Part shown: positions 1-6,129 of the stretch, in pieces
Position numbering within the stretch: the stretch's first letter is position 1
How the letters are laid out: each line of letters starts with the position of its first letter
Virus record (IMG/VR): IMGVR_UViG_2778261202_000005
From: a virus
Taxonomy: Duplodnaviria > Heunggongvirae > Uroviricota > Caudoviricetes
Reading direction: 5' to 3' (one strand)
Length of the DNA: 6,129 bases
The notes under the pieces: model-generated
What the model saw: only the letters and a program-made list of their open reading frames with translations
Told to the model about the DNA's origin: nothing
Database searches by the model: none
Translations under genes and position numbers: made by a program

Positions 1-363
1 ATGGCTAGCGAACGCAGTACTGATGTGCAGGCATTTATCGGGGAGCTGGACGGCGGCGTATTTGAAACCAAAATCGGCGCAGTTCTCAGTGAAGTCGCTT
101 CCGGTGTGATGAACACGAAAACCAAAGGTAAGGTCTCACTCAACCTGGAAATCGAACCATTTGATGAGAACCGTGTGAAAATCAAACACAAACTCTCATA
201 TGTTCGCCCGACTAACCGTGGGAAAATTTCCGAAGAAGACACCACCGAAACGCCGATGTATGTCAATCGCGGTGGTCGCCTGACTATTCTGCAGGAAGAC
301 CAGGGACAATTACTGACTCTTGCCGGTGAGCCTGACGGAAAACTCCGCGCAGCAGGTCGTTAA
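1..363 (+). CDS. yfdP: Small prophage accessory protein, YfdP-like (120 aa), function unknown
   Basis: Complete ORF with ATG at position 1 and TAA at 361-363. It is followed by 274-aa and 178-aa genes, matching my recollection of the yfdP/yfdQ/yfdR lengths and order in E. coli CPS-53. The symbol is assigned from memory and synteny, not from a search. Confidence 0.55.
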   Translation: MASERSTDVQAFIGELDGGVFETKIGAVLSEVASGVMNTKTKGKVSLNLEIEPFDENRVKIKHKLSYVRPTNRGKISEEDTTETPMYVNRGGRLTILQEDQGQLLTLAGEPDGKLRAAGR

Positions 364-428
364 TATCGTTCTTAATAAACTGATTATTTATCTCATCACT
401 GAATATCTTTATATAGTGAGGACTTATT

Positions 429-1253
429 ATGTCTCAGAACTTAGACGCAACCGCAATTAATCAAATCCATGCCCTTATTTCTGCTCAGGGTGTTAATGAA
501 ATTATCAGTAAGATTGGTGCCGATGCTGTGGCATTGCCTGAGAATTTCCGCATTCATGATCTGGAAAAATTTAATTTAAATCGCTTCCGTTTCCGTGGTG
601 CGCTTTCCACTGCCAGCATCGATGACTTTACCCGTTATTCTAAAGATCTTGCAGATGAAGGCACACGCTGCTTTATCGATGCCGATAATATGCGTGCCGT
701 CAGTGTGCTTAACCTGGGTACTATTGATGAGCCAGGTCACGCAGATAACACTGCCACTCTCAAACTGAAAAAGACAGCACCGTTCTCTGCTCTGTTGTCT
801 GTTAACGGCGAGCGTAACTCCCAGAAGTCACTGGCAGAATGGATCGAAGACTGGGCCGACTACCTTGTGGGCTTTGATGCTAATGGTGATGCCATTCAGG
901 CAACAAAAGCGGCTGCGGCAATCCGTAAAATCACGATTGAAGCAAACCAGACCGCTGATTTTGAAGATAATGACTTCAGCGGCAAACGCTCCCTGATGGA
1001 ATCTGTCGAAGCGAAGACCAAAGACATTATGCCAGTGGCATTTGAATTTAAATGCGTTCCGTTTGAAGGTCTGAAAGAACGTCCGTTTAAATTACGCCTC
1101 AGCATTATCACTGGCGATCGTCCTGTACTGGTTCTGCGCATTATTCAGTTGGAAGCAGTGCAGGAGGAAATGGCTAACGAATTTCGTGATCTGCTTGTTG
1201 AGAAATTCAAAGACAGCAAAGTAGAAACCTTTATTGGTACTTTCACCGCCTGA
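429..1253 (+). CDS. yfdQ: Prophage protein of the YfdQ/DUF2303 type (274 aa), function unknown
   Basis: ORF of 274 aa with a good Shine-Dalgarno (GTGAGGA, 6 nt before the ATG at 429). Length and position upstream of an HD-domain gene match the yfdQ-yfdR arrangement. The family name is recalled, not verified. Confidence 0.7.
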
Positions 1254-1264
1254 TTTCATTACTG

Positions 1265-1288
1265 CAAATGCCCCTGCGGGGGCATTTG
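1265..1288 (+). terminator. Terminator-like hairpin downstream of the yfdQ-like gene
   Basis: Perfect 10-bp inverted repeat CAAATGCCCC / GGGGCATTTG with a 4-nt loop (TGCG), 12 nt after the stop codon. The trailing T-tract is weak (TTTG), so intrinsic termination is uncertain. Confidence 0.4.
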
Positions 1289-1381
1289 TGGAAACGTAAT
1301 TGACTCAATAATCGCCTGATGGCGAGGGTTTTCTTTAACCAAAATTCAGCGCGGTGCAGCGCATATAACGTGGAGAACAAA

Positions 1382-1918
1382 ATGTCATTTATTAAAACTT
1401 TTTCCGGGAAGCATTTTTATTATGACAGGATAAATAAAGACGACATCGTTATTAACGATATCGCGGTTTCCCTTTCAAATATCTGTCGCTTTGCAGGACA
1501 TCTTTCACACTTCTACAGCGTCGCCCAACATGCGGTGCTTTGCAGCCAGCTGGTACCGCAGGAATTTGCTTTTGAAGCGTTAATGCATGATGCAACAGAA
1601 GCGTATTGTCAGGACATCCCCGCTCCACTGAAACGCCTTCTTCCTGACTATAAACGGATGGAAGAAAAAATAGACGCCGTAATCCGTGAGAAATACGAGT
1701 TACCCCAGGTTATGAGTACGCCTGTGAAATATGCCGATCTCATCATGCTGGCAACCGAACGCCGCGATCTCGAGCTAGATGATGGCTCTTTCTGGCCTGT
1801 ACTGGAAGGTATCCCGGCAACAGAGATGTTCAAAGTTATTCCTCTAGCTCCTGGCCATGCCTACGGGCTGTTTATGGAGCGTTTTAAAGAGCTGCATAAG
1901 ATACATAAGCAATCCTGA
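1382..1918 (+). CDS. yfdR: HD-domain phosphohydrolase, YfdR-like 5'-deoxynucleotidase family (178 aa)
   Basis: Contains HD-superfamily motifs (a His in FAGHLSHFYSVAQHAV and the H-D pair in LMHDATE). The ORF track starts at 1319, but the ATG at 1382 has a GGAG Shine-Dalgarno 6 nt upstream and gives 178 aa, the length I recall for YfdR. Confidence 0.8.
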   Translation: MSFIKTFSGKHFYYDRINKDDIVINDIAVSLSNICRFAGHLSHFYSVAQHAVLCSQLVPQEFAFEALMHDATEAYCQDIPAPLKRLLPDYKRMEEKIDAVIREKYELPQVMSTPVKYADLIMLATERRDLELDDGSFWPVLEGIPATEMFKVIPLAPGHAYGLFMERFKELHKIHKQS

Positions 1919-1973
1919 CAGCGAAATTAACTAGTGAAATAGTTTTGTAGCAAAAGAAATGAGGTTATCAAAA

Positions 1974-2219
1974 ATGCTTCAAATGCTGACACTTGAGGAA
2001 TGGGCTGCGGAAAAATTTAGGAGTAATCCTCCAAGTGTGTCCACATTGCGCCGTTATGCTAAGCAGAATTTATTTTGTCCACCGGCAATGAAACAAGGTC
2101 GACTATGGCGAGTGCGTGAGGACGCAGAGTTAGTTGGGGAATTAGTTACCCCTGTCATCAAGAAAAGTGATTCTATTATTCTACAAAGGATTTTAAGTAA
2201 TGGCAGCCAGACCACGTAA
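1974..2219 (+). CDS. xis: Excisionase (lambda Xis-like)
   Basis: The segment MLTLEEW...TLRRYAKQNLFCPPAMKQGRLWRVRE aligns by eye with lambda Xis (MYLTLQEW...TVRRWVRECRIFPPPVKDGREYLF). It overlaps the int start by 20 bp, as in lambda. The start is ambiguous: in-frame ATGs at 1959, 1974 (GAGG 9 nt upstream) and 1983 (best homology alignment). Confidence 0.8.
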   Translation: MLQMLTLEEWAAEKFRSNPPSVSTLRRYAKQNLFCPPAMKQGRLWRVREDAELVGELVTPVIKKSDSIILQRILSNGSQTT

Positions 2220-3327
2220 AAATAATGTTTCAGTCCCGAACTTGTATCCGCTCTATAGCAGAAAAGTAAATAAAGTCTATTGGCGATATAAGCATCCAGT
2301 GACCGGGAAGTTTCATTCTTTGGGCACAAACGAAGCTGAAGCCATTGCCATTGCCACTGAGGCCAATACACGCCTGGCTGAGCAAAGAACCCGGCAGATT
2401 CTGGCCATCAGTGACAGGATAGCAACCAGCAAAGGGAAAGCAATCACAACGTCAACCTGGTTAGATCGCTACCAAGCGATCCAGGATGACCGACTGAAAA
2501 GTGGTGATATAAGACTCAACACTTATAAGCAGAAAGCCAAACCAGTATCCTTACTTAGGGAACGAGTAGGAATGAAGTTGATCTCAGCCGTTGATGTCAG
2601 AGATATAGCACAATTGCTTGACGAGTATATCGCTGCCGGGCAGCCGAGAATGGCGCAAGTCGTAAGGTCTGTATTGATCGATGTATTTAAGGAAGCACAG
2701 CATTATGGCGAAGTTCCGCCAGGGTATAACCCTGCTCTTGCGACGAAGCAACCCAGACGGAAAATCACCCGTCAACGCCTCAGCCTCGAAGAATGGAAAA
2801 AAATCTTCGATATCGCAGATGCCAGTCATCGTTACATGGGAAATGCCATGCTCCTAGCATTGGTCACTGGACAGCGTTTGGGGGACATATCTAAAATGAA
2901 ATTCAGCGATATTTGGGATGACCATCTACATGTCGAACAGGAAAAGACTGGAAGCAAAATCGCAATTCCTCTTTCTCTTCGCCTCAATACGATTAACTGG
3001 AGTTTACGCGATATAATAGCCCGCTGCCGTGACTATGCAGTCAGTCCATACCTAGTGCATTTTTTCCGTTCAACTTCACAAGCAGAACGTGGGGCACAGG
3101 TTAAATCCAATACATTGACGATGAACTTTAGCAAAGCGCGAGACTTGGCCGGAATTGATTGGGGTGATGGAACTCCAGCAACTTTCCATGAACAAAGATC
3201 TTTATCTGAGCGCCTTTATAGGGAACAAGGGATTGATACGCAAAAACTACTCGGACATAAATCTCCTAATCAGACAGCTAGATATCATGATGATCGTGGA
3301 AAAGATTGGGTAACTCTAGCAATTTGA
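2200..3327 (+). CDS. int: Site-specific tyrosine recombinase, lambda Int family (375 aa)
   Basis: Clear similarity to lambda Int along the whole length: N-terminal arm-binding region (PNLY), WLDRY, HVEQEKTGSKIAIP versus lambda YVEQSKTGVKIAIP, and the C-terminal catalytic region PATFHEQRSLSERLYREQ...LLGHKS...ARYHDDRGKDW with the tyrosine in RYHDDRG. Confidence 0.95.
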   Translation: MAARPRKNNVSVPNLYPLYSRKVNKVYWRYKHPVTGKFHSLGTNEAEAIAIATEANTRLAEQRTRQILAISDRIATSKGKAITTSTWLDRYQAIQDDRLKSGDIRLNTYKQKAKPVSLLRERVGMKLISAVDVRDIAQLLDEYIAAGQPRMAQVVRSVLIDVFKEAQHYGEVPPGYNPALATKQPRRKITRQRLSLEEWKKIFDIADASHRYMGNAMLLALVTGQRLGDISKMKFSDIWDDHLHVEQEKTGSKIAIPLSLRLNTINWSLRDIIARCRDYAVSPYLVHFFRSTSQAERGAQVKSNTLTMNFSKARDLAGIDWGDGTPATFHEQRSLSERLYREQGIDTQKLLGHKSPNQTARYHDDRGKDWVTLAI

Positions 3328-3369
3328 TTTTTATATTTTTATTAAAAATTAAAAAATTCAGACGCATCA

Positions 3370-3382
3370 TATCAAAAATTTA
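3370..3382 (+). promoter_or_regulatory. IHF-binding-site-like motif
   Basis: TATCAAAAATTTA fits the IHF consensus WATCAANNNNTTR. Such matches also occur by chance in AT-rich DNA. Confidence 0.3.
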
Positions 3383-3411
3383 TTAGTAAAATAGATAACT
3401 AATATTTTTCT

Positions 3412-3428
3412 TGGGGGGAGGAGCCCCC
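3412..3428. terminator. GC hairpin (GGGGGG-AGGAG-CCCCCC) between the convergent int and membrane-protein genes
   Basis: A 6-bp all-GC stem with a 5-nt loop inside otherwise very AT-rich DNA. It lies between the 3' ends of int (+) and the 4TM gene (-). No clean T-tract follows on either strand, so it may be a structural or processing element rather than a canonical terminator. Confidence 0.3.
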
Positions 3429-3461
3429 CGCACATTATATTGAAGATTAATAACTGATATA

Positions 3462-4427
3462 TCATTTCTTAAATTTAAGAATTTCTTTTAAGGCTTCTAC
3501 TATATTTTTATCCCCATCCATGCTAATTTTCTCCTTCTCAAGAGAAACCGTAGTCTGCCCTTTTTCAAGAACAAAATTACGTTCTGTAGCCATGAGATTT
3601 TTAATAACCTCACCCATTAAGTCTTCGTTTCTAATGCCCTTAAGAAACTTTATCGCCAAAACTTTGGAATCGATATTGGTAAGCTCATTTTGAAAATACT
3701 TGACCTCATCAAAACCATTTTTGTACAACTTCAAGAAGAAATAAGCAAATAGTTCAACGACAATTACAAATGATAATTTGGGGGCCATGTGAAGTATATA
3801 TTCAAGCTTATCATTTGTGTTAATAGCATTTGTAACTGAATATCCAAGGTAAAGTATCCCACAAAAAGCAATAAATGCACCTAAAACCAGATTAACCCCA
3901 CCACGTCTATTTAATCTATTTATTTCATTTTCTAAACGATATACAATATCATTATAGTGTTTACTAATTTCTATTTGATTTCTAAACGAATTTATATCAT
4001 TTTTCAAACTTAAATCTGCAGCCAAGAGAGTATTGCCTACAATCTTTTTTTTAGCATTATCGATCAACTCTTGCCTTTCTTTTGATGTGAGTAAAACACC
4101 ATTTAAATCTTTCGAATCATTTGTAACTAGTTGATTAAACTCTTGCTTTAAGGAGTCTAATTCTGACTTTAACTCTTCATATGAGTTAACATTCTTGTTT
4201 TTACTTTCACCTATTCCTTTATTAACATAATTTAATAAAAATGCTGCCATAAAAGTTAAAATCAGAGTTGCAATAAAGAAACTATTTTCATCTTGAAGTA
4301 TTTTAGCAACAGTGGAAAAATAACTTACGAGAAGAGGCTGAGCATTATAAAGCCCCATTCCTAACAAAACTGCAATTGCCGTACCTAAAACGAACCTTAC
4401 TTCTTGTCTTTTTAGTAACCTATTCAT
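3462..4427 (-). CDS. Four-helix membrane protein with a central coiled-coil-like cytoplasmic segment (321 aa); candidate membrane effector
   Basis: Complete ORF (ATG 4425-4427, stop 3462-3464), very AT-rich. Predicted hydrophobic helices at about residues 12-37, 50-68, 178-198 and 218-235. A positively charged N-terminus (KRQEVR) suggests N-in topology. Residues 70-175 are charged and heptad-like; a C-terminal soluble domain of about 85 aa follows. No enzymatic motif is recognisable by eye. Confidence 0.85.
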   Translation of the reverse strand: MNRLLKRQEVRFVLGTAIAVLLGMGLYNAQPLLVSYFSTVAKILQDENSFFIATLILTFMAAFLLNYVNKGIGESKNKNVNSYEELKSELDSLKQEFNQLVTNDSKDLNGVLLTSKERQELIDNAKKKIVGNTLLAADLSLKNDINSFRNQIEISKHYNDIVYRLENEINRLNRRGGVNLVLGAFIAFCGILYLGYSVTNAINTNDKLEYILHMAPKLSFVIVVELFAYFFLKLYKNGFDEVKYFQNELTNIDSKVLAIKFLKGIRNEDLMGEVIKNLMATERNFVLEKGQTTVSLEKEKISMDGDKNIVEALKEILKFKK

Positions 4428-4544
4428 TATGACACCATATGTTATTATTTAACGTTTTATTAAATTCAAAATACTGCCCGAGATTTTAATACTCATAACA
4501 AAATAAGAATTAATATACAAAATTTTTCATACTACAAGCAAGGC

Positions 4545-4576
4545 TTTGATAAATTGTTTTGATAACGATTTGATAA
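4545..4576. promoter_or_regulatory. Array of three TTTGATAA direct repeats upstream of the membrane-protein gene
   Basis: TTTGATAA occurs at 4545-4552, 4558-4565 and 4569-4576 (spacing 13 and 11 bp), with a fourth copy at 4623-4630. The array sits 118-150 bp upstream of the minus-strand start at 4427. The first copy (TTGATAAATT) also resembles the H-NS high-affinity motif TCGATAAATT. Confidence 0.3.
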
Positions 4577-4595
4577 CCGTTAGAAATCTAATAAT

Positions 4596-4626
4596 AAAAA
4601 CGGGAGCCATCAGACTTCCGTTTTTG
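4596..4626. terminator. Bidirectional intrinsic-terminator-like hairpin
   Basis: AAAAACGGGAG-(8-nt loop)-CTTCCGTTTTT: an A-tract, a stem of about 11 bp with one wobble or mismatch, then a T-tract. On the minus strand the stem is followed by TTTTTATTATT. It lies about 365 nt downstream of the NTase stop and 170 nt upstream of the membrane-protein start. Confidence 0.45.
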
Positions 4627-4930
4627 ATAACCCGGAGCCTAGATTTGGCTACCCCAGCAGGAAGATGCAACGTCCACGATTGTCACAAATCAGGCTGGCC
4701 CGAGGCAGAATGGCGACTGTGAGGGAGAAACGAAAGTTCACACTCGTTCTCACTGCTGATGGGGGGTTCACTAACAATCTCAAGCACTAATTAATGGACG
4801 AAACTCTACACAAAGCCCCATTTTGTAGGAAAACTGGTAACGGATTAGTAATACTACCCGGCCAGAACATGACCGACCGGGTAAAAAAATATCCTGACGC
4901 TACTAAGCCTTTAAGATTTGACTAACCTAG
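4596..4930 (-). ncRNA. Candidate structured non-coding RNA or long 3' UTR element (hypothetical)
   Basis: A GC-rich island (about 50% GC by eye, against about 25-30% in the flanks) with no ORF of 60 aa or more. On the minus strand it is bracketed by promoter-like -10 boxes upstream and the terminator-like hairpin downstream. It contains a further hairpin (ACCCGG...CCGGGT at 4856-4882). Boundaries are approximate and expression is unproven. Confidence 0.25.
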
Positions 4931-4937
4931 TGCTTAC

Positions 4938-4977
4938 ATTATAGAGAACTGCTTATGCCTTCTAAATTATAGAGTAA
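4938..4977 (-). promoter_or_regulatory. Tandem sigma70-like promoter elements just downstream of the NTase stop
   Basis: Two perfect TATAAT hexamers on the minus strand (plus-strand coordinates 4966-4971 and 4938-4943), each in a CTCTATAAT context. The second has a TTTAGA -35-like hexamer 17 bp upstream (4/6 match to TTGACA). Confidence 0.3.
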
Positions 4978-4989
4978 AAATACTCACCA

Positions 4990-6129
4990 CTAAAATACAA
5001 CTTGCTTCCTTAGTAAATCACCTCTAGCATTTGAGTAATATTCAGTCGAATTGCCAGTAACTTCCCGGAGTACTTCTGTTACAAGGTTATTTAGTATTCC
5101 CGTAAGTTTAAGAAACTCTCCATATGAATTAGGTTTCTCAAATATCTTTCTGGTACCGTTCGGCACATCGAGCTGCATTGCAGCATCATGATCCTGGGCT
5201 AAGTGATTTAGCCAGCGGTGAGTCTCAACAAGTACAGCAAGTTCATAGTATGTACTATGACGGAGATTATTAGCATCTGCATGGTACATTAGTGAAGCAA
5301 TATCATAGCTGCTTAGATCAATACTCGAACCTTCGTCTCCACTGTCTGCTTTCAGGGTTTTGAGCATGCGAATTGATTTTCTTAATCCACCATTGCATTG
5401 ATCGCATTTGTCTTTGATACGTTGCATGTGGAGGAACGGTTCATTGTAGATACGCTCTCGTTTGTTTTTATCAATTATGGTAACTCCACGATGTTCTTCT
5501 TTTTTTGTGAGTTGGTACTCTTTCGTATCCCACCATATGCCTGGCACTACATCAACTTCTCTTTGAAGACTCCCCCCCGTTATTCTCAAGGACTTGGCGT
5601 TATTATCGTCAACCTGAGCAGCAGGAAATGTCATTTTTAGAGCATCTCGAGCTGCACGCCTAAGTTCAATGATGACGTCTCGGCCATCTTTCTCAGCTGC
5701 ACTATAGCTGCCAACTCCACCGCTATCATACATAAGCATCTGAGTATCAATAATTAAAAGATCTACATCACTGAAACCTTTGATATGGATATCTAGGGGA
5801 ACAGAACCTTGTACCCGAAAATCTAGGTTTAGGTCTAATTTCTTAGTCAGCTGATTTTCAATACGATACGCGGTTTCGAATGAGATCTCTGTATAGCGGG
5901 GGTCAACTGGTTGCATCGCACCAATGACATACCGGATAGCTGAATCGTCTCTTCCTCTAGACTCCCAACTTTCATTAAGCTCAAGAGCATCTTCAAGCAA
6001 TGCATATTTTTCAAGGCCATCATATCTTTGATTACTCATTGATTCTGTGGCTACTCGCAACTGATCATATGTCCCTTTACGACGTGACTTCATGCGTTCA
6101 ATACGCGAACTATATGATGAATTAGACAT
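4990..6129 (-). CDS. Pol-beta superfamily nucleotidyltransferase, CD-NTase/SMODS-like (379 aa)
   Basis: Motif QGSVPLDIHIKGFSDVDLLI (G108-S109, 11 residues, then D121-V-D123) and a third acidic residue in EVDVVPG (D193) match the GS...DxD...D active-site pattern of cGAS/DncV/OAS-like enzymes. An alpha-helical C-terminal region of about 180 aa follows. The ATG is at the window edge (6127-6129), so an upstream extension or upstream partner genes cannot be excluded. Confidence 0.85.
   Translation of the reverse strand: MSNSSYSSRIERMKSRRKGTYDQLRVATESMSNQRYDGLEKYALLEDALELNESWESRGRDDSAIRYVIGAMQPVDPRYTEISFETAYRIENQLTKKLDLNLDFRVQGSVPLDIHIKGFSDVDLLIIDTQMLMYDSGGVGSYSAAEKDGRDVIIELRRAARDALKMTFPAAQVDDNNAKSLRITGGSLQREVDVVPGIWWDTKEYQLTKKEEHRGVTIIDKNKRERIYNEPFLHMQRIKDKCDQCNGGLRKSIRMLKTLKADSGDEGSSIDLSSYDIASLMYHADANNLRHSTYYELAVLVETHRWLNHLAQDHDAAMQLDVPNGTRKIFEKPNSYGEFLKLTGILNNLVTEVLREVTGNSTEYYSNARGDLLRKQVVF

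What the first reader, a model, noticed from the sequence alone, without database searches (positions are those of the whole stretch)
3328..3461. Prophage integration boundary and abrupt GC drop at the int 3' end
Int-family recombinases such as lambda Int act on an att site next to the 3' end of int. Here int ends at 3327 and is followed by 134 bp of AT-rich DNA with an IHF-consensus-like motif, and GC content falls sharply into the defence-like genes. Inference: the NTase/membrane module is either cargo at the phage att-proximal end (a known position for accessory genes) or part of a defence island into which the phage integrated. Which is true determines whether the module is phage-borne.
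Basis: partly seen in the sequence, partly recalled or inferred. Interest (0 to 1): 0.45.

Follow-up and report, generated by a model that had tools for sequence, protein, structure and literature searches.

The report
Defence-gene cargo slot beside prophage integrase
The GC drop after the integrase gene is not the edge of the prophage but the start of a swappable cargo slot, here holding two anti-phage cassettes, that lies inside an e14-type prophage inserted in the E. coli icd gene; this is an ordinary, well-understood kind of feature.

Summary
intE ends at 3327, and 3328-3461 is 24.6% GC against 45.2% upstream. It holds one perfect IHF-consensus match. It is not an integration boundary. The window is the left end of an e14-family lambdoid prophage inserted in icd. 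The true attL crossover lies about 1.2 kb beyond the window end, 3,994 nt from the int stop. There the phage supplies a replacement icd 3' end, which forms a 222-bp repeat (92% identical) with the displaced fragment at attR.

The membrane gene, the CD-NTase and Cap15 (just outside the window) all lie between attL and attR. They are absent from the empty attB found in 3,015 of 5,426 E. coli genomes. In all ten contexts examined they travel with int and xis.

In related phages the P' arm, three TTTTGATAA repeats, starts 13-24 nt after the int stop. In others that gap holds Lit, RexAB, DarTG, Septu-like genes, a dCTP deaminase, a TIR-NLR and more.

This element holds two cassettes separated by a relic P' arm and terminator (4542-4633). 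That suggests stepwise accretion. It is a new member of a known kind, of modest interest.

The parts
1974..2219 (+). xisE excisionase gene, overlapping the int start. An inverted copy of the arm-type repeat (GGTTATCAAAA) lies at 1963-1973, over its ribosome-binding site and start.
   Evidence: PF07825 Exc 1.8e-12; RefSeq annotation xisE in L001; motif.
2200..3327 (+). intE, an intact e14-family tyrosine integrase of 375 aa. From about 2501 onward it is essentially identical in all carriers of this cargo.
   Evidence: Pfam PF09003 and PF00589; 93-95% identical to E. coli IntE proteins including K-12, 85% to the Enterobacter protein; all 137 differences from other carriers lie in 1-2500.
3262..3313 (.). 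Mosaic junction at the left edge of the cargo slot. DNA similarity to e14 elements with other cargo ends here, 14-23 nt before the int stop. The last ~20 int codons are Enterobacter-like.
   Evidence: E. coli hits H4-H30 stop at 3303-3313; blastn of slot flanks; alignment A4.
3328..3461 (.). The finding itself: an AT-rich spacer (24.6% GC) between the convergent int and membrane-protein genes. It belongs to the membrane-gene cassette and is not an att site.
   Evidence: GC; colinear 76.8% alignment of 3200-4622 with E. roggenkampii L021; alignment A3; no att core in the window.
3370..3382 (+). IHF-consensus match TATCAAAAATTTA. Its reverse complement is an 8/9 match to the arm-type repeat. Probably fortuitous.
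   Evidence: 3.2% of shuffles reach one match; not conserved in Enterobacter.
3412..3430 (.). GC-rich hairpin (GGGGGG-aggag-CCCCCC) between the convergent genes. A hairpin sits at the same place in Enterobacter with a different sequence. It lacks a U-tract, so it is not a canonical intrinsic terminator.
   Evidence: Fold -15.9 kcal/mol, z -2.4 on + strand; no terminator call; alignment A3.
3462..4427 (-). Cassette 1: a 321-aa all-helical membrane or coiled-coil protein of a phage protein family of unknown function. It is not in PADLOC.
   Evidence: phrog_5157 3.3e-75; no Pfam, PADLOC or NCBIfam hit; sole cargo between icd and int in L021-L023; AF2 pLDDT 69.5, no significant fold match.
4542..4633 (+). 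Relic P' arm of an icd-type attP. It has three tandem TTTGATAA repeats (4545, 4558, 4569) and an icd-type terminator hairpin (4595-4626). Homology stops where the icd stop codon should be. This is also the sub-threshold Rfam STnc150 hit.
   Evidence: the only one of 77 triple-repeat sites in IMG/VR contigs not followed by an icd 3' copy.
4634..4989 (.). Orphan spacer between the relic arm and the NTase stop. It has no homologue outside this element and no convincing ORF. It carries a promoter-like site (4966-4938, - strand) and a strong hairpin (4857-4885).
4990..6129 (-). Cassette 2, first gene: a CdnE-like CD-NTase of 379 aa. Its partner, the Cap15 effector gene, overlaps its start just beyond the window end, followed by the true P' arm and icd.
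   Evidence: PADLOC Cyclase 6.2e-137; PDB 6wt9 5.7e-31; Cap15 PF18153 2.1e-37; gene order.

Best explanation
The window is the int-proximal end of an e14-family (phage 21/e14-type) lambdoid prophage integrated in the 3' end of icd. In this family attP consists of a core inside a phage-borne copy of the last ~165 bp of icd, the icd terminator, and three tandem TTTTGATAA repeats. I infer these repeats are Int arm-type sites (the P' arm). In the basic layout they begin about 20 nt after the int stop codon.

That ~20-nt gap is a cargo slot. Foreign low-GC defence genes sit there and are exchanged between phages by homologous recombination. One crossover falls in the int gene and the other in the conserved P'-arm and icd copy.

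Here the slot holds two cassettes. Next to int is a 321-aa membrane protein with its own convergent-gene spacer, which is the finding at 3328-3461. Then comes a relic P' arm and terminator (4542-4633), a 356-nt orphan stretch, and a two-gene type I CBASS (CdnE-like cyclase plus Cap15). The functional P' arm and icd follow, outside the window.

The GC drop at the int 3' end is therefore the left mosaic junction of the cargo slot, not the edge of the prophage. The relic arm is of a different sequence lineage from the functional one. The simplest history is that an element carrying only the membrane gene became joined to one carrying CBASS, for example by tandem integration at attR followed by an internal deletion.

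- Shown: gene content, att positions, empty site, slot variability, the relic.
- Inferred: Int binding to the repeats, the recombination route, the order of events, and any defence activity.
For: **Position of att**
- A 222-bp direct repeat, 92% identical, joins the icd 3' end and the icd fragment beside mcrA/pinE.
- The window is 100% identical to L012, which places the crossover at window-equivalent ~7321.

**Empty site**
- The reconstructed attB is uninterrupted in 3,015 of 5,426 genomes. H57 matches at 100% in one piece.

**Cargo travels with int**
- All ten contexts shown for the exact membrane protein read icd-Cap15-NTase-membrane-intE-xisE. Their immunity and replication regions differ.
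- The cargo DNA occurs in only 3 of 5,426 complete genomes, always at this place.
- Positions 2501-6129 are near-identical among carriers, whereas 1-2500 differs by up to 11%.

**Slot variability**
- K-12 carries ymfD/ymfE/lit. Other genomes carry DarTG, RexAB, a TPR protein, an Sll1717-family ATPase or a DUF262/NsnA-like gene.
- In IMG/VR contigs the distance from int stop to the repeats is 13-24 nt in 35 and 498-3,684 nt in 27.
- Cargo there includes a dCTP deaminase, a type IV restriction enzyme, Septu-like PtuAB, a TIR-NLR and PDC-S31.

**Arm repeats**
- Three TTTTGATAA copies lie at fixed offsets -246, -233 and -222 from the end of the icd homology in every attL examined.
- One copy lies at +119 in the P arm, giving a span of about 395 bp.
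- Int has the lambda arm-binding domain.

**Relic**
- Window 3200-4622 is colinear with E. roggenkampii int-membrane-P'-icd at 76.8%. The Enterobacter sequence then runs into icd while the window diverges.
- The two arm copies in one element are only 85.7% alike over 42 bp and have different terminators.

**CBASS as an independent unit**
- The same pair occurs next to a P2-type int in Yersinia, in a Citrobacter phage-like contig and in the Serratia chromosome. Homology ends exactly at the NTase stop.
Against: - No experiment here shows that Int binds the TTTTGATAA repeats. They overlap IHF-consensus matches, so they could be IHF sites instead.
- My recollection that Wang et al. 1997 (J Bacteriol 179:5705) described 'repeated dodecamers' and a 366-418 bp minimal attP could not be checked, because the paper is not held.
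- The accretion history is one of several possible. Every route needs an illegitimate join at 4633/4634. The orphan 4634-4989 has no identifiable source.
- The slot survey is a sample: 11 genome loci plus contigs selected by an exact motif. It is not a census.
- The membrane protein has no demonstrated or predicted defence function.
- In some carriers the prophage is a ~12-kb remnant (L001, L018), so 'phage-borne' does not imply it is packaged today.
Confidence: 0.88

Rival explanations
1. The NTase and membrane genes belong to a chromosomal defence island next to icd, and the phage integrated beside or into it.
For: Defence systems often lie near prophage att sites (PMC12829572). The genes have low GC and differ from the phage backbone.
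Against: The genes lie on the phage side of the phage-supplied icd 3' copy, between attL and attR. The empty attB in 3,015 genomes has icd running straight into the iraM-side flank with none of these genes. The cargo DNA is never found away from intE in 5,426 genomes.
Confidence: 0.03
2. 3328-3461 is a working part of attP or attL, meaning Int arm or IHF binding sites immediately 3' of int as in lambda.
For: One perfect IHF consensus lies at 3370-3382, reached by 3.2% of shuffles. An 8/9 arm-like motif lies on the opposite strand. In 35 related phages the arm repeats really do begin 13-24 nt after int.
Against: The core is 3,994 nt away and none is in the window. The motif is not conserved in the orthologous Enterobacter spacer. 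The spacer is part of a cassette inserted between int and the arm repeats.
Confidence: 0.04
3. The second TTTGATAA cluster at 4542-4633 is not a relic att arm. It is a conserved functional element, either an STnc150-like small RNA or a terminator-regulatory module that accompanies each cargo cassette.
For: Both copies hit Rfam STnc150 at E 2.8e-06 and 1.6e-04. On the - strand the hairpin followed by a U-run would terminate the CBASS transcript.
Against: Scores of 40.7 and 33.6 bits are below the gathering score of 60, and more than 100 model positions are deleted. In 74 of 77 IMG/VR sites the cluster is followed by the icd 3' copy, as expected for attP. No other sampled slot has an internal copy.
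Confidence: 0.1
4. The two-cassette layout arose by direct insertion of a CBASS-bearing fragment, with a duplicated arm, into a membrane-only element. It did not arise by tandem lysogeny followed by deletion.
For: CBASS is an independently mobile two-gene unit found in unrelated contexts. The homology break at 4633/4634 falls precisely at the expected icd stop position.
Against: The two arm copies are diverged lineages (85.7% over 42 bp, with different terminators), not a fresh duplication. No transposase or target-site duplication is seen. The data cannot really separate this from the tandem-integration route.
Confidence: 0.3

Closest known systems
Cryptic prophage e14 of E. coli K-12 (icd-ymfD-ymfE-lit-intE-xisE)
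   Same: Same integrase family (93% identical IntE). Same attB in icd, with a phage-supplied icd 3' end and a displaced pseudogene fragment (PMC6379469). Same three arm repeats at the same offsets. Same placement of a defence gene (Lit, PADLOC 8.5e-124) between att and int.
   Different: The cargo differs entirely: a membrane protein plus CBASS instead of YmfD/YmfE/Lit. An internal relic P' arm is present. The early region carries yfdP/Q/R.
Phage lambda attP next to int (P' arm with three tandem Int arm-type sites)
   Same: Int with the lambda arm-binding domain (PF09003). Three closely spaced direct repeats on the int side of the core and fewer on the other arm. In empty-slot relatives the repeats start ~20 nt after int.
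   Different: The repeat sequence differs (TTTTGATAA). About 210 bp of icd 3' end and terminator are interposed between core and arm. Here another 3.7 kb of cargo lies between int and the working arm. Lambda details are from my own knowledge, not tested here.
Defence hotspots inside temperate phages and satellites (P2/P4 hotspots; prophage moron cargo)
   Same: A fixed position bounded by conserved phage sequence holds many alternative anti-phage systems. Prophages as the main carriers of variable defensive cargo in E. coli is documented in PMC10121019. Morons at prophage ends and their exchange are described in PMC12829572. The same CBASS pair sits beside a P2-type int in Yersinia.
   Different: The phage family and the position differ (between the int stop and the P' arm of an icd-type attP). 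I found no paper describing this particular slot, but the search library is incomplete.
Type I CBASS with Cap15 effector
   Same: CD-NTase (PADLOC Cyclase 6.2e-137; nearest solved structure CdnE 6wt9) plus Cap15 with transmembrane and beta-barrel receptor domains. It is a two-gene operon with overlapping genes.
   Different: Nothing notable. The RefSeq annotation already names Cap15. The signal molecule and phage targets are unknown.

Membership tests
e14/phage 21-type icd-integrating lambdoid prophage | Lambda-family tyrosine integrase with an N-terminal arm-binding domain, preceded by an overlapping xis | tested here: met
   PF09003 2.1e-37, PF00589 5.9e-19 and Exc PF07825 1.8e-12; 93% identity to K-12 IntE.
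e14/phage 21-type icd-integrating lambdoid prophage | Insertion in the icd 3' end, with a phage-supplied replacement 3' end and a displaced icd fragment at the far end | tested here: met
   222-bp repeat at 92% identity in L001; icd pseudogene fragment beside mcrA/pinE; seen in loci identical or near-identical to the window. These features lie outside the 6.1-kb window.
e14/phage 21-type icd-integrating lambdoid prophage | An unoccupied attB exists in related genomes | tested here: met
   The joined flanks are found uninterrupted in 3,015 of 5,426 complete E. coli genomes.
e14/phage 21-type icd-integrating lambdoid prophage | Int and Xis actually excise the element at these sites | not testable with these tools
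   Needs an excision or circle-junction assay. Int is full length and both att sites are intact in L001.
att site immediately 3' of int (lambda-like layout, as the finding proposed for 3328-3461) | Core or arm-type sites within the ~250 nt following the int stop | tested here: not met
   No core in the window. The nearest arm-repeat cluster is 1.2 kb away and is a relic; the working one is ~3.7 kb away. The feature is met in 35 related phages with an empty slot.
Int arm-type binding sites (P' arm) | Short direct repeats at fixed positions in both arms of attP that are bound by the Int N-domain | tested here: inconclusive
   Position and conservation are met: offsets -246/-233/-222 in all attL examined and +119 in the P arm; 12 motif hits against 2.1 expected in L001. 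Binding was not tested, and the repeats overlap IHF-consensus matches.
Type I CBASS (CD-NTase + Cap15) | A CD-NTase cyclase adjacent to a cyclic-nucleotide-sensing effector, without Cap2/Cap3 accessory genes | tested here: met
   PADLOC Cyclase 6.2e-137 and 2TM Effector 1.1e-80; Cap15_CD_rec 2.1e-37; only two genes in the conserved cassette. Enzymatic and defence activity were not tested.
Rfam STnc150 Hfq-binding sRNA | Score at or above the family gathering threshold (60 bits) | tested here: not met
   40.7 bits (window 4477-4632) and 33.6 bits (icd-proximal copy), with more than 100 model positions missing.
Intrinsic (Rho-independent) terminator, for the 3412-3430 hairpin | A GC-rich stem-loop followed directly by a U-tract | tested here: not met
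   The stem is present, but the scan found no terminator-like site in 3200-5100 and no T-run follows on either strand.

The most novel reading that the evidence does not exclude
The gap between the int stop codon and the P' arm of icd-type phages may be a cassette-accreting defence hotspot. New cargo would be added by tandem integration of related phages followed by deletion, leaving relic P' arms (Int-site triplet plus terminator) as cassette boundaries. These relics could then be re-used as terminators or Int-binding decoys. The orphan 356-nt stretch trapped between the cassettes (4634-4989), with its promoter-like site and strong hairpin, could encode a new prophage small RNA comparable in position to e14 C0293.
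Probability: 0.2. Interest if true: 0.45.

Novelty: new member of a known kind. Interest (0 to 1): 0.3.

Why it matters
The CBASS and membrane genes are phage-borne, so they can move with an e14-type element and spread by recombination among related prophages. It also locates a defence-gene slot in icd-integrating phages to within about 20 nt, bounded by int on one side and three conserved repeats on the other. That makes the slot easy to mine for uncharacterised cargo such as the 321-aa membrane protein. None of this changes current understanding, because variable defence cargo at prophage ends is well documented.

Tried and rejected
- **tRNA target.** A tRNA scan for a tRNA-type attB found none.
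- **STnc150.** I considered this as the identity of 4477-4632. It is below threshold and is explained by the att-arm and terminator sequence.
- **Source of the orphan 4634-4989.** All of the following failed:
  - Distant blastn against E. coli genomes found only the same three genomes.
  - Plasmids gave no match.
  - An exact-hairpin scan of IMG/VR found only the same element.
  - tblastx against other CBASS loci gave nothing.
  - The six-frame ORFs are unconvincing.
  - K-12 C0293 shows no similarity.
- **NTase relatives.** The search for related loci with the NTase in genome contigs returned nothing. It was replaced by a protein search and context look-ups.
- **Membrane protein fold.** The model was mediocre (pLDDT 69.5, pTM 0.40). 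Only non-significant TolQ/ExbB-like hits appeared (E > 0.1), so no function is claimed.
- **Primary att literature.** I tried to read Wang et al. 1997 and Mehta et al. 2004. Neither is held, so those points are marked as memory.
- **Full slot-length census.** A census with a chimeric query was planned but dropped, because the piece-joining limit would miss slots longer than about 3.6 kb.

Full report
**1. The observation**

The ORF at 2200-3327 (+) is an intact 375-aa tyrosine integrase. It has the lambda arm-binding domain and the catalytic domain, and it is preceded by an overlapping excisionase gene. The next 134 nt (3328-3461) are 24.6% GC, against 45.2% for 1-3327. The low GC continues through the convergent 321-aa ORF at 3462-4427 (30.5%) and through 4428-4600 (22.5%). 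One exact IHF-consensus match lies at 3370-3382. Only 3.2% of shuffles of the 134 nt produce one. So the description is accurate. The NTase gene is less extreme, at 41.1% GC.

**2. What the locus is**

Megablast against 5,426 complete E. coli genomes identifies xisE/intE of the e14 family. Only three genomes match the whole window. All other hits stop at 3303-3313, inside the last codons of int.

In those three genomes, and in a locus 100% identical to the window (L012), the gene order is yfdP-yfdQ-yfdR-xisE-intE, then on the opposite strand the membrane protein, the NTase, a Cap15-family gene and icd.

At the far end of the element, beside pinE and mcrA, lies an icd 3' fragment. It forms a 222-bp direct repeat, 92% identical, with the 3' end of the intact icd gene. 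This is the classical e14 arrangement, in which the phage supplies a replacement icd 3' end (PMC6379469). The crossover end of the repeat maps to window-equivalent position ~7321. That is 1,192 nt past the window end and 3,994 nt from the int stop. No core-like sequence exists in the window.

**3. Phage cargo or chromosomal island?**

I joined the two outer flanks in silico to reconstruct an empty attB. It occurs uninterrupted in 3,015 of 5,426 genomes, several at 100% identity. The membrane, NTase and Cap15 genes are absent there.

The cargo DNA (3314-6129) occurs in only three complete genomes, always beside intE. The exact membrane protein is on record in 261 blocks of the collection. All ten contexts shown have the same icd-Cap15-NTase-membrane-intE-xisE order, while the immunity and replication regions differ.

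Among carriers, every sequence difference from the window lies in 1-2500, and 2501-6129 is essentially identical. The unit that moves is therefore the 3' two-thirds of int plus the cargo. The genes are phage-borne att-proximal cargo.

**4. The slot**

Other e14-type elements carry different genes between int and icd:
- ymfD/ymfE/lit in K-12
- DarTG (two loci)
- RexAB
- a 775-aa TPR protein
- an Sll1717-family ATPase
- a DUF262/NsnA-like pair

These come, with PADLOC matches. All the slots are 32-40% GC.

The conserved right flank begins ~105-120 nt beyond the icd stop. It contains three tandem TTTTGATAA repeats followed by the icd-type terminator. The repeats sit at offsets -246, -233 and -222 from the end of the icd homology in every attL examined. 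One copy lies at +119 in the P arm, giving an outer span of about 395 bp. The motif occurs 12 times in L001 against 2.1 expected.

I infer that these are the Int arm-type sites. This fits my recollection of Wang et al. 1997 ('repeated dodecamers', minimal attP 366-418 bp), but that paper could not be read.

A scan of IMG/VR with the triple repeat found 74 contigs:
- In 35 of them the repeats begin 13-24 nt after the int stop.
- In 27 the gap is 498-3,684 nt.
- The filled gaps hold a dCTP deaminase, a type IV restriction enzyme, Septu-like PtuAB, a TIR-NLR, PDC-S31 and others.

Cargo is inserted precisely into that ~20-nt gap.

**5. Two cassettes and a relic arm**

Window 4542-4633 carries a second copy of the three repeats plus a terminator hairpin. 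This is what produced the sub-threshold Rfam STnc150 hit.

In Enterobacter roggenkampii, an 80%-identical membrane gene is the only cargo between icd and an 85%-identical int. Window 3200-4622 aligns colinearly with that locus at 76.8%. The alignment covers the finding's spacer and its hairpin. After the terminator the Enterobacter sequence runs into the icd stop codon, whereas the window diverges at ~4634.

The relic and the working arm in the same element are only 85.7% alike over 42 bp and have different terminators. They therefore come from different phage lineages. It is the only triple repeat among the IMG/VR hits that is not followed by an icd copy.

The CBASS pair is an independent unit. 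It occurs beside a P2-type int in Yersinia, in a Citrobacter phage-like contig and in the Serratia chromosome, and homology ends exactly at the NTase stop.

The simplest history is tandem integration of a membrane-only phage at the attR of a CBASS-carrying one, followed by an internal deletion. Other routes are not excluded.

**6. The finding's 134 nt**

This stretch is the spacer between convergent genes of the membrane cassette. It has a GC-rich hairpin (3412-3430; -15.9 kcal/mol, z -2.4). The Enterobacter spacer has a hairpin at the same place with a different sequence, but the window's hairpin lacks a U-tract. The IHF-like motif is not conserved. I see no evidence that this stretch takes part in recombination.

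**7. Comparison and novelty**

The nearest known case is e14 itself, with Lit in the same slot. Variable defensive cargo in prophages, and morons at prophage ends, are documented (PMC10121019; PMC12829572). I found no paper describing this specific slot or the relic arm.

I rate it a new member of a known kind, interest 0.3.

Unexplained items:
- The orphan stretch 4634-4989.
- The function of the phrog_5157 membrane protein, for which the fold model is mediocre and gave no significant match.

Noticed in passing
window 4634-4989: An orphan 356-nt stretch (about 48% GC in 4601-4920) lies between the relic att arm and the NTase stop. It has no homologue outside this element and no convincing ORF. 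On the - strand it has a promoter-like TTTAGA-17-TATAAT (4966-4938) and a strong hairpin (4857-4885, -19.6 kcal/mol, z -3.97), and it would end at the relic terminator. It could be a small RNA or a structured 3' UTR of the CBASS operon.
   Followed up: partly
window 1963-1973: GGTTATCAAAA, the reverse complement of the arm-type repeat, overlaps the ribosome-binding site and start codon of xisE. Int binding there could feed back on xis/int expression. Its conservation cannot be judged independently, because the whole region is conserved.
   Followed up: no
window ~2500 (inside intE): There is a second mosaic breakpoint. All 137 differences between the window and other carriers of the same cargo fall in 1-2500, reaching 11% in 2001-2500, and essentially none fall after 2500.
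   Followed up: partly
window 3462-4427: The 321-aa membrane protein family (phrog_5157) recurs next to unrelated integrases. A 45%-identical E. coli homologue lies convergent with a 407-aa Arm-DNA-bind_3 integrase in a different lambdoid prophage (L024-L027). One database name calls a relative MotA/TolQ/ExbB-like. Foldseek hits to TolQ/ExbB are not significant.
   Followed up: partly
L019 (Enterobacter sichuanensis) 5802-8517: Here icd is followed by the membrane-protein gene (83% identical) and a CAP12/PCTIR TIR-domain gene with no integrase nearby. This looks like a decayed icd-type element that has kept only its cargo.
   Followed up: no
L037 (ON470584.1, 'Escherichia phage vB_EcoM-689R6, partial genome'): This phage record extends through icd, rluE, nudJ, mnmA and hflD. 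It therefore includes host chromosome beyond attL, and its annotated 'phage' isocitrate dehydrogenase is the host gene.
   Followed up: no
window 1-1918: yfdP/yfdQ/yfdR-like genes (DUF2303 and an HD hydrolase) precede xis. The same block, at about 97% identity, occurs in many Stx2c-converting phages and other coliphages that have different integrases.
   Followed up: no

Follow-up and report, generated by a model that had tools for sequence, protein, structure and literature searches.

A U-tract-free G:C hairpin in the 3′ UTR of a prophage cargo gene, best explained as a further example of the U-less 3′ stem-loop

What does a perfect, all-G:C palindrome do in the AT-rich gap between two convergent genes of an Escherichia coli prophage, and to which of its neighbors does it belong? 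We studied this question in a stretch of viral DNA of 6,129 nucleotides (IMG/VR record IMGVR_UViG_2778261202_000005), which, at its full length, is referred to here as the window. The initial annotation had correctly singled out the hairpin, and had placed it at 3412-3428; direct reading of the sequence moves it one base to the right, with GGGGGG at 3413-3418, AGGAG at 3419-3423 and CCCCCC at 3424-3429, and the locus with its flanks reads cttGGGGGGAGGAGCCCCCCgca. Its location between convergent genes, also recorded in the annotation, was confirmed, and the features that frame it are:

2200..3327, + strand: intE, a tyrosine integrase of lambda type that belongs to an e14-like prophage and converges with the cargo gene
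3328..3412, no strand: AT-rich spacer from the int stop to the hairpin, 15% GC without the hairpin, poorly conserved in relatives
3413..3429, no strand assigned: G6-AGGAG-C6 inverted repeat, 6-bp all-G:C stem and 5-nt loop, in RNA of either strand
3462..4427, - strand: 321-aa cargo gene (phrog_5157), helical protein with predicted membrane segments, the hairpin lying within its 3′ UTR
4990-6129, - strand: CD-NTase of a CBASS pair (PADLOC cyclase, E=6e-137), partner Cap15

On the + strand the hairpin begins 86 nt past the intE stop; the - strand RNA version, GGGGGG-CUCCU-CCCCCC, begins 33 nt past the stop of the cargo gene. Comparison with shuffled sequences revealed that the pattern G6-N3-8-C6, which occurs once in the window, was present in none of 200 dinucleotide shuffles, and that a perfect 6-bp stem built only of G and C with a 3-8 nt loop, again found once in the window, arose in 10 of 1000 whole-window shuffles and in 2 of 5000 shuffles of 3300-3600. 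These counts bear out the earlier expectation that such a stem is unlikely to be accidental: the hairpin is real and non-random, and a chance origin is very unlikely. Its z-score against dinucleotide shuffles is modest (-1.8 in the window) because such shuffles preserve GG and CC. The folding energy is about -11 to -13 kcal/mol and similar on both strands, the + strand hairpin being slightly more stable than the - strand one in the window; in the fold, a U3412-G3430 wobble is a possible seventh pair in + strand RNA. The surroundings, previously put at roughly 20% GC, are AT-rich as described and in fact lower still, since the spacer between the two stop codons (3328-3461; 134 nt) has 15.4% GC once the hairpin is removed. 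An Rfam search (E<=1) gave no match at the hairpin.

The window is identical to a stretch in three complete E. coli chromosomes, and the part from 3200 to 3700 is present in only 3 of 5426 E. coli genomes. In CFSAN061772 (L001) an e14-like lambdoid prophage is integrated at icd; the window corresponds to its left end, and the order is yfdQ, yfdR, xisE, intE (+), hairpin, 321-aa gene (-), about 560 nt of non-coding DNA, the CBASS pair and icd. The IntE protein has the lambda Arm-binding and catalytic domains. The sole match of the 321-aa protein was phrog_5157, a family whose function is not known; searches of Pfam, PADLOC and NCBIfam returned no family for it, and AlphaFold2 produced a low-confidence all-helical model (pLDDT 66, pTM 0.34). 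Homologues of phrog_5157 are spread widely over bacterial phyla, and its neighbors in the cargo slot include AbiTii (L107), a CAP12/PCTIR TIR protein (L022), a HEPN protein (L004) and, in the window, CBASS.

About 2280 E. coli genomes, K-12 with its e14 included, match the int part of 2700-3470, and these matches end at 3304-3314, which precedes the int stop and thus lies inside int rather than at the hairpin. The match to phage vB_EcoM-689R6 stops at 3309; in this phage int is followed by a DUF262 gene of the same orientation, without such a hairpin, and K-12 has there a convergent lit gene with its own, different hairpin and a U-run. The hairpin was not found in the other intE prophages compared. 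Homology with intE prophages ends before the int stop, so the hairpin has its place in the variable cargo module and shows no linkage to int. Among the homologues of the cargo gene, the distance from hairpin to cargo stop is tight (about 20-35 nt) and the distance to the int stop is variable (47 to 85 nt), and a hairpin is still present at loci whose int is degraded or missing (L022, L205 and, in E. coli, the paralogue in L003/L005). Judged by these sequence comparisons, the hairpin is part of the cargo module and goes with the cargo gene, not with int or att.

A protein search yielded 465 homologues of the cargo gene, and contig look-ups assigned those of 58-86% identity to Enterobacter, Kosakonia and Leclercia; the majority share one slot (icd, gene, convergent int). 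Close relatives were gathered by exact-protein look-ups; genome and metagenome scans contributed mainly distant homologues (28-50% identity), which were of little use for alignment of the 3′ UTR. We then read and folded the 90 nt past the stop of each homologue. Homologues with 52-86% amino-acid identity (Enterobacter, Kosakonia, Leclercia, E. coli) carry a stable hairpin from about +20 to +35 nt past the stop, and a U-tract is missing from nearly all of these hairpins. Quantification revealed that in 10 of 16 distinct close relatives the observed hairpin energy was reached by at most 3 of 60 shuffles, and that 6 of the 16 had no hairpin better than shuffles. The hairpins, with positions counted from the stop of the cargo gene or its homologue, are:

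Window, +33: GGGGGG-CUCCU-CCCCCC
E. sichuanensis (L022), about +30: UUGGGGG-GGAA-CCCCCAA
E. roggenkampii (L024), +31: AUGGGGU-AAAGUGC-ACCCCAU
L202, 3′ hairpin of the cargo homologue: UGGGGUA-AUCUG-UACCCCA
L112, +28: 10-bp stem with two G-U pairs around GGGG/CCCC
L109/L110, +28: CGCAUGGA...UCCAUGCG
Kosakonia (L203) and Leclercia (L205), +35: 18-bp hairpin
L207 and L120, +19 to +26: AGAAAGC...GCUUUCU
E. coli paralogue at the other prophage end, no int nearby (L003/L005), about +31: UGCAGGUGC-UUGU-GCAUCUGCA

Alignment of the subgroup with G-runs showed that, in a 3′ UTR that varies elsewhere, conservation is confined to the G-run and the C-run; loop sequences vary (CUCCU, GGAA, AAAGUGC, AUCUG, AAUAUA), as do the lengths of the runs among relatives (G7/C5, G5/C4, G4/C4). 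In other subgroups the stems are unrelated to these (CGCAUGGA/UCCAUGCG, the 18-bp stem, AGAAAGC/GCUUUCU), and the 18-bp stems of L203 and L205 are set apart by two double substitutions, both compensatory (C-G to A-U and G-C to U-A), without any disruptive one. The conservation among related phages that the initial annotation had named as a check is therefore there for structure and position near cargo homologues, but not for sequence, and this combination indicates that what accompanies the cargo gene is a structural RNA element. When the best hairpin of each strand was compared in the relatives, the sense version was more stable in 8 and the antisense version in 5; the two G-U pairs of L112, which form on the cargo-sense strand, and the GGAA tetraloop of L022 favor the cargo-sense strand, and the window itself slightly favors the + strand.

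The same comparisons bear on the possibility that the palindrome has no selected function and is a chance or slippage-made pair of homopolymers carried along with AT-rich foreign DNA. The hairpin is identical in every copy found (three E. coli genomes and four IMG/VR contigs), so comparison within the lineage gives no test, and both the varying run lengths and the six relatives without a significant hairpin are in keeping with an absence of function. We nevertheless consider this explanation improbable, given that the two runs are the only conserved blocks in the alignment, that unrelated hairpins with compensatory changes occupy the same position in other subclades, and that the chance expectation is very low. 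A greater, if still small, likelihood attaches to the proposal that the hairpin itself terminates transcription. Six G:C pairs and a 5-nt loop are what the stem of a canonical intrinsic terminator consists of (at least 5 bp, G:C-rich, loop of 3-8 nt), but a U-rich tract (about 5 of 8, 0-2 nt past the stem) is absent from both strands: the sequence right after the stem is GCACAUUAUAUU on the + strand and AAGAAAAAUAUU on the - strand, the stem tails in the U-tract test were GCACAUUA (+) and AAGAAAAA (-), and a promoter/terminator scan of 3000-5100 returned 0 terminator sites, in agreement with the earlier remark that neither strand has a clear U-tract. Without a U-tract, the hairpin is not a canonical intrinsic terminator. 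The layout of a bidirectional terminator, with an A-tract upstream and a U-tract downstream, is likewise absent, since UUUUUCUU lies upstream on the + strand; the polarity of the flanks is reversed, with a T-run upstream and an A-run downstream on + and AAGAAAAA after the stem on -, and no correctly oriented A-tract was found upstream of the stem. The hairpin could still be a weak intrinsic terminator, or a bidirectional pause or collision element that ends both int and cargo transcription. It sits exactly between the convergent stops and folds on both strands, like the G:C-rich hairpins of intrinsic and bidirectional terminators of convergent genes in SEnd-seq work; a nascent-RNA stem-loop was reported to position head-on collisions at convergent E. 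coli genes (bioRxiv 10.1101/2022.10.23.513370). Some relatives (L024, L202, L112) also have a U-run 15-25 nt further on. It departs from bidirectional intrinsic terminators both in lacking a U-tract after the stem on either strand and in the opposite polarity of its T-run and A-run. Efficient intrinsic termination by E. coli RNA polymerase requires a U-tract, a requirement that counts against the hairpin, and we regard termination at the hairpin itself as unlikely.

Two further proposals, both raised in the initial annotation, connect the hairpin to int or to att. If it were a retroregulator, int-sense read-through RNA would expose an RNase III site at the hairpin, from which 3′-5′ decay of the int mRNA would follow. 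Like lambda sib/tI, it is a structured element downstream of a lambda-type int gene, and it forms on the + strand. Lambda sib is a long RNase III substrate beyond attP, which integration parts from int, and RNase III substrates are about two helical turns long. In contrast, only 6-7 bp pair here, far from an extended duplex of about 20 bp, and folds of 3328-3461 contained no extended duplex. The order int, hairpin, cargo, att-arm relic (4545-4630), CBASS, icd puts the hairpin on the int side of att; because of this place between int and att, integration cannot uncouple it from int, and the connection holds in the prophage as it does after excision, in contrast to lambda sib. It travels with the cargo gene and is not conserved with intE in prophages carrying other cargo. 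Retroregulation of int by RNase III is thus very improbable, and we do not retain it. Scarcely credible is the proposal that the hairpin contributes to the attachment or recombination site, or marks a boundary at which cargo cassettes are exchanged. The hairpin does lie in the variable cargo slot between int and att, near the homology break between intE prophages; the break itself, though, is inside int, at 3304-3314. The description "att-proximal" was too loose, the icd junction being 3.7 kb away in the source genome and the nearest att-arm-like relic, where conserved arm-like TTTGATAA repeats accompany a relic icd terminator at 4545-4630, 1.1 kb away. The hairpin does not behave as an arm or core site of attP or attL for IntE, which would be a sequence shared by elements with the same integrase and beside the icd junction: it is absent from other intE prophages, and what relatives preserve is its structure and not the letters, an argument against a site for a sequence-specific protein. 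It also has no integron attC core motifs.

Positions 3160 to 4622 of the window are collinear with the Enterobacter int-gene-icd interval. TTTGATAA is present five times in the window, compared with 0.64 expected, and four of the copies fall in the conserved att-side block:

4545-4552, + strand: TTTGATAA repeat
4558-4565, + strand: TTTGATAA repeat
4569-4576, + strand: TTTGATAA repeat
4623-4630, + strand: TTTGATAA repeat
1965-1972, - strand: TTTGATAA repeat, at the start of xisE

Between three of the copies the phasing is 11-13 nt, and the block does not vary between copies, from E. coli, Enterobacter and metagenomes, of the DNA immediately past icd. The repeats in 4545-4630 are candidate IntE arm-type sites of the P′ arm. 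The att-arm block with the relic icd terminator (about 4590-4622) is duplicated (window 4542-4622; L001 10343-10404 and 12854-12916), and a sub-threshold Rfam match to STnc150 (E=4e-6) covers 4477-4632. One att-arm copy adjoins the real icd and the other separates the 321-aa gene from the CBASS pair, so that the two bracket the 2.45-kb module of Cap15 and CD-NTase, an arrangement that suggests a tandem or relic element at icd.

Some other identities were considered for the hairpin itself. Like REP elements, it is an extragenic palindrome that could block 3′-5′ exonucleases; unlike them, it has 17 nt, carries no REP consensus and is single-copy rather than dispersed in many copies (with its flanks it was found a single time in each of only 3 genomes among 5426 of E. 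coli). We discarded the idea that the AGGAG loop precedes a small ORF (16 nt spacing to a TTG, 6-8 codons, loop not conserved), an anti-Shine-Dalgarno-like role of the CUCCU loop on the - strand, again for want of loop conservation, and a cassette site like the attC of integrons, whose core motifs are missing on direct reading of the sequence.

A known kind of element accounts best for these features. Mapping of E. coli 3′ ends has shown that Rho-dependent transcripts end directly after stable stem-loops, which resemble terminators, lack the U-tract and the upstream A-tract, and are followed by sequence with more C than G; once transcription has terminated diffusely further on, such stem-loops keep PNPase and RNase II from degrading the RNA (Dar and Sorek, 2018; PMC6061677). 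Conserved 3′ stem-loops were also reported in a 2026 study at both Rho-independent and Rho-dependent 3′ ends (PMC13613805). The hairpin in the window is stable (-11 to -13 kcal/mol), lies in the 3′ UTR soon after a stop codon, has neither a U-rich tail nor an upstream A-tract, and belongs to an element with an E. coli host, all as in the Rho-dependent cases (PMC6061677). It differs from these, which are mapped 3′ ends, in that it is predicted from sequence and sits in AT-rich prophage cargo between convergent genes. Because it fits the description of Dar and Sorek, we take it as the protective stem-loop that defines the 3′ end of the cargo mRNA; most likely, in our judgment, it acts in the 3′ UTR of the cargo gene as the stem-loops ending Rho-dependent E. 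coli transcripts do, and it is best explained as one more U-less 3′ stem-loop. The composition of the DNA beyond the hairpin is also of interest here:

3470..3670, + strand: C-rich, G-poor stretch, antisense to the cargo gene, C/G 1.6-2.7 in 78-nt windows

Downstream of the hairpin on the + strand, C/G amounts to 2.1-2.7 at 3470-3670, in the top decile of the window, and this stretch resembles a Rho-utilisation (rut) site that read-through RNA of int sense would carry. On the - strand, which is cargo-sense, C/G downstream is about 1, so the rut-like signature is seen in the int-sense direction only; the excess of C over G that follows Rho-dependent ends (PMC6061677) is found here on the + strand and is missing from the cargo-sense strand. 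The earlier suggestion of a factor-dependent terminator is compatible with the U-less stem-loop and with the C-over-G sequence after it on the + strand; the comparisons tie the hairpin to the cargo gene and not to int.

We infer an action at the level of RNA, a barrier to exonucleases and an involvement of Rho, each of them in the following scheme. Leftward transcription of the cargo gene would turn the inverted repeat into a stem-loop in the 3′ UTR of its RNA; transcription would halt diffusely further downstream, via Rho or collision with convergent polymerases; PNPase and RNase II, the 3′-5′ exonucleases, would trim the RNA back to the hairpin, which would then fix and stabilize the 3′ end of the mRNA and separate convergent transcription. 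In the Rho-dependent model the hairpin would be a protective end structure and not the site of termination. The same DNA can serve int-sense RNA because the stem is all G:C, near-symmetrical and placed between convergent genes, and the hairpin is probably also usable by int-sense read-through RNA, which would next enter the C-rich, G-poor antisense stretch.

Read as the protective 3′ stem-loop of the cargo mRNA, the hairpin has little significance beyond annotation: a conspicuous G6/C6 palindrome would be the 3′-end structure of a cargo gene and not an integrase switch or part of att. It would also mean that the U-less 3′ stem-loops of core E. coli genes are packaged with mobile prophage cargo as well, where they are upheld by structure and not by sequence, and that the hairpin helps to set the transcript boundaries of an uncharacterized gene (phrog_5157) whose 321-aa product is a candidate single-gene defense or abortive-infection protein. 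A bolder proposal, to which we give little credence, is that the hairpin is a portable two-strand insulator traveling with defense-type cargo in the int-att slot of e14-like prophages. Were this true, int would be shielded from antisense transcription out of the cargo gene, the int read-through mRNA would be stabilized after Rho termination in the C-rich antisense stretch, and the hairpin would be a positive counterpart of lambda sib that lets cargo be swapped without disturbing the control of int.

Other structured or repeated sequences were observed besides the hairpin under study. A second stable hairpin without a U-tract, ACCCGGCC...GACCGGGT, is located at 4846-4872, about 115 nt past the CD-NTase stop; on the - strand it is longer and contains G-U, and a U7 run precedes rather than follows it. 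It falls within 4623-4990, about 370 nt of comparatively GC-rich non-coding DNA (to 51% GC) from the CD-NTase stop to the att-arm relic, which was found only in the three E. coli genomes that carry the window and whose fold z-scores are unremarkable (-1.6 and -1.1). An exact scan of IMG/VR for the 17-mer, GGGGGGAGGAGCCCCCC, found 16 loci, four of which are the same prophage; the 12 others, including a three-copy repeat in the unrelated contig L011, have unrelated flanks and were taken as coincidental. In L011 the 17-mer lies at 2148-2164, 3995-4011 and 4405-4421, and there conserved flanks lengthen the stem (CACAGGGGGG...CCCCCCUGUG), making it a separate repeated element unrelated to the intE/cargo locus.

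Follow-up and report, generated by a model that had tools for sequence, protein, structure and literature searches.

Two probably independent cargo modules, a Cap15-CdnE CBASS operon and a single membrane protein gene, in an e14-like prophage at icd

In a stretch of 6,129 nucleotides from a Caudoviricetes record of IMG/VR (IMGVR_UViG_2778261202_000005; the whole stretch is called the window below), the gene of a 379-aa nucleotidyltransferase (NTase) is followed on the same strand by the gene of a 321-aa membrane protein. We are largely confident that the two belong to independent cargo modules, a CBASS operon and the 321-aa gene, which sit next to the integrase gene in the cargo slot of an e14-like prophage at icd. 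A preliminary description of this DNA had taken them for a signal-generating enzyme and its membrane-disrupting effector. Of this reading, a genuine NTase, a type I CBASS with a membrane effector and the location as prophage cargo have held, but the predicted effector of the NTase is Cap15, encoded just outside the window, and not the 321-aa protein.

Organization of the locus

The following features are discussed below:

1959-2219 and 2200-3327, plus strand: xisE and intE (names from RefSeq), with the Pfam domains Exc, Arm-DNA-bind_1 and Phage_integrase
3462-4427, minus strand: gene of the 321-aa putative inner-membrane protein, predicted to stand alone, PHROG 5157 family
4428-4621, minus strand: putative native upstream (promoter) region of the 321-aa gene, GC 0.27
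4545-4631, minus strand: cluster of GTTATCAAA repeats with copies at 4623-4631, 4569-4577, 4558-4566 and 4545-4553
4591-4620, minus strand: relic icd-type intrinsic terminator, aligned to intact icd terminators
4622-4989, no strand: distal spacer, orphan DNA of 367-368 bp that follows the inserted CBASS block at its 3' end (GC 0.44)
4990-6129, minus strand: cdnE, complete gene of the 379-aa NTase and second gene of a two-gene type I CBASS operon

The xis gene and the gene of the lambda-type integrase belong to the e14-like prophage, bearing out the integrase end that had been suspected nearby, and intE and the 321-aa gene point towards each other. Both cargo genes are indeed low in GC, as reported before, and differ from each other in this respect (0.41 for the NTase gene and 0.305 for the membrane gene, with 0.455 for int and 0.50 for icd). 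The last position of the window is the start codon of the NTase, and the upstream gene of the operon, cap15, is missing from view because the window stops at this ATG; the IMG/VR contigs L117-L119 have the same ATG as their first position. A predicted prophage boundary thus splits a CBASS operon, which hides the real effector and lets an unrelated downstream membrane gene mimic its partner.

The nucleotidyltransferase and its partner Cap15

The catalytic signature that had been read from the 379-aa protein is present, with GS at residues 108-109, DVD at 121-123 (D121 and D123) and EVDVVPG at 191-197 (D193), and comprises the GS, the [DE]x[DE] motif and the downstream aspartate of a Pol-beta NTase core. 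GS, D121, D123 and D193 line up with the catalytic residues of the solved CdnE structures 6wt9 and 6wt8, and the nearest PDB relatives are 6wt9 (E=6e-31), 6wt8 and 7x4c, all of them CdnE. Profile searches of both proteins had been proposed earlier as a check, and for the NTase they gave a full-length match to a CBASS cyclase, the PADLOC model PDLC00772 (E=6e-137, residues 3-376), but for the membrane protein no model of Pfam, PADLOC or NCBIfam. The CdnE of Yersinia aleksiciae (P0122) is 80% identical to the NTase across 100% of its length. By these matches we assign the protein to the cGAS/DncV-like CD-NTases of clade E. Its scores for NCBIfam CBASS_cyclase_a and _b stay below the model cut-offs and our local Pfam copy gave no match, although PF26305 (CD_NTase_C) is assigned in a precomputed annotation. 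EcCdnE01, known from a type I CBASS screen, was considered as the present system and rejected, as its operon is CapV/DisA-like.

The gene upstream of cdnE (11795-12421 in locus L001) encodes a protein of 208 aa that carries the Pfam domains PF23471 and PF18153 and matches the PADLOC model of the CBASS 2TM effector (E=1e-80) as well as the solved Cap15 structures 7n34/7n35 (E=5e-77), so that a receptor-domain effector is encoded within the cyclase operon itself. Its 3' end and the start of the NTase gene share 8 bp in each of the three complete E. coli genomes and of the eight E. coli contig contexts. In every E. coli context examined, cap15 and cdnE are the only genes between icd and the spacer, and these contexts show neither Cap2/Cap3 (type II) nor HORMA/TRIP13 (type III) accessory genes, as befits a type I system. 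The same two-gene cassette with the same overlap is found without the 321-aa gene in Yersinia, where it lies beside a P2-like integrase, and likewise in the Serratia chromosome. The cap15-cdnE operon is a canonical two-gene type I CBASS of an already known type; it is ordinary and adds nothing new.

Yersinia Cap15 senses uracil-containing cyclic dinucleotides, and the mechanism of Cap15 has been summarised (PMC10419184). By analogy with the Y. aleksiciae orthologues, the E. coli CdnE would make such a uracil-containing cyclic dinucleotide upon infection. The signal would then bind the beta-barrel domain of the two-TM Cap15, which would oligomerise and disrupt the inner membrane, so that the infection is aborted.

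The spacer between the two genes

The 562 bp that separate the NTase gene from the membrane gene (4428-4989), a length given before and measured again here, had been taken as an atypical spacing that might mark a divergent or undescribed operon variant. We instead regard the spacer as the junction between two separately acquired modules, given its relic terminator and the points at which homology breaks: similarity to the Yersinia cassette ends at 5002 and similarity to the Enterobacter locus begins at 4622, where GC drops from 0.44 to 0.27. The 194 bp proximal to the 321-aa gene are 75% identical to the intergenic region between icd and the orthologous gene in Enterobacter roggenkampii, and the block CTTGTAGTATGAAAAATTTTGTATATTAAT in this upstream region is conserved across orthologues.

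The relic terminator (4591-4620) reads CGGAAGTC-TGAT-GGCTCCCG followed by TTTTTATTAT, with one mismatch in the stem, and aligns to the intact terminator found directly 3' of the icd stop codon in Enterobacter, Kosakonia and K-12. CBASS transcripts probably end here; a terminator pattern scan of the spacer made no calls, at the relic terminator included. A triple GTTATCAAA cluster recurs beside icd (L001, 12729-12761), and the repeat patch is 79-82% identical to DNA that lies 40-105 bp past icd in L001 and K-12. The cluster at 4545-4631 duplicates the icd-adjacent one in diverged form, and the repeats are probably arm-type sites of the integrase within an att arm.

The distal part of the spacer holds a 12-bp hairpin at ca. 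4854-4884 and matches nothing else in genomes of E. coli, in plasmids or in phages. Folding of its 368 bp is non-significant (z = -0.9 and -0.7), and an Rfam search of the spacer found only a sub-threshold match to STnc150 (40.7 bits against a gathering score of 60). The prophage sRNA svsR/co293 (PMC12803456) was also considered and set aside as irrelevant, since svsR sits at cI.

The CBASS block of ca. 2.4 kb is flanked by two diverged copies of the icd-downstream terminator and arm repeats. Such a pair of copies fits a tandem integration, or a recombination, of two icd-targeting elements and suggests that the cassettes were stacked by att-arm duplication.

The 321-aa membrane protein and its family

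The four hydrophobic helices described before were found again at residues ca. 9-28, 47-69, 175-202 and 210-236, of which the first is weaker. The predicted layout is two transmembrane helices, a cytoplasmic helical region, two further transmembrane helices and a conserved cytoplasmic tail. The AlphaFold2 model of the protein is mediocre (pLDDT 68, pTM 0.38) and has an all-helical stretch of ca. 100 residues between the two helix pairs. This all-helical model of moderate quality contains no beta-barrel, SAVED or cNMP-like domain, while a novel binding site is possible. Conservation is centred on residues 164-297, including P216, E225, the FAYFFLKLYK stretch, KYFQNE.TN and TERN.

Among profile collections, the only informative match of the 321-aa protein is to phrog_5157, a family of unknown function (E=3e-75). 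Pfam, NCBIfam and PADLOC gave nothing but noise (HALZ, Tetraspanin, DUF2207_C), with nothing rising above it in NCBIfam and no match at E<=1 to any PADLOC model, the effector models 4TM, SLATT and S-4TM included. The Pfam models SLATT, S_4TM and Cap15 matched neither the query nor 26 further family members. The earlier view of a SLATT-type or other transmembrane effector is therefore not upheld, given that no such model in Pfam, PADLOC or NCBIfam recognises the protein and that orthologues occur without an NTase. A profile of the family found no solved structure at E<0.05 in a 2026 copy of the PDB beyond coiled-coil noise, and fold searches with the model gave generic helical-bundle matches, among them weak and non-significant resemblance to TolQ, ExbB, PomA and MotA. 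One homologue carries the database name "MotA/TolQ/ExbB proton channel domain-containing", but membership in this family was rejected after searches for a Pfam MotA_ExbB match, a specific fold match and a MotB/ExbD/TolR-type partner found none. A tblastn search of the INPHARED phages gave no match, and literature searches for WP_001080914, WP_000071977 and phrog_5157 found nothing.

The family is large (2,821 representatives at 50% identity), uniform in length, spread over many bacterial phyla and without a Pfam model. In Enterobacter and Kosakonia prophages, 66-83% orthologues stand as solitary genes in the order icd / gene / int, and an NTase is missing beside orthologues of 66-86% identity. 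Other orthologues lie beside the gene of a TIR-domain protein or near an AbiTii gene; a paralogue in E. coli (45% identity) is found alone beside a different integrase, and the Vibrio vulnificus member is part of an integron-like cassette array. Within 10 kb of the family gene, tblastn found a relative of this CdnE or Cap15 at none of 80 species loci, a search insensitive to other CD-NTase clades that missed the cyclase of the Gemmatimonadota MAG locus L079, found by PADLOC only; a CdnE-family HMM was likewise too narrow for other CD-NTase clades among the neighbours, for which PADLOC was needed. At L079, the family member adjoins a complete, unrelated CBASS in which the cyclase gene is followed by the gene of its own 4TM effector. 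No neighbour family reaches more than six of the 80 species loci, so that there is no conserved neighbour and no conserved linkage to CD-NTases. Many neighbours are housekeeping genes, and the immediate ones include PADLOC candidate systems, a type II methyltransferase, TIR proteins, nSTAND and KAP NTPases, integrases and the one complete CBASS at L079. Among 72 IMG/VR loci, the NTase is found only in the three contigs identical to E. coli, and the family gene lies within 2.5 kb of a viral-contig end in 32 of the 72, where 16.8 would be expected.

Possible functions of the membrane protein

We regard the 321-aa gene as an autonomous piece of single-gene cargo and not as the effector of the NTase. 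In related prophages, it would be the ancestral first gene past the icd attachment arm. From context and conservation, its product most likely acts in defence or exclusion as an oligomer in the inner membrane. A gated core that conducts ions or perturbs the membrane may consist of the conserved TM3-TM4 hairpin, with Glu225 lying inside the membrane, and of the juxtamembrane motifs QNE and TERN, and specificity may come from the variable N-terminal half. Extended to the family as a whole, we only tentatively propose a group of undescribed, widespread single-gene anti-phage or superinfection-exclusion proteins that would spread with prophage ends, integron cassettes and small islands and whose transmembrane hairpin with buried glutamate, QNE and TERN would serve as a killing or blocking core.

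A role outside of defence, e.g., as an ion or stress channel, a lysogenic-conversion factor or a part of lysis or immunity that merely sits in a cargo hotspot, appears somewhat unlikely to us. No known defence model matches the protein and many neighbours across the 80 species are housekeeping genes, as would suit such a role, and the non-significant resemblance to TolQ, ExbB, PomA and MotA could mean an energy-transducing or channel function. However, a MotB/ExbD-like partner is absent, the distribution is patchy and accessory with members on prophage ends and in an integron-like array, family members adjoin TIR, AbiTii, CBASS and PADLOC candidate systems, and the same slot of K-12 e14 holds the defence gene lit.

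Far less probable is a signalling pair of NTase and 321-aa protein after all; with Cap15 added, it would now be a CBASS of three genes, two of which encode membrane effectors. The genes are adjacent and co-oriented, and every E. coli carrier of this exact 321-aa protein also has the CBASS pair, for which reason a lineage-specific functional link may exist; the second family member beside a CBASS (L079) could hint at something beyond chance. Yet that CBASS brings its own 4TM effector, just as the orthologous Cap15-CdnE cassettes are complete without the 321-aa gene, whose close orthologues in turn lack an NTase and have no conserved partner in 80 species. Neither a CBASS effector nor a SLATT or nucleotide-sensor model matches the protein, and the spacer sets it apart by a relic terminator, the gene's own conserved upstream region and a sharp break in GC and homology at 4622. 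Less likely than the family-wide proposal above is that the 321-aa protein, in addition, cooperates with the adjoining membrane-acting CBASS.

A Hailong-like mode, in which the NTase would constitutively make an oligonucleotide that keeps the membrane channel closed, draws on the superficial architecture of an NTase beside a membrane protein, and we dismiss it as scarcely credible because the NTase is a CdnE orthologue (80% identical to a cyclic-dinucleotide synthase), its translationally coupled partner is Cap15, the 321-aa family occurs without any NTase and its profile has no solved relative in the 2026 PDB copy, which may itself lack HalA.

With two independent modules as the preferred reading, the real lead of this locus is the orphan membrane family, a moderately interesting candidate for a stand-alone defence or exclusion gene. 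Its members are autonomous, unannotated and of uniform length in a large family, and are therefore cheap to test as single genes.

Comparison with known systems

The CBASS of Y. aleksiciae shares with the E. coli operon the gene order cap15 to cdnE, the 8-bp overlap of start and stop, a nucleotide identity of 79.9% across 1.8 kb and the position of the cassette beside a prophage integrase. It differs in host and vehicle (a P2-like element in Yersinia, here an e14-like prophage at icd in E. coli), and it has been characterised, whereas the E. coli copy is known here from sequence alone. Type I CBASS with multi-TM effectors has the architecture that had first been proposed and a real example at L079, unlike the 321-aa family, which is unlinked to CD-NTases across taxa. 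In Hailong, which consists of the DNA-gated channel HalA and the NTase HalB (PMC13434031), an NTase gene also adjoins the gene of an oligomeric helical membrane protein; here, in contrast, the NTase is a CdnE cyclase and not of HalB type, and the membrane gene would be autonomous.

With proteins of MotA/TolQ/ExbB type, the 321-aa protein shares a predicted topology in which both termini lie in the cytoplasm, four helices cross the membrane, one of them with a conserved acidic residue, and a large helical region extends into the cytoplasm between the second and the third. Its topology can also be likened to that of RexB, a prophage-encoded inner-membrane protein of abortive infection or exclusion.

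The closest parallel to the locus as a whole is e14 of K-12, which has the same chromosomal position and integrase, an icd-adjacent flank that is 77% identical across 283 bp and a slot in the order icd / ymfD ymfE lit / intE. Its cargo genes are wholly different, with the abortive-infection protease Lit in place of CBASS and the 321-aa gene, and the att-arm sequence is duplicated in the locus described here. The slot between icd and the integrase of e14-type prophages thus seems to gather defence cargo, with Lit in K-12, CBASS and the 321-aa gene in the present prophage and TIR and AbiTii in relatives.

The nucleotidyltransferase is part of a CBASS cut by the predicted prophage boundary

An ORF reading of the window gives two adjacent genes, 562 bp apart:

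4990-6129, minus strand: nucleotidyltransferase (NTase) ORF, 379 aa
3462-4427, minus strand: membrane-protein ORF, 321 aa

We confirmed these ORFs, their separation and the four hydrophobic segments of the shorter protein (residues ~9-28, 47-69, 175-202 and 210-236) as the preliminary description had reported them, and the NTase motifs are likewise present exactly as claimed, with GS at residues 108-109, DVD at 121-123 and EVDVVPG at 191-197. The window's other genes code for proteins of the YfdP-like, YfdQ/DUF2303 and HD-hydrolase types, followed by genes for an excisionase and a lambda-type integrase. The 3' 2.8 kb of the window match three complete E. coli chromosomes at 99.9% identity, in which this sequence is part of an e14-like prophage inserted at icd, with the gene order icd, a 208-aa gene, NTase, spacer, 321-aa gene, intE and xisE. 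The 208-aa gene, annotated as "Cap15 family cyclic dinucleotide receptor" in the E. coli carriers, lies directly past the last base of the window and overlaps the NTase start by 8 bp (CATGTCTAA). Both window ends, 6129 and 1, fall exactly on a start codon, and the NTase start codon is the exact first position of sequence-identical IMG/VR viral contigs (L117-L119). Because these contigs start at the NTase ATG, the predicted prophage boundary cuts cap15-cdnE and conceals the true effector.

The PADLOC CBASS cyclase model spans the NTase end to end (E=6e-137), its nearest solved structures are CdnE enzymes (6wt9, E=6e-31, followed by 6wt8 and 7x4c), and it shares 80% identity over the full length with CdnE of Yersinia aleksiciae. 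The 208-aa protein matches both the PADLOC CBASS "2TM effector" model (E=1e-80) and the crystallised receptor domain of Y. aleksiciae Cap15 (7n34/7n35, E=5e-77), and no Cap2/Cap3 or HORMA/TRIP13 genes were detected at the E. coli CBASS loci examined. Judged from its sequence, the module is an ordinary type I CBASS. Cap15 senses uracil-containing cyclic dinucleotides through its beta-barrel domain, after which the protein oligomerises, disrupting the inner membrane (PMC10419184), and by orthology the E. coli protein would act in the same way.

Elsewhere in the window, positions 1-1918 carry yfdP/yfdQ/yfdR-type genes (PF27127-like, DUF2303 and an HD hydrolase that resembles YfdR weakly). A second E. 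coli prophage, which has another integrase (L003-L007), carries the same trio ahead of the membrane gene's 45%-identical paralogue. Strain JB2 has this prophage with an IS1B insertion that separates the yfdQ-like gene from the yfdR-like one (L002 6287-6984, approximately window 1254-1318).

The spacer is a junction within the icd-intE slot

Homology to the Enterobacter arrangement of icd, membrane gene and int covers window 3228-4622 and picks up again only at the end of icd, so that E. coli has a block of ~2.43 kb that is absent from Enterobacter. GC content drops from 0.44 (4622-4989) to 0.27 (4428-4621), compared with 0.305 in the membrane gene and 0.41-0.43 in the NTase and Cap15 genes. 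The 562-bp spacer (4428-4989) had been read as a possible trait of a divergent operon, but the breaks of both homology and GC at 4622 show a junction instead. The ~2.43 kb block is flanked by two diverged copies (79%) of sequence normally found 3' of the icd stop, which comprises an intrinsic terminator and three GTTATCAAA repeats in 11-13-bp phase. The icd-adjacent copy and its flank resemble K-12 e14 (77% over 283 bp). The relevant features are as follows:

4591-4620: relic terminator in the spacer copy, one stem mismatch, Enterobacter/Kosakonia-like
4545-4631, minus strand: cluster of three or four GTTATCAAA repeats in the spacer
1964-1972, plus strand: single GTTATCAAA copy near xis
12729-12761 of the E. 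coli carrier locus L001: second GTTATCAAA cluster, beside icd
1007-1015 and 1937-1945 of L001: single GTTATCAAA copies (near xis / far prophage end)

Across L001, 19 matches to GTTATCAAA were found where 7.7 are expected. These repeats are probably arm-type binding sites of IntE, and as arm-type sites they would imply a duplicated att arm. Tandem integration of two icd-targeting elements, or recombination between them, may have produced this duplicated arrangement.

The stretch 4622-4989 (367-368 bp, GC 0.44) has no match in E. coli genomes beyond the three carriers, in plasmids or in phages, and its folding is not significant. A GC-rich hairpin of 12 bp lies at ~4854-4884 (TACCCGGTCGG / CTGGCCGGGTA), ~105 bp 3' of the NTase stop; its T7 run comes before and not after it on the gene-sense strand, so it forms no canonical terminator in either direction. 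On the plus strand, window 4477-4632 matches Rfam STnc150, a Salmonella Hfq-binding sRNA, below threshold (40.7 bits vs a gathering score of 60, E=1e-6); this match is opposite to the strand of the 321-aa gene and overlies the relic icd-downstream patch.

In K-12, the icd-to-intE slot of e14 (L012 890-3611) is occupied by ymfD, ymfE and lit, the last of which encodes an abortive-infection protease. In relatives, the 321-aa gene has a TIR protein (L113) or AbiTii (L115) gene in its vicinity. The icd-intE slot behaves like a hotspot for defense cargo.

The membrane protein belongs to an autonomous accessory family

No family in Pfam, NCBIfam or PADLOC covers the 321-aa protein (searched with the query and 26 diverse homologues), which is a member of PHROG 5157, a function-unknown class. 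A profile run against 1.84 billion cluster representatives returned 2,821 family members (1,504 at E<=1e-30), and the best 150 of these are mostly 320-370 residues long and free of fusions. The two hydrophobic pairs are separated by a helical region of ~100 residues, and the charge distribution suggests that the N- and C-terminus would both be cytoplasmic. Over 81 sequences, conservation is poor in the N-terminal half (mean column identity 0.2) and good at residues 161-300 (0.53), with near-invariant R164, N179, G183, P216 and membrane-embedded E225 as well as the stretches FAYFFLKLY, KY-QNE-TN right behind TM4 and TERN ~35 residues further on. In many draft E. coli assemblies the gene is truncated where ~104 kb contigs end, yielding "partial" proteins of 62-320 aa of which some are mis-named DUF3810; assembly breaks seem to recur inside or adjoining this AT-rich gene.

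Genomic contexts of homologues of the 321-aa protein (amino-acid identity in brackets)
Enterobacter roggenkampii (80%): icd, gene, then intE and xis; without NTase, without Cap15
Kosakonia (66%): icd, gene, then intE and xis; without NTase, without Cap15
E. sichuanensis (83%): adjoins a CAP12/Pycsar-type TIR protein
Metagenomic orthologue (86%): behind an icd fragment, AbiTii gene near
Proteus hauseri (47%): prophage end, adjoining an icd fragment
E. coli paralogue, >150 contigs (45%): alone, adjoining a different integrase
Vibrio vulnificus (35%): integron-like array with small co-oriented cassettes

The V. vulnificus family member (L093-L095, 7001-8041) lies within a long run of short co-oriented ORFs including ParE/Phd toxin-antitoxin genes, a layout that chromosomal integrons typically show in their cassette arrays and that is described here as integron-like.

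When 80 loci from 80 species were searched by tblastn, nothing related to this CdnE or Cap15 turned up within 10 kb, and each neighbor family recurred in 6 loci at most. The genes directly beside it in other species include PADLOC candidate systems, nSTAND and KAP NTPases, TIR proteins, a type II methyltransferase and a CBASS, along with housekeeping genes. Ends of predicted viral contigs lie within 2.5 kb of the gene in 32 of 72 IMG/VR family loci, where 16.8 are expected, and at least 18 of those loci have an integrase no more than 3 kb away. The 321-aa protein is accessory, patchy in its distribution and autonomous.

Only one of the 80 loci, from a Gemmatimonadota MAG (L079), has an adjoining cyclase, which is part of a complete CBASS that brings a 4TM effector of its own. 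There, positions 9353-12618 encode a 380-aa family member followed by the cyclase (PDLC00802, E=1e-126) and the 4TM effector (PDLC00724, E=6e-6); this type I CBASS is unrelated to the E. coli module, so that the family adjoins a CBASS with a membrane effector in two independent instances.

The preliminary description had paired the NTase with the 321-aa protein as signaling enzyme and membrane effector. This pairing fails in the tests that could be run, since the protein matches no effector model, the family shows no conserved linkage to CD-NTases across the loci examined, and the effector is Cap15 encoded upstream; the membership tests run for the proposed analogues, Hailong and SLATT, came out against both. 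A functional link specific to the E. coli lineage may exist: wherever the exact 321-aa protein was seen in E. coli, the CBASS was present too. Such co-occurrence is expected from a single prophage lineage and weighs no more than the separations in other genera. The orphan membrane protein family would make a sensible subject for a single-gene experiment.

Comparison with known systems

Yersinia and Serratia marcescens carry the same Cap15-CdnE pair with the same 8-bp overlap, and no gene similar to the 321-aa one follows it downstream. Between E. coli and Yersinia, the cassettes share 79.9% identity over 1.8 kb, and this homology stops 12 bp short of the NTase stop. The Cap15 gene is already named in RefSeq annotation, and cyclase and effector both match PADLOC CBASS models. 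The E. coli CBASS is a new member of the already characterised CdnE-Cap15 type.

Follow-up and report, generated by a model that had tools for sequence, protein, structure and literature searches.

Does a membrane protein encoded downstream of a CD-NTase in a prophage belong to the signalling system beside it, or does it act on its own? The question is raised by a 321-aa open reading frame on the minus strand (3462-4427) of a 6,129-nucleotide stretch of viral DNA, analysed over its whole length and referred to here as the window. The first-pass annotation had proposed that the product is a membrane-depolarizing effector of the neighbouring NTase, which could oligomerize into a pore and/or bind a nucleotide or oligonucleotide signal. 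The evidence assembled below separates the gene from the cyclase and points to an autonomous, separately transcribed prophage cargo encoding a predicted single-protein, membrane-acting anti-phage module, a reading to which a probability of about 0.5 is assigned.

A widespread family of four-helix membrane proteins

The open reading frame starts with ATG, is complete and represents a real gene, with close homologues down to E 1e-196. Its product is RefSeq WP_001080914.1 ('hypothetical protein') and a member of PHROG 5157, whose HMM aligns residues 46-320 with profile positions 54-329 of 331 (E 3.3e-75) and also matches 52/52 aligned family members. Relatives are numerous (465 matches in the 90% database, 2,395 representatives at 50% identity), and the ∼2,400 clusters at 50% identity are spread over Proteobacteria, Bacteroidota, Acidobacteriota, Planctomycetota, Verrucomicrobiota and other phyla. 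Since a tblastn search of 50,697 GenBank phage records returned zero matches, these relatives sit in prophages and uncultivated viral contigs and not in deposited phage genomes.

Four hydrophobic helices are found at about residues 12-34, 50-68, 178-197 and 216-235, so that the open reading frame, its homologues and its hydrophobicity all agree with the four-helix membrane gene first proposed. In 19-residue Kyte-Doolittle windows, maxima lie at 47-69 (2.14), 176-199 (2.09) and 214-236 (1.6-1.8), the first segment (11-34) being the weakest (1.46). Four peaks are the family norm, as they occur in 165/223 full-length members. Lysine and arginine are distributed unevenly, with 4 at the N-terminus, 18 in segment 69-177, 16 in the tail and 1 in each of the short loops 36-49 and 198-215; this pattern follows the positive-inside rule for a predicted topology with both termini inside. 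The AlphaFold2 model is all-helical (pLDDT 78.6; helices at 8-28, 30-46, 48-69, 82-102, 115-199, 207-262, 268-283 and 293-320), with a low-confidence break at 103-113.

From hydrophobicity, model and alignment, the minus-strand gene can be divided into four parts. The N-terminal helix pair, with its short periplasmic loop, is encoded at 4224-4394; it is followed by a charged cytoplasmic helical segment (residues 69-177; 3897-4223), a TM3-loop-TM4 hairpin (178-235; 3723-3896) and a cytoplasmic helical tail (236-321; 3465-3722). Of the layout initially described, the four helices, the charged helical middle and a tail of 86 aa, likewise helical, are retained, and a caveat applies to the coiled coil: clear heptad spacing is limited to 82-102 and 145-172, and the heptad signal over 75-177 is not clearly higher than in shuffled sequences, 0.05-0.09 of which reach the observed value.

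Conservation is concentrated in the TM3-TM4 hairpin (P216, E225, FFL) and in two cytoplasmic motifs. The N-terminal helix pair is poorly conserved in the family, except, where TM2 ends, for Y67 and the residue after it (V68 in the window protein, L in 94% of diverse members); the pair is proposed to be a variable sensor or anchor. In segment 69-177 the last 20 residues are conserved (R164, E168, R175-G176) and form one helix that continues into TM3. The hairpin itself conserves N179, L180, G183, G190, L194, P216, the membrane-embedded E225 and the run from F227 to Y235. Both tail motifs are near-invariant: the first is KYFQNExTN (K243 to N251), the second T281-E-R-N284 ... K289-G-Q-T-T293 ... 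E297 (nt 3537-3587). Among members less than 50% identical, the mean frequency of the commonest residue is highest in TERN...KGQTT (0.82) and second highest in TM4 (0.79); the N-terminal half is 12-33% conserved in these members, compared with ∼80% for TM4 and the TERN motif.

Profile and fold comparisons place the protein in no meaningful family, as judged by Pfam, NCBIfam and PADLOC scans of the 321-aa protein and 52 relatives. Sub-threshold matches among the 52 relatives concern DUF2207_C (13/52), Orbi_NS3 (3/52), SLATT_1 (1/52) and ZorA (1/52, E 4e-4). A profile search of all PDB sequences gave nothing below E 0.05, only coiled-coil noise, and no significant sequence or fold match was found to CBASS effectors, SLATT, MotA/ExbB or AbiZ/DUF6161; with the e14 membrane protein YmfE, hhalign gives a probability of 9% or less. 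Homology to a characterized transporter or chemoreceptor, which the first-pass annotation had named as counting against its proposal, was looked for as well: no Pfam or NCBIfam match rises above noise, the GPH symporter model reaches 13.6 bits where 231 are required, and chemoreceptor fold matches of the model all have E >0.3.

A probable transcription unit of its own beside a complete CBASS operon

The gene is located in the icd-proximal arm of an e14-type prophage. On one side, it is convergent with the tyrosine integrase gene intE (2200-3327, plus strand), beyond which lies xisE (1959-2219), and it is distant from the prophage lysis genes. Between the convergent stops, a GC-rich hairpin (GGGGGG-CUCCU-CCCCCC, 3413-3429) may serve as a shared, non-canonical terminator; the consensus terminator scan scored none at this position. 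On the other side, the AT-rich region upstream of the gene (4428-4595, minus strand) has a conserved counterpart in the spacer between icd and the gene in Enterobacter sichuanensis and E. cloacae; the gene's own promoter presumably lies here. A consensus promoter scan gave nothing convincing directly upstream, and aligning three upstream regions settled none.

Further upstream, an intrinsic terminator hairpin followed by UUUUUAUUAUU (4596-4625, minus strand; z −2.5) is a second copy of the post-icd terminator of e14-type elements, and from its sequence is predicted to insulate the gene from the CBASS operon. A duplicated piece of the icd-proximal prophage arm (copy B, 4542-4607) is by sequence comparison ∼79% identical to what directly follows icd in this genome (L001 11754-11816), with 82% identity to K-12 e14. 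Copies A and B of this icd-terminator/arm segment flank the Cap15-cyclase cassette. Composition differs too: GC content is 27-33% in the block of the 321-aa gene, compared with about 39-44% in the cyclase and 42-49% in the backbone of the prophage to the left of the integrase end. There are no tRNA genes within the window.

The CD-NTase of this two-gene CBASS (4990-6129, minus strand; PADLOC Cyclase, E 6e-137) lies outside the module of the 321-aa gene, which begins 562 bp downstream of it, behind the terminator and the duplicated arm segment. Directly upstream of the cyclase, just beyond the window end, is Cap15 (PF18153, E 2e-37; PADLOC CBASS '2TM effector', E 1e-80), which overlaps the cyclase start by 8 bp. 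Adjacency alone can thus misassign CBASS effectors when a window cuts off the true one. Linkage to the cyclase is not conserved: a cyclase similar to that of the window occurs in only 3/175 loci with a relative of the 321-aa protein, all identical E. coli prophage copies, and a similar cyclase or Cap15 is absent from 172/172 non-identical loci, as counted by tblastn with a single cyclase query, which very distant CD-NTases would escape. In viral contigs, looking for more remote relatives of the cyclase yielded nothing beyond the three identical copies. The 321-aa gene is independent of the Cap15-cyclase pair.

Single-gene cargo in varied mobile contexts

Relatives recur in mobile DNA without a constant companion. 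In Enterobacter cloacae the order is icd-gene-int, and the relative is the sole cargo between icd and an e14-type integrase. In Vibrio vulnificus it forms a single-gene integron cassette of 1.2 kb between two attC-like repeats. In a second E. coli prophage, which is unrelated to the first, a 45%-identical copy adjoins the integrase. Where an integrase was detectable, it was the adjacent open reading frame in 15/22 loci, and in viral contigs the gene lies <3 kb from the contig end in 39/79. No neighbour cluster recurs across 91 loci, so that a conserved partner gene is absent from this set, and across 80 species the genes directly beside the relatives are of varied kinds. Neighbours at the various loci include Kiwa KwaA/KwaB, a CAP12/Pycsar-type TIR and OLD-family nucleases; among the immediate neighbours in the 80 species, defence-like genes are nevertheless a minority, and many are housekeeping genes.

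With its upstream terminator, conserved AT-rich leader, atypical GC content and solo occurrence in varied mobile contexts, the gene has the features of a moron or mobile single-gene cassette. The arm between icd and int holds different cargo in different elements, i.e. Lit in K-12, Cap15-CBASS plus the 321-aa gene here, and in Enterobacter a gene of the 321-aa type, either by itself or accompanied by a TIR protein. This arm of e14-type prophages thus appears as a swap site for defence cargo.

A putative membrane-acting defence module

A prediction of defence function has been published independently. In Table S10 of the DefensePredictor study (Science 2026), WP_001080914.1 is listed as a 'predicted novel defense gene' with a mean log-odds of 10.2 (strict cutoff 4), a score that takes in neighbouring genes and GC content and may for this reason be inflated by the adjacent CBASS (PMC13092281). 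The mention comes from the supplementary table; neither the accession nor the PHROG identifier was found in the main texts of papers, and none of the systems tested in that study is a homologue of the protein (PMC13092281). The general idea of the first annotation, a non-enzymatic, oligomerizing, membrane-acting defence protein, agrees with this prediction and is plausible. Taken with context and conservation, the protein probably functions in defence, either by abortive infection or by exclusion.

A mechanism can be proposed on this basis. The gene would be a moron of the arm that runs from the icd attachment site to the integrase, and its product an inner-membrane protein with both termini in the cytoplasm, from a family that travels alone, being carried at the ends of prophages, in integron cassettes and in variable or defence islands. 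Sensing of an infection-linked change at the membrane would fall to the N-terminal half, which evolves fast and comprises TM1-TM2, the periplasmic loop and the middle helices. The conserved C-terminal half, comprising the juxtamembrane helix, the TM3-TM4 hairpin (E225, N179, P216) and the KYFQNExTN and TERN...KGQTT motifs, would then oligomerize and either make the membrane leaky to ions or bring lysis forward, so that infection would be aborted in a RexB- or AbiZ-like manner. In a close alternative within the same reading, the protein would block phage DNA entry (superinfection exclusion). Since the fold search with the monomer model gave no specific match, the pore idea derives from conservation only.

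A more ambitious version of the proposal is possible but doubtful. It holds that the family is a new and widespread single-protein anti-phage system, unrelated to CBASS effectors, SLATT, MotA/ExbB and AbiZ, in which TM3-TM4 (P216, E225) and TERN/KGQTT form an undescribed gated channel while the variable N-terminal half reads phage-induced membrane events. If the defence proposal is true, a self-contained immune module working at the membrane would be encoded by one small gene, which occurs on prophages, integrons and genomic islands of many phyla. The few single-protein membrane Abi/exclusion systems, such as RexB, AbiZ and DS-34, would then gain a new protein family and perhaps a new channel architecture.

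Competing explanations

Among the alternatives, a function outside defence is the most probable, though unlikely. The protein could control prophage lysis timing or a holin, respond to envelope stress or organize the membrane, its adjacency to int being incidental. The presence of the family in many phyla, often near housekeeping genes, and the modest share of defence-like neighbours would suit such a role, as would the domain scan of the 321-aa protein, in which no toxin, nuclease or signalling domain appears. The weak fold and profile resemblances of the family also include viroporin- or holin-like helical hairpins, among them the Orbi_NS3 matches already mentioned and matches, one member each, to Holin-X and to a PHROG holin. 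Placement, however, fits defence cargo better: the gene occupies the slot that lit fills in K-12 e14, adjoins integrases in two unrelated E. coli prophages, forms an integron cassette and can have Kiwa, TIR or OLD neighbours. Its convergence with int, remote from the prophage lysis genes, and the high independent DefensePredictor score also argue against a lysis or housekeeping function.

It is improbable that the protein is a MotA/ExbB/TolQ-like ion-channel stator that works by ion flow, like ZorA of the Zorya system. The topology is that of MotA (2TM, cytoplasmic loop, 2TM, cytoplasmic tail), and the UniRef name of one homologue is 'MotA/TolQ/ExbB proton channel domain-containing protein'. 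Weak Foldseek matches include chains of ExbB and TolQ (E 0.6-2, TM 0.23-0.31), hhalign aligns the helix before TM3, and TM3 itself, with the equivalent helix of ExbB/TolQ/MotA, PF01618 is found below threshold in 2/10 members (E 0.06-0.12) and ZorA in the single relative noted above. The last TM helix contains an acidic residue, and ExbB E176 is likewise an acidic residue in a TM helix. These resemblances do not reach significance: PF01618 matches 0/52 members at E ≤0.05, its best scores of 12.5-13.5 bits (2/10) remain below the cutoff of 22.9, and hhalign probabilities for E. coli TolQ, ExbB and MotA are 0.3-9%. A partner of the MotB/ExbD/TolR/ZorB type is not recurrent in the 91 loci, and the integron cassette holds one gene only.

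The least credible explanation, a CBASS effector or accessory that senses the cyclic nucleotide of the adjacent CD-NTase and depolarizes the membrane, can cite that the gene follows a genuine CD-NTase on the same strand in all E. coli contigs with this exact cyclase (no independent evidence, because all carry the same prophage) and that a class of multi-TM proteins is known among CBASS effectors, but it is largely refuted, together with the NTase-effector and product-binding claim of the first-pass annotation, by the cognate Cap15 overlapping the cyclase, the terminator, 562-bp gap and duplicated arm that part both modules, the 0/172 non-identical loci with a similar cyclase or Cap15, the solo occurrences, the zero PADLOC, Pfam (including S_4TM and Cap15) or NCBIfam matches of the window protein, the PADLOC Effector models matching 0/52 members (SLATT_1 only 1/52, at E 9e-4), and an all-helical model which, like the domain scans, shows no recognizable nucleotide-receptor domain.

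Comparison with known systems

PHROG 5157 is the family itself as known from phage genomes; its record carries no functional annotation and names the family only. The genuine Cap15 lies 2.3 kb from the 321-aa gene on the same prophage arm. Like other CBASS TM effectors (S-2TM-beta, S-4TM, SLATT), which are thought to kill through membrane disruption, it shares with the 321-aa protein the size and location of a small inner-membrane protein; unlike them, the latter has no matching HMM, no beta-barrel nucleotide receptor and no conserved linkage to a cyclase. MotA, ExbB, TolQ and ZorA have in common with it four TM helices, a long loop and tail in the cytoplasm, long helices that pass from the membrane into the cytoplasm and a conserved acidic residue in the last TM, whereas the 321-aa protein has neither a significant profile or fold match nor a partner subunit.

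Lit of prophage e14 is the positional analogue: on the icd-side arm, its gene likewise comes last among the cargo ahead of intE and is convergent with it. Lit acts in abortive infection as a zinc protease that cleaves EF-Tu. It is annotated in K-12 as a soluble 'cell death peptidase', and neither in sequence nor in structure is it related to the 321-aa protein.

The AbiZ/DUF6161 type, including DS-34 ('CITO', WP_000377448.1), offers a likeness of architecture. DS-34 differs in lacking the N-terminal TM pair as well as the KYFQNExTN and TERN motifs, and a CI-like repressor is encoded alongside it. The PADLOC scan of the 52 relatives gave no AbiZ match, and hhalign gives 0.07% against the DS-34 protein alone; with the DUF6161-like DS-34 family, TM3-loop-TM4 falls in register with the DS-34 hairpin at a probability of 22% over 98 columns, which is not significant. 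A published HHblits match of WP_001080914.1 to AbiZ has a probability of 68 at 9.7% coverage (PMC13092281), and the DS-34 and 321-aa families share a weak match to one part of Pfam DUF2207_C. AbiZ is reported to cause premature lysis together with a phage holin (PMC13064643). Both types are single prophage-borne proteins of ∼320 aa, in which a cytoplasmic coiled-coil region leads into a TM hairpin, with a conserved basic/aromatic cytoplasmic stretch behind it.

An autonomous membrane gene

The membrane gene (3462-4427, minus strand) is independent of the neighbouring CBASS, mobile by itself and partner-less. Alignment of its relatives indicates a protein with a variable N-terminal half as against a strongly conserved membrane hairpin and cytoplasmic motifs. 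We give this protein an even chance (roughly 0.5) of having a role in defence, where it would constitute a single-protein membrane defence module. It could instead serve a membrane function outside defence, which we regard as rather unlikely; the family is uncharacterised and has already been flagged as a defence candidate by a published model.

Architecture and conservation

The ORF encodes 321 aa with four hydrophobic segments detected by hydropathy, at 11-34 (weak, 1.46), 47-69, 176-199 and 214-236, and a four-TM pattern recurs in 165 of 223 full-length relatives. The layout described in the first-pass annotation, two helix pairs separated by a charged segment and followed by a soluble tail, is thus real overall. 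Basic residues are concentrated in the N-terminus, in 69-177 and in the tail and are nearly lacking from the two short loops, a distribution consistent with four membrane passes in N-in/C-in orientation, which places the middle segment and tail on the cytoplasmic side. An AlphaFold2 model built from 52 relatives is entirely helical (pLDDT 78.6), with one helix (115-199) running from the cytoplasm through TM3 and another (207-262) leading back through TM4. The coiled coil proposed for the middle segment holds in part: the stretches 82-102 and 145-172 show heptad spacing, but over the entire segment it is not clearly above that of shuffled sequence.

Conservation was scored as the mean frequency of the commonest residue among 198 relatives sharing under 50% identity with the window protein. 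The N-terminal half reaches 0.12-0.33, its sole conserved spot being Y67-V68, which closes TM2 and reads Y-L in the majority of members, whereas the values are 0.55 for the pre-TM3 helix with TM3, 0.79 for TM4, 0.68 for the helix following TM4 and 0.82 for the TERN...KGQTT stretch. Near-invariant positions are R164, E168, R175, N179, L180, G183, G190 and L194 before and within TM3; P216, E225, F227, F230-L232, L234 and Y235 in TM4 and its approach; and K243, Y244, Q246-E248, T250, N251, T281-N284, L287, T293 and E297 in the tail. The strong conservation of TM4 and its buried glutamate suggest a functional element rather than an anchor.

The window protein has no match in Pfam, NCBIfam or PADLOC. 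Among the 52 relatives, the sole recurrent Pfam match is to DUF2207_C (13 members, sub-threshold), accompanied by weak single matches to SLATT_1 and ZorA. Searched by sequence, the family profile found no solved structure; Foldseek against the PDB gave nothing below E 0.2 (the weak matches include ExbB/TolQ and chemoreceptors) and BFVD nothing significant (the weak ones include two SLATT proteins and bluetongue NS3). Profiles of E. coli TolQ, ExbB and MotA do align their stator helix to the pre-TM3 helix and TM3 of the family, at probabilities of 0.3-9% and in inconsistent registers, and PF01618 stays below threshold. These profile matches, all short of significance, together with the lack of a recurrent partner gene in 91 loci, argue against a MotA/ExbB-like stator, which we consider improbable.

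Prophage context and the CBASS pair

Within icd of Escherichia coli sits an e14-type lambdoid prophage, whose integrase end makes up the window; positions 3300-6129 share 99.9% identity with three complete chromosomes of this species. Their gene order is icd, a Cap15-family gene, the nucleotidyltransferase, a 'hypothetical protein' (the membrane gene), intE, xisE, yfdR and yfdQ; Pfam identifies the lambda-type integrase (2200-3327), the excisionase (1959-2219), the YfdR-like HD protein and DUF2303/YfdQ. The longest ORF of the YfdR-like HD hydrolase (1319-1918; 6083-6619 in L001, the matching E. coli locus) begins 63 nt ahead of the RefSeq start, giving 199 aa against 178 aa. A weak Rfam STnc100 match at 1245-1425 (E 0.11) is probably due to chance. 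The membrane gene and intE converge, and the interval separating their stop codons contains a GC-rich 6-bp hairpin (3413-3429), where the consensus scan called no terminator.

The window ends exactly at the nucleotidyltransferase start codon, so the gene upstream was hidden from the first-pass annotation. Located just past 6129 (L001 10823-11449), that gene overlaps the cyclase start by 8 bp and encodes a 208-aa protein with TM helices and a cyclic-dinucleotide receptor domain, which matches Cap15_CD_rec (E 2e-37), Cap15_TM and the PADLOC CBASS '2TM effector' (E 1e-80). The cyclase (4990-6129) is a genuine CD-NTase (PADLOC Cyclase, E 6e-137; NCBIfam CBASS-cyclase matches are weak). The two form a complete two-gene CBASS, effector first, with Cap15 as the true effector. 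From the cyclase stop to the membrane gene start there are 562 bp, GC content drops from about 39-44% over the cyclase to 27-33% over the membrane gene with its leader, and tblastn of 175 loci found the cyclase solely in three window-identical copies and Cap15 in none. The membrane protein had been proposed as an NTase-linked effector; the context contradicts this, since the cyclase has its cognate Cap15, the spacer contains a terminator and linkage occurs solely in identical copies, and a CBASS effector role is highly improbable. The other half of that interpretation, a membrane-acting, non-enzymatic protein, is plausible.

The terminator, an intrinsic one on the coding strand (4596-4625; stem then UUUUUAUUAUU, z -2.5), is followed by an AT-rich leader, and both are homologous to the spacer between the icd stop and the ortholog in Enterobacter sichuanensis and E. 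cloacae. Positions 4542-4607 repeat, at about 79% identity, the stretch that immediately follows icd in the same genome (L001 11754-11816) and are 82% identical to the post-icd sequence of K-12 e14. These imperfect direct copies of an icd-terminator/prophage-arm segment thus bracket the Cap15-cyclase pair, which resembles a nested insertion. Such an arrangement suggests that insertion or recombination brought the CBASS pair into an ancestral icd-gene-int order, as still found in Enterobacter.

The motif TTTGATAA occurs on the plus strand in three tandem copies at 4545-4576, spaced by 13 and 11 bp, and in a fourth at 4623-4630 past the hairpin; the window holds 5 against 0.64 expected. The tandem repeats are kept beside icd in K-12 e14 and in the same-genome copy, and mostly in E. 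cloacae, where one carries a single-base difference; they may serve the attachment region as IHF sites or as arm-type sites for the integrase. On the plus strand at 4477-4632, Rfam gives a match below threshold to STnc150, an Hfq-binding sRNA of Salmonella (40.7 bits, gathering score 60; E 4e-6). This match lies antisense to the membrane gene leader, overlaps the duplicated segment downstream of icd and probably reflects shared DNA of icd-linked elements, not a verified sRNA.

Family distribution and mobility

The family is large, with 465 matches in a database clustered at 90% and, at the 50% identity level, 2,395 representatives (1,744 with E below 1e-10); members come from Gamma-, Beta- and Alphaproteobacteria, Bacteroidota, Acidobacteriota, Planctomycetota, Verrucomicrobiota, Nitrospirota, Desulfobacterota and Campylobacterota. 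PHROG 5157 (function unknown) is matched by 52/52 aligned members, and public names are 'hypothetical protein' or stray labels such as DUF3810, chemotaxis protein and MotA/TolQ/ExbB. In two loci, L030 (Pseudomonas, about 7480-8492) and L032 (Metapseudomonas, about 7550-8648), the gene is divided between two neighbouring ORFs, each of which matches the family profile; such copies have probably suffered a frameshift or are decaying.

By its varying contents, the arm from icd to the e14-type integrase is a cargo swap site. It carries ymfD-ymfE-lit in K-12 (L101 1375-4680), with lit in the slot before intE; Cap15-cyclase and the membrane gene in the window (3328-6129); the membrane gene (58% identical) as sole cargo before e14-type int and xis in E. 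cloacae (L094 7802-9092); and the membrane gene (83% identical) followed by a CAP12/Pycsar-type TIR protein in E. sichuanensis (L008 6803-9517), where int is a remnant. Elsewhere, a 45%-identical copy stands alone between DUF551 and a P4-type integrase in a second E. coli prophage, and a family gene directly follows Kiwa KwaA/KwaB in Vreelandella. In Vibrio vulnificus (L011 1-15041; L010 and L012 likewise) the gene (7001-8041) lies in a chromosomal integron of about 22 attC-like repeats, each about 120 nt, flanked by those at 6833-6968 and 8032-8164, so the family belongs to the integron cassette pool; neighbouring cassettes include ParE/Phd and MazG-like genes.

When ORFs called in 91 loci were clustered, no cluster except the family itself was common to more than 8 loci, apparent five-locus clusters all coming from five redundant E. 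coli contigs. No Pfam or PADLOC family appears in more than 3 of 145 immediate neighbours from 80 species. On viral contigs, the gene lies less than 3 kb from the contig end in 39 of 79 cases, and the integrase is the adjacent ORF in 15 of the 22 loci where one is detectable. These contexts identify the gene as an autonomous unit that moves alone.

Published prediction and comparison with known systems

The exact window protein, WP_001080914.1 (cluster representative WP_057108767.1), is listed in Table S10 of DefensePredictor (DeWeirdt, Mahoney and Laub, Science 2026, PMC13092281) as a 'predicted novel defense gene', with a mean log-odds of 10.2 against a strict cutoff of 4. Its best known-defence similarity there, to AbiZ/DUF6161 (coverage 9.7%, probability 68), is not significant. 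The protein is absent from the 94 transcription units tested in that work, and family motifs were not found among the supplement sequences searched, some of them partial. One validated system, DS-34, consists of a CI-like repressor and a 323-aa protein (PMC13092281), the latter with a coiled coil, a TM hairpin and a DUF6161-like region. Profile-profile comparison with an alignment of its family gave a probability of 22% over 98 columns, with both TM hairpins in register, and points to an architectural resemblance, homology not being demonstrated.

Tentatively, the variable half would act as the sensor of some event at the inner membrane linked to infection, and the conserved half would form oligomers that leak ions or hasten lysis; exclusion of incoming DNA would be a close alternative. 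The defence module proposed here would be of a kind already known, the prophage-borne single-protein membrane Abi or exclusion factor. Ion leak or accelerated lysis is likewise the action ascribed to RexB and AbiZ. For AbiZ, lysis is reported to come too early through joint action with the holin of the phage (PMC13064643).
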